From Vicinamibacterales bacterium (lineage in GTDB: Bacteria > Acidobacteriota > Vicinamibacteria > Vicinamibacterales > UBA2999), in assembly GCA_035646375.1 (NCBI GenBank), contig DASRPM010000104.1:4025-68024 (forward strand): a DNA stretch of 64,000 nucleotides. Reading direction: 5' to 3'. The position numbers and the translations under genes were made by a program. Under the pieces are notes generated by a model. That model was not told where the DNA came from, did not search any database, and was given only the letters and a program-made list of their open reading frames with translations. Within the stretch, counting starts at the first letter, position 1. Each line of letters begins with the position of its first letter. Positions 1-64,000 of the stretch are shown here, one piece after another.

Positions 1-1109
1 TTCGAGATGGCGTTGCGCAGCTCGTTGCCGTCCGACACGCGGCGGCCCTGCACTTCGGTGATCACGTCGCCCTGCCTGAGGCCCGCGCGCTCCGCCGGGC
101 TGCCCGGCTCCACCTGGTTGACGAGTGCGCCGCGCACGTCGCTCAGGCCGAGGCTCGCTGCCAGGTCGGCGGTGATCGGCTGCACGGTGACGCCCAGCTT
201 CGCGCGGCGCACGTGGCCGCTCGAGATCAGCTGGCCCATCACGTTCTTCGCCATGTTCGACGGGATGGCGAAGCCCAGACCGATGTTGCCGCCCGACGGC
301 GACATGATCTGCGACGGGATGCCGAGGAGCTCGCCCTGCAGGTTCACCAGCGCGCCGCCCGAGTTGCCGTGGTTGATCGGCGCGTCGGTCTGCAGGAAGT
401 CCTGGAAGCTGCCGTCGCCGGTGGGAGTGGTGCGCCCCTTGGCGCTGATGATGCCCGACGTCACCGTCTGGCCGACGCCAAGCGGGTTGCCGATGGCCAG
501 CACCACGTCGCCCACGCGCGCCTTGTCCGAGTCGGCCAGCGGAATCGTGCGCAGCCCGGTGGCCTGCACCTTCAGCACCGCCAGGTCGCTCAGCGCGTCG
601 TCGCCCACCACGGTGGCCGTGAGCACGCGGCGATCCGCGAGCTCCACCTCGACGCGATCGGCGCCGTCCACCACGTGGTGGTTGGTCAGGATGTAGCCGT
701 CGGCGTTGATGATGACGCCGGAGCCCAACCCTTCCTGGCGCGGCACGCGCATGCGGCCGCCGCCGCGCTCGTCGAAGCCGCGGCCGAAGAAGTCACGGAA
801 CCGGGGATCGGAAAACGGGAGCGCGGCGGGCGCGGCCTGCGCCTTCTTGGCGACGCGAACGGTGACCACGCTCGGGGTGACCTGGTCGACGACACTGGCG
901 TACGATGACACGCCGGCTGCAACGGCCGGTGCTGCCGGGGCGGCAGCGGGAGCCGCAGCCGCAGGTGCCGCGCCGGCGGCGTGCACTGCGGTCGTGTCTC
1001 GCCACGTCGAGCCCACGGCTACCCCGCACAGCGCGGTCGCGACAACGACGGCCGCCGTGTAGCTTCGGGCAGCCCGTCGCGTGTCGTGCTGCGATGTGTG
1101 ATGCGTCAT
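1..1109 (-). CDS. htrA: HtrA/DegP-family periplasmic serine endoprotease. The 3' end runs off the left edge, and it is absent from the ORF track because there is no in-window stop.
   Basis: Hand translation of the minus strand from the ATG at 1109 gives MTHHTSQHD... It shows the triad motifs TNHHVV, DLAVLKV and GNSGGAL, then a PDZ-like GLRQGDVITEVQG, and has an N-terminal hydrophobic anchor. Confidence 0.9.
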   Translation of the reverse strand, partial: MTHHTSQHDTRRAARSYTAAVVVATALCGVAVGSTWRDTTAVHAAGAAPAAAAPAAAPAAPAVAAGVSSYASVVDQVTPSVVTVRVAKKAQAAPAALPFSDPRFRDFFGRGFDERGGGRMRVPRQEGLGSGVIINADGYILTNHHVVDGADRVEVELADRRVLTATVVGDDALSDLAVLKVQATGLRTIPLADSDKARVGDVVLAIGNPLGVGQTVTSGIISAKGRTTPTGDGSFQDFLQTDAPINHGNSGGALVNLQGELLGIPSQIMSPSGGNIGLGFAIPSNMAKNVMGQLISSGHVRRAKLGVTVQPITADLAASLGLSDVRGALVNQVEPGSPAERAGLRQGDVITEVQGRRVSDGNELRNAIS

Positions 1110-2348
1110 ATGACTGAACCCTCCATGTCCGGTTGGACGCCACACCCTCGCGCTTGGACGGGAGGGCCGCTGGCGGAGGCCGCCTGGGGCCTGTTGGGAG
1201 CGGCCGCCGTGCTGGCGTTCGTGGCGATCTGGGTGGTTGCTCCGGCCCCCGCCTCTGCTCTGCTTCCGTTCGGCGTCGCGGCACCCGAGCTGAGCCCGGC
1301 GCTGAGCCTCGTGGCCCTGGCCGTCGCCGCCGCGGCGTGGGCACTGCGACGCCGGCGCCCGTCGCGATCTGCCGCGGTTCTGGCGCTTTGCGCCGCCGCG
1401 CTCTTCGCGATCCCCATGGCGCAACTTCCTTCCACCGTGCGGCGGTTCGATGCGGCGATGGCCACGGCTGGGCTGGTCGCGAGCGACGGCGTGCCGGCTG
1501 GCGACTTCGGGCGCGCGGCGCCCTTCCGCCTGCGGGACCTCGTGCTCGGCGTGGCGCGAGGGGAGTCGGCCGTGCGCCGCGGCGTCGCCATCGCCGGATC
1601 CTCGCCGCTGGCCCTCGACGTCTACGCACGCGACGGCGTCCGCAACGCGCCGCTGCTGGTGCAGATCTATGGCGGCGCGTGGCAGCGCGGCCAGCCCGGC
1701 GACGACGAGGCGTTCGCCCGGTACTTCGCGTCGCGCGGGTTCGTAGTGGCAGCCATCGACTACCGCCACGCGCCCGCCGCCCGGTGGCCGGCACAGATCG
1801 ACGACGTTCGGGCCGCGTTGGCCTGGCTGCGCACGCACGCCGGCGAGCTCGGGGCCGATCCGGCGCGGATGGTGCTCGTGGGCCGCTCGGCGGGCGCGCA
1901 ACTTGCGCTCGTGGCGGCGTATCAGGCTGGCGTGCCGGCGGTCGCCGGCGTGGTGAGCTTGTACGGCCCGGTCTTTCTGGCCGACGGGTGGCGGGAACCG
2001 CCGCGGCCGGATCCGCTGGACGTGCGCGCGATCCTGGAAACGTATCTCGGCGGGACGCCGGACCAGATGCCGGATCGGTACGCGGCCGCTTCGCCCGTCA
2101 CGTACGTGTCGTCGAAGGTCCCGCCGACGTTGCTGGTCTACGGCCGCCGCGATCACATCGTGGAGGTGCGCTTCGCGCGCCAGCTCGAGGCACGGCTGCG
2201 CCAGGTCAGCGCGCCCGTCGTGCTCCTCGAGATTCCGTGGGCCGAACATGCGTTCGACATCCTGCCCGACGGGCTGAGCGCGCAGGTGGCGCTCTTCTAC
2301 ACCGAGCGCTTCCTGGCCGGACTCCCGGGGCTGCACGAGCGTCCGTAG
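1110..2348 (+). CDS. Membrane-anchored alpha/beta hydrolase (esterase/lipase, fold-3 type)
   Basis: In frame with track ORF 981..2348; start moved to the ATG at 1110, divergent from htrA. N-terminal TM helices, then LLVQIYGGAWQRG, IDYRHAP and the GRSAGAQLA nucleophile elbow. Confidence 0.8.
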   Translation: MTEPSMSGWTPHPRAWTGGPLAEAAWGLLGAAAVLAFVAIWVVAPAPASALLPFGVAAPELSPALSLVALAVAAAAWALRRRRPSRSAAVLALCAAALFAIPMAQLPSTVRRFDAAMATAGLVASDGVPAGDFGRAAPFRLRDLVLGVARGESAVRRGVAIAGSSPLALDVYARDGVRNAPLLVQIYGGAWQRGQPGDDEAFARYFASRGFVVAAIDYRHAPAARWPAQIDDVRAALAWLRTHAGELGADPARMVLVGRSAGAQLALVAAYQAGVPAVAGVVSLYGPVFLADGWREPPRPDPLDVRAILETYLGGTPDQMPDRYAAASPVTYVSSKVPPTLLVYGRRDHIVEVRFARQLEARLRQVSAPVVLLEIPWAEHAFDILPDGLSAQVALFYTERFLAGLPGLHERP

Positions 2349-2381
2349 CACTGACCGCCGCCGAGTTTGTAAACTGAGGGG

Positions 2382-3704
2382 GTGAGCGCCAGCTTCAGGA
2401 TGCTGCCGGCCGCGCTGGCCGCCGTCGCTCTGCTCGGCCTCGCCGCTCCGGCTCACACCGCAGACTTCTTCGTGGCGCCTGGCGGCGTGGGCAACGGCAG
2501 CGGCAGCTTTCCGTTCGGACGCATCCAGGACGCGCTGAACGCGGCGCGCGCCGGCGACGTGATCACGGTCGCGCCCGGCACCTACAACGAAGCGCTGCTC
2601 AGCGTCCGGAACGGTGCCGCGGCCGCACCCATCACGCTGCGAGCGGCGACGCCGCGCACGGCCGTCGTCACGCGGGCCGGCCGCGTGCTGACGGTGGGCC
2701 ACGCCTACCTGATCGTGGACGGGTTCGTGTTCGACGGGCAGTACGGCGGCGACGACGCCGTGCGCGTCACCGGCAGCGGCGACTTCCTGCTGCTGCGCAA
2801 CTCCGAGGTGCGCCGCTCCACCAAGGACCTGATCGACATGGACAACCCGGAGGGCGTGGTGATCGAGGGCTGCCTGCTGCACCATGCGCTGAACGCCGCT
2901 GACGGGCGCACCGACGCGCACGCCGTGGCGGCGGGCGCGGTGCGCAACCTGACGATCCGCGACACCGAGATCCACACGTTCTCCGGCGACGGCTTGCAGG
3001 TAGATCCTGGCCGCGCGGCACCGGGTTGGGATCTGGTGACGGTGGAGCGCTCGAAGATCTGGCTGGCGCCGCTGCCGGCGCCCGAGAACGGCTTCGCCGC
3101 CGGCGCGGTGCCCGGCGAGAACGCCATCGACACCAAGGCGGCCGCCACCAGCGTGCGCTCGCGCCTCGTCATCCGCGACACGATCGCGTCGGGCTTCCGC
3201 GGCGGCCTCCGCAACATGGCCGCATTCAATCTCAAGGAACACGTGGACGTCGTCGTGGACGGCGTCACGGTGTTCGACTCCGAGATTGCGTTCCGGCTGC
3301 GGGGGCCGGCCACCGGCGCGCGCGTGCTGGTGCAGAACGCGGTCGTGCACGACGTGGCGACGGCGTTCCGCTACGAGGACAACATCCAGAACCTGCGGAT
3401 CTGGAACAGCACCGTGGGGCGCAACGTCACGCGCCCGTTCCAGGCGGCGTCGGCGCCGAGCGCCACGCTCGACGTGCGCAACCTGCTGTCGATCCCGGCG
3501 CTCACGCCCGAAGCGCGCGCGTCGTCGAACTTGCGGGTGACGACGGCCGCCTTCGTGAACGCGGGCGCGCACGACTATCACCTGGCCGCGGGCTCGCCGG
3601 CCACCGACGTGGGCGAGCGCCTGACCGCGGTGACGGCCGACCGCGACGGCGTTCAGCGGCCGCAGGCCGGCGCCTACGACATCGGGGCGTACGAGGTGCA
3701 ATAG
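2382..3704 (+). CDS. Secreted right-handed parallel beta-helix repeat protein (pectate-lyase fold)
   Basis: Signal peptide MLPAALAAVALLGLAAPAHTA. Also GDVITVAPGTYNE and the C-terminal DYHLAAGSPATDVG...YDIGAYE motif typical of this family. Confidence 0.75.
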   Translation: MSASFRMLPAALAAVALLGLAAPAHTADFFVAPGGVGNGSGSFPFGRIQDALNAARAGDVITVAPGTYNEALLSVRNGAAAAPITLRAATPRTAVVTRAGRVLTVGHAYLIVDGFVFDGQYGGDDAVRVTGSGDFLLLRNSEVRRSTKDLIDMDNPEGVVIEGCLLHHALNAADGRTDAHAVAAGAVRNLTIRDTEIHTFSGDGLQVDPGRAAPGWDLVTVERSKIWLAPLPAPENGFAAGAVPGENAIDTKAAATSVRSRLVIRDTIASGFRGGLRNMAAFNLKEHVDVVVDGVTVFDSEIAFRLRGPATGARVLVQNAVVHDVATAFRYEDNIQNLRIWNSTVGRNVTRPFQAASAPSATLDVRNLLSIPALTPEARASSNLRVTTAAFVNAGAHDYHLAAGSPATDVGERLTAVTADRDGVQRPQAGAYDIGAYEVQ

Positions 3705-3835
3705 GGTCAGGTGGGGCGGGTGGGTCAGGTAGGGCTGGTAGGGAAAGCAAGAGCTCTTGTCCCTACCGGACCATTCGAACCCACCCGACTCCGCACCCGG
3801 CCCACCCGACCTACCAGACCCACCTGACTAGGTCG
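3705..3835. repeat. Array of ~9-nt units (GGGTCAGGT GGGGCGGGT GGGTCAGGT AGGGCTGGT AGGG) followed by an inverted copy (CCCTACC...CCCACCCGAC...CCCACCTGAC), giving a long imperfect hairpin
   Basis: Read directly; begins immediately after the stop at 3704. Confidence 0.7.
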
Positions 3836-3854
3836 GTGTATCGTCTTGAGCTCG

Positions 3855-4010
3855 ATGCGCAACGTCCTGGTTGGAGTGGTGCTCGCGGCGGGTCTGGCGT
3901 TGGCGCTGTCGCCGCTGACCATTGCGGGCATCGACGCCTGGAAGATCGTGCTCGCCGCGGGGGGCGCCTTCCTGTTCGTCACGGCCGGACGGGGCAGCAA
4001 AGTCAGGTAG
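3855..4010 (+). CDS. Possible 51-aa two-helix small membrane protein (below the track length cutoff)
   Basis: ATG..TAG frame translating to MRNVLVGVVLAAGLALALSPLTIAGIDAWKIVLAAGGAFLFVTAGRGSKVR. GC3-rich codons; flanked on both sides by hairpin arrays. Confidence 0.35.
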   Translation: MRNVLVGVVLAAGLALALSPLTIAGIDAWKIVLAAGGAFLFVTAGRGSKVR

Positions 4011-4057
4011 GTCGACTCCCTACCTGACTCACCTGACCTACCCGACCCACCTGACCG
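4003..4057. terminator. Bidirectional hairpin: GTCAGGTAGG / CCTACCTGAC 10-bp stem plus further inverted 9-mers
   Basis: Lies between convergent ends (small ORF stop at 4010, SYLF stop at 4058). Confidence 0.5.
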
Positions 4058-4732
4058 TTACATCTTTTCCTTCAGCACCTTGATCCACGGCTCGGCCGCC
4101 GCCGTGGGCTCGACCTTGCGCTCCACGACGACGTTCTTCGTGCTGTAGCCGACGCCGTAGATCTTCTCGTTGGCGTCGCGGTCGGCGCGGATGGTCGAGC
4201 CCGCCAGGCTGACGCCGGCGAACAGGCCGCGCGAGCGCGAGTAGCTGAGGATCTGCGCCTGCAGCTTGTAGTCGGTGGACGCCGTCGCCTCGCGGCCGAC
4301 GGGCCCCGCCGCCACCGATGCGTCGCCGCCGATCTTGAACGTGTTCTGCGCCAGGTTCTCGATGCCGCGCTCGTTCACCACCACCAGCACGATGTCGGTC
4401 GCCTGACCGCCAATCTGGAACCCCAGGCTGCCGCCGGTGAGCGTGACGAATGCTGGCGCCGACCAGCCCGACGCCGACTTGACGCTCATAACCCCTTTGC
4501 CGCGCTGCGCGCCGATGAGCAGGGCGCCCTTGACGGTGGAGGGGATGACCACGATGGCCTTCGCCTGCTCGACGATGGCTTCGGGCACGCCCTTGTCGGG
4601 TGCTGACAGCACCTCCTCGAGCACGCGCGCGGATTCGATCAGGCGATCGGTTTCCACCTGCTGCGCGACGGCGAGTCGCGGCAGCAACGTCAATGTGAGC
4701 ACCGCAAGCGCAACGGCGACCTTGCTCGTCAT
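4058..4732 (-). CDS. Periplasmic SYLF (Ysc84/DUF500) lipid-binding domain protein
   Basis: Start moved to M14, with GGAGG 7 nt upstream. Signal peptide, then GGSLGFQIGGQATDIVLVV, GGDASVAAGPVGREA and SYSRSRGLFAGVSLAG. Confidence 0.85.
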   Translation of the reverse strand: MTSKVAVALAVLTLTLLPRLAVAQQVETDRLIESARVLEEVLSAPDKGVPEAIVEQAKAIVVIPSTVKGALLIGAQRGKGVMSVKSASGWSAPAFVTLTGGSLGFQIGGQATDIVLVVVNERGIENLAQNTFKIGGDASVAAGPVGREATASTDYKLQAQILSYSRSRGLFAGVSLAGSTIRADRDANEKIYGVGYSTKNVVVERKVEPTAAAEPWIKVLKEKM

Positions 4733-4775
4733 CTGGGGGTCCTCCTTGAAGACCCCGAGCGTATCACGCACGAGG

Positions 4776-5669
4776 CTAGCCGATGCCGGCCACCGGCTTG
4801 GTGATGGTCCCGAGGTCGTCGATGCGCGATAGATCCGCGCGCGGGTTGTTGAACCGTTCGCCCGTCTCGATGACGACGCTCGCGTGCAGCAGATCGGTGT
4901 CGCGGATGCGCCGCTTCACCTCGAGGTCGATCTTGTGCGTGCTCAGCGCCGCGGGCTTCTTGGCGCCTGCCAGGTTGGCCAGCACGTCGCTCTCTCGAAT
5001 CGGCAAACCGCACCGCTTCGCGTTCTGGAACAGCCAGTTGAGCGCGATCGGGTTGAGCGAGGGGTTCTCGTTGCCGCCGCCGACGTCCGAGTGCACGCCG
5101 CGGAACCAGACTTCCTGCAGCAGGACGCCGGTGGTCGGTCCGCTGCCCGAAAGCCGTTTGAGCGGAAAGAACAGCCGGCTCTCGTCGAGCGCCATCGCGT
5201 GGAAGACGTTGTGGGCGTTGGGCGGCATGTCCAGGTTGTGACCGGCGTTGACGTGCTCGCCGGGCAGCCCGAACTCGCCGACGACGTCGAACAGCCCGAT
5301 GAAGCGCACGTTCTGGTCCTTCATCTTGCTGGCGATCTCGTTGGCAAACGACAGCGCCAGCGCGGCGCCGCGGCTGAAGCCCGCGATGTCCACCACCGCG
5401 TCACCCGCTTCGATGTTGTTCTCGAGCCGCTCCATCGCCTGGCGCACGCGCTGGTGTCCGCCGATGCCAAAGGCTTCCGAGAACGTCCGGCCGATGAACG
5501 TGCGCGCCCGCCTGCCGATGCCCTTCAGGTACAGGCTGCCGATCTCCTTGCCGGGATCGTCGTTCTTGTTGGGATCCTCGTACGCGTTGAAGAACTTGCA
5601 GGCGTTCGAGTCGCGATTGTCGCCGTCACGATCTTCCTGGCCGGTGCCGTCGAAAACATAGAGCGCCAT
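4776..5669 (-). CDS. Minimal DUF2235 / Tle1-like alpha/beta hydrolase (298 aa)
   Basis: Start at MALYVFDGTGQ. GFSRGA nucleophile motif, VWFRGVHSDVGGG; no signal peptide. Confidence 0.75.
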   Translation of the reverse strand: MALYVFDGTGQEDRDGDNRDSNACKFFNAYEDPNKNDDPGKEIGSLYLKGIGRRARTFIGRTFSEAFGIGGHQRVRQAMERLENNIEAGDAVVDIAGFSRGAALALSFANEIASKMKDQNVRFIGLFDVVGEFGLPGEHVNAGHNLDMPPNAHNVFHAMALDESRLFFPLKRLSGSGPTTGVLLQEVWFRGVHSDVGGGNENPSLNPIALNWLFQNAKRCGLPIRESDVLANLAGAKKPAALSTHKIDLEVKRRIRDTDLLHASVVIETGERFNNPRADLSRIDDLGTITKPVAGIG

Positions 5670-5826
5670 GGTGACCTCGCGATGACAAATTGCGAACCGG
5701 CGTTGAGCCGGTTTGCCAGACACTGGGCGCGGTCCGCGTTCTTGGCGGGCCGCGCTTTGAAAGTGGAGCGATCCTACAGAAAGAACGTCGCGTGCGCGCG
5801 AATCGAACGGCGCAAGCCCAGCCGTT

Positions 5827-7017
5827 CTAATGCGATACCGGCCTGACGTGCGCGAACACGGCGAGGCCGAGGCCGACACCGCCGTAATTCGGTTGAATCG
5901 AAGGCGGGACGAACGCCGCGGACGCGGAAGCGCCCAAGCCCATCTGGAGGAAGCGTCTGGCGCGCGCGTAGTGGACGTAGCCGCCCTGCAGTTTTCCGAC
6001 CGTAAGGATGGCGGCGGGTTGCTCGTGGATGTGCAGCGAGTGTGACGGCTTGCTGTTGAGCTCGGCGCGTCCGAAGACAGCCGCGCCGTTGTTCAGCGTC
6101 ATGTTCGCCTCGGCGAGGCCGGCGTGTGTTCGCTGGCCGCGCTCGGTGTTGGCGCCCCAGGCCAGCGTTCCGGCCGCGCGGCCGCGCGTGTAGCTCGCCG
6201 AGGCGGTCACGCGCGTGATGTCGTAACGCGGACCGTTGGCGAACTCCTGTTCGGCGGATTCGAGCCGGCCGGCCGACATCTGCACCGCGAGCGTCGAGTG
6301 CGGACGAAAGGTGACGCGTCCCGACACCGAGTCGAGCGGCGCGAGATCGAGTCCGCCGCGCGACTCGTCGGGCTCGCGGCCGTTGAACGCCGACGCCTCC
6401 AGGAGCCAGCGCTGGCCCGACAGGCCCGCCGTCACGACGCCGAACGAGATGTGCGTCGCGTCGAGCCAGTGGTGCGAGATGGGCGCCACCGGGTTCGACG
6501 CCGCCGACGCGCGATGTGGAAACGCTGGCGGACCGAGCGCCGGCTCGCCCGCGAGGCCGGCGTAGAGGCGCCACGTCAGGCCGCGCGCGAGCGGACGCTC
6601 GTACTGGCCCGCCAGTTCCATGAACAGATCGTGCGGATGCTGCCGGTCGTGCAGGCCGTCGCCTTCGCACAGTTCGCCGCTCGCGAGCAGGTCGGGATAC
6701 CCGCAGCCGGGAATCGTCCACGGCTCCAGGCTCAGCATCACGCGCGCGCTCGCGTGGCCGCTGGCCGCCGGACGCCGGGCCGTGGCCATGAACCAGTTGA
6801 TGCTGCCCAGCTGATGCGCGCCGCGATGGATGGGGGCCCATTCCTGGATGTACTGCACGAACAGGTTGCCGTGCAGCGTCAGCGTCCACGCGCCCGCCTC
6901 GAGGTGATGCTCCGCGTGTTCGTCGGCTGGCGGGGGATGCTGATGCTCCTGCGCGCCTGCCGCCGCGGCCGTGGCGGCCAGAAGCACGGCGGCGGCGAAA
7001 CCTCTCGAGGGGAGCAA
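5827..7017 (-). CDS. Putative outer-membrane beta-barrel protein with a His-rich N-terminus
   Basis: TTG start and signal peptide ...AAAAGAQ, then EHQHPPPADEHAEHH. Alternating beta-strand-like sequence to the C-terminus. Family not recognised. Confidence 0.55.
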   Translation of the reverse strand: MLPSRGFAAAVLLAATAAAAGAQEHQHPPPADEHAEHHLEAGAWTLTLHGNLFVQYIQEWAPIHRGAHQLGSINWFMATARRPAASGHASARVMLSLEPWTIPGCGYPDLLASGELCEGDGLHDRQHPHDLFMELAGQYERPLARGLTWRLYAGLAGEPALGPPAFPHRASAASNPVAPISHHWLDATHISFGVVTAGLSGQRWLLEASAFNGREPDESRGGLDLAPLDSVSGRVTFRPHSTLAVQMSAGRLESAEQEFANGPRYDITRVTASASYTRGRAAGTLAWGANTERGQRTHAGLAEANMTLNNGAAVFGRAELNSKPSHSLHIHEQPAAILTVGKLQGGYVHYARARRFLQMGLGASASAAFVPPSIQPNYGGVGLGLAVFAHVRPVSH

Positions 7018-7055
7018 GAATCCAAGTATAGGGATAATGTGGAGCGAGACGACCG

Positions 7056-7460
7056 ATGACCGACAAGACCTTTCCCGTCGAGAAGACCGATGCCGAGTGG
7101 CGCGCGCAGCTCACGCCGTCGCAGTACGCCGTGCTGCGCGGGCACGGCACCGAGCGTCCCGGCTCCTGCGCGCTCTTGAGCGAGAAACGCGCCGGCACGT
7201 TTTCCTGCGCCGGCTGCGAACAGCCGCTCTTCATGACCGGCCGCAAGTTCGAGAGCGGCACCGGGTGGCCCAGCTTTTTCGAGCCGCTCGAGGGGTCGAT
7301 TGAAACCACCGACGACAGCAGCTACGGCATGGTCCGCACCGAGGTCCATTGCAGCCAGTGCGGCGGCCACCTCGGGCACGTGTTTCCGGATGGTCCACCC
7401 CCGACGGGCCTGCGCTACTGCATCAACGGCGTCGCCTTGAACTTCGCCCCGGCCGCGTAG
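7056..7460 (+). CDS. msrB: Peptide-methionine (R)-S-oxide reductase
   Basis: CAGCEQPLF ... GTGWPSFF ... HCSQCGGHLGHVFPDGP ... RYCINGVAL. Confidence 0.95.
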   Translation: MTDKTFPVEKTDAEWRAQLTPSQYAVLRGHGTERPGSCALLSEKRAGTFSCAGCEQPLFMTGRKFESGTGWPSFFEPLEGSIETTDDSSYGMVRTEVHCSQCGGHLGHVFPDGPPPTGLRYCINGVALNFAPAA

Positions 7461-7552
7461 CCGCCCGGAGGGCGGGCAATAGACCACTGCGTCCAGCCAG
7501 GCGGAACCCGCACGCTTGTCAGATCCGGGTGAGCCTCGCTAGACTGCGGGCC

Positions 7553-8446
7553 ATGCAGAAGTTGCTTCAGGTCTGTGTCGTGGCTGGCGTCCTCGCTGGT
7601 GCCCTGCCGGCGTGGGCCGAGGCGCCCGCCGGGTCGCTCTCGGCGCTCAGTACGCAGCCCTCGATGAACGTGTTCCGCCGCTTCGCGGTGGATCGCGCCA
7701 AGATGATCGAGTTCTACGGCGAGGTGCTCGGGCTCAAGCAGCTGCCGTCGATCCAGCTGGGCGGCGGCAACGAGATGATCCTGTTCGCCATCGGTACCGG
7801 GCAGGTCAAGCTGCAGGCCACGCCCGCGGCCAGCCAGTATCCGAACGGCGAGGTGAAGGCGGTCACCGGTCTTCGCGTGTTGACGTTCTTCTATCCCGAC
7901 GAGACCGCGGTGGCGGCCCGTTTCACGGCCAAGGGGTATCCCGCTCCGTCGTTCCGGGCGCGTGCCGGCGGCGGCCGCGTGGCCATGGCGCTCGATCCCG
8001 AGAAGCAGTGGGTGGAGCTGGTGGTGATCCCGAACGCACCCGCCGACACCTATCAGCGTCTCGAGGTCGGCATCACCGCGTCGAATCTCGAGAAGAGCCG
8101 CGCGTTCTACCGGTCGTTCGTCGGCCTCGAGGAGCTGCCGCCGGTGACCGACCCGGTGCTGGGCACCACGAAGTACCCGTTCCGCCACGGCGAGACCACG
8201 ATCAACGTGTGGTCGTTCGGCGCCGGTCTGCCCGCCAACAAGAGCAGCGCCGGCATCCAGTACGTGATTTCCAACGTCGAGGCGGTGGACGTGAAGGCGA
8301 AGGCGCAGTCGGTGCAGATCGATCGGCCGCTCGCGCCGTTCGGCCAGGGCCTTCGCACGATCTGGCTGTCCGATCCCGACGGCGTCACGAACTACTTCGC
8401 GCAGATCGTGCCGCGCCGCCCCGCGGCCGCTCCCGCCACGCCGTAG
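7553..8446 (+). CDS. Secreted two-domain VOC (glyoxalase/bleomycin-resistance/dioxygenase) family protein
   Basis: Start at MQKLLQV with a signal peptide. Two VOC-like halves (FYGEVLGLKQL...; AFYRSFVGLEEL...). Confidence 0.7.
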   Translation: MQKLLQVCVVAGVLAGALPAWAEAPAGSLSALSTQPSMNVFRRFAVDRAKMIEFYGEVLGLKQLPSIQLGGGNEMILFAIGTGQVKLQATPAASQYPNGEVKAVTGLRVLTFFYPDETAVAARFTAKGYPAPSFRARAGGGRVAMALDPEKQWVELVVIPNAPADTYQRLEVGITASNLEKSRAFYRSFVGLEELPPVTDPVLGTTKYPFRHGETTINVWSFGAGLPANKSSAGIQYVISNVEAVDVKAKAQSVQIDRPLAPFGQGLRTIWLSDPDGVTNYFAQIVPRRPAAAPATP

Positions 8447-8464
8447 CGGACGGGGCTGCGGGTC

Positions 8465-9022
8465 TTACCCGTCCTCCTTTTTCCCGTTGGGCGGGAGCTC
8501 GTCGTCGAGCTTCGACGTGAGCTGATGGACGTCCGTTTCCTGCGCCAGCTCCTCGATCCGCGGGTTGGTCACGGCCGGGGCGACGCCCAGATGCGTCGCG
8601 ATGTCCTGCAGCAGCTGCAGCACCGCGGTCATCTCGCGCTCCGCCAGTAGATCGATCTGCAGATCCAGATGCGCGCGCTTGTCGGCCTGCGTCGCCAGGC
8701 GGTTCTGGCTCGAGAGGACGAACAAGGCCAGAAAGATCGCTTCGAGCGAGACCATCGTGGTGAGCAGCGGAAACGGGAACGGGTCGAACGGCCGCACCGC
8801 CGGCACGAGATCAAGGTTCACCGCCGTCCAACCCACGAACCACATCAGGTGAACGACGAGCACCGGTCCGCGGCCGGCCGTGGACGTGATCCACTCGCTG
8901 ACGCGCTCGGCGCGCGAGCGGGAATGGAGCGCGGACTCCTCCCAGTCCTTGATGGCGCGCAGGTTCTGCTCCATCGCGCGCGAGATCGATGCCGTGTTCT
9001 GTTCCTGCTTCGGGGGTGACAT
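8465..9022 (-). CDS. DUF1003 family membrane protein
   Basis: FDPFPFPLLTTMVSLEAIFLALFVLSSQNR motif and two TM helices. Confidence 0.8.
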   Translation of the reverse strand: MSPPKQEQNTASISRAMEQNLRAIKDWEESALHSRSRAERVSEWITSTAGRGPVLVVHLMWFVGWTAVNLDLVPAVRPFDPFPFPLLTTMVSLEAIFLALFVLSSQNRLATQADKRAHLDLQIDLLAEREMTAVLQLLQDIATHLGVAPAVTNPRIEELAQETDVHQLTSKLDDELPPNGKKEDG

Positions 9023-9145
9023 GACGCGATGACTGCGATGTAACAGAGCACGTTCGGGGCCAACCCGGCCGCCGCCGGCGCCCCGCGGTGGGCCGCCGGC
9101 GGTGGTGGGAGCGTCGCAGATGGCGCGTTGCGCGCCGTGTGGATG

Positions 9146-9164
9146 GGCTGCAAATCTTGCAGCC
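9146..9164 (-). terminator. Hairpin GGCTGCAA-atc-TTGCAGCC
   Basis: 8-bp perfect stem just downstream of the stop at 9171 on the minus strand; no U-tract. Confidence 0.4.
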
Positions 9165-9170
9165 GTGACG

Positions 9171-9419
9171 CTACTCGGTTTCCTTGTCGGAGGCCTGCTG
9201 CCCGTCCTCGTCCTCTTCGTCTTCCTCGTCGGCCTCGCTCTCGTCGTCGTCGTCGAACTCGTCGTCGTCTTCGTCCTTCTGGCCAGGCTCGTTGGCGTCC
9301 GCCTGCGCCATCGGCGCGTCAGGATCGACGCCGACGCTCTCGAGCGCCGGTTCGTCTCGGATGTCTTCGGGCGAGTCTGCGCCGGTGCCGGTGGTCATGT
9401 CTGCCATGGTTTGCTCCAT
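9171..9419 (-). CDS. Small highly acidic hypothetical protein
   Basis: ORF 9171..9476, with start chosen at MEQTMADM. C-terminal run DEDDDEFDDDDESEADEEDEEDEDG. No family recognised. Confidence 0.4.
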   Translation of the reverse strand: MEQTMADMTTGTGADSPEDIRDEPALESVGVDPDAPMAQADANEPGQKDEDDDEFDDDDESEADEEDEEDEDGQQASDKETE

Positions 9420-9549
9420 TCCGCCGGCGCTCAAAGGGAGGCGCGGCGCGACGTGCAGCAGCAAGATCATCGCCACTTGTGTGAGAGCTGAGCCGGCCGC
9501 CCGCTTCGGGCGCGGTCGGCCGGGGTGAGGCGGGGAGGGCCTGTAAGAA

Positions 9550-10101
9550 CTACGGGACCTTGATGGCGAGCGGCACGATCACCGTGCCCCAGTGCAGCCG
9601 CAGCGTCGCGTCCTTGCCGTCCACGGCGGGGAAGTAATACGAGAGTGTTTCCATGTGCGCACCGGCCTCGGTGTTCACCTCGAGCCGCAGCGCGTCCTGC
9701 GTTTGACCGGGATAGGACGTGTGGAAGACGTCCCATTCCTTGTTGAAGATGAACGTCCACGCGCTCTCGCCGGGAATCGTCCACAGGCTGTATTTGCCCT
9801 TGGGCAGCGCCTGCCCGTTTACCTGGACGTCGCGCGTGACGTCGAGCGCCGTCGCGGCGTCGGCCCCTGGATGCCACATCCGCCCGTACGGCACGAGGCT
9901 GCCGAAGAGCGTCCGTCCCCGCGCCACCGGCCGGCCGTAAGTGATGGTGACGTCGGTGTTGGCGATCTTCTGGCTCACCGTGCCGCGCTGGCTGCGCACC
10001 ACCTTGTCGAGCGGGATGATCTCGCCTTGCTGTGCCGAGACCGCGGCCGCGAGCAGAAGTGTGGAAAGACCGACGGCCATCCCCTTCATGATGTTCTCCA
10101 T
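9550..10101 (-). CDS. DUF2911 domain periplasmic protein
   Basis: C-terminal part of track ORF 9550..10995. Start at MENIMKGM (alternative 10089), signal peptide, then ITYGRPVARGRTLFGSLVPYGRMWHPGADAAT and LWTIPGESAWTFIFNKEW. Confidence 0.8.
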   Translation of the reverse strand: MENIMKGMAVGLSTLLLAAAVSAQQGEIIPLDKVVRSQRGTVSQKIANTDVTITYGRPVARGRTLFGSLVPYGRMWHPGADAATALDVTRDVQVNGQALPKGKYSLWTIPGESAWTFIFNKEWDVFHTSYPGQTQDALRLEVNTEAGAHMETLSYYFPAVDGKDATLRLHWGTVIVPLAIKVP

Positions 10102-10104
10102 TCC

Positions 10105-10126
10105 CTGCCCACTCTGCCTACTCCGC
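10105..10126 (-). repeat. 22-nt exact inverted copy of 15454..15475, inside a GGCAGAGTR 9-mer array
   Basis: The reverse complement reads GCGGAGTAGGCAGAGTGGGCAG. Confidence 0.8.
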
Positions 10127-10136
10127 TCACTCTGCC

Positions 10137-10172
10137 ACGTATTCGCGCTTCCTAGGGAAGCGCGAATACGTA
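10137..10172. promoter_or_regulatory. 36-bp perfect palindrome ACGTATTCGCGCTTCCCTAGGGAAGCGCGAATACGT
   Basis: Every position pairs, checked base by base. It contains the last 7 codons and the stop of the PQQ gene ending at 10152. Confidence 0.85.
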
Positions 10173-11924
10173 CAGCTGGCCGGTGTTGCTGGGCTTCAGC
10201 TCCGGGGTGAGGCGGAGCGTCGAGTTCGCCACGAGCGACGGCCCGGTGGTCACTGCGACGTACTGCTTGCCGTCCACGGCAAACACGACGGGGAAGCCGC
10301 TCACTGGAGCGCCCAGGTTCTGCTCCCACAACACCTTGCCGGTCTTGTCGTCGAACGCGCGGAAGCGGCCGTTGGCGTCGCCGCCGAACACCAGCCCGCC
10401 ACCCGTCGAGACGAGCGACATCACGCCGGCACGCTGTTCGTATTTCCACAGCGTCCTGCCGGTCTCGACCGAGATCGCCCACACGGCGCCGACCTTGTCC
10501 GTCCCCTCCGCGATTTCGCCCGGCATGTTGAGGCCATACACGCGAGCGGGGTCGCGCTTGTCGGTGGTGGTCTTCGCCTTCATGCACATGTTCTGCATCG
10601 GCATGAACATCACGTTGCTGCGCGGGTTGTAGGCGCCCGCCGGCCAGTTCTTGCCGCCGTTGCTGCTCGGACAGATCAGCTTTTCTTCGTCGATCTTCGT
10701 GAACAGCTTGTCGGGATTGACGAACACCTCGCCGGTGGCGCCGTCGATCTTCGTGATGACGTTCTGCATCACGGTCGGGCGCGCCCACAGGAACTCGCCG
10801 GTCGTCCGGTCCAGCGTGTAGACGAGCCCCGTCTTGCCGGGGATGCCGGTGATCACCTTGCGGCGCTCGCCCGGCTTGATGCGCGGGTTGATCCACGGCA
10901 CTTCCTTCGGGTCGGGCGAAACGGCCGTTTCCACCAGCAGGCGCTCGAACGGGTGATCGAGATCCCAGTGGTCGACGACGTGCTGGTAGTACCACTTGAT
11001 CTTGCCGCTGTCGGCGTCGATGGCCAGCGTCGAGTTGTGGTACAGGTGCTTCTTGTCGTTGCCCCCGAGCGTGAACTTCGGCGCCGGGATCGTCACCGAC
11101 GTGCCGACGAAGATCGTGTTCGTCTCAGGGTCGTAGCTCGGCACCATCCACGTGCCCACGTGCCAGCGCTCGTTCATCGGCACGTCGCCCCACGTGTCGT
11201 AGCCGAACTCGCCGGGCAGCGGGATCGTGCGCGCGCGCCACAGCTCCTTGCCGGTCTTGGCGTCGTGCGCGGTGACGATGCAGGCGTCGTTGCCGGCCTG
11301 CGGCTGGCACTGACGGCCTTCGATCACCTTGCCATTGGCGATGATCGGGCCCGAGCTCGCCGACGCGCGCGCGGTCGCGTCGAGCACCTTCGTTTCCCAC
11401 ACCAGGCTGCCGGTCCGCGCGTCGATCGCGTACATCTGGTTGTCGGCGCCGGCGTCGATGAGGGTGGTGCCCCAGATGGCGATGTTGCGGTTGGTGCCGC
11501 CGCGCACGCCCTCGGGCAGCTTGCGCCGGTTCTCCCAGAGCAGGTCGCCGGTCTTGGCGTTGATCGCCTGGATGTAGTCGGCCGGGCCCGGCGCGTACAT
11601 CACGCCGTCGTAGACGAGCGGCGTCGATTCCATGTTGCCGGCGCCCATCCCGCGGGCCCACACCATCTTCAGCCTGCCGACGTTGGTGCGATCGATCTGA
11701 TCGAGCGGGCTGAAGCCGTGGCTGTCGAGCGTGCGGCGCCACGACAGCCAGTTCGACGGGCTCGGCTTCCACAGCATCTCGTCGGTCACCGGCACGAAGC
11801 CGCGGTCGCCGCCGTTGGGCGGCGGCGTCGACCCCGGTCCCGCCGCCCTCGCCGGCGCTTGCGCCTGCGCTGCCACGGCCCACACCAGCAATGCCACCAC
11901 GACCCACGGATTCGTTCGCTGCAT
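10152..11924 (-). CDS. PQQ-type eight-bladed beta-propeller dehydrogenase, paralog 2 (periplasmic)
   Basis: Signal peptide; STPLVYDGVMY, TGDLLWE and TGKELWR repeats; KWYYQHVVDHWDLDHP active-site-like segment. Confidence 0.8.
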   Translation of the reverse strand: MQRTNPWVVVALLVWAVAAQAQAPARAAGPGSTPPPNGGDRGFVPVTDEMLWKPSPSNWLSWRRTLDSHGFSPLDQIDRTNVGRLKMVWARGMGAGNMESTPLVYDGVMYAPGPADYIQAINAKTGDLLWENRRKLPEGVRGGTNRNIAIWGTTLIDAGADNQMYAIDARTGSLVWETKVLDATARASASSGPIIANGKVIEGRQCQPQAGNDACIVTAHDAKTGKELWRARTIPLPGEFGYDTWGDVPMNERWHVGTWMVPSYDPETNTIFVGTSVTIPAPKFTLGGNDKKHLYHNSTLAIDADSGKIKWYYQHVVDHWDLDHPFERLLVETAVSPDPKEVPWINPRIKPGERRKVITGIPGKTGLVYTLDRTTGEFLWARPTVMQNVITKIDGATGEVFVNPDKLFTKIDEEKLICPSSNGGKNWPAGAYNPRSNVMFMPMQNMCMKAKTTTDKRDPARVYGLNMPGEIAEGTDKVGAVWAISVETGRTLWKYEQRAGVMSLVSTGGGLVFGGDANGRFRAFDDKTGKVLWEQNLGAPVSGFPVVFAVDGKQYVAVTTGPSLVANSTLRLTPELKPSNTGQLYVFALP

Positions 11925-11938
11925 TGGTTCTCACCCCG

Positions 11939-11956
11939 GCAGACCTGAAGGTCTGC
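11939..11956 (-). terminator. Hairpin GCAGACC-tgaa-GGTCTGC (intra-operon terminator or attenuator candidate)
   Basis: 7-bp perfect stem in the 114-bp gap between the hydrolase stop and the PQQ paralog 2 start. Confidence 0.4.
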
Positions 11957-12038
11957 AGCTACGGATGGCGGTTCCCTTTGTGGCTGCAGACATTCACGCC
12001 TGCCCGCCGAAGCGAGACTGTATCAGAGCCTGATGTGT

Positions 12039-13019
12039 TCAGCGACTTTCCAACGGCACGTGCTTCACCAACGAGGCACTGACAGGTTTCGGCTGCGTCG
12101 AAAGGTGGCGGCGGAAAAACTCGTCGGCCTCGCCGTGGGCTTTGGCGGCAGCGGGAGCATGGCGCCAGGTGCCGTCCGGTGTCCGGCCATCCCACGCAAA
12201 GCAGTGGCGTTCGCCGGCGTGACTGTTCACGGCGACACGCTTCTCGGCCCGTCGTAATTCGGGCACCAACACTTCGGCGTTCCACCGATTCAGCGGGCTC
12301 TGTTCATCGCCCTGCACGATCAGGATGGGACTGCGGATCGTCGCAATCTTGCCCCGCGTAAACCTCTGGTATTTCTCGGAGAAGTGCCGCGCGGGATCGG
12401 CCACGATCGGCATCGAGTCCTGCGGCGTGAATCGCTCTCCGGCCTTGGGAACGTCCTGGTTGAACACGCCTGTGAACATCATGCTGGCGGGCTCTTCGGC
12501 GACAATCGCCGCGACATCGGTGGTCGTGGCGATCTCGAGCGCAAGGTCTCCGCCGCCGCTGCAGCCGATCAACCCGATGCTCTTCGCGTCGACGAAATCG
12601 AGCTTTCGGACGTAGTCGACCGTCGCTGCCACGTCGTTCGCCGACACGCTCGACTGCGGGTCCACCTCACGGCTTCGGTATGTCGTCAGGGCAACGACGT
12701 AGCCCGCCGCGAGAAACCGCGACGGAGGAGCCGCGCGCAACATGTACTCGGTCAGCGCGGTCTGCGAAAACGTGGTCATGCCTGGATGAACGATGACGAC
12801 GGCCGGAAACGGGCCGTTGCCCGGCGGCCGTCGCAGGAGTGCAAGACCCCGGTGGTTATCCTTCGCAACCGGGTTGACGACTTGCAGCGGGGAGCTCTCC
12901 GGGGACACGTCGGGACGCGTCCCGGGATCGATCGCCAACAACTGGCTCGTCGCGAGACGAACGGAACAGGTCAGCACGACGCCGGCCAACGCGGCTGTGA
13001 CGATGGTGGTCGCTCTCAT
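12039..13019 (-). CDS. Secreted alpha/beta hydrolase (dienelactone hydrolase / S9-like)
   Basis: Start at MRATTIV with a signal peptide. FPAVVIVHPG, the GCSGGGDLA nucleophile motif, and PILIVQGDEQ. Confidence 0.8.
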   Translation of the reverse strand: MRATTIVTAALAGVVLTCSVRLATSQLLAIDPGTRPDVSPESSPLQVVNPVAKDNHRGLALLRRPPGNGPFPAVVIVHPGMTTFSQTALTEYMLRAAPPSRFLAAGYVVALTTYRSREVDPQSSVSANDVAATVDYVRKLDFVDAKSIGLIGCSGGGDLALEIATTTDVAAIVAEEPASMMFTGVFNQDVPKAGERFTPQDSMPIVADPARHFSEKYQRFTRGKIATIRSPILIVQGDEQSPLNRWNAEVLVPELRRAEKRVAVNSHAGERHCFAWDGRTPDGTWRHAPAAAKAHGEADEFFRRHLSTQPKPVSASLVKHVPLESR

Positions 13020-13035
13020 GCCAGTCGCCTTTCGC

Positions 13036-14766
13036 TCAGGGGAGCGCAAACACGTACATCTGGTTCGTCGCGCTCGGCTTGATCTCGGGGGTCGTGAAGT
13101 TGACGCCGCCGGCGACGAGCGACGGCCCGGTGCTCACCGCCACGTACTGCTTGCCGTTCACGGCGAACGTCACCGGGTAGCCGCTGACCGGCGAGCCGAG
13201 GTTCACTTCCCAGAGCACTTTGCCCGTACGGTCGTCGAAGGCGCGAAAGCGGCCTGCGGTGTCGCCGCCGAACACCAGCCCGCCGCCGGTGGCCAGCAGC
13301 GACAGCGCCCCGGCCCGCTGTGAATACTTCCACGCGGTGGCGCCCGTTTCTACCGAGATCGCGTGCACGGTGCCCGCGTCGGTGACGCCGGGTGCCAGCA
13401 TGCCTCGGGCGCTGATGTCGTAGAGAGACGAGCCGGGCGGCAGCGACTTGGCTTCCATGCACAGGTTCTGCAGCGGGAAATACATCAGGCCGGTGGCCGG
13501 GCTGTAAGCCCCGGCCGGCCAGTTCTTGCCGCCGTTCATGCCGGGGCACACCTGACGCGTCTGCCCCTCGGCGGTGAACATCACATCAGTGTTCTCGGTC
13601 ACCGCCCCGGTTGTGCCGTCGATCTTCGAGACGACGTTCTGGTGCACGGTTGGCCGCGCCCACAGGAACTCGCCGGTCTTGCGATCGAGGGTGTAGACGA
13701 TGCCGGTCTTGCCTGGGATGCCGGTGAGCACCTGACGCTTCTCGCCCGGCTTGATCCGCGGGTTGATCCAGAGCACCTCTTTCGCATTCGGCGCCACGGC
13801 CGTATCGATCAGCAGCCGCTCGAACGGATGATCGAGGTCCCAGTGATCGACCAGGTGCTGGTAGTACCACTCGATCTTGCCGGTGTCGGCGTTCAGGGCC
13901 AGCGTAGAGTTGTGGTACAGGTACTTCTTGTCGTTGCCGGCGAGCGCGTACTTCGGGGCCGGCGACGAGACCGACGTGCCGATGTAAATCAAGTTGAGCT
14001 GCGGGTCGTAGCTCGGCACCATCCACGTCCCCACATGGATGCGTTTGTCCTCCGGCAGGTCTCCCCACGTCTCGGCGCCGGGCTCACCTGGGCGCGGAAT
14101 GGTGCGCGTGCGCCACAACTCTTTGCCCGTTTTCGCATCGTGGGCGGTGACGACGCACGCGTCGGCGCCACCCTCGGGTTCGCAGCCACGCCCCGAGATC
14201 ACTTTGCCGTTGGCGATGATGGGCCCCGAGGTCTGCTGCGCGCCCTTCTGATAGTCGAGAATCTTGGTTTCCCACCGGACGGCGCCGCTCTTCACGTCGA
14301 GCGCGAAGACGTAGTCGTCGGCGCTCGTGTCGATCACGGTGTCGCCGTAAATCGCCATGTTGCGATTGATCGCGAAGACCGGCATGAACTTGCCGAGGTC
14401 CTCTGGCAGCTTGCGGCGGTACTCCCACAGCAGCTCGCCGCTCTTCGCGTCGAGCGCCTGGACGTAGTCGCTCGGATTCGGCAGGTACATCACGCCGTTG
14501 TAGACAAGCGGTGTCGCTTCCTGCACGTTGCCGGGTCCCATGCCGCGCGTCCACGTCATCTTCAGCTGCGCGACGTTCCTCTTGTCGATCTGATTGAGGG
14601 GGCTGTAGCCGGCGCTGTCGAGGGTGCGACGCCACATCAGCCAATCGGCCGGGTTCGGCTTCCACAACATCTCGTCGGTGACCGGCACATAGGGCCGCGT
14701 CTGCTGTGCGCCAGCCGCGACCGTGCCGATCGAAACCGCTGCGAGGATCCAGAGAGCTCTACGCAT
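13036..14766 (-). CDS. PQQ-type eight-bladed beta-propeller dehydrogenase, paralog 1 (periplasmic)
   Basis: Collinear with and closely similar to 10152..11924; same HLVDHWDLDHP segment; signal peptide. Confidence 0.8.
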   Translation of the reverse strand: MRRALWILAAVSIGTVAAGAQQTRPYVPVTDEMLWKPNPADWLMWRRTLDSAGYSPLNQIDKRNVAQLKMTWTRGMGPGNVQEATPLVYNGVMYLPNPSDYVQALDAKSGELLWEYRRKLPEDLGKFMPVFAINRNMAIYGDTVIDTSADDYVFALDVKSGAVRWETKILDYQKGAQQTSGPIIANGKVISGRGCEPEGGADACVVTAHDAKTGKELWRTRTIPRPGEPGAETWGDLPEDKRIHVGTWMVPSYDPQLNLIYIGTSVSSPAPKYALAGNDKKYLYHNSTLALNADTGKIEWYYQHLVDHWDLDHPFERLLIDTAVAPNAKEVLWINPRIKPGEKRQVLTGIPGKTGIVYTLDRKTGEFLWARPTVHQNVVSKIDGTTGAVTENTDVMFTAEGQTRQVCPGMNGGKNWPAGAYSPATGLMYFPLQNLCMEAKSLPPGSSLYDISARGMLAPGVTDAGTVHAISVETGATAWKYSQRAGALSLLATGGGLVFGGDTAGRFRAFDDRTGKVLWEVNLGSPVSGYPVTFAVNGKQYVAVSTGPSLVAGGVNFTTPEIKPSATNQMYVFALP

Positions 14767-14779
14767 GACGTCGTCCCCT

Positions 14780-15418
14780 TTACCAGAACTTCCACCGGGA
14801 GCGCGATCGCTTGTAGCGGGCGAGCGGCACGGTCTCGGGCGCCAGCAGCGTGGGGTCGATCGGGCCTTCGATGGTGTAGCCGAAGAGCGCCGCCAGGGCG
14901 GCCTCGCCCAGGTCCAGCGGGTGGAACGGAAACGGGTAGCTGTCCTTCTCGTCGTCGTCCACCGCCGGGTGCCGTCCGGACCAGTACGGCTCCTCGAACG
15001 GCTGCCGCGGGCCGATGTCCTCGAGGATGCCGCTGTCCGGCGAGAGGCTGAGCGAACGGACCAGCGTGCCGTCGGCCCACTGCGCGTAGGCGAACCAGTC
15101 CACCACGCTGTGCATCGCGTGGAGCGTCAGCGTTCCTCGGCGCGCGGCGATGAACCGTGGCGGCAGCTTCGACGGATAGTCGCCGCCGAATTCGCTGGCC
15201 GCGATCACCGACACCCCGTCGAAGCAGCCGGCACAGATCTCGTTGTCGGGAGGGCAGGTGAACGACAGGTCGCCGTCGTCGAGCGGCGTCAGCTTCTCGT
15301 CCGGGAAGAGCGTGCCGACGAATGCGGCGGTGGCGTCACGGTCGAGGGGCGGGCGGCGCTGCAAGACTTCGCGCGCGCTCCCGTCCGCGTAGACGAGCAT
15401 CCAGGTTTTGGCGCCCAC
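14780..15418 (-). CDS. Conserved hypothetical cytoplasmic protein (212 aa); possibly a DUF6928-like family (name from memory, uncertain)
   Basis: C-terminal part of track ORF 14780..16153. GTG start gives MGAKTWMLVYADG (alternative ATG at 15400). Sits 13 nt upstream of PQQ paralog 1. Confidence 0.55.
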   Translation of the reverse strand: MGAKTWMLVYADGSAREVLQRRPPLDRDATAAFVGTLFPDEKLTPLDDGDLSFTCPPDNEICAGCFDGVSVIAASEFGGDYPSKLPPRFIAARRGTLTLHAMHSVVDWFAYAQWADGTLVRSLSLSPDSGILEDIGPRQPFEEPYWSGRHPAVDDDEKDSYPFPFHPLDLGEAALAALFGYTIEGPIDPTLLAPETVPLARYKRSRSRWKFW

Positions 15419-15452
15419 CGGCGGGATATTCGCATACTCTGAACGCACTGGA

Positions 15453-15493
15453 GGCGGAGTAGGCAGAGTGGGCAGAGTAGGCAGAGTGAAGAG
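15453..15493 (+). repeat. 9-mer array GGCGGAGTA GGCAGAGTG GGCAGAGTA GGCAGAGTG in a divergent intergenic region
   Basis: Read directly; contains the 22-nt match (15454..15475) to 10105..10126. Confidence 0.8.
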
Positions 15494-15535
15494 AACACGA
15501 GCCCGAAGGCCAAAAGCCGAAGGCCCAAGGCCGGC

Positions 15536-16363
15536 GTGAACGCTGTCATCACTGGTCCAACATCCGGTATCGGCCTTCAGATTGCACGAGACCTGGCCGC
15601 CATGGGCGCGCGGCTCGTGCTGGCCTGCCGGGATCTCGCCAAAGGCGGCGCGGTCGCGGCCGAGCTGCGAGGCATCGGATCCCCGGACGTGGTCGTCGAG
15701 GCGCTCGATGCGGCGAGCGCGGCATCCATCGCGGCTCTGGCTCGTGCCTGTGCGGCCAATCTTCCCCGCATCGACGTGCTGGTGAACAATGCGGGTGTGG
15801 CCAACGGGGAGCGGCACGTCACGCCCGACGGTTTCGAGCTGACCTTTGCCACCAACGTGCTCGGCTACCACCGCCTGTCGCTTGCGCTGCTCGAACAGCT
15901 GCGCGTCGGAGCCCCGGCGCGGATCGTAAACGTCGCGTCCACGTTTGCCGGCGACCTCGATCTCGACGATCTCCAGTTCGAACGCCGCCCGTACGACGAG
16001 CTCCAGGCCTACGCGCAATCGAAGGCGTGCAACCGGCTGCTCACGTGGGCGCTGGCGCGCCGTGTCGCGGGCACCGGTGTCACGGCCAACGCGATGGCGC
16101 CCGGATTCGTCCCCGCCACCGGCCTGTCGCGTGGTCTGTCGCCCGATGTGCAACGCGCCTATGCCGGCCGCACCGGTCGCAGCCTGCGGGAAGGCGCCGA
16201 TACGGCGACGTGGCTCGCGTCCAGCCGCGACGTCGACGGCGTGAACGGCCGCTTCTTCTTCGACCGTCGTGAACGGCCGTGCGAGCTGCGGAACCAGGAG
16301 ACCGAGGAGCGATTGTGGCGGATGGTGACCCCCGACGACCCGACGCGCGGAGCCTCGCGATGA
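15536..16363 (+). CDS. SDR family oxidoreductase
   Basis: ITGPTSGIGLQIA, VLVNNAGV, YAQSKACN. Confidence 0.85.
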   Translation: MNAVITGPTSGIGLQIARDLAAMGARLVLACRDLAKGGAVAAELRGIGSPDVVVEALDAASAASIAALARACAANLPRIDVLVNNAGVANGERHVTPDGFELTFATNVLGYHRLSLALLEQLRVGAPARIVNVASTFAGDLDLDDLQFERRPYDELQAYAQSKACNRLLTWALARRVAGTGVTANAMAPGFVPATGLSRGLSPDVQRAYAGRTGRSLREGADTATWLASSRDVDGVNGRFFFDRRERPCELRNQETEERLWRMVTPDDPTRGASR

Positions 16364-17433
16364 GATCGCGCACCGTTCAGCACGCCGGCTTCCTGTTCAT
16401 GCTGGTCGTCGTCACGCTCGCCTTTGGCGTGCTCGTCGCCAATTTCGTGGTGCCGGTGTTCTGGGCGGCGGTGCTGGCGATCGTCTTCCGCCCGGTCGAG
16501 CGCTGGCTGGGAGCGAAGTTCGGCCACAAACGTCCGAACTCCTCGGCCGCGCTGACACTGGTGCTCGTCATCTTCGTCGTGTTCGTTCCGCTCGGGTTCG
16601 TCGCCGTGGCGGTGTCGCGCGAGGCGGTGGGGCTGTACGAGCGCTTCACGTCCGGCGAGCTCGCGGTGTCGGACGCGATGGATCGCTGGGTGCCGGCGCT
16701 CGTGCGCTTCGGCGCCCGTTTCGGGATCACGCCGGCCACCGTCCGCGGCAACGTCGCGGACGCGGCAACGGCGGTTGGCCAGTTCGTCGCCTCCAGCGCG
16801 TTGATGTTCGGGCAGGGCGCCATCAGGGCCGCGGGCCAGTTCGGCCTGATGCTCTACGTGCTGTTCTTCTTCCTGCGCGACGGCGATCAGCTGTTACGGC
16901 AGATCGGGCGCGCGCTGCCGCTCGGCGACGCGCGCGAGAAGGCGCTCTTCGAGCGCTTCACCGCCGTCACGCGCGCGACCCTCAAGGGCACGCTGGTGGT
17001 CGGCGCCGTGCAGGGCACGCTTGGCGGCGTCATCTTCGCGCTGCTCGGGCTCGACGCCCCGGCGTTCTGGGGCGTGATGATGATGGCGTGCTCGCTCATC
17101 CCGGTGATCGGGCCCACCACCATCTGGCTGCCGACGTCGATCATCCTGATCGTCAGCGGCTCGATCGCCAAAGGGATCACGCTGCTCGCGCTCGGCACCT
17201 TCGTCATCGCGCTCACCGACAACCTGCTGCGCCCGATCCTCGTCGGCCGGGAAACGCGCATGCCCGATTACGTGGTGCTGCTCTCCACGCTGGGCGGCCT
17301 CACACTGTTCGGGCTGTCAGGGTTCGTCGCCGGTCCGGCCATCGCGGCGCTCTTCATCACGACGTGGGACATGTTCGCGCGCGAGTACGCCCCCGCCGAT
17401 CGCACGACGAAGCCGCTGAAGCCCGAAGCATAG
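16360..17433 (+). CDS. AI-2E family transporter (PerM/UPF0118)
   Basis: Start at MRSRTVQ with an ATGA overlap on the SDR stop. Multi-TM with a typical AI-2E layout (…LIPVIGPTTIWLP…). Confidence 0.8.
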   Translation: MRSRTVQHAGFLFMLVVVTLAFGVLVANFVVPVFWAAVLAIVFRPVERWLGAKFGHKRPNSSAALTLVLVIFVVFVPLGFVAVAVSREAVGLYERFTSGELAVSDAMDRWVPALVRFGARFGITPATVRGNVADAATAVGQFVASSALMFGQGAIRAAGQFGLMLYVLFFFLRDGDQLLRQIGRALPLGDAREKALFERFTAVTRATLKGTLVVGAVQGTLGGVIFALLGLDAPAFWGVMMMACSLIPVIGPTTIWLPTSIILIVSGSIAKGITLLALGTFVIALTDNLLRPILVGRETRMPDYVVLLSTLGGLTLFGLSGFVAGPAIAALFITTWDMFAREYAPADRTTKPLKPEA

Positions 17434-17657
17434 GCCTTAAGTCTTAAGCCCTAAGACCTGAGCCCTAAGGCCGGCAGATATACAGCTGAGTTTCATTGCA
17501 AGACATTCAAGCGCTTTCTGCCCGAGGTTCTGCAACTCGGCCGTTGATGTGGCCGTGCTGGGGCCCGCGATCGCCCGATTTCCCAGCCAACTGAGGCGCG
17601 TCATATCCCCTTGGTACCGGATGGATCGGGTACGCGCGTTGCCTCTACCTTTCGGCG

Positions 17658-19897
17658 ATGCTGCACGTCCAGCCGCCTCATCCGATATCCGGCCTGGCGA
17701 CGAGCGCTGTCGCCGAACTCCCCACGACAGGCCGCGTCCTGATCGTGTCGAATCGCCTCCCCGTCACGGTGCAGGAGTCGGCGGGTGGCGTCGAGGTGGT
17801 GCCGTCCGCCGGCGGCCTGGCGAGCGGCCTGCGCGGCTACTATCAATCGGCCGCGGCCACTTGGATCGGTTGGCCGGGACCCATGTCACCGGCGGCCTCG
17901 CGCGGCGGCCGGCGAAGCCTCGAGGCGCAGCTCAGTGCGCACAACCTCAAGCTGGTCGATCTGGATCAGCGCGACGTCGAGGAGTACTACGACGGGTTCT
18001 CCAACGGCGTCATCTGGCCCCTGTTCCACTACCTGCTGGATCGCCTGCCGCTGCGCACGCAGAACTGGGATGCCTATCGCCGCGTGAACCAGCGGTTTGC
18101 CGACGCGATCGTGGACGAACTGCGGCCTGGCGAACTGGTGTGGGTGCACGACTACCATCTGATGCTCGTGCCGGGACTCGTGCGCGAGCGCCGGCCCGAC
18201 GCGCGCATCGGATTCTTCCTGCACATTCCGTTTCCGTCGGCGGAGGTGTTCCGCATCCTGCCGTGGCGGCGCGAGCTGCTCATGGGTGTGCTGGGCGCCG
18301 ACCTGGTTGGTTTCCACACGCCGTCGTACGCGGGCCACTTCGCGGCGGCGGTACATGCGCAGTGCGGGCTCGACGCCTCGCACGACCGCGTGCGGGTGGA
18401 AGGCCGCACCGTGCGGCTCGGCCACTTTCCGATGGGCCCCGACGTCGAGCAGTTCGAGCGGCTGGCTCGCGACCAGGCGGTCCGCGAGGAGACAGCGCGT
18501 CTGCGCGAGGAGTCGCGCGGCCGTTTCCTGTTCCTGGGCGTCGATCGGCTCGACTACACGAAGGGCATCCCGCGGCGGCTGGTCGCCTTCGAGCGGCTGC
18601 TGCAGCGCGACCCGAGCCTGCGCGACAAGGTGCGGCTGGTGCAGCTTGCCGTGCCGTCACGCAGTGGAGTGCGCGAGTATGCGAGCTTCCGCAAGCAGGT
18701 CGAGGAGCTCGTGGGCCGCATCAACGGCTCCCTGGGCACGCTCGACTCGGTGCCGATCCACTACCTGCACCAGACGGTCACGCCCGAGCAGCTCACGGCG
18801 CTCTACTGTGCGGCCGACGCGATGCTGGTGACGCCGCTTCGCGACGGCATGAACCTCGTGGCCAAGGAATACATCGCTGCGCGGGCGGACGAAGACGGCG
18901 TGCTTTTGCTCAGCGAGTTCGCGGGCGCGGCCGAGGAGCTCGGCGAGGCGGTGATCATCAACCCGTACGACGAGAACGGGATGGCCGACAGCATGGCGCA
19001 CGCCATGGCGATGGGCCGGCCCGAGCGCACCGCGCGCATGCGCGCCCTGCGCCGGCGCGTGCTGTCGCGCCCGGTCAACGACTGGGCCCAGCGCTTCCTG
19101 GAGGCCGTCACCGAGGCCGCCGAGTCGCGCGGCGGCCCGGAGCAGCTCACCGATCCGAACGAGATCGAAGGGTTGATGCGGCGCGTCACCAGCGCCGCCC
19201 GCGTAGTGCTGGTGCTCGATTACGACGGCACGCTCGTGGGGCTGCGCGAGATGCCCGAGCTGGCGACGCCCGACGCCGGGCTGCTCGGGCTGCTCACCGT
19301 GCTCTCGACGACGTGCGACGTGCACCTGGCGAGCGGCCGGCCGCGTGAGGTGATCGACGGCTGGTTCGGCAACCTGCCGGTCGGCCTCTGGGCCGAGCAC
19401 GGGTTGTGGTATCGGCCGGCCCCCGGCGAGCCGTGGCAGAAGCGCGCCGACGTGCCCACGGACTGGATGCCGGGCATCCGCAAGCGGATGGAAGGCTTCG
19501 TGGCCCTCGCGCCCGGCGCGCGGATCGAGGAGAAGTCGGCCTCGCTCGCCTGGCACTACCGCATGGTCGAGCCGGGAACCGGCGAGGCACAGGCCGCCGC
19601 CCTGCGGCGTGAGCTCGAACGGCTCGTGGCGGGCCGCCCCTTCGAGGTCATCGAAGGGCACAAGGTGATCGAAGTGCGCCAGGCGGCCGTGGACAAGGGC
19701 TCGGTGGTCCGCGAGGTCGTGGCGCGCGCGCCCGAAGGCGCACTCATCGTCGCCATCGGTGACGACCGTACCGACGAGGACATGTTCGCGGCGCTCCCCC
19801 CCGGAGGCGTGGCGATTCGCGTTGGCGGCGGCGATTCTGCCGCACCCTATCGTCTCGACTCTCCGACCGCGGTGCGTGCGCTCCTCGGGGCCCTCAC

Positions 19898-19901
<4 letters not shown>
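17658..19901 (+). CDS. otsA: Bifunctional trehalose-6-phosphate synthase / trehalose-phosphatase (OtsA-OtsB fusion)
   Basis: GT20 motifs ([40 protein letters not shown]), then the HAD motif [11 protein letters not shown] and [10 protein letters not shown]. Confidence 0.9.
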
Positions 19902-21535
<1,634 letters not shown>

Positions 21536-21613
21536 AGTACGCACGCGAGACGGCTTGAAAGGCTGAGCGTGGATTTGACTTGCCTTCGTCAATCGGCCTT
21601 TCGAGCCGGCTCC

Positions 21614-21632
21614 GCCCGCCCGAAGGGCGGGC
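21614..21632 (+). terminator. Hairpin GCCCGCCC-gaa-GGGCGGGC
   Basis: 8-bp perfect GC stem 78 nt after the treS stop; no U-tract. Confidence 0.45.
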
Positions 21633-21646
21633 CAGCAAAGACTGTC

Positions 21647-21691
21647 CTAGCGAGGCGAAGCCTGTTTCGCTTCGAGGCGGAGCCTCGCTAG
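21647..21691 (+). promoter_or_regulatory. Structured leader: 10-bp stem CTAGCGAGGC / GCCTCGCTAG with a nested GAAGC/GCTTC stem. The 3' arm ends on the first base of the GTG start.
   Basis: Read directly. A GGAG Shine-Dalgarno at about 21679-21682 abuts and overlaps the 3' arm. Confidence 0.5.
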
Positions 21692-22953
21692 TGGATGAGA
21701 GCCTCCTATCGGACGACCTGTTGCGGCAGCTGGTCGCCACCGGCCACGTCGATATCCTGGTCGGGGTGCCGACGCTCAACAACGCGTCCACCGTCGTGGA
21801 TGTCGTTCGCGCGGCGCAGGCCGGCATCGGCAAGTACTTTCCGCGCGCGCGCGCGCTCATCTTCAACGCCGACACCGGGTCGGACGACGGGACGCCGACG
21901 CTGGTGCGCGACGCCACGACCGACGACACCGGGACCGTCAGCGCGTCGAAGCCGCTGCGCACGACTCATCGCATCACGACGCCGTATCACGGGCTGCCCG
22001 GCAAGAGCAGTGCGATGCGCATGATCTTCGCGGTGGCCGACCTGCTGTCGGCCGACGCCGTGGTGGCGCTCGATCCCAACGTGACGAGCGTCACGCCGGA
22101 CTGGATTCCCGCGCTCGTGAGCCCGGTGCTGGACGGGCGTGCCGATCTGGTGGCGCCGCGGTATCCCCGCGCCGTGGCCGATGCGCCGCTCGTCACACAG
22201 CTCGTGCGCCCGCTCGTCCGCGCCGCCTACGGCTGGACGCTATACGAGCCGCTGATGGGGGAGTTCGGCTGCTCGCGGCAGTTCGCCACGCACTGTCTCG
22301 ACGTGTCGACCTGGGGCACCGCCATGACGCCGGACGGCGTGGACCTGTGGCTGGCCACCGAGGCGCTGGCCAAGGGCTTCCGTCCCGCACAGGCCGCGGT
22401 CGGCCCGCGCCTGGTCGGACCGTCGCGCAAGCGGCCGGCGCTGCCGGACGTGTTCCAGCAGGTGCTGGACGCCGTGTGTGCGTGCCTCGAGCTCCACGAC
22501 GGCTACTGGCTGATGCGCGGCCAGGCCGATGCGGTGCCGTGCTTCGGCACCATGGGCGGGGCCGTGGACATCGGCCCGCGCCCCGACGTGGCGGGCATGG
22601 CCGTGGCCTTCGCGCGCGACGTTGCGGCGCTGCACCCGGTGCTCGCAACGATTCTCAGCGGGCCCACGCTGGCCGGCGTGACCTTGGCGTCGGCGGCGCC
22701 GTCGCGGCTCCGCTATGACGACGACCTCTGGGCCGCGACGGTGTTCGAGTTCGTGCTCGCGTATCACCGTGCCGTGATGACGCGCGAGCACGTGACCCGG
22801 ACTTTGTTGCCGCTCTATCTCGGCCGGACCGCGGCGTTCCTGCTGGAGCACGCCTCGTCGGGACCGGCCACCGTGGACGCCGCGCTCGAATCGCTGTGTC
22901 TGGCGTTCGAGCGCGCCAAGCCGTCCGCGGCCGCGCGGTGGAAGAAAGTATGA
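21691..22953 (+). CDS. GT-A fold glycosyltransferase-like protein (GT2/GT81-like; acceptor unknown)
   Basis: In frame with track ORF 21580..22953; start moved to the GTG at 21691 because the upstream part is the hairpin region. DILVGVPTLNNAST, NADTGSDDGT, ALDPNV. Confidence 0.65.
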   Translation: MDESLLSDDLLRQLVATGHVDILVGVPTLNNASTVVDVVRAAQAGIGKYFPRARALIFNADTGSDDGTPTLVRDATTDDTGTVSASKPLRTTHRITTPYHGLPGKSSAMRMIFAVADLLSADAVVALDPNVTSVTPDWIPALVSPVLDGRADLVAPRYPRAVADAPLVTQLVRPLVRAAYGWTLYEPLMGEFGCSRQFATHCLDVSTWGTAMTPDGVDLWLATEALAKGFRPAQAAVGPRLVGPSRKRPALPDVFQQVLDAVCACLELHDGYWLMRGQADAVPCFGTMGGAVDIGPRPDVAGMAVAFARDVAALHPVLATILSGPTLAGVTLASAAPSRLRYDDDLWAATVFEFVLAYHRAVMTREHVTRTLLPLYLGRTAAFLLEHASSGPATVDAALESLCLAFERAKPSAAARWKKV

Positions 22954-22963
22954 GGGCACTCAC

Positions 22964-23665
22964 ATGACTCAGATGGTCGCGGAAGCGGTGCGTCAGGCGG
23001 GCGTGAACTTCATGGACTCGGTAGCCACGCTGCTGCCGCGCATCCTGATCACGGCGGCCATCGTCGCCGTCGGCTGGGTGATCGCGTGGGCGCTCAAATG
23101 GGCGGTGCGCTGGATCCTGATCTGGTCGCGCTTCAACCACGGGTGCGAGCGCATCGGCGTGTCCGCCGTGCTCAAGACGGCCGATCTCCCGGCGCCCGAC
23201 ATCCTGGTGAGCCTGATCGTGTTCTGGCTCGTCTGGGTGGGGTTCCTGCTCTCGGGGGTGGACGTGCTCGGCTTCACCGCCCTCGAGGGAATGGTGCGCA
23301 ACTTCGCGGTGTTCGTCCCGCGCCTGCTGGTCGCCATCGTCATCCTGGTGCTGGGCGTCGTGTGCGCCAACTTCGCCTGGCGTGCCACGTTGATTGCCGC
23401 GGTGAACGCCCGGGTGCCGTCGCCACGCGTCGTCAGCGGCGCGGTGCGCGCGCTGGTGCTCATCCTCGCCGGGGCGATGGCGCTCGACCAGATCGCGCTG
23501 GCACGCACCATCGTGCTCACCGCGTTCGCGATTGCGTTCGGTGCCGTGATGCTGGGGCTGGCGATCGCGTTCGGCGTCGGCGGCGGTGGCATCGCCCGCC
23601 GCATCCTCGACCACTGGTTCCCGGAGCACCCCCCGTCGGAGCGGGAGGAGTTCCGGCACTTATAG
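22964..23665 (+). CDS. Multi-pass membrane protein with TM_helix-type repeats (as found at N-termini of MscS-like channels)
   Basis: Five to six hydrophobic helices, repeated ...LLPRILITAAIVAVGWVIA... pattern; family call is tentative. Confidence 0.5.
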   Translation: MTQMVAEAVRQAGVNFMDSVATLLPRILITAAIVAVGWVIAWALKWAVRWILIWSRFNHGCERIGVSAVLKTADLPAPDILVSLIVFWLVWVGFLLSGVDVLGFTALEGMVRNFAVFVPRLLVAIVILVLGVVCANFAWRATLIAAVNARVPSPRVVSGAVRALVLILAGAMALDQIALARTIVLTAFAIAFGAVMLGLAIAFGVGGGGIARRILDHWFPEHPPSEREEFRHL

Positions 23666-25186
23666 GCCGGGTAGACCGGGTGGGCCCGGTGGGGTACGCG
23701 GTTGCGGCTCTTCAGGCCGACCGCGACTGCCAGACTCCAATCCCGCGGCTCTTGCCGTGGACGGCTCGATGAACGCGAACGCGATCGTCACGGCGACGGC
23801 GAGCGCCAGCAGCACCACGTCGAGCGCCGACTGCGCGGCCACGAGGCCGGCACCAACCACCAGCGACACGACGAGCAGGATATCCGCGAGGCGGATGAAC
23901 GGCGCCGATCGGCTCCGCGCCCACACGAGCTCGCCGGCGTGCTGGCCCGACATGAACCACAGGTGGAGCCGGAGCATGCTCGCCATCAGCGCCGCGATCG
24001 CGGTGGCGATGAAGAATCCACGGCCTTCCAGACCGCCAATCTGGCCGCGCGCCAGCCACGCCGGGATCAGCATCGCGGCATAGGCGACGGCGGCCGCGCC
24101 CTGGTGAAATTCCCACCAGAATCGCGCCGAGCGCCCGGGCACGACCGCGGCTCCGGACTGGACGCTCGCCGTTCCCGCCAGCCCTTCCAGCGCGGCCACC
24201 AGTTCGTGCGCGTCGGCGAAGCGCCTGGTTGGATCGGGTTGCCGCGCGCGATCGGCAATGCGCTGGAGCGGTGGCTCCACGGCTGGAGCGCTCGCGCCCG
24301 CCACGAGCGGGTGCCGTCCGGACAGCATCTCCGCCAGGATGACGCCGAACGCGAAGATGTCGGTGCGCGCGTCGGGAACGCCGCCCACGAGCTGCTCGGG
24401 CGCCATGTAGGCCGGCGTGCCGATCATCGAGCCGTCGCGCGTGAGCTTGGTGTGGTGCGTGCCGCCAGGGCTCTCGAGCCATGCGATGCCGAAGTCCACG
24501 ATCTTCGCCGTGCCGCCCGGCCCCACCACGATGTTCTCGGGCTTCAAATCGCGATGAATCACGCCGGCGTCGTGCGCGGCTCGCAGGCCTCGCGCCACGT
24601 GCAGCGCGATCTCGCGCGCGGTCCTCACGTCGATCGGCCCCTCGTCGATCAGCGTGCGCAGCGTGCGGCCGTCGAGGAACTCCGACGCCAGCAGCAGGTG
24701 CCCTTCCACCTCTTCCAGCGAAAACACGGTGGCCACTGCCGGGTCGGTGATGGTGGCGGCGGCGCGCGCCTCGCGTTTCAGCCGTTCGCGCAGCTCGGGG
24801 TTGCCGGCCAGCGACGCTGGCAGCGACTTCAGGGCGACGTTGCGACGGAGCCGCCGATCGGTGGCGAGGTACACCACGCCCATGCCGCCGCGGCCGATCG
24901 CCCGGATGATCTCGAACTCGCCCACTCGATCGCCGGGCCCCCAGGCGGCGCCGTCCGGCTCGCCCTCGGGCAACGCGGCGAGCGCCACGTCTTCGGGGTC
25001 GACCTGCGCCGGCTGATCGAGGAACCCGCCGAGCGTGTCGAACGAGTGCAGCAGCCGCTCGGCGTCCGCCAGCAGCGCCGCGTCGCCGCCGCATTCCGCG
25101 CGCAGCCAGGCGGTGCGCGCCTCGGCGGGACGCTCCAGCGCGCCGTTGAACAGCCCCTTGATCTGGCTCCAGCGCTGCGGATTCAC
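23660..25186 (-). CDS. Ser/Thr protein kinase with a conserved ~55-aa N-terminal module and a 4-TM C-terminal domain
   Basis: GTG start in a GTGA overlap with the sigma stop. GRGGMGVVYLA, ALK, HRDLKPENIVV, DFGIA, GTPAYMAPE. Confidence 0.85.
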   Translation of the reverse strand: MNPQRWSQIKGLFNGALERPAEARTAWLRAECGGDAALLADAERLLHSFDTLGGFLDQPAQVDPEDVALAALPEGEPDGAAWGPGDRVGEFEIIRAIGRGGMGVVYLATDRRLRRNVALKSLPASLAGNPELRERLKREARAAATITDPAVATVFSLEEVEGHLLLASEFLDGRTLRTLIDEGPIDVRTAREIALHVARGLRAAHDAGVIHRDLKPENIVVGPGGTAKIVDFGIAWLESPGGTHHTKLTRDGSMIGTPAYMAPEQLVGGVPDARTDIFAFGVILAEMLSGRHPLVAGASAPAVEPPLQRIADRARQPDPTRRFADAHELVAALEGLAGTASVQSGAAVVPGRSARFWWEFHQGAAAVAYAAMLIPAWLARGQIGGLEGRGFFIATAIAALMASMLRLHLWFMSGQHAGELVWARSRSAPFIRLADILLVVSLVVGAGLVAAQSALDVVLLALAVAVTIAFAFIEPSTARAAGLESGSRGRPEEPQPRTPPGPPGLPGL

Positions 25187-25737
25187 TCCGCCCCGCCTTC
25201 GAGCGCCTGCTTGAGCCAGGCGCGCGCCATGGCCCATTGCCGCTTCACCGTCGCCGGCGACACGCCCACGGCCTCGGCGGTCTCCTCGACGGTGAGGCCG
25301 CCGAAGTAGCGCAGCTCCACGATCCGCGCCTGCTCGGGATCGAACGCCGCGAGACGGCTCAGCGCCTGGTCGAGCGCGATCACGTCCACGTCACCGGGGC
25401 GGTCGGCGTCGGGGCGCTCGAACTCGGGACGCACGGCCGCCGGCGGCGCGCTGATGTCGTTGAGCGTCACCTGATGGCCGCCGCCGTCGCGCTTGGCGGC
25501 GTGCCGGGCGCGGGCGCGCTGCACGAGGATCTGACGCATCGAGAGCGCCGCGATCGCCAGGAAGTGCGTGCGGTTCTGGAACTCGCGCGAGCGCTCGGCG
25601 GCCAGGCGCACGAACGCTTCGTTGACCAGCCCCGTGGCCTGCAGGGTCTGGCCGGGACGCTCGCGGCCCATGTAGCGGGCCGCGATGCGGCGCAGCTCGT
25701 CGTAGACGAGCGGCATGAGTTCGTGGTGCGCTTTCAA
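25183..25737 (-). CDS. ECF sigma factor (kinase-associated, TIGR02999-like type)
   Basis: TTG start. PLVYDELRRIAARYM...TLQATGLVNEAFVRL; C-terminal region 4 with VELRYFGGLTVEETAEAVGVSPATVKRQW. Confidence 0.85.
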   Translation of the reverse strand: MKAHHELMPLVYDELRRIAARYMGRERPGQTLQATGLVNEAFVRLAAERSREFQNRTHFLAIAALSMRQILVQRARARHAAKRDGGGHQVTLNDISAPPAAVRPEFERPDADRPGDVDVIALDQALSRLAAFDPEQARIVELRYFGGLTVEETAEAVGVSPATVKRQWAMARAWLKQALEGGAE

Positions 25738-25780
25738 TGTCGAGCCTCCGCCGTGGAGCCATCCGGCTTCGGCTCGACAT
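25737..25780 (-). promoter_or_regulatory. 10-bp stem (ATGTCGAGCC / GGCTCGACAT) whose 3' arm ends on the first base of the sigma TTG start and overlaps the GGAGG Shine-Dalgarno
   Basis: Read directly on the minus strand: AUGUCGAGCC-N24-GGCUCGACAU|UG AAA. Confidence 0.5.
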
Positions 25781-25794
25781 GGCAGTGTCTCTTT

Positions 25795-25876
25795 GCCCCC
25801 GCTTCGCGGGGGCTGGACGTCTTGAAGGGCGGGACGTGGCGGTTAACCATTCGAATTGGCCCGCCCTCAAGACGTC
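25795..25876 (-). terminator. Two strong hairpins: GCCCCCGC-ttc-GCGGGGGC, and a ~17-bp stem GACGTCTTGAAGGGCGGG / CCCGCCCTCAAGACGTC
   Basis: Located downstream of the PPIase stop (25912) on the minus strand. Confidence 0.5.
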
Positions 25877-25911
25877 GGTGTCGCTGGCAGCAGCGCAGAG
25901 CGGGGGGCGCG

Positions 25912-26427
25912 CTATGTGCGCGTGATCTTAATGGAGTTGATGACGATGTCCTTCACCGGGCGATCCTGGCGGCCCGTCGGCGTGCTCCCGATCCGGCGCA
26001 CGACCTCCATCCCCTCGGTCACCTCGCCGAACACCGAGTGCTTGTTGTCGAGATGCGGCGTCGGCCCCAAGGTGATGAAGAACTGGCTGCCGTTGGTGTT
26101 GGCACCCGCGTTGGCCATCGACAGGATGCCGGCCTTGGTGTGCCGCAGCGACGGGTGGAATTCGTCCTTGAACTGGTAGCCGGGCCCGCCAATGCCCTTG
26201 CCGAGCGGATCCCCGCCCTGAATCATGAAGCCCTCGATCACGCGGTGGAAGACGATGCCGTCGTAGAACGGCGTGTTCGTCATCTTCTCCTGCGTGCCGG
26301 GGTGGGTCCACTCCTTGGTCCCCTCGGCGAGGCCGACGAAGTTGGCCACCGTTTCCGGCGTCTCCTGATCGAACAGGCGTACCTTGAAGCTGCCTTCGGT
26401 CGTTGCGAACTCAGCGTGCACAGCCAC
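25912..26427 (-). CDS. Cyclophilin-type peptidyl-prolyl cis-trans isomerase
   Basis: FHRVIEGFMIQGGDP, GILSMANAGANTNGSQFFIT, HSVFGEV. Confidence 0.95.
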   Translation of the reverse strand: MAVHAEFATTEGSFKVRLFDQETPETVANFVGLAEGTKEWTHPGTQEKMTNTPFYDGIVFHRVIEGFMIQGGDPLGKGIGGPGYQFKDEFHPSLRHTKAGILSMANAGANTNGSQFFITLGPTPHLDNKHSVFGEVTEGMEVVRRIGSTPTGRQDRPVKDIVINSIKITRT

Positions 26428-26446
26428 GTGGATCCTCCGCCCCTAT

Positions 26447-26536
26447 GGTAGCTGGTAGCTGGTAGCTGGTAGCCAGTAGCCAGTAGCTGGCATTGGCCCA
26501 AAAGGCTACCCGCTACGAGCTACCGGCTACCAGCTA
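26447..26536. repeat. Heptamer array (GGTAGCT x3, GGTAGCC, AGTAGCC, AGTAGCT), a 15-nt spacer, then the inverted array (GGCTACC CGCTACG AGCTACC GGCTACC AGCTA)
   Basis: Read directly; sits in the divergent region between the PPIase start and the glgB start. Confidence 0.85.
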
Positions 26537-26558
26537 GAAGGCCGGTACAATTGCACCA

Positions 26559-28772
26559 ATGAGCCCTGCGAGGCGAGCCGAAGCCCGAGCGCTCGGCGCC
26601 GTGGCCGAAGGGCTGAGCGACGATCCCTTTTCGGTGCTCGGCCGCCATCCGGCGCCGGCCGGCGGTCCCGCAGGGGCCATCATCCGCACGCTGCAGCCGG
26701 CTGCGACGGCGGTCGAGGTCGTCGTCGGCGACCGCGTCGTCCCGATGGAGCGGCGGCGTCCGGAAGGGTTGTTCGCCGCCGTGGTGCCGTGGGACGGCCC
26801 CCTCGAGCAGCTCGGATACGTGCTGCGCGTGCACGATCCGGCAGGCGTGCGCGATCTGATCGACCCCTACCAGTTCGGCCCGGTCCTCACCGACTTCGAC
26901 CTGCACCTGTTCTCCGAGGGGCGGCACTACCGGGCGTGGGAGCAGCTCGGCTCGCGGCGCCGCACCATCGGGCCGGTGGAGGGGGTGCACTTCGCCGTCT
27001 GGGCGCCGAACGCCCAGCGCGTCAGCGTGATCGGCGAGTTCAACCAGTGGGACGGCCGCGCGCACGTGATGCGGCGGCTGGTGCCCTCGGGGATCTGGGA
27101 AATCTTCATTCCCGGCCTGCGGGACGGTGTTCGCTACAAGTACGAGGTGCGCACGCGCGCCGGGCACCTGCTCCACAAGGCGGACCCGTACGCCCGTCAG
27201 CTCGAAACCCCGCCGCACACCGCTTCGGTCGTCTCGACCGGCGGCAGCTACGAGTGGGGCGACGGCGAGTGGATGCGCAACCGCGAGTCGCTCGGCGAGT
27301 GGCGCGAGCGCCCGATGTCGATCTACGAGGTCCACCTCGGGTCGTGGCGCCGGCGCGAGGACGAGCCGCAGTTCAGCCTGTCGTACCGCGAGCTGGCCGC
27401 CACGCTCGTCCCGTACGTGCGCGACATGGGCTACACGCACGTCGAGCTGCTGCCCGTGATGGAGCACCCGTTCTTCGGCTCGTGGGGCTATCAGGTGGTG
27501 GGCTTCTTCGCCCCTTCGAGCCGGTTCGGCACGCCCGACGACTTCCGCTACTTCGTGGATCAGTGCCACCAGCACGGGCTCGGCGTGATCCTCGACTGGG
27601 TGCCCGGCCATTTTCCCAAGGACGGCCACGGCCTGGTGAGCTTCGACGGCACCGCGCTCTACGAGCACGAGGATCCGCGCCGGGGCGAGCACCGGGAGTG
27701 GGGGACGCTCGTCTTCAACTACGGGCGCGACGAGGTGCGCACGTTCCTGCTGAGCAACGCGCTCTACTGGCTCGAGGAGTTTCACGCCGACGGCCTGCGC
27801 GTGGATGCCGTGGCGTCGATGCTGTATCTCGACTACTCGCGACGCGAAGGGGAATGGCTGCCGAACGAGCGCGGCGGCCGCGAGAACCTCGAGGCGGTGG
27901 AGTTCCTGAAGCAGCTCAATATCGTGACGCACGGGCGGCTGCCGGGCACCATCACCGTGGCCGAGGAGTCCACGTCCTGGCCGGCGGTGAGCCGGCCGAC
28001 CTTCGATGGCGGCCTCGGCTTCACCTACAAGTGGAACATGGGCTGGATGCACGACATGCTCGCGTACATGCGCGAGGATCCCGTGAACCGGCGGTGGCAT
28101 CACGGACAGATCACGTTCTCGATGCTCTACGCCTTCACCGAGAACTTCGTGCTCCCGTTTTCACACGACGAAGTCGTCTACGGCAAGCGCTCGATGCTCG
28201 AGAAGATGCCCGGTGATCCGTGGCAGAAGCACGCGTCGCTGCGCGCGCTCTACGGGTATCTCTTCGCCCATCCCGGGAAGAAGCTGATGTTCATGGGCGC
28301 CGAGTTCGGGCAGCGCAACGAGTGGAACCACGACACGAGCCTTGACTGGGCCGAGCTCGAGCAGCCGATGAACCAGGGGCTGCAGCGCTGGGTACGCGAT
28401 CTGAACGCGAGCTACCGCCGGGAGCGGTCGCTTCACGAAGTGGACTTCGACGGCCGTGGCTTCGCCTGGATCGACTGCCACGACGCCGATCACAGCGTGG
28501 TGTCGCTGGTGCGCAGGGCGCGCGACGAGGGGGAGTTCACCGTTGCCGTCGCCAACTTCACCCCGGTGCCGAGGGCCGGTTACGTGGTGGGCGTGCCCGA
28601 GCCGGGCTGGTATCGGGAGGTGCTCAACAGCGACGCCGGTATCTACGGCGGCAGCAACGTGGGCAACAGCGGCGGCGTGCCGGCCGACGGTCCGCCGGCC
28701 CACGGCTATCCGCACTCCATCCGCGTCGCCCTCCCGCCGCTCGGATTCTTGCTGCTCAAGAAGGGCGGGTAG
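26559..28772 (+). CDS. glgB: 1,4-alpha-glucan branching enzyme
   Basis: Full-length GH13_9 pattern: [17 protein letters not shown]-like [33 protein letters not shown]. Confidence 0.95.
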
Positions 28773-28805
28773 GGCGGGTAGGGCGGGTAGGCCTTTCGAA
28801 GGGCC
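28763..28805. repeat. (GGGCGGGTA)x3 overlapping the glgB stop, followed by the palindrome GGCCTTTCGAAGGGCC
   Basis: Read directly. Confidence 0.8.
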
Positions 28806-28821
28806 GCGTCTTTAGACCCGG
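28806..28821. terminator. GTCTTTAGACCCG palindromic element, copy 1
   Basis: Shares 13 identical nt with 38616..38633; overlaps the PfkB stop. Confidence 0.45.
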
Positions 28822-29726
28822 CCGACCAGCAACTGTTCCACGGTCTCGAGCGTCGGCACGCCGCCGAGGGCGCCGGCCTTCGTGCAGCTCAGCGCCGCGG
28901 CGGCGTTGGCAAAGCGCAGGATCGCGTCGGGCGCCTCGCCGCGGAGCAGCGCCACGATGAAGGCGCCGCGAAAAACGTCGCCCGCGCCGGTCGTGTCCAC
29001 GACGTCTACCGCGGGCGGCGCCGCGCGATACACGCGATCGCCGTCCAGCAGCAGCGCCCCCTGCGCCCCCATCGTCACGCATCGCAGCCGCGCATGCGGG
29101 GCGTCGAGCCGGCGCAGCGCCCGTTCCGGATCGGAGGCGCCGGTGACGGCCTCCGGCAGACCCTGCGCCAGGATGGGGACCGTCAGCTGGCGCAGCAGCT
29201 CGCCGGTGTGCGCGCCGACCCCCTCGAGATCGCACGTGACCTGCGCGCCGGCCTCGCGCGCGATGCGCGCCGCCGCGATCGACGCCGCTTCGTCCACGCC
29301 GTCCACGTGCACGGCGCGCGCATGCGTCAGCGTCGAGCGCGGCAGCGTCTCGGGTGCGAGCGCGAGGGCCGCGTCGCGCTGGCCCATCACCACGCGATCG
29401 CCGTTGCGATCGTCCACCAGAACCACCGCCGACCGGTTGGCCACCGGCCGCACGACGCTCTCGGCGAGATCGAGCCCGCGCGCCGCGAGTGTCCGGCGCA
29501 GCCGCTGCCCGTCGTCGTCGGAGCCGAAGGCGCCGATGTAGCTGGCACGCAGCCCCATCGCCACGCACGTGCACAGGGTGGTGACCACCTGGCCGCCAGC
29601 CTCGTGCGACGACGAACGGATCTGCATCTTGGTGGCCGCGCCGGGTGCGGGCAGGGCTGGCAGGCGCAGCACGTGGTCCACCGAGTTCTCGCCGACGCCA
29701 ACGACGTCCCACCAGATCTCCGTCAT
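28812..29726 (-). CDS. PfkB-family carbohydrate kinase
   Basis: C-terminal part of track ORF 28812..30539. Start at MTEIWWDVVGVGENSVD in an ATGA overlap. DTTGAGDVFRGAF motif. Confidence 0.85.
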   Translation of the reverse strand: MTEIWWDVVGVGENSVDHVLRLPALPAPGAATKMQIRSSSHEAGGQVVTTLCTCVAMGLRASYIGAFGSDDDGQRLRRTLAARGLDLAESVVRPVANRSAVVLVDDRNGDRVVMGQRDAALALAPETLPRSTLTHARAVHVDGVDEAASIAAARIAREAGAQVTCDLEGVGAHTGELLRQLTVPILAQGLPEAVTGASDPERALRRLDAPHARLRCVTMGAQGALLLDGDRVYRAAPPAVDVVDTTGAGDVFRGAFIVALLRGEAPDAILRFANAAAALSCTKAGALGGVPTLETVEQLLVGRV

Positions 29727-30532
29727 TCCGACGTCCCCGCGGCGCGGCTCAGTTCGTACAGCGCGATACCCGCGGCCATTCCCACGTTCAGCGAGTCCAC
29801 AGCCTCCGTCGTCCGAATGCGCGCCAGGTGCGTGCACGCCCCCAGCGCGCCGGCCGTCAGCCCCTCGCCTTCGTGTCCAAGGATCAGCACGACGCGGTGT
29901 GCGCCGGCGACGGCGACGACCTCCGACAGCGGCGGCGCGGCTGGCGAGGGCGTGAGGCCCAGGATCGTCCAGCCTTCCTCCTTCAGGCTCTCGACAGTGG
30001 CGGGCCAGGGCACGTCGGTCGCGAAGGGGACCTCGAGCGCCGCGCCCATGGATGTGCGCACCGCCTTCCGGTAGAGCGGATCGGCGCAGTGCTCGTCGAG
30101 GAGCAGGCCGTCGGCGGCAAAGGCCGCGGCGGCGCGAAAGGTCGCCCCGACGTTGTCGGCGTCGCCGACCCGCTCGAGCGCGACCAGCCGCTGCGCGCCG
30201 CGTGCCACTTCCTCCCAGGAGACGGGGGCCGGCCGCTCGCCGATGGCCAGGCACCCGCGATGGATGTTGAAGCCGACCACCGCGTTCATCAGGATCTGGG
30301 GCACGACATACACCGGGAGGTCGGGCCGGGCGGCAACCAGGTCCTCCACCGCGTAGAAGCCCCGCGGCGTGACCATCACCGACTGGGTGGCGAACCGGGA
30401 CTCGAGGAGGCGCCGGACCACCAGCCGTCCCTCCGCCACGAACAGACCGGTGTTCCGGGCGAACTTGTCCCGGATGGAGCGGTAGATGGTGACCCGCTCG
30501 TCGTCGATGTCGTCGAGGGACAGGACGGGCAC
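29723..30532 (-). CDS. TrmH/SpoU-family RNA 2'-O-methyltransferase
   Basis: GTG start. LFVAEGRLVVRRLL, GDADNVGATFRAAAAF, LILGHEGEGL, SLNVGMAAGIALYE. Confidence 0.85.
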   Translation of the reverse strand: MPVLSLDDIDDERVTIYRSIRDKFARNTGLFVAEGRLVVRRLLESRFATQSVMVTPRGFYAVEDLVAARPDLPVYVVPQILMNAVVGFNIHRGCLAIGERPAPVSWEEVARGAQRLVALERVGDADNVGATFRAAAAFAADGLLLDEHCADPLYRKAVRTSMGAALEVPFATDVPWPATVESLKEEGWTILGLTPSPAAPPLSEVVAVAGAHRVVLILGHEGEGLTAGALGACTHLARIRTTEAVDSLNVGMAAGIALYELSRAAGTSE

Positions 30533-30637
30533 CGGGCAATGGTAGCCCGCCAGATTCCTGGGACGAATGGTGGGACCAACGGCCGGCTCCACGGGATCGC
30601 CCTTGACCTCCTCGTAATCCCCGCCGATATTGGCCCT

Positions 30638-31762
30638 ATGCACCGGTTCGTGCGCCGCCGCGCCCTGCTCGTCATCTTTCTCGGCGCCACGGTGCTCGGG
30701 GTCTTCTCGGCAATCCAGGCCTACAACTACGTCGCGCTCTTCAGCGAGAGACCGCAGCCGCTCGCCATCCTGCTCGGTCTCAACATGTCGTACTGGTACG
30801 CGTGGGCGCTGCTGGCGCCGCTCGTACTGTGGCTGGCCCGTACCTACCGCTTCGAGCGGGGCAAGTGGGTGCGTGCCCTCGCCGTCCACGTGCCGGCGGT
30901 GATCGTCATCACCTTCGCGCACGCGATGCTGCTCGGCGCCGGCCGCGTCGCCACCATGCTGTTCCTCGCCGAGCGCGAGGTGGACTGGTGGCTGGGCGTA
31001 CGCGAGCGATTCTTCCTCTATTTCGACTGGGAGATGATGACCTACTGGGCCATCATCGCGGCGAGTCATGCCTACGACTTCTACCGCGAGTCGCAGGAGC
31101 GCGCGCTCACCACGGCGCAACTGCAGACCCGCCTGGCCGAGGCGCAGCTGCAGGCGCTGCAGCGGCAGCTGCACCCGCACTTCCTCTTCAACACGCTGCA
31201 CACGATCTCCGCGCTGATGCATCGCGACATCGACGCCGCCGACTCGATGCTGGGGCGGCTCAGCGACCTGCTGCGCCTGACGCTCGAACGCGTCGGCACG
31301 CAGATGGTGCCGCTCAAGGACGAGCTCGACTTCATCCACAAGTATCTCGACATCGAGCGGACGCGCTACGGCGAGCGGCTGCACGTCACGTTCGTCATCG
31401 AGCCCGACACGCTGAGCGCCTCGGTGCCCAATTTCGTGCTGCAGCCGATCGTGGAGAACGCGCTGCGGCACGGCATCGGTCCCAAAGTCGGGGGCGGGCG
31501 CGTGGAGGTACGCGCCCACCACAACGGCGAATGGCTGCAGCTGGTCGTCCAGGACGACGGCTACGGCGTGCCGGCGGACCGGCTGGATGCGTTCAACACC
31601 GGCGTCGGGCTGACCAACACGCGCTCGCGCCTCGAGCACCTGTATCCCGGTAATCACACGTTCGAGTTCCAGACACCGGCAGGCGGGGGCCTGGCTGTCA
31701 CGATCGTGATTCCGTTCGCCGTGGACGCCGAACTGATGGAAGAATCGCGGAGCGTGGCATGA
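30638..31762 (+). CDS. LytS/YehU-type sensor histidine kinase
   Basis: C-terminal part of track ORF 29645..31762, starting at MHRFVRRR. 4-5 TM helices, then LHPHFLFNTLHTI (His_kinase PF06580 type) and an HATPase region QPIVENALRHG. Confidence 0.85.
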   Translation: MHRFVRRRALLVIFLGATVLGVFSAIQAYNYVALFSERPQPLAILLGLNMSYWYAWALLAPLVLWLARTYRFERGKWVRALAVHVPAVIVITFAHAMLLGAGRVATMLFLAEREVDWWLGVRERFFLYFDWEMMTYWAIIAASHAYDFYRESQERALTTAQLQTRLAEAQLQALQRQLHPHFLFNTLHTISALMHRDIDAADSMLGRLSDLLRLTLERVGTQMVPLKDELDFIHKYLDIERTRYGERLHVTFVIEPDTLSASVPNFVLQPIVENALRHGIGPKVGGGRVEVRAHHNGEWLQLVVQDDGYGVPADRLDAFNTGVGLTNTRSRLEHLYPGNHTFEFQTPAGGGLAVTIVIPFAVDAELMEESRSVA

Positions 31763-32535
31763 GCAAGATACGGGCTCTGGTGGTAGATGACGAGCCGATG
31801 GCGCGCGACCGCGTGCTGGCGCTGCTGCAGCACGAAGAGGACGTGGAGGTGGTGGGCGAGTGCGGCGACGGCACGCAGGCCGTGACCGCCATCCACAACC
31901 AGGCGCCGGACCTCGTGTTCCTCGACGTGCAGATGCCCGGCCACAACGGGTTCGAGGTGATCGAGGCGGTGGGCGCCGATCGGATGCCGACCGTGATCTT
32001 CGTGACCGCCTACGACGAATACGCGCTGCGCGCGTTCGAGGTGCACGCGCTCGACTACCTGCTCAAGCCGTTCGGGCGCGACCGTTTTCAGCAGACGCTG
32101 CAGCACGCCCGCGCCATCCTGGAACGGCGCCGCGCCGGCGACCTGGGGCGCCGGCTGCTGGCGCTCGTCAACGACATCAAAACCGAGCCGGGGCCGACGC
32201 GACTCGATCGGCTGGTCGTGAAGTCCGGCGGCCGCGTGTTCTTCCTGCGGACGGATCAGATCGACTGGATCGAAGCGGCGGGCAACTACGTGCGCCTGCA
32301 CCTCGGCGAGGAGTCGCATCTCTTCCGCGAGACGATGAACCGCATGGAGGCGCGCCTCGACGGCCGCCGCTTCGTGCGCATCCACCGCTCGCGCATCGTC
32401 AACACCGAGCGCGTGAAAGAGCTGCAGCCGTGGTTCAACGGCGAGCACGTGGTGATCCTGCAGAACGGCACGCGTCTGACGCTGAGCCGCGGCTACCGCG
32501 AGAAGCTTCAGGAACAGCTCAAGCGCGGCTTCTAA
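31759..32535 (+). CDS. LytTR-family response regulator
   Basis: ATGA overlap. Receiver motifs VVDDEPMAR...DLVFLDVQMPG, and a LytTR C-terminus with FFRIHRS-like FVRIHRSRIVN. Confidence 0.9.
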   Translation: MSKIRALVVDDEPMARDRVLALLQHEEDVEVVGECGDGTQAVTAIHNQAPDLVFLDVQMPGHNGFEVIEAVGADRMPTVIFVTAYDEYALRAFEVHALDYLLKPFGRDRFQQTLQHARAILERRRAGDLGRRLLALVNDIKTEPGPTRLDRLVVKSGGRVFFLRTDQIDWIEAAGNYVRLHLGEESHLFRETMNRMEARLDGRRFVRIHRSRIVNTERVKELQPWFNGEHVVILQNGTRLTLSRGYREKLQEQLKRGF

Positions 32536-33062
32536 AAAGGCTTCGGGCGTCCCGCTTCGGGCTTCCGGCGCTCCTCGATGCGTCGCGCAATCTCCCATAG
32601 ATTGGGCGGATCGATGTCTGCGACGTCCACACCGTACACCTGTCGCGTGCGTTCGGTGAACCGCGACGGCTCGTCGCCCTGCACGAAATCCAAAACGGTG
32701 GAGTCGTCCGACAGGAAGTACTGCCTCGCGTCCAGGTCGAGGACGCGGCGCATGAATTCGGCGATGACCTCGGAGTGCTCGTCGACCCGGGATCGTGGCG
32801 CGGGAGTAAATCCAGGCGGCTCATTGGATCGCTGACTGTCATCGCCGCGCAGATCGAGTGCCGCGGACGTGTAGGGCGCAGAGAGCAATCCAAAACGATC
32901 GGCAGTCCACAAGACCGCCGCGGCGGCAGCACCAGCCAATGCCAGCTGCATACGCATCGACTCGGATCCGAGGAAGCGCTGTTCCAGTGCACTGACGGCC
33001 GCCAAGGTGGTCCCCGCGACACCCGCGGCCACGACGCCCCACCCGACTCGACCTAGTCGCAT
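32532..33062 (-). CDS. Hypothetical membrane-anchored protein (176 aa)
   Basis: C-terminal part of track ORF 32532..33659. Two N-terminal hydrophobic segments and an acidic C-terminal domain. Starts 2 nt after the GNAT stop. Confidence 0.5.
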   Translation of the reverse strand: MRLGRVGWGVVAAGVAGTTLAAVSALEQRFLGSESMRMQLALAGAAAAAVLWTADRFGLLSAPYTSAALDLRGDDSQRSNEPPGFTPAPRSRVDEHSEVIAEFMRRVLDLDARQYFLSDDSTVLDFVQGDEPSRFTERTRQVYGVDVADIDPPNLWEIARRIEERRKPEAGRPKPF

Positions 33063-33064
33063 AT

Positions 33065-33829
33065 TCACACGATCTGCCAGGAGCGAAACGCGCAGATGGT
33101 GCGAAACCCGAGCCGCTCGTAGACAGGAAAGCCCTCTTGGGTCGCCTGTAACATCGCCATCTTGGCGCCGCGCTCGGCGCCGGCGCGAACCGTCATCAGC
33201 GTGGCGAGCGCCCCCAGGCCTTGCCGACGATACGCGTGGCGCACGGTGATCCCGTAGACGCCGGCCACACCGCAGGGGGAGTGCAGGATCGCGGTGGCCA
33301 CGGCGATGCCGCCGCGCCTGAGGAGCAGGTACACGCGGTCCCGCTCGTGCCGGCTTGGCCACGCGTGGGCGGCCGCCACCAGCGCCGCCACGTCGTCGCT
33401 GAGGCCGAACGCGTCGCGAAACACGTCGTCCCACTCGCGTTGCTGCGAGTCGCTTTCGACGGTCTCGACGGTGACACCGTCCAGCTCGGGTTCGGGGAGG
33501 TCGGCGACCGGCGCGATCATCGCGGGGAACTCGTCGGCGAGGACGAGCCCGCGCGCGCGGAAAGTCTCTTCGATGTTGCCGGCGCTCCCCGTGCCGATCA
33601 GCCATCGCACGGGCAGCTGCCACGATCGCACGCGCGCGAGCATGGCGTCCACGTCGCATCCGGCGCCGAGCACGCCGTTGTAGCTGGGGTGAATGAGTCC
33701 GGAGCGAAACCAGGTCGCGCCGCCGTCCCGGCCCACCGCGCCGCCCGGCAGCCGCCCGAACTCCTCCCAGAAGGTGAAGTTGTCCGCTTCCATGGTGCGG
33801 ACGTCGTCCGGCATGACGGCGGCGGACAC
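33065..33829 (-). CDS. GNAT family N-acetyltransferase
   Basis: VAGVYGITVRHAYRRQGLGALAT acetyl-CoA binding motif. Confidence 0.8.
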   Translation of the reverse strand: MSAAVMPDDVRTMEADNFTFWEEFGRLPGGAVGRDGGATWFRSGLIHPSYNGVLGAGCDVDAMLARVRSWQLPVRWLIGTGSAGNIEETFRARGLVLADEFPAMIAPVADLPEPELDGVTVETVESDSQQREWDDVFRDAFGLSDDVAALVAAAHAWPSRHERDRVYLLLRRGGIAVATAILHSPCGVAGVYGITVRHAYRRQGLGALATLMTVRAGAERGAKMAMLQATQEGFPVYERLGFRTICAFRSWQIV

Positions 33830-33833
33830 GGTG

Positions 33834-34352
33834 CTACCTCTGCGTCAGCGCCTCGAGACGTGTGATCAGCGTGGACCAGCGCGACTCTTCGGCCTGCAGC
33901 GACTGCGACAGCTCCGTCTCGCGGGCCCGGGCCTGCTGCGCTTGCGCACTCGCGGCGGCGTGCTCGCGCCTGATCCCGCGGATCCCGTCCTGGATGGCGT
34001 TGCGGTGCGTCGAGTCGGAGACGCGGGGCAGCTCTTCCTCGAGGTCGGCCAGCTTCGCGGCCAGGTCGTTGGCCTGGAAGGCTGACGTGTCGAGCTCCTT
34101 GCGCGCGGCGTCGAGCTGCGAGGAGACCTGCAGCACGCGGCTCTGCTGCACCGACAGGTACACACCGAGAGCCTGCGTCTGGGACTGTGTCTGCGCGAGC
34201 TGCTGCACGGCGAGCCGCAGCTCTCTGACTTCGGCGGTCAACGCGCTCAGCGAGCCGGTGTCGGCGGGCTCGTTGCGGCTCTGACCCAGGACGGCCGTCG
34301 CGCCCCCGATGACGGCCAGCGTCAATCCAGTCAGTGCTAGTCCAGAGCGCAT
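33834..34352 (-). CDS. Secreted coiled-coil hypothetical protein
   Basis: Signal peptide, then Q/A/E/L-rich heptad-like sequence. Confidence 0.55.
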   Translation of the reverse strand: MRSGLALTGLTLAVIGGATAVLGQSRNEPADTGSLSALTAEVRELRLAVQQLAQTQSQTQALGVYLSVQQSRVLQVSSQLDAARKELDTSAFQANDLAAKLADLEEELPRVSDSTHRNAIQDGIRGIRREHAAASAQAQQARARETELSQSLQAEESRWSTLITRLEALTQR

Positions 34353-34372
34353 CGCTGCCTCCTTTGAGTGCT

Positions 34373-35194
34373 CTACTTAACCCACCGTCGCTCGGCCCCC
34401 TTGTAGGTGCCGAGCACGCGCAACATCTGCGCGAAGTCGCCGAGCTGCGCGATCGCCTCCGCGCACGCCGTCTCGTCGGCGCGTGCGTCGATCTCGATGT
34501 AGAACAGGTACTCCCACGGACGCCCGCGCATCGGCCGGCTTTCGAGCTTCGACAGGTTGATCTCGCGCACCGCGAACACCTGCAGCGCCTTGAAGAGCGC
34601 GCCCGGTGTGCTGGGGAGCGCGAACACCAGCGTGGTCTTGTTTGCGCCTGGCGCCGGCGTGCCGCCGATGATGGCAAAGCGCGTAATGTTGAACTCGTAG
34701 TCCTGCACGGCTTCCTGCAGTACTTCGAGTCCGAACACCTCGGCCGCCCGTCGCGACGCCAGGGCCGCCGCGCCCGACAGCTTCTGCTCGGCCACCAGCT
34801 TGGCGCCCCCCGCGGTGTCGTAGACGGCTTCGACCGTGACGCCCAGCCCCTTCAGGTACCGTTCGCACTGCGCCAGCGCCTGCGGATGCGAGTAGACGAT
34901 CTTCACGTCCGCGAGCCGCGTGCCCGGCAGCGCCTGGAGGCAATGCACGACGTCGAGCTCGATCTCGCCGGTGATGGCGAGGTCGTGTTCGACCAGCAGA
35001 TCGTAGTTGCGGTGAATGGTGCCGCCGATCGAGTTCTCGAGCGGGAGCACGCCGTGCGTGGCGCGCCCCTCGGCCACCGCGGCAAAGACGTCGTCGAACG
35101 CCATGCAGGGCAGGGTTTCGACGTCGCTCCCGCCGTAGGCGCGCGCGGCCGCTTCGCTGTACGCTCCCGGCTCTCCCTGGTAAGCCAGCTTCAC
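34373..35194 (-). CDS. pheA: Prephenate dehydratase
   Basis: GTG start in a GTGA overlap. YQGEPGAYSE, PLENSIGG, TRFAIIG, and an ACT domain with ESRP and WEYLFYI. Confidence 0.9.
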   Translation of the reverse strand: MKLAYQGEPGAYSEAAARAYGGSDVETLPCMAFDDVFAAVAEGRATHGVLPLENSIGGTIHRNYDLLVEHDLAITGEIELDVVHCLQALPGTRLADVKIVYSHPQALAQCERYLKGLGVTVEAVYDTAGGAKLVAEQKLSGAAALASRRAAEVFGLEVLQEAVQDYEFNITRFAIIGGTPAPGANKTTLVFALPSTPGALFKALQVFAVREINLSKLESRPMRGRPWEYLFYIEIDARADETACAEAIAQLGDFAQMLRVLGTYKGAERRWVK

Positions 35195-35649
35195 GCGCTC
35201 TCTCCCGTCGCCGTCGCCGCCGTGGCCAGCCGCGCCTGCATCCGGATCCAGGCGCCCGCCATCATCGCCGGCCCCGTCGTCAGCACCAGCAGTGCGCGGA
35301 TCCAGAAGGGCAGCACCACGTACTCGCCCATCGTGAACCCGTACACCAACGAGCACGTCTCGGCTGCCGCGGCAATGCCTGCGAACATCAGCTCGCGCGC
35401 GCGGGCGATCTTCGCCGCCAGGTAGCCCGCCAGCAGCGCCACCATCACGTTGGCGATCGCCTTGACGGCAAGAATCGACGGGCGGTTGAGCGCCGCGAGA
35501 TACGACGCCATGTCCTTCACGGCGTCGCCGCCCGCCGCGCTCACCAGCGTGTATTCGAGGAGCTGCGAGACGGCCGAGAAGAGCACGAGCGCGCCCAGGA
35601 TGCCGGTGATGCCCCGGGCCAGATCGACCGGCTCGGCCTGCCCGGTCAC
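35191..35649 (-). CDS. Hypothetical 4-TM membrane protein (152 aa)
   Basis: GTG start in a GTGA overlap with the rhomboid stop; hydrophobic throughout. Confidence 0.55.
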   Translation of the reverse strand: MTGQAEPVDLARGITGILGALVLFSAVSQLLEYTLVSAAGGDAVKDMASYLAALNRPSILAVKAIANVMVALLAGYLAAKIARARELMFAGIAAAAETCSLVYGFTMGEYVVLPFWIRALLVLTTGPAMMAGAWIRMQARLATAATATGESA

Positions 35650-36485
35650 GAGAGGACCGCGATGATCGCCGCGACGATCTGCGGCATGATCGACACCATC
35701 GACGCCAGCAGGCACACCATCGCGGTGAAGATGTGATCGATGCGCTCCGGTTTGAGCGGATCGAGCAGGCGTCCCGCGAAGTAGCCGCCCGCGAAGCCGC
35801 CGATGTGCGCCGAGTTGTCCACGCCGGACATGATGAAGCCCATCGCGCCGGCCGTCAGCGCATACGACCACGCCTGGCTGCTGGCCGCGCGGCTGCCGCT
35901 GCGGCGGCCGTAATAGACCACGGCGCCCAGCAGGCCGAAGATGGCCGCCGACGCGCCCACCGTGTACGACGCGCCGAAGAAGGGCAACCCTGGCAGGAAA
36001 AAGCCGATGGTGGAGCTGAGAAGGAATCCCGACACCGAACTGACCGTGTAGATGATGACGGTGCGGCCGGGGCCGTAGAGGTCCGCGGTGGCGGGCACCA
36101 GCTGCCGCACCCACATCATGTTGAAGACGATGTGCAGGATGTTGCCGTGCAGCCAGCCGGCGCTCAGCAGCGTCAGCCAGCGCCCCTGGATGAACACCGG
36201 TACGGCGCCGCTGTTGCCGAGATAGTTGAGCACTGGACCCGAGGGTGACAGCATGCCGCCGAACGACCCGCCGGAAATCGCCAGCGACAGCACGTAGATG
36301 ACGCCGCAGGCACCGACGATGAAGGGCATGAAGCCGACGTCGTGTCCGAGCGCGCGCAGCGCCGGCGCCCAGCCCCAGAGGCCTGGATTGCGGCGGCCGC
36401 AGTTGTAACAGGTGGCGTCGTTGACGGCTACGAGCACCCCGCACGAGGTGCAGAGGACCGACCCGCTTCGCTGACGTTTCAGCAC
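35646..36485 (-). CDS. Rhomboid-family intramembrane serine protease with an N-terminal zinc ribbon
   Basis: CTSCG...CYNCG; WLHGNILHIVFNMMW; GASAAIFGL; HIGGFAGG. Confidence 0.85.
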   Translation of the reverse strand: MLKRQRSGSVLCTSCGVLVAVNDATCYNCGRRNPGLWGWAPALRALGHDVGFMPFIVGACGVIYVLSLAISGGSFGGMLSPSGPVLNYLGNSGAVPVFIQGRWLTLLSAGWLHGNILHIVFNMMWVRQLVPATADLYGPGRTVIIYTVSSVSGFLLSSTIGFFLPGLPFFGASYTVGASAAIFGLLGAVVYYGRRSGSRAASSQAWSYALTAGAMGFIMSGVDNSAHIGGFAGGYFAGRLLDPLKPERIDHIFTAMVCLLASMVSIMPQIVAAIIAVLS

Positions 36486-36551
36486 GTGGTCGATGATAGC
36501 CTGTTACCAGCGCTCAATTGCCCGCCCTGCGGGCGGGCGAGCCGCCTATCC

Positions 36552-37130
36552 ATGCGCCTGATCGTTGCCCTCAGCGGAGCCACCGGTTCGATCTACGGCA
36601 TCCGCCTCCTCGAATATCTGCGCGACGCCGGTGTTGAAACCCACGCCGTGATCAGCCGCTGGGGCGTGCGCACGCTGCTGCACGAGACCAGCTACTCGAA
36701 GGAGCATGTTGAGGCGCTGGCCACGAAGGCCTACGCGCCGGGCGACATGGGCGCGGCGATTTCGAGCGGCTCGTTCAAGACCGACGGCATGATCGTGGCG
36801 CCGTGCAGCGCCAAGACGCTGGCGGCGATTGCGCACGGCGTCGGCGACAACCTGATTCACCGCGCGGCCGATGTCGTCCTGAAGGAGCGCCGCAAGCTGG
36901 TACTGGCCGTTCGCGAAGCGCCGCTGAGCGACATCCACCTCGAAAACATGCTGCGGCTGTCGCGGATGGGGGCGGTGGTGCTGCCGCCGGTGCCGGCGTT
37001 CTACACGAAGCCGCAGACGCTCGACGACGTGGTGAACCACACCGTGGCGCGGCTGCTCGATCAGTTCGGCATCGACGCGCCCGGCATGGCGCGGTGGAAC
37101 GGCGAGATGGGGACCGGCGGCGAAGACTGA
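36552..37130 (+). CDS. ubiX: Flavin prenyltransferase UbiX
   Basis: MRLIVALSGATGSIYGIRLL, MIVAPCSAKTLAAIAHG, VLKERRKLVL. Confidence 0.9.
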   Translation: MRLIVALSGATGSIYGIRLLEYLRDAGVETHAVISRWGVRTLLHETSYSKEHVEALATKAYAPGDMGAAISSGSFKTDGMIVAPCSAKTLAAIAHGVGDNLIHRAADVVLKERRKLVLAVREAPLSDIHLENMLRLSRMGAVVLPPVPAFYTKPQTLDDVVNHTVARLLDQFGIDAPGMARWNGEMGTGGED

Positions 37131-37145
37131 AGAAGGCTTCGGGCT

Positions 37146-38078
37146 TCAGGCTTCTTCCAATTGCTCACGCGCTTTCTCGACAGCGCGCTCGGCGTCTTCC
37201 ACCACCTGCGCGGCGTCGGCCGCCTCCGATGCGGTCTTGCGCGCGGCCTGTCGCGCCGCCTCGGCGGACCCGGTGGCCTTTTCGAGCCGCGTCTCGAGAT
37301 CCTTCTTGTCCTTCTCGACGCCTTTGAGCGTGGCCGCCGCCTTCTTCAGCGCGGCCTCCGCCGTCGCGGCGTCGCGTCTGGCCTCCGCCAGCGTCCGCTC
37401 CGCGGCCTTGAGCGCCGCCTGTGCCGCCTTGCGGCGCTCCGCATCGCGGGCCTTGGCATCGGCGGGGCTCACGGCCTTCTGCCTGCCCTTGCCGTTGGCC
37501 GTCGGACGCTTGTTGGCGTGAAACGCGAGCACGCGGGCGTCGCCGGCCGGACGTGCCGGGTTGTCGCCGGGGCCTCGCGGCGCCAGGGCCGAAATCGTCT
37601 CGAACCCGGGAGGGTCGACGTCCGCCGTCAGGCGGCCCGCCACGGGCGCGCCTTCGAGCAGCCCCTGCGCCGCGAGCCCCTCGAGGGTCATCGTCACGCG
37701 GCGCATCACGTCCGGGCTCGGCTGGTGACCCGATTCCGACAGGAGGGCGGACGCCTGGCGCGACAGCTCGCCGAGCGTCTCGCGCTGGGTGTTGAGCAGC
37801 TCGCGCAGGTTGGTGGCGTGGCCGGCCAGCTGCGAGGCCTGCGCCTGCCGGAGACGCGCGCCGCCTGTCAGCAGCCGGTCGAACGCCTCCCGATTCCGCC
37901 AGTAGAGCAGATTGACCACCCACGCCGACACGGGCGGCTTGGTGAGCGTCTTCACCCGGGCTGCGGCGTCCTTGTCCCCGGCTTTCTGCAGCCGCGACGC
38001 GAGCGCGTTCCGGGCCGCCGTGAACTCGGGCAGCGGCAGCTGAAACAGCCCGTCTACCTCGGAATTCTTCGTCGCCAC
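37146..38078 (-). CDS. Hypothetical protein with an N-terminal helical domain and an Ala/Lys/Glu-rich coiled-coil C-terminus
   Basis: Coherent ORF; LFQLPLPEFTAARNALASRLQKAGDKDAAARVKTL... Family not recognised. Confidence 0.55.
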   Translation of the reverse strand: MATKNSEVDGLFQLPLPEFTAARNALASRLQKAGDKDAAARVKTLTKPPVSAWVVNLLYWRNREAFDRLLTGGARLRQAQASQLAGHATNLRELLNTQRETLGELSRQASALLSESGHQPSPDVMRRVTMTLEGLAAQGLLEGAPVAGRLTADVDPPGFETISALAPRGPGDNPARPAGDARVLAFHANKRPTANGKGRQKAVSPADAKARDAERRKAAQAALKAAERTLAEARRDAATAEAALKKAAATLKGVEKDKKDLETRLEKATGSAEAARQAARKTASEAADAAQVVEDAERAVEKAREQLEEA

Positions 38079-38226
38079 GAGTGACCTAGTCTGTCACACC
38101 CCCTTCGTAGACTGTCGTTACGGGGCACCGCCCCGGGCATCCAAACAACGGCAGCCGGCCAGACCCGCCCCGCGGTTGCGGGGCAAAGAGACCAGCGTGG
38201 CCGGCAAATCGACGGAGGAGACGGTC

Positions 38227-38613
38227 ATGGCCCAGGTTGAGGCGCTTCAGCAGACGGATTCGGAACAGCAGCTCGCGTTGCAGGGCCTCCGGTGGCCGGC
38301 GCGGCGTCCCGCCGTGCGGGCGTTCGTCGAGGCTCCCGGCCGGCACGCGCCGATGTGCGCGGGGTGCCGCGCGAAGGAAGCGCGCTACGGGTTCCGGGCC
38401 GAAGGCACCGAGGCCGACGGCACGGAGCGTCCGCGGACCCTCTGCTTCGACTGCTTCCGCATCGAGATCGATCGCCGCCGGCGGGCGGCCGAGCAGCTGG
38501 CCAGGGGCTGGAACGCGGCGCAGGTGGGCTTGCCGCTCGAGGACACGCTGAACGAGCTGTCGCGCCGCCGCCGCCGCGCGCAGATCGCCGCCCGCCACGC
38601 ACTCGGGTTGTAG
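38227..38613 (+). CDS. Small Cys4 zinc-ribbon protein with an Arg-rich C-terminal helix
   Basis: Start moved to MAQVEAL, with GGAGGAG 6 nt upstream. CAGC...(32 aa)...CFDC. Confidence 0.5.
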   Translation: MAQVEALQQTDSEQQLALQGLRWPARRPAVRAFVEAPGRHAPMCAGCRAKEARYGFRAEGTEADGTERPRTLCFDCFRIEIDRRRRAAEQLARGWNAAQVGLPLEDTLNELSRRRRRAQIAARHALGL

Positions 38614-38615
38614 CC

Positions 38616-38633
38616 GCGGGTCTTTAGACCCGC
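38616..38633. terminator. GCGGGTCTTTAGACCCGC palindromic element, copy 2
   Basis: 8-bp arms between convergent stops at 38613 and 38635. Confidence 0.5.
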
Positions 38634-38634
38634 C

Positions 38635-40032
38635 TCACGGCGCGCCGCGGAACGTTTCCGCCGCGCCGGGAGCCGTGAACTCCAGCGTGCGCCCGGCCGC
38701 GCGGCCGCTCACCGTGTAGCGGCCCTGCAGCTGCAGGAAGTTGACGTCGTTGGCGAGCGGGCCCTGGGCCATGCGCGTGGTCACGGCCGACGTCACGTCG
38801 AACCGCAGGGTGATGTCGAGCGCCGAGCCGAGCGCGCGCACGGTGATGGCCGTCGGGCGGCCGTCGGGTGCGTTGGTCTCCGCGATCTGGACGTTGGTGG
38901 CAAAGCCGAGCGGGCCATCGGGGCCCAGCACGCCCACGAAACCCGGCAGGCGCTCGCGGTCGGCGGCGTCTTCGGGCGGGAACACGCGTCCGTACACCAC
39001 GGACACGCCCTCGTGCTGCGCCTGCCCCCACTGCCACGACACGCCCTTCCAGAATCCCCAGTTGTGGTCGTGGTAGCCGGTGCCGTCGAGCGACAGCGTC
39101 TCTGGCGTGGCGGCCCCCCGCGGCGTCAGCGTCAGCGACCCTGCCAGCGCGCCCGACATCACGGGCACCACGTAGCCGGTGCGCCAGCCCTTCGCGCCGA
39201 GCATCTCGATCGGCGGCACCAGGCGGCCGGGCGAGCCTTCGAGCGACACGTCGCCCACCGCGCGCGTGCCGTCCGGACCCACCAGATCGAGGTGCAGGCG
39301 ATAGCGCTGTCCGTCGAGCCGCACGGTGCTGGCGCCGATCGCCAGGTCCGGCGCGCCCGCCACTTCGGCGTCGGTCAGCAGCGCGCTGGCGTTGTAGTTC
39401 TCGGTGCGGTCGCCGCGCTGCAGCTGCAGGCGCACGCCGGCGGCGCGGCGGCCGTCGGGCGCGCGCGGCCCGACGAGAAACGTCAGGTAGAACCGGGCGT
39501 CGGCGCCGCGCCCGTTGAAATACAGCCACTCCGCCCACGAGTCGGCCCACGCCGGCGCGTCTGGAACCGGATGGAATTTGTCGATCTCGCGCAGCGCCGC
39601 CGCGGGCGAGCTGTGCGTCCACGCGCGGTCCGCCTCGGTGTCCTGCCAGGCGCCGATGGCGCTCGTCTCGTGGTCGCCGAGCGCCCGCTCGAGGCTGGGG
39701 ACGCCGCCGCGGCCCGCCACGCGGATCCGCTTGCCGCCGCTCGTCAGGTACAGGTCCGCGGTCTGCGTGGGTGCCGTGGTGACGATACGGGAGCGCAGCG
39801 CCTCGGCCTGCAGCGTGCCCGACAGCAGCAACGAGGCGGGAATCTGGCGTCCCACGCGGATCACCACGTCGCCGCCGCCGACGAGATCCGGCGACTGCGC
39901 CTGCTGCAGCACGATCTCCGCCACGCCGAGCAGGATCGCCATCACGGCGACGCCGGCGCCAAACCCCACCGACAACACGGCGCTGCGCACCGGGTGCGCG
40001 GTGAGCGAGCGCAGCGCGAGCCGGCTGATCAC
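38635..40032 (-). CDS. Single-TM protein: an FtsX/MacB-type N-terminal TM1 and periplasmic segment fused to an AttH/CrtC-like lipocalin domain
   Basis: GTG start in a GTGA overlap. LALRSLTAHPVRSAVLSVGFGAGVAVM (permease TM1 signature). AEWLYFNGRG...FYLTFLVG and GYHDHNWG (AttH/CrtC-like). Confidence 0.65.
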   Translation of the reverse strand: MISRLALRSLTAHPVRSAVLSVGFGAGVAVMAILLGVAEIVLQQAQSPDLVGGGDVVIRVGRQIPASLLLSGTLQAEALRSRIVTTAPTQTADLYLTSGGKRIRVAGRGGVPSLERALGDHETSAIGAWQDTEADRAWTHSSPAAALREIDKFHPVPDAPAWADSWAEWLYFNGRGADARFYLTFLVGPRAPDGRRAAGVRLQLQRGDRTENYNASALLTDAEVAGAPDLAIGASTVRLDGQRYRLHLDLVGPDGTRAVGDVSLEGSPGRLVPPIEMLGAKGWRTGYVVPVMSGALAGSLTLTPRGAATPETLSLDGTGYHDHNWGFWKGVSWQWGQAQHEGVSVVYGRVFPPEDAADRERLPGFVGVLGPDGPLGFATNVQIAETNAPDGRPTAITVRALGSALDITLRFDVTSAVTTRMAQGPLANDVNFLQLQGRYTVSGRAAGRTLEFTAPGAAETFRGAP

Positions 40033-40721
40033 CGGGTGGCCTCGCTGTCGATGCGGCCGTCGCGCATCGTCAACACCCGCCGCGCGCGGCTGGCGAGCGC
40101 GTGATCGTGCGTGACGATCACCATCGCGGTGCCGTCGGCGTTCACGCGGTCGAGCAGCGCGGCGATGTGCTCGCCGGTGGCCTGGTCCAGTTCGCCCGTG
40201 GGCTCGTCCGCCAGCAGCAGGCGGGGGCGGTTGGCGAGCGCGCGGGCAATCGCCACGCGCTGCATCTCGCCGCCGGAGAGCTGCGACGGGCGGTGGTCGG
40301 CCCGGTGCGCCAGCCCCACGTAGTCGAGCAGGTCGCGGGTGCGCTGCCGCCGCTCGGCGGTGGCCACGCCGGCCTCCGACAGCGGCAGCTCCACGTTCTC
40401 GGCCGCGCTCAGCATCGGCAACAGGAAAAAGCGCTGGAAGACGAACCCGATCGAGCGGAGCCGCAGCAGGCTGCGCTGCCGATCCGACAGCGTGGCCACG
40501 TCCTCACCTTCGAACAGCAGCGTGCCGCCGCTCGGCGTGTCCACGCAGCCGAGCATGTGGAGCAGCGTGGACTTGCCGCAGCCCGACGGCCCGCGCACGG
40601 CGATGTGGTCGCCCGGGGTGATGTCGAGCGACACGTCCTGGACGGCCGTGACCGGGCCGGCCGGCATCGTGAACAGGCGGCTCACGTGCGACGCCGAGAT
40701 GATCAAGCCAGCGCCGCTCAT
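40029..40721 (-). CDS. ABC transporter ATP-binding protein (LolD/MacB/FtsE type)
   Basis: Start at MSGAGLII. GPSGCGKSTLL, LSGGEMQRVAIARAL, LLLADEPTGELD. Confidence 0.9.
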   Translation of the reverse strand: MSGAGLIISASHVSRLFTMPAGPVTAVQDVSLDITPGDHIAVRGPSGCGKSTLLHMLGCVDTPSGGTLLFEGEDVATLSDRQRSLLRLRSIGFVFQRFFLLPMLSAAENVELPLSEAGVATAERRQRTRDLLDYVGLAHRADHRPSQLSGGEMQRVAIARALANRPRLLLADEPTGELDQATGEHIAALLDRVNADGTAMVIVTHDHALASRARRVLTMRDGRIDSEATR

Positions 40722-40731
40722 GCCCGCACTC

Positions 40732-41907
40732 TCACGAGAGCACCTCGGCGCGGAGCGTCGCGGCAATCGGCAGGCGCGCCACGACCTGCATCGGGTACAG
40801 GGCGGCCGCCAGCGCCGTCAGCGCCAGCAGCCCGGCATGCAGGCCGAGCGTGGCCGGTTCCAGCACGAAGAAATTCATCTGGCCCGGAATGCCGGGCATC
40901 GTCTTGAGGATGCCGTCGAGCCCGCGGGCGAGCGCCGCGCCGAGCGGCAGCGAGACCAGGCCGCCGAGTCCCACGATGAGGATCGACTCGCACAGCACGT
41001 CGGCCACCACGCGCCGGCGCGAGAACCCCAGCGCGCGCAGCGCCGCAATCTCGCCCAGCCGTTGATTGACCGACACCGTCAGCAGCACCGTGATCAGGAG
41101 CAGCGCGAAGCCCACCGTGACGGCGGAGAGCACTGCCGAGATCTGGCGGAAGTAGGTGAAGCCGTTGCGCTGCAGCCGGCCGAGCACCTGCTCGTTGGTG
41201 GCCACGTTGAGCCGCGGCTGGGCGGCGCGCACCGCGGCCGCCGTGGCGTCCACTTCACCGAGCGCGCTGGCCAGGATGATGTCGGCCTCGTCCGTGCGGC
41301 TGGCGCAGGCCGCGTCGAGCGTCGGCATGGCGGCGCCGGCCGTGGGATCGCCCACGAGCTCGAAGGGGAATTCGGCGATGCCCACGACGCGCAGGCGCGC
41401 CGGCGGCAGCACCTGGTTGGACGCCGCGCAGCGGGCGCGCACGGTGAGCGCACCGCCCGGTTCCAGCCGCAGTGCATCGGCGAGGGCGCGGCTCACCACG
41501 ACTTCTCCATCGCCGGCAGGATCGCGGCCGGCCAGCACGGTCCATGGGCGCGCGTCGCCCTGCACGCCCTCGAGCGTCATGGCCATCGGGCCGGCGGGCC
41601 CATCGGTCTCGGCCTCGACGAAACGGATGGCGAGCACCGTGCCCAGCTGTGGCAGCCGGCGAAGCGCCGCCAGCGTGGCGTCGGTGTCGTGCATGCGGTC
41701 GCCCGCGCGGCGCAGATCGCCGGAGGCCGTGATCCGGATGTCGAATCCGGTCCGCTCCAGCATGTCGCGCATCGACACGACCAGGCCGTCCGACAGCATC
41801 AGCATGTCGAACAGCAGCGCCCCGACGGCCGCCACTCCGAGTACGCCGAGCAGCGCGCGCGCCGGCTGGCGCACCAGGCTTCGCCACGCGAACCGGAGCG
41901 CGATCAT
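40732..41907 (-). CDS. FtsX-family ABC permease (canonical four-TM, large periplasmic domain)
   Basis: Start at MIALRFAWRSLVRQPARALL in an ATGA overlap. C-terminal FtsX region LGEIAALRALGFSRRRV. Confidence 0.85.
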   Translation of the reverse strand: MIALRFAWRSLVRQPARALLGVLGVAAVGALLFDMLMLSDGLVVSMRDMLERTGFDIRITASGDLRRAGDRMHDTDATLAALRRLPQLGTVLAIRFVEAETDGPAGPMAMTLEGVQGDARPWTVLAGRDPAGDGEVVVSRALADALRLEPGGALTVRARCAASNQVLPPARLRVVGIAEFPFELVGDPTAGAAMPTLDAACASRTDEADIILASALGEVDATAAAVRAAQPRLNVATNEQVLGRLQRNGFTYFRQISAVLSAVTVGFALLLITVLLTVSVNQRLGEIAALRALGFSRRRVVADVLCESILIVGLGGLVSLPLGAALARGLDGILKTMPGIPGQMNFFVLEPATLGLHAGLLALTALAAALYPMQVVARLPIAATLRAEVLS

Positions 41908-42752
41908 CGCCGCGCCAGCCGCAGCGCGTTGCGCCGCAGAAGGAGCCACGACGCCACGACCGTGGCCGAGACGCCGAGCGGGATGGCGATCAGCACGCAG
42001 GTCACCGCGACCGACGGCGTCACCTGCACGAAGAGCAGCGCGGTGTCGTAGCGCCACTGGAAGAAACGGTTGATCACCCCCTCGGACACGACCGCCAGGG
42101 CGAGTCCGAACGCCGACCCGACACTCGCCACCAGCACCCCTTCGAGCAGCACCTGCGCCAGCACACGGCTCGTGGGCAGCCCGATCAGGCGCAGCACGCC
42201 GACAGTCTCGCGGCGTTCGTCCACGAGCATCACGGTGAGCGCGATCAGGAACACGGTGGACGCGAGGATGGTGACGATGGCGATGGCGAGGTGAAAGCGT
42301 TCGAGCACGCGGAACGGGCCCGCCGCCGCGCCGGCATCAGTGGTTGGCCGCGCCGACAGGCCCGGGAGCCGGGCGTTCACGTCGCGCGAGAACGCCAGCG
42401 CGTCGGTGCCCGGCGTCAACCGGACGTTGATGGCGTCCACCGACTCGGCGCCCTTCGGTGCGTCCGGCGGGGTCGTCAGCGCCAGGAGATCCGGGAGGTG
42501 CAGCCGCACCGCGTGGATCGCGTTGCCGAGCCGCGACGGATCCGGTGTGGGCTCGTAGATGCCGGCCACGCGGAAGTCCCGCGCCCGCGATCCATCGGGC
42601 GGCGCCACCTGCACGACCGCACCGATCGAGAGGCCCAATGCCTCGGCCGCCTGCCGCGACACGAGCACGGTGGGAAGTTCCGATGTCTGCGCCACCGCGG
42701 CAGCCGGCAGCCCCGCCAGGATGGCGAGGATCGCGAGGACGGCGAGCCTCAA
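41904..42752 (-). CDS. Short FtsX-family permease whose N-terminus looks like a signal peptide rather than a canonical TM1
   Basis: TTG start in a TTGA overlap with the EVE stop (alternative GTG at 42779). MRLAVLAILAILAGLPAAAVAQ; C-terminal VGVLRLIGLPTSRV FtsX region. Confidence 0.7.
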   Translation of the reverse strand: MRLAVLAILAILAGLPAAAVAQTSELPTVLVSRQAAEALGLSIGAVVQVAPPDGSRARDFRVAGIYEPTPDPSRLGNAIHAVRLHLPDLLALTTPPDAPKGAESVDAINVRLTPGTDALAFSRDVNARLPGLSARPTTDAGAAAGPFRVLERFHLAIAIVTILASTVFLIALTVMLVDERRETVGVLRLIGLPTSRVLAQVLLEGVLVASVGSAFGLALAVVSEGVINRFFQWRYDTALLFVQVTPSVAVTCVLIAIPLGVSATVVASWLLLRRNALRLARR

Positions 42753-43153
42753 CGGCTCATCTTCTCGATGCGGTGCCACTCGGCATCGGTCACCGGCATG
42801 ACCGAGAGCCTGGGCATGCGGGTGAGGGGGAAGGACGCGAACGCCGGCACTGCCTTGATCTGGGCGAGCGTCACGGGGCGCGCGAGCGCCGCCACGGGGA
42901 CGATGTCCACCACGTACGCCTTGCCGGTCGCGTCGGCGGGATCGGGGTAGGCGTCGGTGGCCGCGCTGGCGATGGCCACGACGGCCTTCTCCTTGCCCGT
43001 GTGGTAGTAGAAGACCCGATCGCCGCGGCGCATGGACCGCAGGTGCTTCTGGGCGAGCGGATTCTTCACCCCCGCCCACACGGTCTTGCCGTCACGCTCC
43101 AGTTGGGCGTAGCCGTAGTGGTCGGGCTCCTCTTTGACCAGCCACTGCGCCAT
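42749..43153 (-). CDS. EVE (PUA-like) domain protein
   Basis: MAQWLVKEEPDHY...WAGVKNPLAQKHLRSMRRGDRVFYYHTG...AYPDP. Confidence 0.85.
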   Translation of the reverse strand: MAQWLVKEEPDHYGYAQLERDGKTVWAGVKNPLAQKHLRSMRRGDRVFYYHTGKEKAVVAIASAATDAYPDPADATGKAYVVDIVPVAALARPVTLAQIKAVPAFASFPLTRMPRLSVMPVTDAEWHRIEKMSR

Positions 43154-43335
43154 GGCTGGATTATATCGGCGAGCCGTTTACCAGTTGCTGCCGCAACCCC
43201 GCGCGTCCCGCGGCGCAGAATCTGCGCCGCTCCGAGGTCGGCCCTTTGGTTGCCGTGCTGGTCGGGCCGGAGCGCCATGTGCAGCCACCGCGGTTGAGCA
43301 CGCCGTCCGGCGGCGCTATGCTCAAGGAGGTTGCG

Positions 43336-43644
43336 ATGGCGACGCTCGAGGAACGGGTAGCGTACCTGGAAGGGCAAGTGAGCGAGCACACTCATACGCT
43401 GATCGACATCCGCGATTCGATCCGACAGCTCGACCGGCGATTCGACGCGCGACTCGACACCATCGATCGGCGCATCGACGGGCTCGAAGACAAGCTCGAT
43501 CGGCGCATCGATGGGCTCGAAGACAAGCTCGGTCGCCGCATCGAAGGGCTCGAGGACAAGCTTGCGCGGCAGTTCGCGTGGCTCGTCGGTATCCAGGTGA
43601 CCACGCTCGTCGCCATCGTGGGCGCGCTTGTGACGCGCTCGTGA
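43336..43644 (+). CDS. Small C-terminally TM-anchored coiled-coil protein with 11-residue repeats
   Basis: AAGGAGG 5 nt upstream of the ATG. DRRFDARLDTI / DRRIDGLEDKL x2 / GRRIEGLEDKL, then the TM helix FAWLVGIQVTTLVAIVGALV. Confidence 0.7.
   Translation: MATLEERVAYLEGQVSEHTHTLIDIRDSIRQLDRRFDARLDTIDRRIDGLEDKLDRRIDGLEDKLGRRIEGLEDKLARQFAWLVGIQVTTLVAIVGALVTRS
43432..43563 (+). repeat. Four tandem 33-bp units (the last three near-identical) inside the CDS
   Basis: gatcggcgcatcgacgggctcgaagacaagctc repeated at 43465, 43498 and 43531. Confidence 0.85.
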
Positions 43645-43645
43645 T

Positions 43646-45288
43646 GTGACAGGCATCACGCTCGGCTCGTTCCTCTTCGATCAGCTCTGGGCACGCGGCG
43701 TCCGCCACATCTTCGGCATTCCCGGCGACTTCGTCCTCAACCTCTACGAGGCGCTCGAGCGCGACGGCCGCTTCGGCCTGGTGCGCCTGAGCCACGAGCC
43801 GGCGGTCGGCTTCGCCGCCGACGGCTCGGCGCGGATCACGGGCGGCCTCGGCGTGTGCTGCGTCACCTACGGGGCCGGCGGCCTCAACATGGTGAATTCG
43901 GTCGCCTGCGCCTACGCCGAGGAGTCGCCGCTCGTGGTGCTCTCCGGCGGCCCCGGCCGCATCGAGAAGCGGGCCGGCCTGCCCGTCCACCACGAGGTGA
44001 AGTCGTTCGAGTCGCAGCTGCGCGTCTACGCGGAGGTTACCGAGTACAGCGCCATCCTCGACGATCCGCGCACCGCGGCGGCGCACATCGCCCGGGCCCT
44101 CGACGTGGCGGTGAAGCTGAAGCGCCCCGTGTACCTCGAGATCCCGCGCGACATGGTGGACGCCCCGATCGACGGCCCCGCCCCGGACGCGGCGCTCGAA
44201 CTGAACACCGACGAGGGCGCCGTGACCGAAGCGGTGGCCGAGATCACCGAGCGGCTGTCGGCGGCCGAGCGGCCCGTGCTCATCGTCGGCGTCGAAGTGC
44301 ACCGCTTTCAGCTGCGCGATCAGGTGGTGCGCCTCGCGGAGCGGATGGGCGTGCCGGTGGCGTCCTCGTTCCTGGGCCGCGGCGTCTTTCCGAGCCGGCA
44401 CCTCCAGTTCGCCGGCACCTACCTCGGCGTGGTGTCGCCCCAGCCGCTGCGCGACATCGTCGAGAACTCCGATTGCGTGCTGCTCCTCGGCGAGCTGATC
44501 AGCGACACCAGCCTCGGCGTGTCGGCGCAGCGCCTCGACGAGCGCAACCTGATCATCTGTGTCGCCCGCGAGGTGTTCGTCGGCTATCACCGCTATCAAG
44601 ACACTCCGCTCGAGCGCATCGTCGCCGGGCTGCTCGAGTCGCCCGCGCTCGGGTCGTGGCCACCGCACGCGCCGGCGGTGCCGGTCCCGATGTCGGGGGG
44701 CACGGAGCCGCGCTCGGCCGACAGCGCGCCGATGACGGCGGCGCGTCTCATCGAGGCGGCCAACGAATTCGTGGAAGCACATCCGGACGTGCCGCTCGTG
44801 TCGGATACGGGCGACTGTCTCTTTGCAGCGGTGGAAATCCAGTCGAACGACTGCGTGGCTCCGGCATACTACGCGACGATGGGCTTCGCCGTTCCCGCCG
44901 CGCTCGGCCTGCAGGTGTCGAGCGGCCGCCGGCCGCTGGTGCTCGTGGGCGACGGGGCCTTTCAGATGACCGGCTCGGAAATTGCGCACGCGACGCCGCT
45001 CGGCTGCAATCCGATCGTCGTGCTCCTCAACAACAACCGCTGGGAGATGCTGCAGGCGTTCTATCCGCACGCCCGCTACAACGAGACGGTGCCGTGGCCG
45101 TTTGCCCGGCTGGCGGAGCTGTGGGGCGGGCGCGGCGTCGTCGCCGGCACCATCGGCGAGCTCCGCGCGGCGCTGCGCGAGGCGTGGCAGGCGCCCGTGT
45201 TCACGCTCATCGAGGTACCGCTCGCCAAGGGCGACATCTCGCCGGTCTTGAGCCGCTTCGTGAAAGCGTTCAAGGAGCGGGTCTACCG

Positions 45289-45292
<4 letters not shown>
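43646..45292 (+). CDS. Thiamine-diphosphate-dependent alpha-keto-acid decarboxylase (indolepyruvate/phenylpyruvate decarboxylase family)
   Basis: GVRHIFGIPGDFVL, CCVTYGAGGLNMVN, GDGAFQMTGSEI...LNNNRWEM. Confidence 0.8.
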
Positions 45293-47832
<2,540 letters not shown>

Positions 47833-47840
47833 GGGCTCCG

Positions 47841-48425
47841 GTGACCGACGCCGGCGAAGTGACTCGGCTACTGGAGCGGGCGTCGGCGGGTGATACCGGT
47901 GCGCGCGCCACGCTGTTCGACGTTCTGTATCGCGAACTGCGCAGGCTGGCGGAAGCCGCCATGCGCGCCGAGCGCGCCAACCACACGCTGCAGCCCACCG
48001 CGCTCGTGCACGAAGCGTTTCTGCGGCTCGCCGGCGATCAAGGCCGTTTCGAGAATCGCGCCCACTTCCTCGGCGTCGCCGCCGGCGCGATGCGGCGCGT
48101 CCTGGTCGATCACGCCCGCGGCCGCAATGCGCAGAAGCGCGGGAGCGGCAGGACGCTCGTGACCGTGGACGATCTGGACGACCTGCCGCAGCCCGTGTCC
48201 GAGGACGTCGATCTGGTCGTCCTCGACGACGCGCTCTCCCGTCTCACCACGCTCGACGCGCGCCAGGGACAGATCGTGGAGCTGCGGTTCTTCGGTGGCT
48301 TGTCCGTGGAAGAAACGGCCGCCCTCATCGGCGTCTCCGAGCGCACGGTCAAGCGCGAGTGGCAGCTCTCGCGCGCCTGGCTGCGCCGCGAGGTTGCCCG
48401 TATCGGTCAGAAGTCTCTCGACTGA
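47841..48425 (+). CDS. ECF sigma factor (kinase-associated, TIGR02999-like type)
   Basis: GTG start. VTRLLERASAGDTGARATLFDVLYRELRRLA...HTLQPTALVHEAFLRL; region 4 with VELRFFGGLSVEETAALIGVSERTVKREW. Confidence 0.9.
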   Translation: MTDAGEVTRLLERASAGDTGARATLFDVLYRELRRLAEAAMRAERANHTLQPTALVHEAFLRLAGDQGRFENRAHFLGVAAGAMRRVLVDHARGRNAQKRGSGRTLVTVDDLDDLPQPVSEDVDLVVLDDALSRLTTLDARQGQIVELRFFGGLSVEETAALIGVSERTVKREWQLSRAWLRREVARIGQKSLD

Positions 48426-48572
48426 CCCGCCCGGCTCGCCCTCGAGCCGCCACGGCATCCGGCCGTTTTTGGTGTCCGTGACACCCCTGCTCCGTCGTTT
48501 TCGCAATGACCACTAGCAGAGGGTGTTGGTGCAGGAAAAAAGTATTCACGACCGTCCTGCGCATCTGGCGGG

Positions 48573-49055
48573 ATGCCATTCCTCGAGGCGTGGCCCCCAA
48601 CACAGCTGTTTCTCGCGATTCCGTATGGGGAGGAGTGCCGGTTGCCGATCGAACTAGGGGGGCTGCAGGTGGATGCGACGACGATCGCGTTACTCGAAGG
48701 ATGGGTGAAGTCGGCACCCCAGGCGCGGCTCAAACGCCGCAGCCGGATCATTCTGCTCCTGGCGAACGGTCTGTCGCAGGCCGCCGTCGCCGCGCAGATG
48801 GGGGTGAGCCGCCGGACCGTCGCCATCTGGCGCCAGCGCTTCCTCGAGGGCGGCGCCTCGACCCTTCAGTACGATCGACCGGGCCGCGGCCGCCCCAAGG
48901 GCCGCAGCGCCGACGCGGTGGCGGCCATCACCGCCGCGATGGCCAACCCTCCCGAGGGACAGGAGCGCTGGACCGCCCGCGCCCTCGCCAAGCACGTGGG
49001 CGTAAGCCATTCAACCGTGCTGCGCGTGTGGCGGGACACGCAGGCTCAGGGCTAA
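48573..49055 (+). CDS. IS630-type transposase N-terminal HTH region only (DDE catalytic part absent); a remnant or a domesticated DNA-binding protein
   Basis: RSRIILLLANGLSQAAVAAQMGVSRRTVAIWRQRFLEGG...RPGRGRP...WTARALAKHVGVSHSTVLRVWR. The ORF stops where the catalytic domain would begin, and local GC is lower just upstream. Confidence 0.6.
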   Translation: MPFLEAWPPTQLFLAIPYGEECRLPIELGGLQVDATTIALLEGWVKSAPQARLKRRSRIILLLANGLSQAAVAAQMGVSRRTVAIWRQRFLEGGASTLQYDRPGRGRPKGRSADAVAAITAAMANPPEGQERWTARALAKHVGVSHSTVLRVWRDTQAQG

Positions 49056-49092
49056 CCACGCCCTGAGCCCGAAGCCTTGAGCCGGCGCGCGC

Positions 49093-52000
49093 TCAGAACG
49101 AATACTTGAGCGCGAACTGCATGATCCGCGGATCGTCGGCGCTCGTGATCTGGCCGAACTGCACGTTGTTGAAGTTGGTCACCGGCGCGTTGAGCCCGGG
49201 ATTGAACCAGTTGAACGCGTTGAACGCCTCGGCGCGCGCTTCGATCACGTGCGTCCCGAACCGGAAGCGCCGCACCAGCGACAGATCGACCGCCTTGTTG
49301 CCCGGCCCCACGATGCTGTTGCGCTGCAGGTTCCCCAGCGTGCCGAGCGCCGGCTCGGCGAACGCCGCGCGACTGAGGTAGTTGGTGTACGACTTGTCGC
49401 CGTACGGGTTGTCCAGCACCACGTTCGGCCGTTGATTGGCGATGCCGGTGCGTGCCGGATCGCTCGTGAGCGTCACGTTGAGCGGCCGGCCCGAGAAGAA
49501 GCGCGCGATGCCCGACAGGCTCCAGTCCGACGCGATGGCGCGCAACGTCGCGTTCTGGAAGTCCGGGGTGCGCGCGACGAGCGCCATGTTGAACAGGTGG
49601 CGGCGGTCCGTGTCGCACGGGCCGTAGTCGTAGTCTGGATTGGTGGGATCCACATACCCGGTGCCGACGTTCGGCGTCGTGCCGCCCTGCGTCGGCAGCC
49701 CCATGCACTTCGAGAGCGTGTAGTTGGCGCTGGCCGTAATGCCGTTCTGGCTGCGCCGCTGCACGCTCAGGAGCAGGCCGTTGTACTTCTGGTAGCCGAG
49801 CGCGGTGTGCTCGTCCACGACGCCGAGATACTTGCCGGTGTCGAAGTTCTCCATCGTGAGCACGCGGCGGTTGTTGAGCGTCCCGGTGGTCGAGCACGGG
49901 GTGAACGTCTGTGGGCCCGAGGCGGTCTGCAGCGTGCACGAGCCGGGGATGTAGACGCCGGGATTGAGCGAGCGCACGTTCCACAGGCGGTCCGAATAGC
50001 TCCCCAGATAGGTGGCCGAGACGGCGAGATCGTTGCCGATCTGGCGCTGCACGCTGACATTCCACGACTGCTGCCGCGGCACGCGGATGTCCGACGGAAT
50101 CGAGATGTAGGGCCCCGTCAACGGGAAGACCGAGTTGGGACCGGTCGTGAACGGGAAGAACGTCTCGTTGCCGGTGCCCAGCCACGGGTTGTCGAAGCCG
50201 CCGGCGGGGCTGTCCACGCGCGCCTCGGCGTTGAACGGCGGCGCCACCGACGTGTTGAGGTGGAACTGCGCGTTCACGAAGTCGTAGGACAGGGAGTAGC
50301 CGGTGCGGATCGACATGCGGCCGTCGCCGTTCGGATCCCACGCAAAGCCCACCCGCGGCGAGAACTGCCACCAGTGGTTCTCCATGCCCGCTTTGTCGTT
50401 GGTGAAGTCGGCGTCGCCGGGATAGAGAAATCCGGGTGGCGCGTTCGAGTACTGGGTGGTGCGCGTGCCCGCCCGGAAGCGATCGACGCTGAAGTTGTAG
50501 ATGGCGCCGTTCCGGATCTGCTGCGCGAGACCGGGCTCCCAGCGCACGCCGTAGTTCAACGTGGCCTTCGACGACAGCTTCCACGTGTCCTGGGCATAGA
50601 AGCCGAGGTAGAGCTGCTTCATGTCGAGTGAGTTCGGCGTCGCTTGAATGAGCTGGAAGAGGCTTCCAGTGAGGAAGTCGGCGAGCGGCAGGCCGGTGAT
50701 GTTGCCGTTGAAGGTGAACTGGCCCGGCGAGCGCACGTTGGCCTGCGAGAGCGAGGTCCAGTAGGAGACGTTTCCGCCGATGCCGAACTGGTGTGCGCCG
50801 CGCACGAGCGTCAGGTCGTCGCTGACCTGGTAGGAGGGCGTCTGGAAGCGCGCCTCGCTCTCGGTGCCGCCCCCGAGCTGGAAGCCACCGCCGGTGACGT
50901 TCACCAGCAGGTAGTCCTCGATGTAGCTGTACATGCGGACACCGACCTCGGGCGCCGAGAAGCCGATCGGCTCGTGGATGCGGTGGATGTCGGTGTTGTT
51001 GTAGGCGACGCGCAGCGCGTTGACGGTGTTGTTGCTCAGCACCATCGTGTCGCCGACCGTCACCGAGCGGGCCTTGTTGTCGCGGCCGCCCAGGCTCGAC
51101 ACCAGGACGTTCTCCGGCTGGAGCTGCCCGGGGGGTGTCCACTTGACGCGCGTTTCGATCGCGCGGACGAAGAGCGAGTGGTTCGGCGTGAGCGTCAGAT
51201 CCACTTTACCGATGAATTGCGATTCGTCCTGCGGCCGGCTCCGGCTGTAGTTGAAGCGCCCGCACTTGTCGGTGGTCGTCGGCAGGTGCCGGGCAATCTC
51301 CAACGCCGCGGGGCTGAAGCGGGACGGGTCGATGCGATTGTTGACGAACGGACCTCCCAGCTGCAGGGGAGGGAGAGTGGCCGGACGGTTGGGCGTGCAG
51401 TCTCGCGACGCGTAGTCCGTGAAGTCGCCCGCGAGCATCGCGGCGGTCGGTACGAATGCGAACAGGTCGGCGGGCGTCTCGCGCAGCCGCGTGCCCTGAT
51501 ACGCCCCGAAGAAGAACAGCCGGTCGGTCTTCAGCGGACCGCCGAACGTGCCGCCGAACTGGTTGCGGCTCAGGCCGTCGCCCTGGCGCTTGCATGTCTC
51601 GGGCAGGAAGACCGGGCACGGGACTCCGGTCGTCCGGTTGACCGAGTTGTTGAAGCGGTTGACGGCATTGAAGCGGTGGTTGCGGACGAACTCGAAGAGG
51701 TCGCCGCGGAACCTGTTGGTGCCCGACTTGGTGACCGCGTTCACCGACGCGCTCGAGTGCACGCCGTTGCTGGCGGTTGTGGAGCTGGTCTCGAGGCGGA
51801 ACTCCTGCAGGGCATCGGGGAAGGGCAGCGGCAGGTTCAGGTTGTCGTAGGGATTGTTGTGCGTGGCGCCGTCGAGCGTGAACGCCACACCGAAGCTCTG
51901 GCCGCCGGCCACAGCAATGGCGCGGCCGCCCTGCATGCTGCGGCTGGTGGCGTCGAGCGCCGGCTGCGGCACCGCCGCGCCCGCCAGCGTGATGAGATCC

Positions 52001-52467
52001 ACCGGGTTGCGGCCGTTGAGCGGCAGCTCCTCGATGCGCTCGTTCTCGATGACCTGGCCGATGCCGGGGCTGCGGGTTTCGACGAGCGGTGTTGCCCCCT
52101 GCACGGCGACCGTCTCGGTGATCTCACCGAGCGAGAGCGTGATGTTGATCTCGGGGTTGGCGTTGACCTGCAACACGAGGCCGGTCTGCTGAAACGCGCG
52201 GAAGCCGGAGAGCATGGCGTCGAGGCGGTAGGGACCGACGGGCAGGTTCGACAGCACGAACAGGCCGTTGGCTTCGGTGACGACCGAGCGGCGGAACCCG
52301 GTGTCGGTCTGAACCGCGCTGACGTCCACGCCGGGCAGCACCGCCCCGCTCGTGTCCCGAACGGTTCCCGTGATTTGCGCGGTGGATCCGATTTGCGCGG
52401 TGGCCGCGCTCGTGGCGAGGAACAGCACGGCAAGCCCAGGCAGCAACGCACGGAGTGCACGGCCCAT
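49093..52467 (-). CDS. TonB-dependent receptor with an N-terminal carboxypeptidase-regulatory-like domain (1124 aa)
   Basis: ITGTVRDTSGAVLPGVDVSAV...GLFVLSNLPVGPY; plug region with LNGRN; terminal ...FALKYSF. Confidence 0.9.
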   Translation of the reverse strand: MGRALRALLPGLAVLFLATSAATAQIGSTAQITGTVRDTSGAVLPGVDVSAVQTDTGFRRSVVTEANGLFVLSNLPVGPYRLDAMLSGFRAFQQTGLVLQVNANPEINITLSLGEITETVAVQGATPLVETRSPGIGQVIENERIEELPLNGRNPVDLITLAGAAVPQPALDATSRSMQGGRAIAVAGGQSFGVAFTLDGATHNNPYDNLNLPLPFPDALQEFRLETSSTTASNGVHSSASVNAVTKSGTNRFRGDLFEFVRNHRFNAVNRFNNSVNRTTGVPCPVFLPETCKRQGDGLSRNQFGGTFGGPLKTDRLFFFGAYQGTRLRETPADLFAFVPTAAMLAGDFTDYASRDCTPNRPATLPPLQLGGPFVNNRIDPSRFSPAALEIARHLPTTTDKCGRFNYSRSRPQDESQFIGKVDLTLTPNHSLFVRAIETRVKWTPPGQLQPENVLVSSLGGRDNKARSVTVGDTMVLSNNTVNALRVAYNNTDIHRIHEPIGFSAPEVGVRMYSYIEDYLLVNVTGGGFQLGGGTESEARFQTPSYQVSDDLTLVRGAHQFGIGGNVSYWTSLSQANVRSPGQFTFNGNITGLPLADFLTGSLFQLIQATPNSLDMKQLYLGFYAQDTWKLSSKATLNYGVRWEPGLAQQIRNGAIYNFSVDRFRAGTRTTQYSNAPPGFLYPGDADFTNDKAGMENHWWQFSPRVGFAWDPNGDGRMSIRTGYSLSYDFVNAQFHLNTSVAPPFNAEARVDSPAGGFDNPWLGTGNETFFPFTTGPNSVFPLTGPYISIPSDIRVPRQQSWNVSVQRQIGNDLAVSATYLGSYSDRLWNVRSLNPGVYIPGSCTLQTASGPQTFTPCSTTGTLNNRRVLTMENFDTGKYLGVVDEHTALGYQKYNGLLLSVQRRSQNGITASANYTLSKCMGLPTQGGTTPNVGTGYVDPTNPDYDYGPCDTDRRHLFNMALVARTPDFQNATLRAIASDWSLSGIARFFSGRPLNVTLTSDPARTGIANQRPNVVLDNPYGDKSYTNYLSRAAFAEPALGTLGNLQRNSIVGPGNKAVDLSLVRRFRFGTHVIEARAEAFNAFNWFNPGLNAPVTNFNNVQFGQITSADDPRIMQFALKYSF

Positions 52468-52596
52468 CTCGACCCTCCAGTTCTCCCGCTACCTCGATTG
52501 GGGTACGGCAGCGTTGAAAGCGCCGGGAGTATACGTCCGCCCGGCGCGTTTGCGCCAGCCGAAAGCAGATGAGCATCGGAATTACGATCGGGAGCG

Positions 52597-53745
52597 GTGG
52601 AAGACCGTCCCACGCTCGAGAGCCTGCGCCGCTACGCGGTGGCGCGCAGCCTGTTTGCGCCCACGACGCTCCAGCGCGCGATCGACCGGCTCGGGTTCGT
52701 ACAGGCGGATCCGATCCGGGCGCCGGCGCGCGCGCAGGACCTGACGCTTCGCCACCGGGTCACCGGGTATCGCGCCGGTGATCTCGAGCGCCTCTACGCG
52801 CAGCTCGACGTTCACGAGGATTTCTTCGTCAACTACGGCTTCGTGTCGCCGGCGGTCTCGTCGCTGATGCACCCTCGCGGCGGGCCGACGCCGTGGAGCG
52901 CCGCGCGCGGACGCCACGTCAAGGCGCTGCTGGCGTTCGTACGCGAGCGCGGCGAGGTGCACCCGCGGGAGGTGGACGAGCACTTCGCGCTCGGCACCGT
53001 CACCAACTATTGGGGTGGGTCGTCCAGCGCGACGACGCACCTGCTCGACCAGATGCACTACCGCGGCCTGTTGCGGGTGATGCGGCGCGACAACGGCATC
53101 CGCGTCTACGCCGTGCACGAGCACGCGCCGGTCCCGCGCGATCCCGCCACCCGCCGGGCGCGGCTCGATGCGCTCGTGGACGTGGTGGTGGCCAAGTACG
53201 CGCCGCTCACCGCGTCGGGGCTCAACCGCCTGGTGAAGCGGCTGCGCTACGGCGTGCCCCAGTGGGCGACCGGCTTGAACCGCGCGGTGCAGCGCGCCAG
53301 GCAGCGCCTGTCGCATGCGCACGTGGACGGCGTGGACTGGTACTGGCCGGTTCACGAGGAGCCTGCCGCCGCCGAGCCCGATGACGCCGTCCGCCTGCTG
53401 GCGCCGTTCGATCCGATCGTGTGGGATCGGCCGCGGTTCGAGCTGCTCTGGGGATGGGAGTATCGCTTCGAGGCGTATACGCCGGTGCCCAAGCGCAAGC
53501 TCGGGTACTACGCGCTGCCGCTGTTGTGGCGCGATCGCGTCGTGGGCTGGGCCAACGTGGCGGCGGCGGGCAGCGAGCTCAGCTCCGACGTCCGCTACGT
53601 GGCCGGCCGCCCGCCCCGTGAGCGGGCGTTCGCGGCGGCGCTCGATGACGAGCTGTCCCGCCTCGCGGTGACGCTGGGGCTGTCGGCCGGCCGGAAGGCG
53701 CGCCGCGCTCAGCGCGAGGCGATCGGCAGGACGACGCCGGCCTGA
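52597..53745 (+). CDS. YcaQ/AlkZ-family winged-helix DNA glycosylase-like protein
   Basis: GFVQADPIRAPARAQDLTLRHRV, FVNYGFV, YTPVPKRKLGYYALPLL. Confidence 0.75.
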   Translation: MEDRPTLESLRRYAVARSLFAPTTLQRAIDRLGFVQADPIRAPARAQDLTLRHRVTGYRAGDLERLYAQLDVHEDFFVNYGFVSPAVSSLMHPRGGPTPWSAARGRHVKALLAFVRERGEVHPREVDEHFALGTVTNYWGGSSSATTHLLDQMHYRGLLRVMRRDNGIRVYAVHEHAPVPRDPATRRARLDALVDVVVAKYAPLTASGLNRLVKRLRYGVPQWATGLNRAVQRARQRLSHAHVDGVDWYWPVHEEPAAAEPDDAVRLLAPFDPIVWDRPRFELLWGWEYRFEAYTPVPKRKLGYYALPLLWRDRVVGWANVAAAGSELSSDVRYVAGRPPRERAFAAALDDELSRLAVTLGLSAGRKARRAQREAIGRTTPA

Positions 53746-54230
53746 AGCCGCAGCGTATTGAGCGCGCCGTCGTCGAACGCGATCGGAAACGAGATGCCGG
53801 CGCGCAGCGCGAGGCCGCGGGCCATCCCGAAGTCCACGCCGAAGCCCGGTTCGATCATGAAGAACGTGGCGGAGCTGCCGCAGCAGCCAGTGTTCATGCC
53901 GCCGACCAGGAACTGCGCGAACGGATCGACGCCGGGGGCCGTGCGCCCCGACAGGCGGAGCCCGCCTTGAAACGTGTGCAGGCGAAAGGTCTCGCCGAAG
54001 TCCGACCGGTAGTTGCCGGCCACCTCGCCCACCAGTGAGATTGCGGATCGATCGATCGGTGCGGCGAACGACAACAGCCAGCCGGCCGGCATGTTGAGAT
54101 CGGGGCCTTCGAGAATCCGGAGAAACGAGTAGCTGACGCCCAGCGTGGTCTGGGCGGACGCCACCCCCGTGTGCACGGCGAGGGAGAAGACCAAGGCAAG
54201 CAGCCACGTCGACCGTCGAATAATCATCAT
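53709..54230 (-). CDS. Small outer-membrane beta-barrel protein
   Basis: Signal peptide ...GVASAQ, alternating strands, aromatic or terminal residue pattern. Convergent 37-nt overlap with the upstream gene. Confidence 0.6.
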   Translation of the reverse strand: MMIIRRSTWLLALVFSLAVHTGVASAQTTLGVSYSFLRILEGPDLNMPAGWLLSFAAPIDRSAISLVGEVAGNYRSDFGETFRLHTFQGGLRLSGRTAPGVDPFAQFLVGGMNTGCCGSSATFFMIEPGFGVDFGMARGLALRAGISFPIAFDDGALNTLRLQAGVVLPIASR

Positions 54231-54285
54231 CAGCCTCGGAGTGAATTAGCGTATGCCGCAGATTACTGCACCGAGGAGGGCACGC

Positions 54286-54834
54286 ATGCGCACAGTCTTC
54301 GCGTTGAGCTGGTTGATGACACTCGCAGCGGCGCTGATAGCCGCGCCCGCTGTCGCATGGGCACAGGTTGTCGCTCCGCAGGCCGGCTGCAAGGCGACGC
54401 CGGCCGAACTCGAGGCAAACAAAAAGGTCGCGATGGAGTTCTTCCGTCCCGGCGTGGACCGCGTGGCGCTGGCCGACACGACGTACAAGCAGCACAACCC
54501 GGCGTTCGTGAAGGGCGGCCGCGAGGCGGGCCTCAGCGACTACGAGTACTTCAAGTCGCGTTTCGGCGGGCCGCCGCGCCAGGGTGGTCCGGGGCCGGGA
54601 CGAGGGCAGGCCGAGGGGCCGCAGCCGCCGGCCGGCAACCCGCTCGAGATCGTGATGGCCGAATGCGACGTAGTCACCGTCGTCCACAAGAACTTCCGCC
54701 AGGACCCCACGGCGGCGCCCGGCACCTGGTACGAGGTGTTCACGTTCGACACCTTCCGTGTCCGCAATGGCAAGCTGGTCGAGCACTGGGACGGGGCGGT
54801 GATCAATCCGCCGGCGCCGGGCCGCGGCAATTAG
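54286..54834 (+). CDS. Secreted SnoaL-like / NTF2-fold protein
   Basis: Start at MRTVFAL, with GAGGAGGG upstream. Signal peptide; NKKVAMEFF...; F-T-FRVRNGKLVEHWD C-terminus. Confidence 0.65.
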   Translation: MRTVFALSWLMTLAAALIAAPAVAWAQVVAPQAGCKATPAELEANKKVAMEFFRPGVDRVALADTTYKQHNPAFVKGGREAGLSDYEYFKSRFGGPPRQGGPGPGRGQAEGPQPPAGNPLEIVMAECDVVTVVHKNFRQDPTAAPGTWYEVFTFDTFRVRNGKLVEHWDGAVINPPAPGRGN

Positions 54835-54846
54835 AATGAACGCACT

Positions 54847-56265
54847 ATGCCGTCACGCACGCCACGACTCTCGCGCCGCGGGCTCCTGAAACGAGGCGCG
54901 ACCGCCGCCGCGGCGGTGGCCGCCGGCGGCGCCGCGCCCGCCGCGGCTCAGGGCCAGGCGCCGGCCGTCGTGACCGGGCGCACGTTCCGCGCGTGGATCT
55001 CGCGCGGCAGCGGTTCCGGGCGGACCACGCTGCAGGACGTGCGGATGCGCGCCGTCACCGGCCGCATGGTCGTGGTGCGCACGGAAGCCACCAATCTCTG
55101 CTACTCGAACGTCGGCGCCGTGCTCGGCATCCAGGCCGCACCGCCGGGCGGCACAGTGCCTGCCAACGCTGCCGCGCCCGCCAACCCGGCCGCCGCCGGC
55201 GGGACGCTCGCCGGCACCGACAGCATGGCGCTCATTCAGGGGCACGGCGGCATCGGCGTGGTCGAGGCGGTGGGGCCGGAAGTGCGGCGCGTGCAGGTGG
55301 GCGATCGCGTGTGCGTGTCGGGCACGCCGCAGTGCGGCGCGTGCTACCACTGCCTGCGCGGCCGCGCCGACATCTGCCAGCTGCTCGGGCGCAATCTGGC
55401 GTCGGATCTCATCCCCGTCGCGGATCTGCGCGACGGCACGCCGGTCTATTCCAACTCGCACATCGGCGGCCTCGGCGAGCTGATGGTCACCTGGGAAGAG
55501 TGGATCGTGCCGGTCGTCTCGAAGGCCAGCAACGTGGATCTCGGCATGGTGTGCAGCTGCGTCAGCGTGGCGGGGTTGGGCGCCACCACGTCGGGCACGC
55601 TGGCAACGCTGGCGCCGGGGTCGGCCGTGGCCGTGGTGGGCTGCGGGCCGCTGGGCCTCAGCGCCGTGCAGGGCGCGCGCATTGCCGGCGCCTCGATCAT
55701 CATCGGCATCGACCCGATCCGCGCGCGGCGCGACGTGGCGATGAAAGTGGGCGCCACGCACGTCCTCGATCCCAACGTGGAAGGCGATCGGCTGATCGAA
55801 CGCGTCCGCGCGTTGACGGCGGGCCCGACCAATCGCACCTGGAGCGGCGGGCGCGATTCGGGCGGGCGCCGCAGCGGCGCCGGCGCCGACCTGGTGGTGG
55901 AGGCGGCCGGTGCCGAGTTCGTGCGGCCGAAGCTCGAACAGGGCCCCGATCCCAGCGGCATCCTGCCGATGCAGCAGGCGTATCAGATGGCGTCGGCCGG
56001 CGGCCACGTGATCACGACGGGCCTGGTGCGCGGCACGATTGCGTTGCCGGCGTTCCTCTTTGCGATTGGCGGCGTCACGCACTCGGGTGGCCAGGCCGGC
56101 GGGGCCAACCCGATGCGCGACATCCCCCGCTTCGTCGAGATGCTCCACGCCGGCCGCTACGATCCCAAGCTGCTCGCCACGCGCGTCGTCGGCCTGCGCG
56201 ACGTGCTCGGCGCCTACGAGGAAGTCGCCTATCGCACGACGATCACGGCGCTGATGGTGTTGTAG
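54847..56265 (+). CDS. Zn-dependent MDR-family alcohol dehydrogenase with a twin-arginine (TAT) signal
   Basis: LSRRGLLKRGATAAAAVAAGG; GHGGIGVVEAVG; CGACYHCLRG; GCGPLGLSAV Rossmann motif. Confidence 0.8.
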   Translation: MPSRTPRLSRRGLLKRGATAAAAVAAGGAAPAAAQGQAPAVVTGRTFRAWISRGSGSGRTTLQDVRMRAVTGRMVVVRTEATNLCYSNVGAVLGIQAAPPGGTVPANAAAPANPAAAGGTLAGTDSMALIQGHGGIGVVEAVGPEVRRVQVGDRVCVSGTPQCGACYHCLRGRADICQLLGRNLASDLIPVADLRDGTPVYSNSHIGGLGELMVTWEEWIVPVVSKASNVDLGMVCSCVSVAGLGATTSGTLATLAPGSAVAVVGCGPLGLSAVQGARIAGASIIIGIDPIRARRDVAMKVGATHVLDPNVEGDRLIERVRALTAGPTNRTWSGGRDSGGRRSGAGADLVVEAAGAEFVRPKLEQGPDPSGILPMQQAYQMASAGGHVITTGLVRGTIALPAFLFAIGGVTHSGGQAGGANPMRDIPRFVEMLHAGRYDPKLLATRVVGLRDVLGAYEEVAYRTTITALMVL

Positions 56266-56950
56266 CGAGCGTGCAGCTGTGATCCGCGTGATCACGGCAG
56301 GTTTTGAAAAAGGCGTGCGTGGTGGCGACGAAGGACAAGCCTTCGGCCGCGGTACCCCAGCCTGGCACCTTCGAGAACTTACCCTGCTCGTGAAGCTTGT
56401 AACGGTTGAAATACTCGCCAATCCGCTGCTGTTCCCCGGTCGTGAGGGCATGGAGCGGACGGCCGTCTGAGCCGGTGCGAGAGAGCACGACCTTTGAATC
56501 GAGACCCTTCTCGTCCTCCATCCGCATCAGGCCGACAATCACGCCCGTGATCAGGCGGCCTCCCTCGATGGGCGGACCGAGCACCAGCACATCGAACGGA
56601 TCGCCGTCGTAGGAGACGGTCTGTGGCACGAAGCCGTAGTTGACGGGGTAGCCGCCGATGCTTTCCGGCAGCGTGCGATCGACGCCGCGCCGGTTGGCCC
56701 CCATGTCGAACTCCCATTTGCGGCGGTCGCCCCGCGCGATCTCGATGTAGCCGTTCACCGTGCCGTCGGGGTTGAGCGGCGGAGTGTCGCGCCACACGTG
56801 CGACCGGTGCCGCGCTGCCGCCTCGAGGCTCCGGTCCAGTTCCGTCGTGGCCTGCACGGGGAGCGTGACGGGAACGCCGTCGTCGCGTTTTCCAGAGACG
56901 ACTCCGGACGCGACGAGCAGCACGACAACCACCGCGGCGGCACGAGGCAT
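56243..56950 (-). CDS. ppa: Family I inorganic pyrophosphatase homolog with an N-terminal signal peptide
   Basis: MPRAAAVVVVLLVASGVVSG; YIEIARGDRRKWEFD; YGFVPQTVSYDGDPFDVLVL. Confidence 0.75.
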   Translation of the reverse strand: MPRAAAVVVVLLVASGVVSGKRDDGVPVTLPVQATTELDRSLEAAARHRSHVWRDTPPLNPDGTVNGYIEIARGDRRKWEFDMGANRRGVDRTLPESIGGYPVNYGFVPQTVSYDGDPFDVLVLGPPIEGGRLITGVIVGLMRMEDEKGLDSKVVLSRTGSDGRPLHALTTGEQQRIGEYFNRYKLHEQGKFSKVPGWGTAAEGLSFVATTHAFFKTCRDHADHSCTLATTPSAP

Positions 56951-56986
56951 GAAGGCCGTTGGTGCAACACGCGGGCCACTCTGTCA

Positions 56987-57041
56987 GGGCGGCCTGAAGG
57001 CCGCCCTCTACATTGGCTCATGGGCCGCCTGAAGGCGGCCC
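56987..57041 (-). terminator. Two tandem hairpins: GGGCGGCC-tgaa-GGCCGCCC (56987..57006) and GGGCCGCC-tgaa-GGCGGCCC (57022..57041)
   Basis: 8-bp perfect stems directly downstream of the response-regulator stop at 57057. Confidence 0.6.
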
Positions 57042-57056
57042 CTACGACGGATCGCG

Positions 57057-58402
<1,346 letters not shown>

Positions 58403-58406
<4 letters not shown>

Positions 58407-59788
58407 TGATGTCTGGGAAGGATCACCCGGAAGCCGGCGCCGCCGAGCGCGCCCTCGACGAGCGCGATGTCGCCGCCCATGCGCAGCGCGTTCTTCTTGG
58501 CGATGGAGAGCCCGAGCCCCATCCCGTGCTTCTTGAACGTGATGGTCGGCTCGAAGAGCGTTCGCGCGGCCTCCTCGCCGAGGCCAGGCCCCGAATCGTG
58601 CACCTCCATCGCGACGTCGTGTCCGTACACCCGCGTGGTTGCCTCCACCGTACCGCCTGGCCCCGCCGCCTCGGCGGCATTCTCCAGCAGGTTCGTCAGG
58701 ATGCCTTTCACCAGGTCGGCGCTGGCAAGAACCGCCGGTACGTGCGCGTCGAGCGTGCAGCGGTAGGTGGTGTCCGGATGCGCCGGCCTCAGCAGCGACA
58801 CACGCTCGCTGACGATGGCGTTGATATCGAGCGGTTCGGCGTTCACGGGCGGCTCGCTGGCGAACTCGGAAAAGGCACGCACGCGGCGCTCGAGGGTTTC
58901 AATCTCGCCGATGACAATCTGCGCGGCCTGCTGCATGAACTCGCGGTCGCTCTGCGGCTGGCGTGCCACCATCTCTTCCACCGTCAGCCGGATCGGCGTC
59001 AGCGAGTTCTTCAGCTCGTGCGCCGTCTTGCGCGCCAGCGTTTCCCAGCTGGAGATCTGCGTCAGATAGACCAGCCGCTCGCGGTTGCGCCGCAGGTGCT
59101 CCGCCATGTCGTTGAACGCCGTCACCGCGCGCCCGACTTCGTCGTCGCGCGTCGTGGCCAGGCGCTGATGCCAATCGCCAGCCGCGAAACCGGTGAGCCC
59201 CGCCGTCAGCTCCTGAATCGGACGGCTGATGCGATGGGCCATGAAGAGGAGGGGGACCAGCGACACCAGCCAGACGACCGCCACCAGCAGGAGCAGGGTG
59301 AGCGTGAACCCGCGCTGGAGATCGCGCCCTTCCGTCGCGCCCACCAGCTCGCGCACCTGGCGCAGCTGTCCTCCGAGCTCCTCCATCTGAATGCCGCCGA
59401 GGTCGCGGCTGTAGACGTCCACGCGCGTGCCGGCGCGCGTCATGTAGTCCAGACGATCGCCGCCGGTCCCCGACAGGGTGAACCGTGCCGGCTCGCCGCT
59501 GATCCAGAAGGTGCGGACGGCGTCGGGCACGTTGCCGGCGGCGTCCATGTCGAACGAGGTGAAGCCGACCCGGCCGGTCTTGGCGTCCCGTTCGAGCGAC
59601 AGCCGCTCGCGTTCGTAGAAGCGGCGGACCGTGGCCTCGAGCGTCCGCGACAAGCCGTCGAGCTCCCCGGTGGTGGCATAACCGAGGCTGCGCTCGAGCA
59701 GCGACATCGTGATCCAGATCGTCGCGCCGAGCGGCAGCAGCGTGGCCACGAAGAACGCCGCGACGAGTCGAGTGCGGAGGCTACGCAC
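58403..59788 (-). CDS. NtrY-like sensor histidine kinase (2 TM, HAMP, HisKA, HATPase)
   Basis: GTG start. TAHELKNSLTPIRLTVEEM; NLLENAAEA; GMGLGLSI. Confidence 0.85.
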
Positions 59789-59791
59789 GCA

Positions 59792-60376
59792 TCAATTGCC
59801 GATCCGGAACGGACCGGCGTCGAACGATCGGCCCAGCGCTTCGTCGCCACGGCGCCGGCTGAGCGCGTCGATGAGCGTCCGCAGCGTGAAAAGGGCATCG
59901 GTCTCGGCCGGGGGCGGCGGCTGGTCCTGCACGCGGTACTCGAGCCGTATCCAAAAGGGCAGATCGCGCGCGAAGCGGCCAAGGGCGGTCAGCGGAAGCG
60001 CCAGGTTCTCCAGGCACCAGGCTTCGGCGTCCCGTGCGACGAGGTGTGAGATCGAACGCGGGGCGGCGCCGGTGCGCGTCACCGCGTAGCGCTGCTCCCA
60101 CAAGTCGAAGCTCAGGGTGAACGACTGCCGGTTCTGGGTAATCGTGCTCCCCTGGGCCTTGTCGAGGATCGTCATCTCGAAGTCCACGCGCACCGATCGG
60201 CCGTCCTTGAGGTGATCGGCCACCACGCCTTCGATGAGCCGCAGGCCGGAGCCGCGCACCTGGAGCATGTCTCCCGCCGCGCGCACCGTCAAGGACTGCG
60301 CCGCGAGGCCGCGTGGGACGGCCATGCAGGCGAGGGCCAGGAGCGCCAGCCCCGCATGCCGCGCTGCCGCCGTCAA
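59792..60376 (-). CDS. Periplasmic hypothetical protein (194 aa); its size and position next to an NtrY/NtrX-type pair recall DUF4390, unverified
   Basis: TTG start in a TTGA overlap with the Omp85 stop gives the signal peptide MTAAARHAGLALLALACMAVPRGLAAQ. Confidence 0.55.
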   Translation of the reverse strand: MTAAARHAGLALLALACMAVPRGLAAQSLTVRAAGDMLQVRGSGLRLIEGVVADHLKDGRSVRVDFEMTILDKAQGSTITQNRQSFTLSFDLWEQRYAVTRTGAAPRSISHLVARDAEAWCLENLALPLTALGRFARDLPFWIRLEYRVQDQPPPPAETDALFTLRTLIDALSRRRGDEALGRSFDAGPFRIGN

Positions 60377-61881
60377 AACCGCACCCCCATCATGAAGGTC
60401 GCGCCGGCTCCCGGTGCGTCCAGCGGGAAGGCGACGGTCAGGAAGACATGGTCGGTGTGAAAGCCGAAGCCGGTGGACGCGCGAAGGTCGTGGGGACGGC
60501 CGTTCTCCCACACCGAACCCGCGTCGAGAAAGAGCGCCGCGCCGTAGAAGCGGTATTCCAGCGACTGATGAAAGACGCGGTTGCCGCCGATCGGCGCCAG
60601 ATCGAACTTGTTCCAGCCGCGCAGGGTGGCCGAGTCGCCGAGCGTGAATCGCTCGAACAGCGGCGCCTGGCCGGTGATGCCGCCCCCGAAGACCTCGGCG
60701 ATGATGCCTGTATGGCGGCCGTTGAACTGGTAGCGCGCCCGTGCGAGATGGCGTGTGTAGCTGAAATCGCTGCCGAAGCCGTCGACCGACGCCCGCAGCT
60801 CGTACCCGGCCTCGACGGTTTGCCGCGTGCGCCGGTCGCGGTTCAACCGCTGGCTGTACACGAGTGCGCCCGTGACCACGCTGGCCATCTGCGAGTCCGG
60901 CGAGTGGTGCAGCGACTCGAGGCTCGACAGGCTGAGGCCGCCGCTGGCGCGGACGTGGCGGGTGAGCGCCACGGTGAGCTGCGGCTCCACCGTGATGCGC
61001 TGCCGGTACGGTTCGGGAACGGCTGGATCGGCCGCGAGCGCCGCGAGCACCGGCGCGCGCCACGTGTTGTTCAGCCACGACGCCTCGAGGCTGGCGGCCA
61101 CCCGGTCGGTGCCGAGGTGCCGCGACTCGAAGCGGACGCGGGCGCCGGAGTACTCCTCCACCAGCGTGTCGTTGTCGTCGAGAGCGAACCCGACCGTGAC
61201 GCGATGGTCGCGGCGGCCCATGGGGATGTCGTGCAGGCCGCTCCAGCCGGCGTCGGAGTGGTAGACGAACTTCGAGCGTGATTTCGCGAACGGAATCCAG
61301 CGCCGCCCTTCCGATTCGGTGAACTCGAAGACGACGTGGATCCAGCCCCGCCGCGTGCCGCGCTCGATGCGGCGCGAGACGTCGTAGCCCGGTTGCTCCC
61401 CCTTCAGCGCCTCGATCAGCCGGTCGGCCTCGGCGGGATCGAGCCGGGTGCCGACGAGCGCCTGCAGGCGGTCGCGCAGCGCCGCGCTGATCTCATGGTC
61501 CTTGAGCCCTTCGATTTCGACGCTCTCCACCACGTAGCGGGCGTTGATGTTCGTGCCCAGGCCGGCGTCGTCGCTGATGCGCGCGACCAGGAAGAACACG
61601 CGCACTTCGCCCCCGTCGCGGGGGTCGATGCGCATCGCCACGACGACCTCGGGGCGCTCTTCCTCGATGCGGCGGGCGAGCTGCGAGAGGTCCGGGCGGG
61701 CCAGCGCGCGCCCCACGAGGGCGTCGATGTCGCGGCGCAGGCCTGGACTGAGCTCGTCGGACGGCACGCCGACGACCTCCGCCGACTGGATCCGCGCGCC
61801 GTCCCAGGGTTCGGAGTCCTGTGCGGCGGCCGGACGCGGCGCCACACCAACGAGGCAGAGGAGCAGGATGAGGGTTCGCAT
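60373..61881 (-). CDS. Omp85 (BamA/TamA) family outer-membrane protein with POTRA-like N-terminal repeats
   Basis: Signal peptide; I-E-G POTRA-type segments (VVESVEIEGLKD); C-terminal barrel ending ...GATFMMGVRF. Confidence 0.8.
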   Translation of the reverse strand: MRTLILLLCLVGVAPRPAAAQDSEPWDGARIQSAEVVGVPSDELSPGLRRDIDALVGRALARPDLSQLARRIEEERPEVVVAMRIDPRDGGEVRVFFLVARISDDAGLGTNINARYVVESVEIEGLKDHEISAALRDRLQALVGTRLDPAEADRLIEALKGEQPGYDVSRRIERGTRRGWIHVVFEFTESEGRRWIPFAKSRSKFVYHSDAGWSGLHDIPMGRRDHRVTVGFALDDNDTLVEEYSGARVRFESRHLGTDRVAASLEASWLNNTWRAPVLAALAADPAVPEPYRQRITVEPQLTVALTRHVRASGGLSLSSLESLHHSPDSQMASVVTGALVYSQRLNRDRRTRQTVEAGYELRASVDGFGSDFSYTRHLARARYQFNGRHTGIIAEVFGGGITGQAPLFERFTLGDSATLRGWNKFDLAPIGGNRVFHQSLEYRFYGAALFLDAGSVWENGRPHDLRASTGFGFHTDHVFLTVAFPLDAPGAGATFMMGVRF

Positions 61882-62082
61882 GACCGCCGAGGGGGCAAGC
61901 CGCGCGCCATTCTACAAGTTGTTGATCGGCAACGGCTTTGGCCTGATGCGACCTGTGACGCCTCGGCACACCTGTGGAGCGTACGCCCGTCGCCGTGGCG
62001 CCGGATGCCGCGAACTCTCATGGAATCCAGCGGTCAACCGCGGGCAAGCAATCTGCAGTGGGCGCGGGACACTGGAGGTCAC

Positions 62083-62700
62083 ATGAAGCTCGTGCTCATT
62101 GGATCGTTGGAAGTCCTGGTGCTCGGTTCGCTGGCGCTCGCGCAGGCGCCACCGCCGCCGTCGTCGCCGGCAGATGCCTACAGGGTCGAACGCCCCTTCG
62201 CCGCGGGTGGCCACGTGCGGCTGCAGCTGGCGTCGGGCGACTACGTCCTCCGCGCCGGCGACAGCGACCGGATCGTCGTGCGCTGGGAGGCCGACGACGA
62301 GGCGCGGATCAAGGACGTCAAGGAACTGCTGGTGGACGTGCAGGTGACGGGCTCGACCGCCCGCATCGTGACTGAAGGCAAGGCCCGGCACGTGACGTTC
62401 GTCGTGGAGCTTCCGGCGCGGTCCGACGTGCATCTCAGGATGCGCGCCGGCGAGATCCGGGTGCAGGGGATCGACGGCCACAAGGACGTCCGGATGACGG
62501 CGGGCGAGCTGAAGATCGGCGTCCGGCGTGAATCGCTCGGCAGCGCGCACGCATCGGTCACCTTCGGCGACCTGGACGCTCGCGCGCTCGGCATCTCGAA
62601 GAGCGGCATCAAGCGCTCGCTCGACTGGATTGGCGGCGGCCGCTACGAGCTGGACGCCCGTCTTGGCGCCGGCGATCTGACGCTGGCCGAAACGCCGTAA
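62083..62700 (+). CDS. Secreted DUF4097-like (putative adhesin beta-solenoid) protein
   Basis: GGAGG upstream; signal peptide; repeated ...AGEIRVQG / AGELKIG / GAGDLTL strands. Confidence 0.6.
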   Translation: MKLVLIGSLEVLVLGSLALAQAPPPPSSPADAYRVERPFAAGGHVRLQLASGDYVLRAGDSDRIVVRWEADDEARIKDVKELLVDVQVTGSTARIVTEGKARHVTFVVELPARSDVHLRMRAGEIRVQGIDGHKDVRMTAGELKIGVRRESLGSAHASVTFGDLDARALGISKSGIKRSLDWIGGGRYELDARLGAGDLTLAETP

Positions 62701-62712
62701 ACCGCCCGGGCG

Positions 62713-63747
62713 CTAGGGTGTGATGTCCACCTTGATCTGAGCGGTCACGTTGGTATTGCGCACGCGCGCCGTGATCGTCGCGAGACCCAGCGTGCCTGTA
62801 GTGCCGGGCACGAATTCTGCCGTGGCAGCCTCCGAGTCGGTGCTTCGCGTGATGTTCTGGAAGCGCCCAAAGGGCTGGCCGCTGGCGTCGTTCACGATCG
62901 AGAAGTCAACGAGCGTGTTGGTGCTCACCTTGCCGATCGGTCGGGACAGCTTGGCCGTGACCGTGATCGTGTTGGTTTCGACCGCGCGCGACTGGGCGAG
63001 CGGATCGGCGCTGAGCGACATGAAGTCGGGCATCGCCGGACTGAACGTAATTGTCTGCGTGGCCGAGAAGCCTGCCGCTCCGCTGGCGCCGATCGTCGTG
63101 GCCGTCACGAGTGCCGAGCCGGGGGTGACCGGCGCGAACAGCTGCACCCGCGCGATGCCGTCGGCACCGGCCGTGACGTTGTTCTCTTCCCGCTTCGGGG
63201 TGGTTCCCTCACGCGCGAAGCTCCCGTCGGTCGTCTTGAACGAGACCGTGCGCGAGGCGCCGGCGGGGTTGAGCTCGGCCTGCAGAAACGCGCTCGAGAC
63301 GCCGTCGGCGTCGATCTGATTCGACGACGTGATCAACCTCAGCACCGAGTCCGCCGTCGCCGGTCCGAAAGTGACGGTGACCGACCGCGAGACGAGGACG
63401 TCGTTGCCCTCTTTGACATCCGCCGTGACCGTCACCGTCTTCGGGACGGACTCGCTGGTGAGGAAGACCGACGCTTCGCCGGCGCCATCCGGCGCGTGCG
63501 CCGTGGTGGGCGAGAGCGTGCCGCCGGAGCTCGTGAACGCGATCGTCAGGTTGCGCGTCGTGGACGTCGTGACCCGGGCGGTGATCCGCGAGGTCGAGAA
63601 CCCGTTGGCCGGGATGGCGTCCGGGCTCGCCGTCAGCAGCAGCACCTCGTCGGGTGCCGACACCTTGTTCGGGTCGTAGCAGCCCGCTGCTGCAAGGGCC
63701 GCGAGCGACGCGAGGCTGACCAACAGACGCGCGCACACGGTGGTCAC
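62713..63747 (-). CDS. Lipoprotein with tandem bacterial Ig-like (Big_1/invasin-type) domains
   Basis: GTG start in a GTGA overlap gives MTTVCARLLVSLASLAALAAAGC (lipobox). Repeated ...ANGFSTSRITARV / DADGVSSAFLQAEL / GADGIARVQL segments. Confidence 0.7.
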   Translation of the reverse strand: MTTVCARLLVSLASLAALAAAGCYDPNKVSAPDEVLLLTASPDAIPANGFSTSRITARVTTSTTRNLTIAFTSSGGTLSPTTAHAPDGAGEASVFLTSESVPKTVTVTADVKEGNDVLVSRSVTVTFGPATADSVLRLITSSNQIDADGVSSAFLQAELNPAGASRTVSFKTTDGSFAREGTTPKREENNVTAGADGIARVQLFAPVTPGSALVTATTIGASGAAGFSATQTITFSPAMPDFMSLSADPLAQSRAVETNTITVTAKLSRPIGKVSTNTLVDFSIVNDASGQPFGRFQNITRSTDSEAATAEFVPGTTGTLGLATITARVRNTNVTAQIKVDITP

Positions 63748-64000
63748 TCGAAGCTGACGAAGCACGCGGCGAGGTCGCTGGTGCCCGCCTCGCGCAGCGT
63801 CACGCGGAACGAAGCAACGTCCTCGGCCGTTCCGCTAATGGTTTCGTTGAACGTCGCGTCGACTGCCGCCGCCCCGATCTTCCGAGTGCGGGTCACCGTC
63901 TTTTCCCCGCCGGCAAACACGAGATCATTGCTCGCGGCAAGGACCAACTCGAGTGTCCGGTCGATTGGCGTCGGGGTCTTCACGTCCACGAGCTGCACGC
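63744..64000 (-). CDS. Hypothetical protein, C-terminal fragment (5' end outside the window)
   Basis: Open frame to the right edge, ending ...ACFVSFE; the stop overlaps the next gene's start. Confidence 0.4.
   Translation of the reverse strand, partial: VQLVDVKTPTPIDRTLELVLAASNDLVFAGGEKTVTRTRKIGAAAVDATFNETISGTAEDVASFRVTLREAGTSDLAACFVSFE

Follow-up and report, generated by a model that had tools for sequence, protein, structure and literature searches.

Five ORFs lying one behind the other on the minus strand were found in the window, i.e., the whole stretch of 64,000 nucleotides that was analysed, and are referred to here, from the first to the last gene, as EVE, P2, P3, P4 and P5. The features identified at the locus are the following:

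42749–43153, minus strand: stand-alone EVE-domain protein, 134 aa (PF01878, E 2.7e-38), heading the operon in this genome
41904–42752, minus strand: P2, short FtsX permease, 282 aa, putatively the C-terminal part of a MacB/FtsX-type permease that is split (PF02687; hhalign against P3)
42690–42752, minus strand: P2 residues 1–21, Sec-type signal-peptide-like N-terminus (sequence, variability, AF2)
42309–42686, minus strand: P2 residues 23–148, periplasmic piece, its counterpart in the MacB periplasmic core domain being the C-terminal ≈55% (MacB_PCD coverage, hhalign)
40732–41907, minus strand: P3, full-length 4-TM FtsX/MacB-type permease, 391 aa (PF02687, four TM-like segments)
40029–40721, minus strand: P4, LolD/MacB/FtsE-type ABC ATPase, 230 aa (ABC_tran, E 3.1e-33)
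39694–40032, minus strand: P5 residues 1–113, putative N-terminal fragment of the split permease (hhalign against P3, MacB_PCD matches of the family)
39538–39693, minus strand: P5 residues 114–165, helical connector with a conserved D151-R-F-H154 motif (AF2 secondary structure, conservation)
38635–39537, minus strand: P5 residues 166–465 and stop codon, predicted AttH-like double beta-barrel (AF2, Foldseek)
38616–38633, no strand assigned: 7-bp GC-rich hairpin GCGGGTC-TAAA-GACCCGC between the stops of P5 and of a convergent plus-strand ORF (read directly)

A preliminary description of the locus had reported an almost gapless chain of five minus-strand genes joined by TTGA, ATGA and GTGA overlaps and by a 10-nt gap, and all of this was confirmed by the ORF coordinates and by direct reading of the junctions. 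At the EVE/P2 junction (...agccgTTGAggc) the TTG start codon of P2 at position 42752 overlaps the TGA of EVE, the P2/P3 (gcgATGAtcg) and P4/P5 (ccgGTGAtca) junctions are overlaps of 4 nt, and the TGA of P3 is followed by 10 nt (gagtgcgggc) and the ATG of P4. An alternative in-frame start codon for P2, GTG, is present at position 42779. The operon is flanked by a divergent plus-strand gene (43246–43644) and by a convergent plus-strand ORF (38176–38613). The hairpin lying between the latter and P5 may be a terminator stem; it has no T-tract and was not picked up by a terminator scan.

P3 is an ordinary permease of its class, with four TM-like segments in the hydropathy profile, a match of residues 259–380 to FtsX PF02687 (E 1.9e-12) and LolE as best PDB sequence match, and its orthologues span MacB_PCD positions 1–206. 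For P4 the best NCBIfam matches were LolD (222 bits), the MacB NBD (216 bits) and FtsE, with the LolD and MacB scores falling under the respective equivalog cut-offs (307.75 for LolD); the lolCE equivalog model, whose cut-off is 362.45, gave 24.1 bits with P2 and 18 bits with P3, both below.

The short permease P2 belongs to a conserved family of proteins of ≈280 aa and matches FtsX PF02687 with residues 156–275 (E 3.6e-13); its hydropathy profile shows three TM segments and a short N-terminal hydrophobic stretch. P5, on the other end of the operon, has a single TM-like segment (residues 15–46), in line with the earlier claim that this 465-aa protein carries no further TM helices. Its residues 1–113 comprise an amphipathic N-helix, a long TM1 (14–46) and the first third of a periplasmic core domain, and the AF2 model shows helices at residues 2–12 and 14–46, followed by a stretch of low confidence (residues 44–60). 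Homology of this region with the N-terminal part of the canonical permease, as originally supposed, was substantiated by hhalign, which aligned P5 1–113 with P3 2–118 (probability 92%, E 5.8e-7). The link to MacB emerges only at the family or profile level: the P5 of the window gave no Pfam match even at E≤10, while MacB_PCD positions 1 to ≈80–114 were matched by 13 of 33 family members, with scores under the gathering threshold (best 25.3 bits vs 27).

When P3 is taken as the reference, P5 and P2 cover it in succession. P2 25–282 aligned with P3 132–387 (probability 99.7%, E 7.6e-26), no match was found by hhalign between the P5 N-terminal part and P2, and of the 207 positions of MacB_PCD those from 1 to ≈114 are covered by the P5 family and those from ≈108/121 to 206 by the P2 family. 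A joined profile of the two mapped on MacB (5GKO) at TM1 (279–319) and 453–654, in the correct order. The complete set of TM1, MacB_PCD and TM2–4 is found on one chain in P3, is missing from P2 alone and is held jointly by P5(1–113) and P2. That the two proteins are complementary pieces of one permease, as the preliminary description had put forward, thus agrees with both the hhalign and the MacB_PCD tiling, with the break further in than it had proposed. Since the P5 family ends at ≈114 and the P2 family begins at ≈108 of MacB_PCD, the profile alignments place the cut inside the periplasmic domain and not directly after TM1, so that P5 holds TM1 with the domain's first third, and P2 its remainder together with TM2–4.

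At its N-terminus P2 carries M-R, a 13-residue h-region (LAVLAILAILAGL), a proline at −6 and A-V-A|Q. Sequence and length of this region vary among relatives, the A-x-A-Q end being conserved in close ones, and its mean column conservation is 0.27, compared with 0.64 for the TM1 of P5 and 0.61 for that of P3; the earlier statement that a signal-peptide-like start stands here in place of TM1 is therefore retained. The region is probably a Sec signal peptide that is cleaved, although it could instead stay as a membrane anchor. The charge distribution is what would be expected of an N-in P5 and of a P2 whose N-terminus is exported. An alternative reading would make P2 a self-sufficient small permease of the FtsX type, with an uncleaved TM1 of its own, and P5 a single-pass accessory whose similarity to permeases is a relic and which does not complete P2. 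Indeed, P2 has four hydrophobic segments in total, FtsX itself has a small extracellular domain of ≈125 aa, the P2 model also matches FtsX structures, and cleavage of the signal peptide is a prediction from sequence. On the contrary, within the MacB core domain the periplasmic part of P2 aligns with nothing but the second half, and that of P5 with nothing but the first, leaving hardly any gap or overlap; the N-terminus of P2 is its least conserved part and ends in a signal-peptidase-type c-region, whereas in P3 and P5 conservation is highest in TM1; and AF2 gives just a 12-residue helix (residues 2–13) at the P2 N-terminus, with residues 14–24 at pLDDT<50. The AF2 model of P2 alone was poor (pLDDT 65, pTM 0.40), which may partly follow from the shallow input alignment (≥64% identity). 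On balance we regard a self-sufficient P2 as unlikely, and keep to a permease divided between P5 and P2.

The C-terminal part of P5 had been described as an AttH/CrtC-like domain. Structure prediction upholds the fold: the AF2 model of P5 has a pLDDT of 87.9, mostly >90 in residues 166–465, and Foldseek against the PDB matched this region with probability 1.00 and E 2e-12 to 6e-8 to 7E22, 7E5T, 2ICH, 6KBC, 7A0T and 9FZN. The Diels-Alderases Fsa2/Phm7/CghA (from E 2e-12), kievitone hydratase and 25-phosphosteroid lyase were among the hits, and AttH 2ICH was matched at E 5e-11 with a TMt of 0.55–0.57. The domain is thus predicted to have the AttH-like fold, consisting of two orthogonally packed lipocalin-like barrels (SCOP). 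Membership in the corresponding sequence families did not hold, as neither CrtC PF07143 nor Lipocalin_9 PF17186 was matched by the P5 of the window (E≤10) or by the 33 family members (E≤1); relatives of P5 gave weak sequence matches to Tocopherol_cycl, centred around GYHDHNWG, and to DUF7064/7065, DUF2804, AsqO_C and DA_N. The motifs quoted previously, AEWLYFNG and GYHDHNWG, are present and nearly invariant, the near-invariant patterns of the family being WAEWxYFN, GYHDHNWGxW and WxWGQ. We take the Y-x-D of YHDHNWG to resemble the essential Tyr/Asp pair of CrtC, which is a lead only.

The order P2-P3-P4-P5 was found in ≈65 loci, which belong to Acidobacteriota, Gemmatimonadota and their relatives, in every one of the loci with sufficient upstream DNA over which it was counted, and most of the junctions overlap by 4 nt. 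Four-base overlaps are commonplace in operons; their retention together with the gene order over ≈65 loci goes beyond chance. Relatives of P5 are encoded in at least 381 species-level genome loci, and across loci no conserved neighbouring gene hinting at a substrate was found. Of the order EVE-FtsX-FtsX-ABC-AttH suggested earlier, the part from the first FtsX permease to the AttH-like protein recurs in these loci, whereas EVE stands upstream of the module in only five (L003–L007), all of them the closest relatives.

The EVE protein matches PF01878 over the full length of the profile (positions 2–145 of 145), and 2GBS (Rpa0253) in the PDB (E 1.6e-32). The preliminary description had counted it among the novelties of the system, and our data do not support a meaningful part for it. 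As a functional component it could be a reader of modified nucleic acids regulating or cooperating with the transporter; the TTGA overlap in the window, the −4 overlaps in L003 and L005, and the retention of EVE directly upstream in L003–L007 while the genes beyond it vary, would speak for such a role. However, EVE is missing at the remaining ≈60 loci, including L008 with its shared downstream synteny, the genes upstream of P2 elsewhere are unrelated, and in L004 a fatty-acid desaturase gene lies between EVE and P2. Moreover, EVE is cytoplasmic and the machine periplasmic, and in a large survey of EVE contexts (PMC7641849) neither ABC transporters nor FtsX nor permeases come up. A functional involvement is thus very improbable, and EVE, which none but the five closest loci have upstream, is a lineage-specific passenger of a small Vicinamibacterales subclade, outside the machine. 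Finally, although the window derives from a metagenome-assembled genome, the reading of the short permease and the TM1 fusion as artefacts of a frameshift, pseudogene or mis-assembly is refuted by the lengths (P2 ≈270–300 aa, P5 ≈455–510 aa) and gene order recurring in ≈65 independent genomes of several phyla and by the thousands of database homologues of each protein.

We propose, with a probability of roughly 0.7, that P2-P3-P4-P5 is an Att-like type VII (MacB/FtsX-fold) ABC machine in which one permease half is split between P5 and P2; it probably handles a membrane lipid. The P4 ATPase, probably a dimer, would drive a pseudo-heterodimeric membrane part, one half of which would be the ordinary 4-TM P3 and the other would be built from P5 and P2. 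To this second half P5 would contribute TM1, preceded by the cytoplasmic N-helix and followed by the first third of the periplasmic domain, while P2, exported by means of a signal peptide of its own that is probably cleaved, would add the rest of the domain and TM2–4, P5, P2 and P3 together restoring the usual 8-TM architecture. As P5 runs on into the AttH-like double beta-barrel, the barrel would be covalently tethered to the TM1 stalk, at the position that an insertion into the periplasmic domain would take, and it might bind the substrate or, considering the many invariant polar and aromatic residues, convert it chemically. Since the barrel would hang directly on the TM1 stalk of the split permease, a bolder, rather doubtful extension is that it is an enzyme of the hydratase, cyclase or lyase type gated mechanically by the ABC motor, a covalently coupled "mechano-enzyme" in which each ATP cycle would both pull an isoprenoid or lipid out of the membrane and switch the active site between open and closed. 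If true, it would offer a tractable model for the substrate question in systems of the Att type, among them Rv0986-0988, a virulence locus of M. tuberculosis.

Soil phyla that are abundant but little studied carry the module widely, and every one of its components is now annotated just as "hypothetical protein" or "ABC transporter permease". P5 deserves a better annotation than the former, and P2-type short permeases should not be mistaken for truncated genes.

Type VII ABC machines such as MacB, LolCDE, FtsEX and YbbAP are defined by the periplasmic partner they drive, and all the cases described have, to our knowledge, intact 4-TM permease units and non-covalent partners. The type works by mechanotransmission, in which ATP drives a conformational change in the periplasm and nothing is carried across the membrane. 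The present locus is placed with them by its PF02687 permeases (P2 and P3) and the LolD/MacB/FtsE-type ATPase P4 encoded alongside; what is new is a permease split in its periplasmic domain, with the N-terminal fragment fused to an AttH-like barrel, a layout unlike that of the machines described. It predicts where the partner is located, namely on the TM1 stalk, where the periplasmic domain is broken, and how force would reach it. The lipoprotein extractor LolCDE-LolA, itself of type VII and with a heterodimer of paralogous 4-TM permeases, takes its lipidic substrate out of the outer leaflet and hands it to a beta-barrel acceptor that docks on one periplasmic domain. As in LolCDE, two paralogous FtsX-fold permeases and a LolD-type ATPase are present here, and LolE, LolC and LolD are the best PDB/NCBIfam matches, but the scores are far under the Lol equivalog cut-offs and the barrel, unlike LolA, would be covalently tethered, has an AttH-like predicted fold and replaces part of one permease chain.

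Enzymes of the AttH fold, such as Fsa2/Phm7/CghA, kievitone hydratase, CrtC, tocopherol cyclase and 25-phosphosteroid lyase, act on hydrophobic terpenoid, polyketide and steroid substrates, and we know of none among them that is membrane-anchored via an ABC-permease fragment. The P5 barrel shares their double beta-barrel fold in the predicted model, at an identity of just 10–16%.

Extraction of hydrophobic molecules on behalf of a periplasmic partner is described for ABC transporters of type VII (PMC12646458). The pairing recalls E. coli YbbAP-TesA, where the partner TesA is lipid-processing (PMC12646458); YbbP, however, is a single large permease and TesA a separate, non-covalent SGNH hydrolase, in contrast to the present partner, a barrel of the AttH fold joined to part of a permease. 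A close parallel, drawn in the preliminary description for attEFGH and upheld here, is that with the Att-type ABC systems, Agrobacterium attEFGH and M. tuberculosis Rv0986-Rv0988, in which a LolD-like ATPase, two FtsX-type modules and an AttH-fold protein likewise share one operon and a lipid or isoprenoid is likewise suspected as substrate (PMC3982062). AttH-like proteins (NE1406, PDB 2ICH) have been linked to LolD-type ABC systems (PMC2954199). The differences are that the Att systems have both permease modules intact, either as AttF and AttG or in the fused form Rv0987, whereas here one is split within the periplasmic domain; that the gene order here is permease, permease, ATPase, barrel; and that AttH (PF07143 and PF17186, of which P5 matches neither) is a separate exported protein of ≈320–390 aa, and 2ICH a stand-alone chain of 320–323 residues, while the P5 barrel lies behind TM1 and a partial periplasmic domain, fused to the permease N-fragment. 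The module would thus provide a simpler, covalently linked model for the Att/Rv0986-0988 class.

The window has a GC content of ~70% and shares a 100% identical protein with a metagenome-assembled genome of Vicinamibacterales (Acidobacteriota). The five minus-strand genes of the operon were found at the positions assigned to them in the preliminary description, as follows:

42749-43153, minus strand: stand-alone EVE-domain gene, confirmed by Pfam/NCBIfam
41904-42752, minus strand: P2, short FtsX permease (282 aa), FtsX domain by Pfam/NCBIfam
40732-41907, minus strand: P3, canonical FtsX permease (391 aa), FtsX domain by Pfam/NCBIfam
40029-40721, minus strand: P4, ABC ATPase (230 aa), LolD/MacB/FtsE-like by Pfam/NCBIfam
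38635-40032, minus strand: P5, 465-aa protein, no Pfam/NCBIfam match, even at E ≤ 10

From EVE to P5, the junctions were likewise confirmed as a TTGA overlap, an ATGA overlap, a 10-nt gap and a GTGA overlap; an alternative in-frame GTG start for P2 lies at 42779. By hydropathy analysis, P5 has one transmembrane (TM)-like segment and P3 has four; P2 has three, together with a short hydrophobic stretch at its N-terminus.

The operon is bounded by a divergent plus-strand gene (43246-43644) and a convergent plus-strand ORF (38176-38613). The former encodes a 132-aa protein in which a DRRIDGLEDKL coiled-coil segment is repeated and the C-terminus carries a hydrophobic helix; its Pfam matches, XhlA and apolipoprotein-like, are weak, and no homologue of it adjoins the P2-P3-P4-P5 module in related loci. 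The latter encodes 145 aa that include a CxxC...CxxC-like motif and match no Pfam model; exactly between its stop codon and that of P5 lies a perfect 7-bp GC-rich hairpin (GCGGGTC TAAA GACCCGC, 38616-38633) lacking a T-tract, which may be a bidirectional terminator of a type common in high-GC genomes. Scanning this 70% GC DNA for promoters and terminators gave nothing useful, and Rfam and tRNA scans of the entire window returned no matches. The 145-aa ORF, a 310-aa Ala/Glu-rich coiled-coil protein (37146-38078, minus strand), UbiX (36342-37130) and a rhomboid protein (35646-36485) form a syntenic group that follows the module downstream in the closest Vicinamibacterales loci (L001, L002, L004, L007 and L008). 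On the other side, reading of the translations indicated a thiamine-diphosphate-dependent decarboxylase-like protein (43646-45292, plus strand) and a putative Ser/Thr kinase whose long C-terminal region is TPR-like (~45300-47832, plus strand), both unrelated to the module.

A genome scan yielded 381 or more loci with a gene for a P5 relative, 80 of which were fetched, from Vicinamibacterales, other Acidobacteriota, Gemmatimonadota, Eisenbacteria and Krumholzibacteriia. The order P2-P3-P4-P5 was found in all loci with enough upstream DNA, with junctions that are mostly 4-nt overlaps, and database annotation describes the module proteins as hypothetical or generic permeases. An assembly artefact was ruled out, since protein lengths and gene order recur in other genomes. 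Clustering of the flanking ORFs retrieved no further gene conserved across phyla, the clusters representing lineage-level synteny only (MntH and DtxR in Gemmatimonadaceae; UbiX and rhomboid in the close Vicinamibacterales). In particular, in 16-19 of the Gemmatimonadaceae loci (L039-L080) the genes upstream of P2 encode an NRAMP/MntH-type transporter, a DtxR/MntR-type regulator and a universal-stress-like protein, a neighbourhood that probably reflects lineage synteny and not a functional link. In three loci of this family, an extra conserved plus-strand ORF of ~200 aa (…RWPLSTLVAYLFDGRECDEVRELL…FDYGPWADVYVATLTPAEA…) separates the ATPase gene from that of the P5 homologue (L052:4656-5261, L067:7336-8001 and L077:7333-8001). 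A P4-P5 pair was also present on a 3.3-kb contig (L072, JBOGGX010000157.1) binned as Acidimicrobiales (Actinomycetota), a monoderm lineage; a mis-binned contig is more likely here than a true occurrence.

Pairwise BLASTP among P2, P3 and P5, in which only the P2/P3 TM2-3 match was significant, could not judge short N-terminal similarity, and profiles were therefore needed. The periplasmic core domain MacB_PCD (PF12704, 207 positions) was covered by the three families as follows:

P5 family: positions 1 to ~80-114, matched by 13 of the 33 members (best match at E 2.2e-5, slightly below the gathering score)
P2 family, consistently ~280 aa: positions ~108/121 to 206, followed by FtsX
P3 orthologues: positions 1 to 206, in 7 of 10

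The MacB/FtsX match proposed for the P5 N-terminus was thus recovered at the family and profile level, the window P5 alone giving none. In local profile-profile comparisons of alignments built from the 80 genome loci, P5 1-113 aligned with P3 2-118 (probability 92%, E 5.8e-7) and P2 25-282 with P3 132-387 (probability 99.7%, E 7.6e-26), and no match was found between the P5 N-terminus and P2. When the P5 N-terminal part (P5N, residues 1-113) and P2 were joined into one profile and searched against the PDB, A. baumannii MacB was matched at TM1 (279-319) and then at 453-654, in the same order; this is the only informative match of a search dominated by GGGGS-linker proteins. Taken together, the MacB_PCD coverage, the profile-profile matches and the joined profile indicate that P5 and P2 tile one full permease with a near-zero gap or overlap, an architecture we consider well supported. 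The preliminary view of the two proteins as complementary pieces of a split permease is therefore supported, but not its assumption of a break directly after TM1: the sequence alignments place the break within the periplasmic domain, at roughly one-third of its length. No unsplit TM1-barrel-TM2-4 form occurred among the listed P5 relatives, the longest of which has 576 aa.

The TM1 regions of P5 and P3 are among the best-conserved parts of their proteins (mean column conservation 0.64 and 0.61, respectively), versus 0.27 for the P2 N-terminus. Among close relatives the latter differs in both sequence and length, its end being a conserved A-x-A-Q; across phyla, a short hydrophobic stretch is followed at once by a conserved (I/V)L(V/I)SRQLAE motif. 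In the window it consists of M-R, LAVLAILAILAGL and P-A-A-A-V-A|Q, which reads like the n-h-c pattern of a textbook signal peptide (helix breaker at -6, positions -3 and -1 occupied by small residues) and would probably be cleaved. An export signal on P2 makes sense because a fragment starting in the periplasm needs one to adopt the FtsX topology, with which the positive charges found after TM2 and at the C-terminus of P2, and before P5 TM1, are consistent. P2 did not model as a normal 4-TM FtsX protein: AlphaFold2 of P2 alone gave a poor prediction (pLDDT 65.4, pTM 0.40, to which a shallow alignment may contribute) with an N-terminal helix of only 12 residues and three long TM helices; the best fold matches of the model were LolC/LolE, MacB, HrtB and FtsX, at low TM-scores.

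The P5 family comprises 2,933 word-index hits and 591 representatives at 50% identity, and its full-length members, of 455-510 aa, show one common arrangement at identities as low as ~30%. In the N-terminal part, 90% or more of the members share residues R8, P14, R16, G23, L34, L35, Q44 and G53-G54-D55. The AlphaFold2 model of P5, built with 33 diverse homologues (pLDDT 87.9, pTM 0.79), predicted:

2-12: amphipathic N-terminal helix
14-46: TM1 (33 residues)
44-60: low confidence, where the missing partner strands would be
66-118: small alpha/beta piece
up to 165: connector helices
166-462: large all-beta domain, mostly pLDDT >90

Foldseek matched this model in the PDB with the decalin-forming Diels-Alderases Fsa2, Phm7 and CghA (from E 2e-12), the putative AttH NE1406 (2ICH; E 5e-11, TMt 0.55-0.57), kievitone hydratase and 25-phosphosteroid lyase, in agreement with the earlier suggestion that the C-terminal domain is AttH-like, predicted here as a double lipocalin-type barrel. 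At the sequence level the family matched neither CrtC (PF07143) nor Lipocalin_9 (PF17186), to which it had been likened; weak matches were to Tocopherol_cycl, around GYHDHNWG, and to DUF7064/7065, DUF2804, AsqO_C and DA_N, and among PDB sequences the P5-family profile matched 5XU1 alone, weakly and at TM1 (E 2.2). Having the barrel fold but no CrtC or Lipocalin_9 match, P5 therefore represents a distinct, unnamed AttH-like-fold family. Its invariant or near-invariant residues (D151, H154, W166, E168, W169, Y171, N173, Y182, Y244, Y287, Y320-H-D-H-N-W-G326, W333, W335, Q434 and E459) include many polar and aromatic side chains, a pattern more suggestive of catalysis at an active site than of passive carriage.

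The EVE protein is an ordinary stand-alone bacterial EVE (2GBS match, E 1.6e-32), and ABC transporters, FtsX and permeases go unmentioned in a broad survey of the contexts of EVE genes (PMC7641849). Its adjacency to the module, emphasized in the preliminary description, did not hold across related genomes: phmmer and a purpose-built HMM agreed in limiting it to the closest relatives (L003-L007). In L004 EVE is separated from P2 by a fatty-acid desaturase gene (L004:4151-5233, plus strand; PF00487, E 6e-34), the sole lipid-related neighbour seen. In L008 the downstream synteny is also present (zinc-finger-like ORF, coiled-coil protein, UbiX and rhomboid) but EVE is absent, and in other loci the gene upstream codes for an exonuclease, a K+ channel or an ankyrin protein. 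At the operon head, EVE is therefore a passenger specific to its lineage, which may be co-transcribed with the module there and is outside the machine.

LolCDE is known to pass lipoproteins to LolA. In type VII ABC systems, periplasmic work is performed by mechanotransmission through the TM1/TM2 stalk helices, the partner protein setting the function, and YbbAP has been proposed to lift hydrophobic compounds out of the inner membrane for TesA (PMC12646458). AttH-like proteins have been linked to LolD-type ABC systems, with suspected lipid or isoprenoid handling (PMC2954199), and AttH is encoded together with an ATPase and two permease modules in the attE-H and Rv0986-0988 operons (PMC3982062). 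The simplest model for the module has three parts, in which the assembly and cleavage steps, the substrate and the chemistry are inferred: P4, likely a dimer, would drive a pseudo-heterodimer of P3 and (P5N+P2) that has the customary eight TM helices; the P5 barrel would be covalently joined at the break of the periplasmic domain; and the barrel would take up, and perhaps convert, a hydrophobic membrane molecule. The module would work in the manner of an Att/Lol/YbbAP-type extractor. It falls outside the AttH Pfam families, and identity with the Lol system was ruled out by LolCDE scores far under the cut-offs. No description of a split permease carrying its partner on the N-fragment was found in the searchable literature; compared with every described type VII system, the module differs in having a split permease whose partner is fused to its N-terminal fragment.
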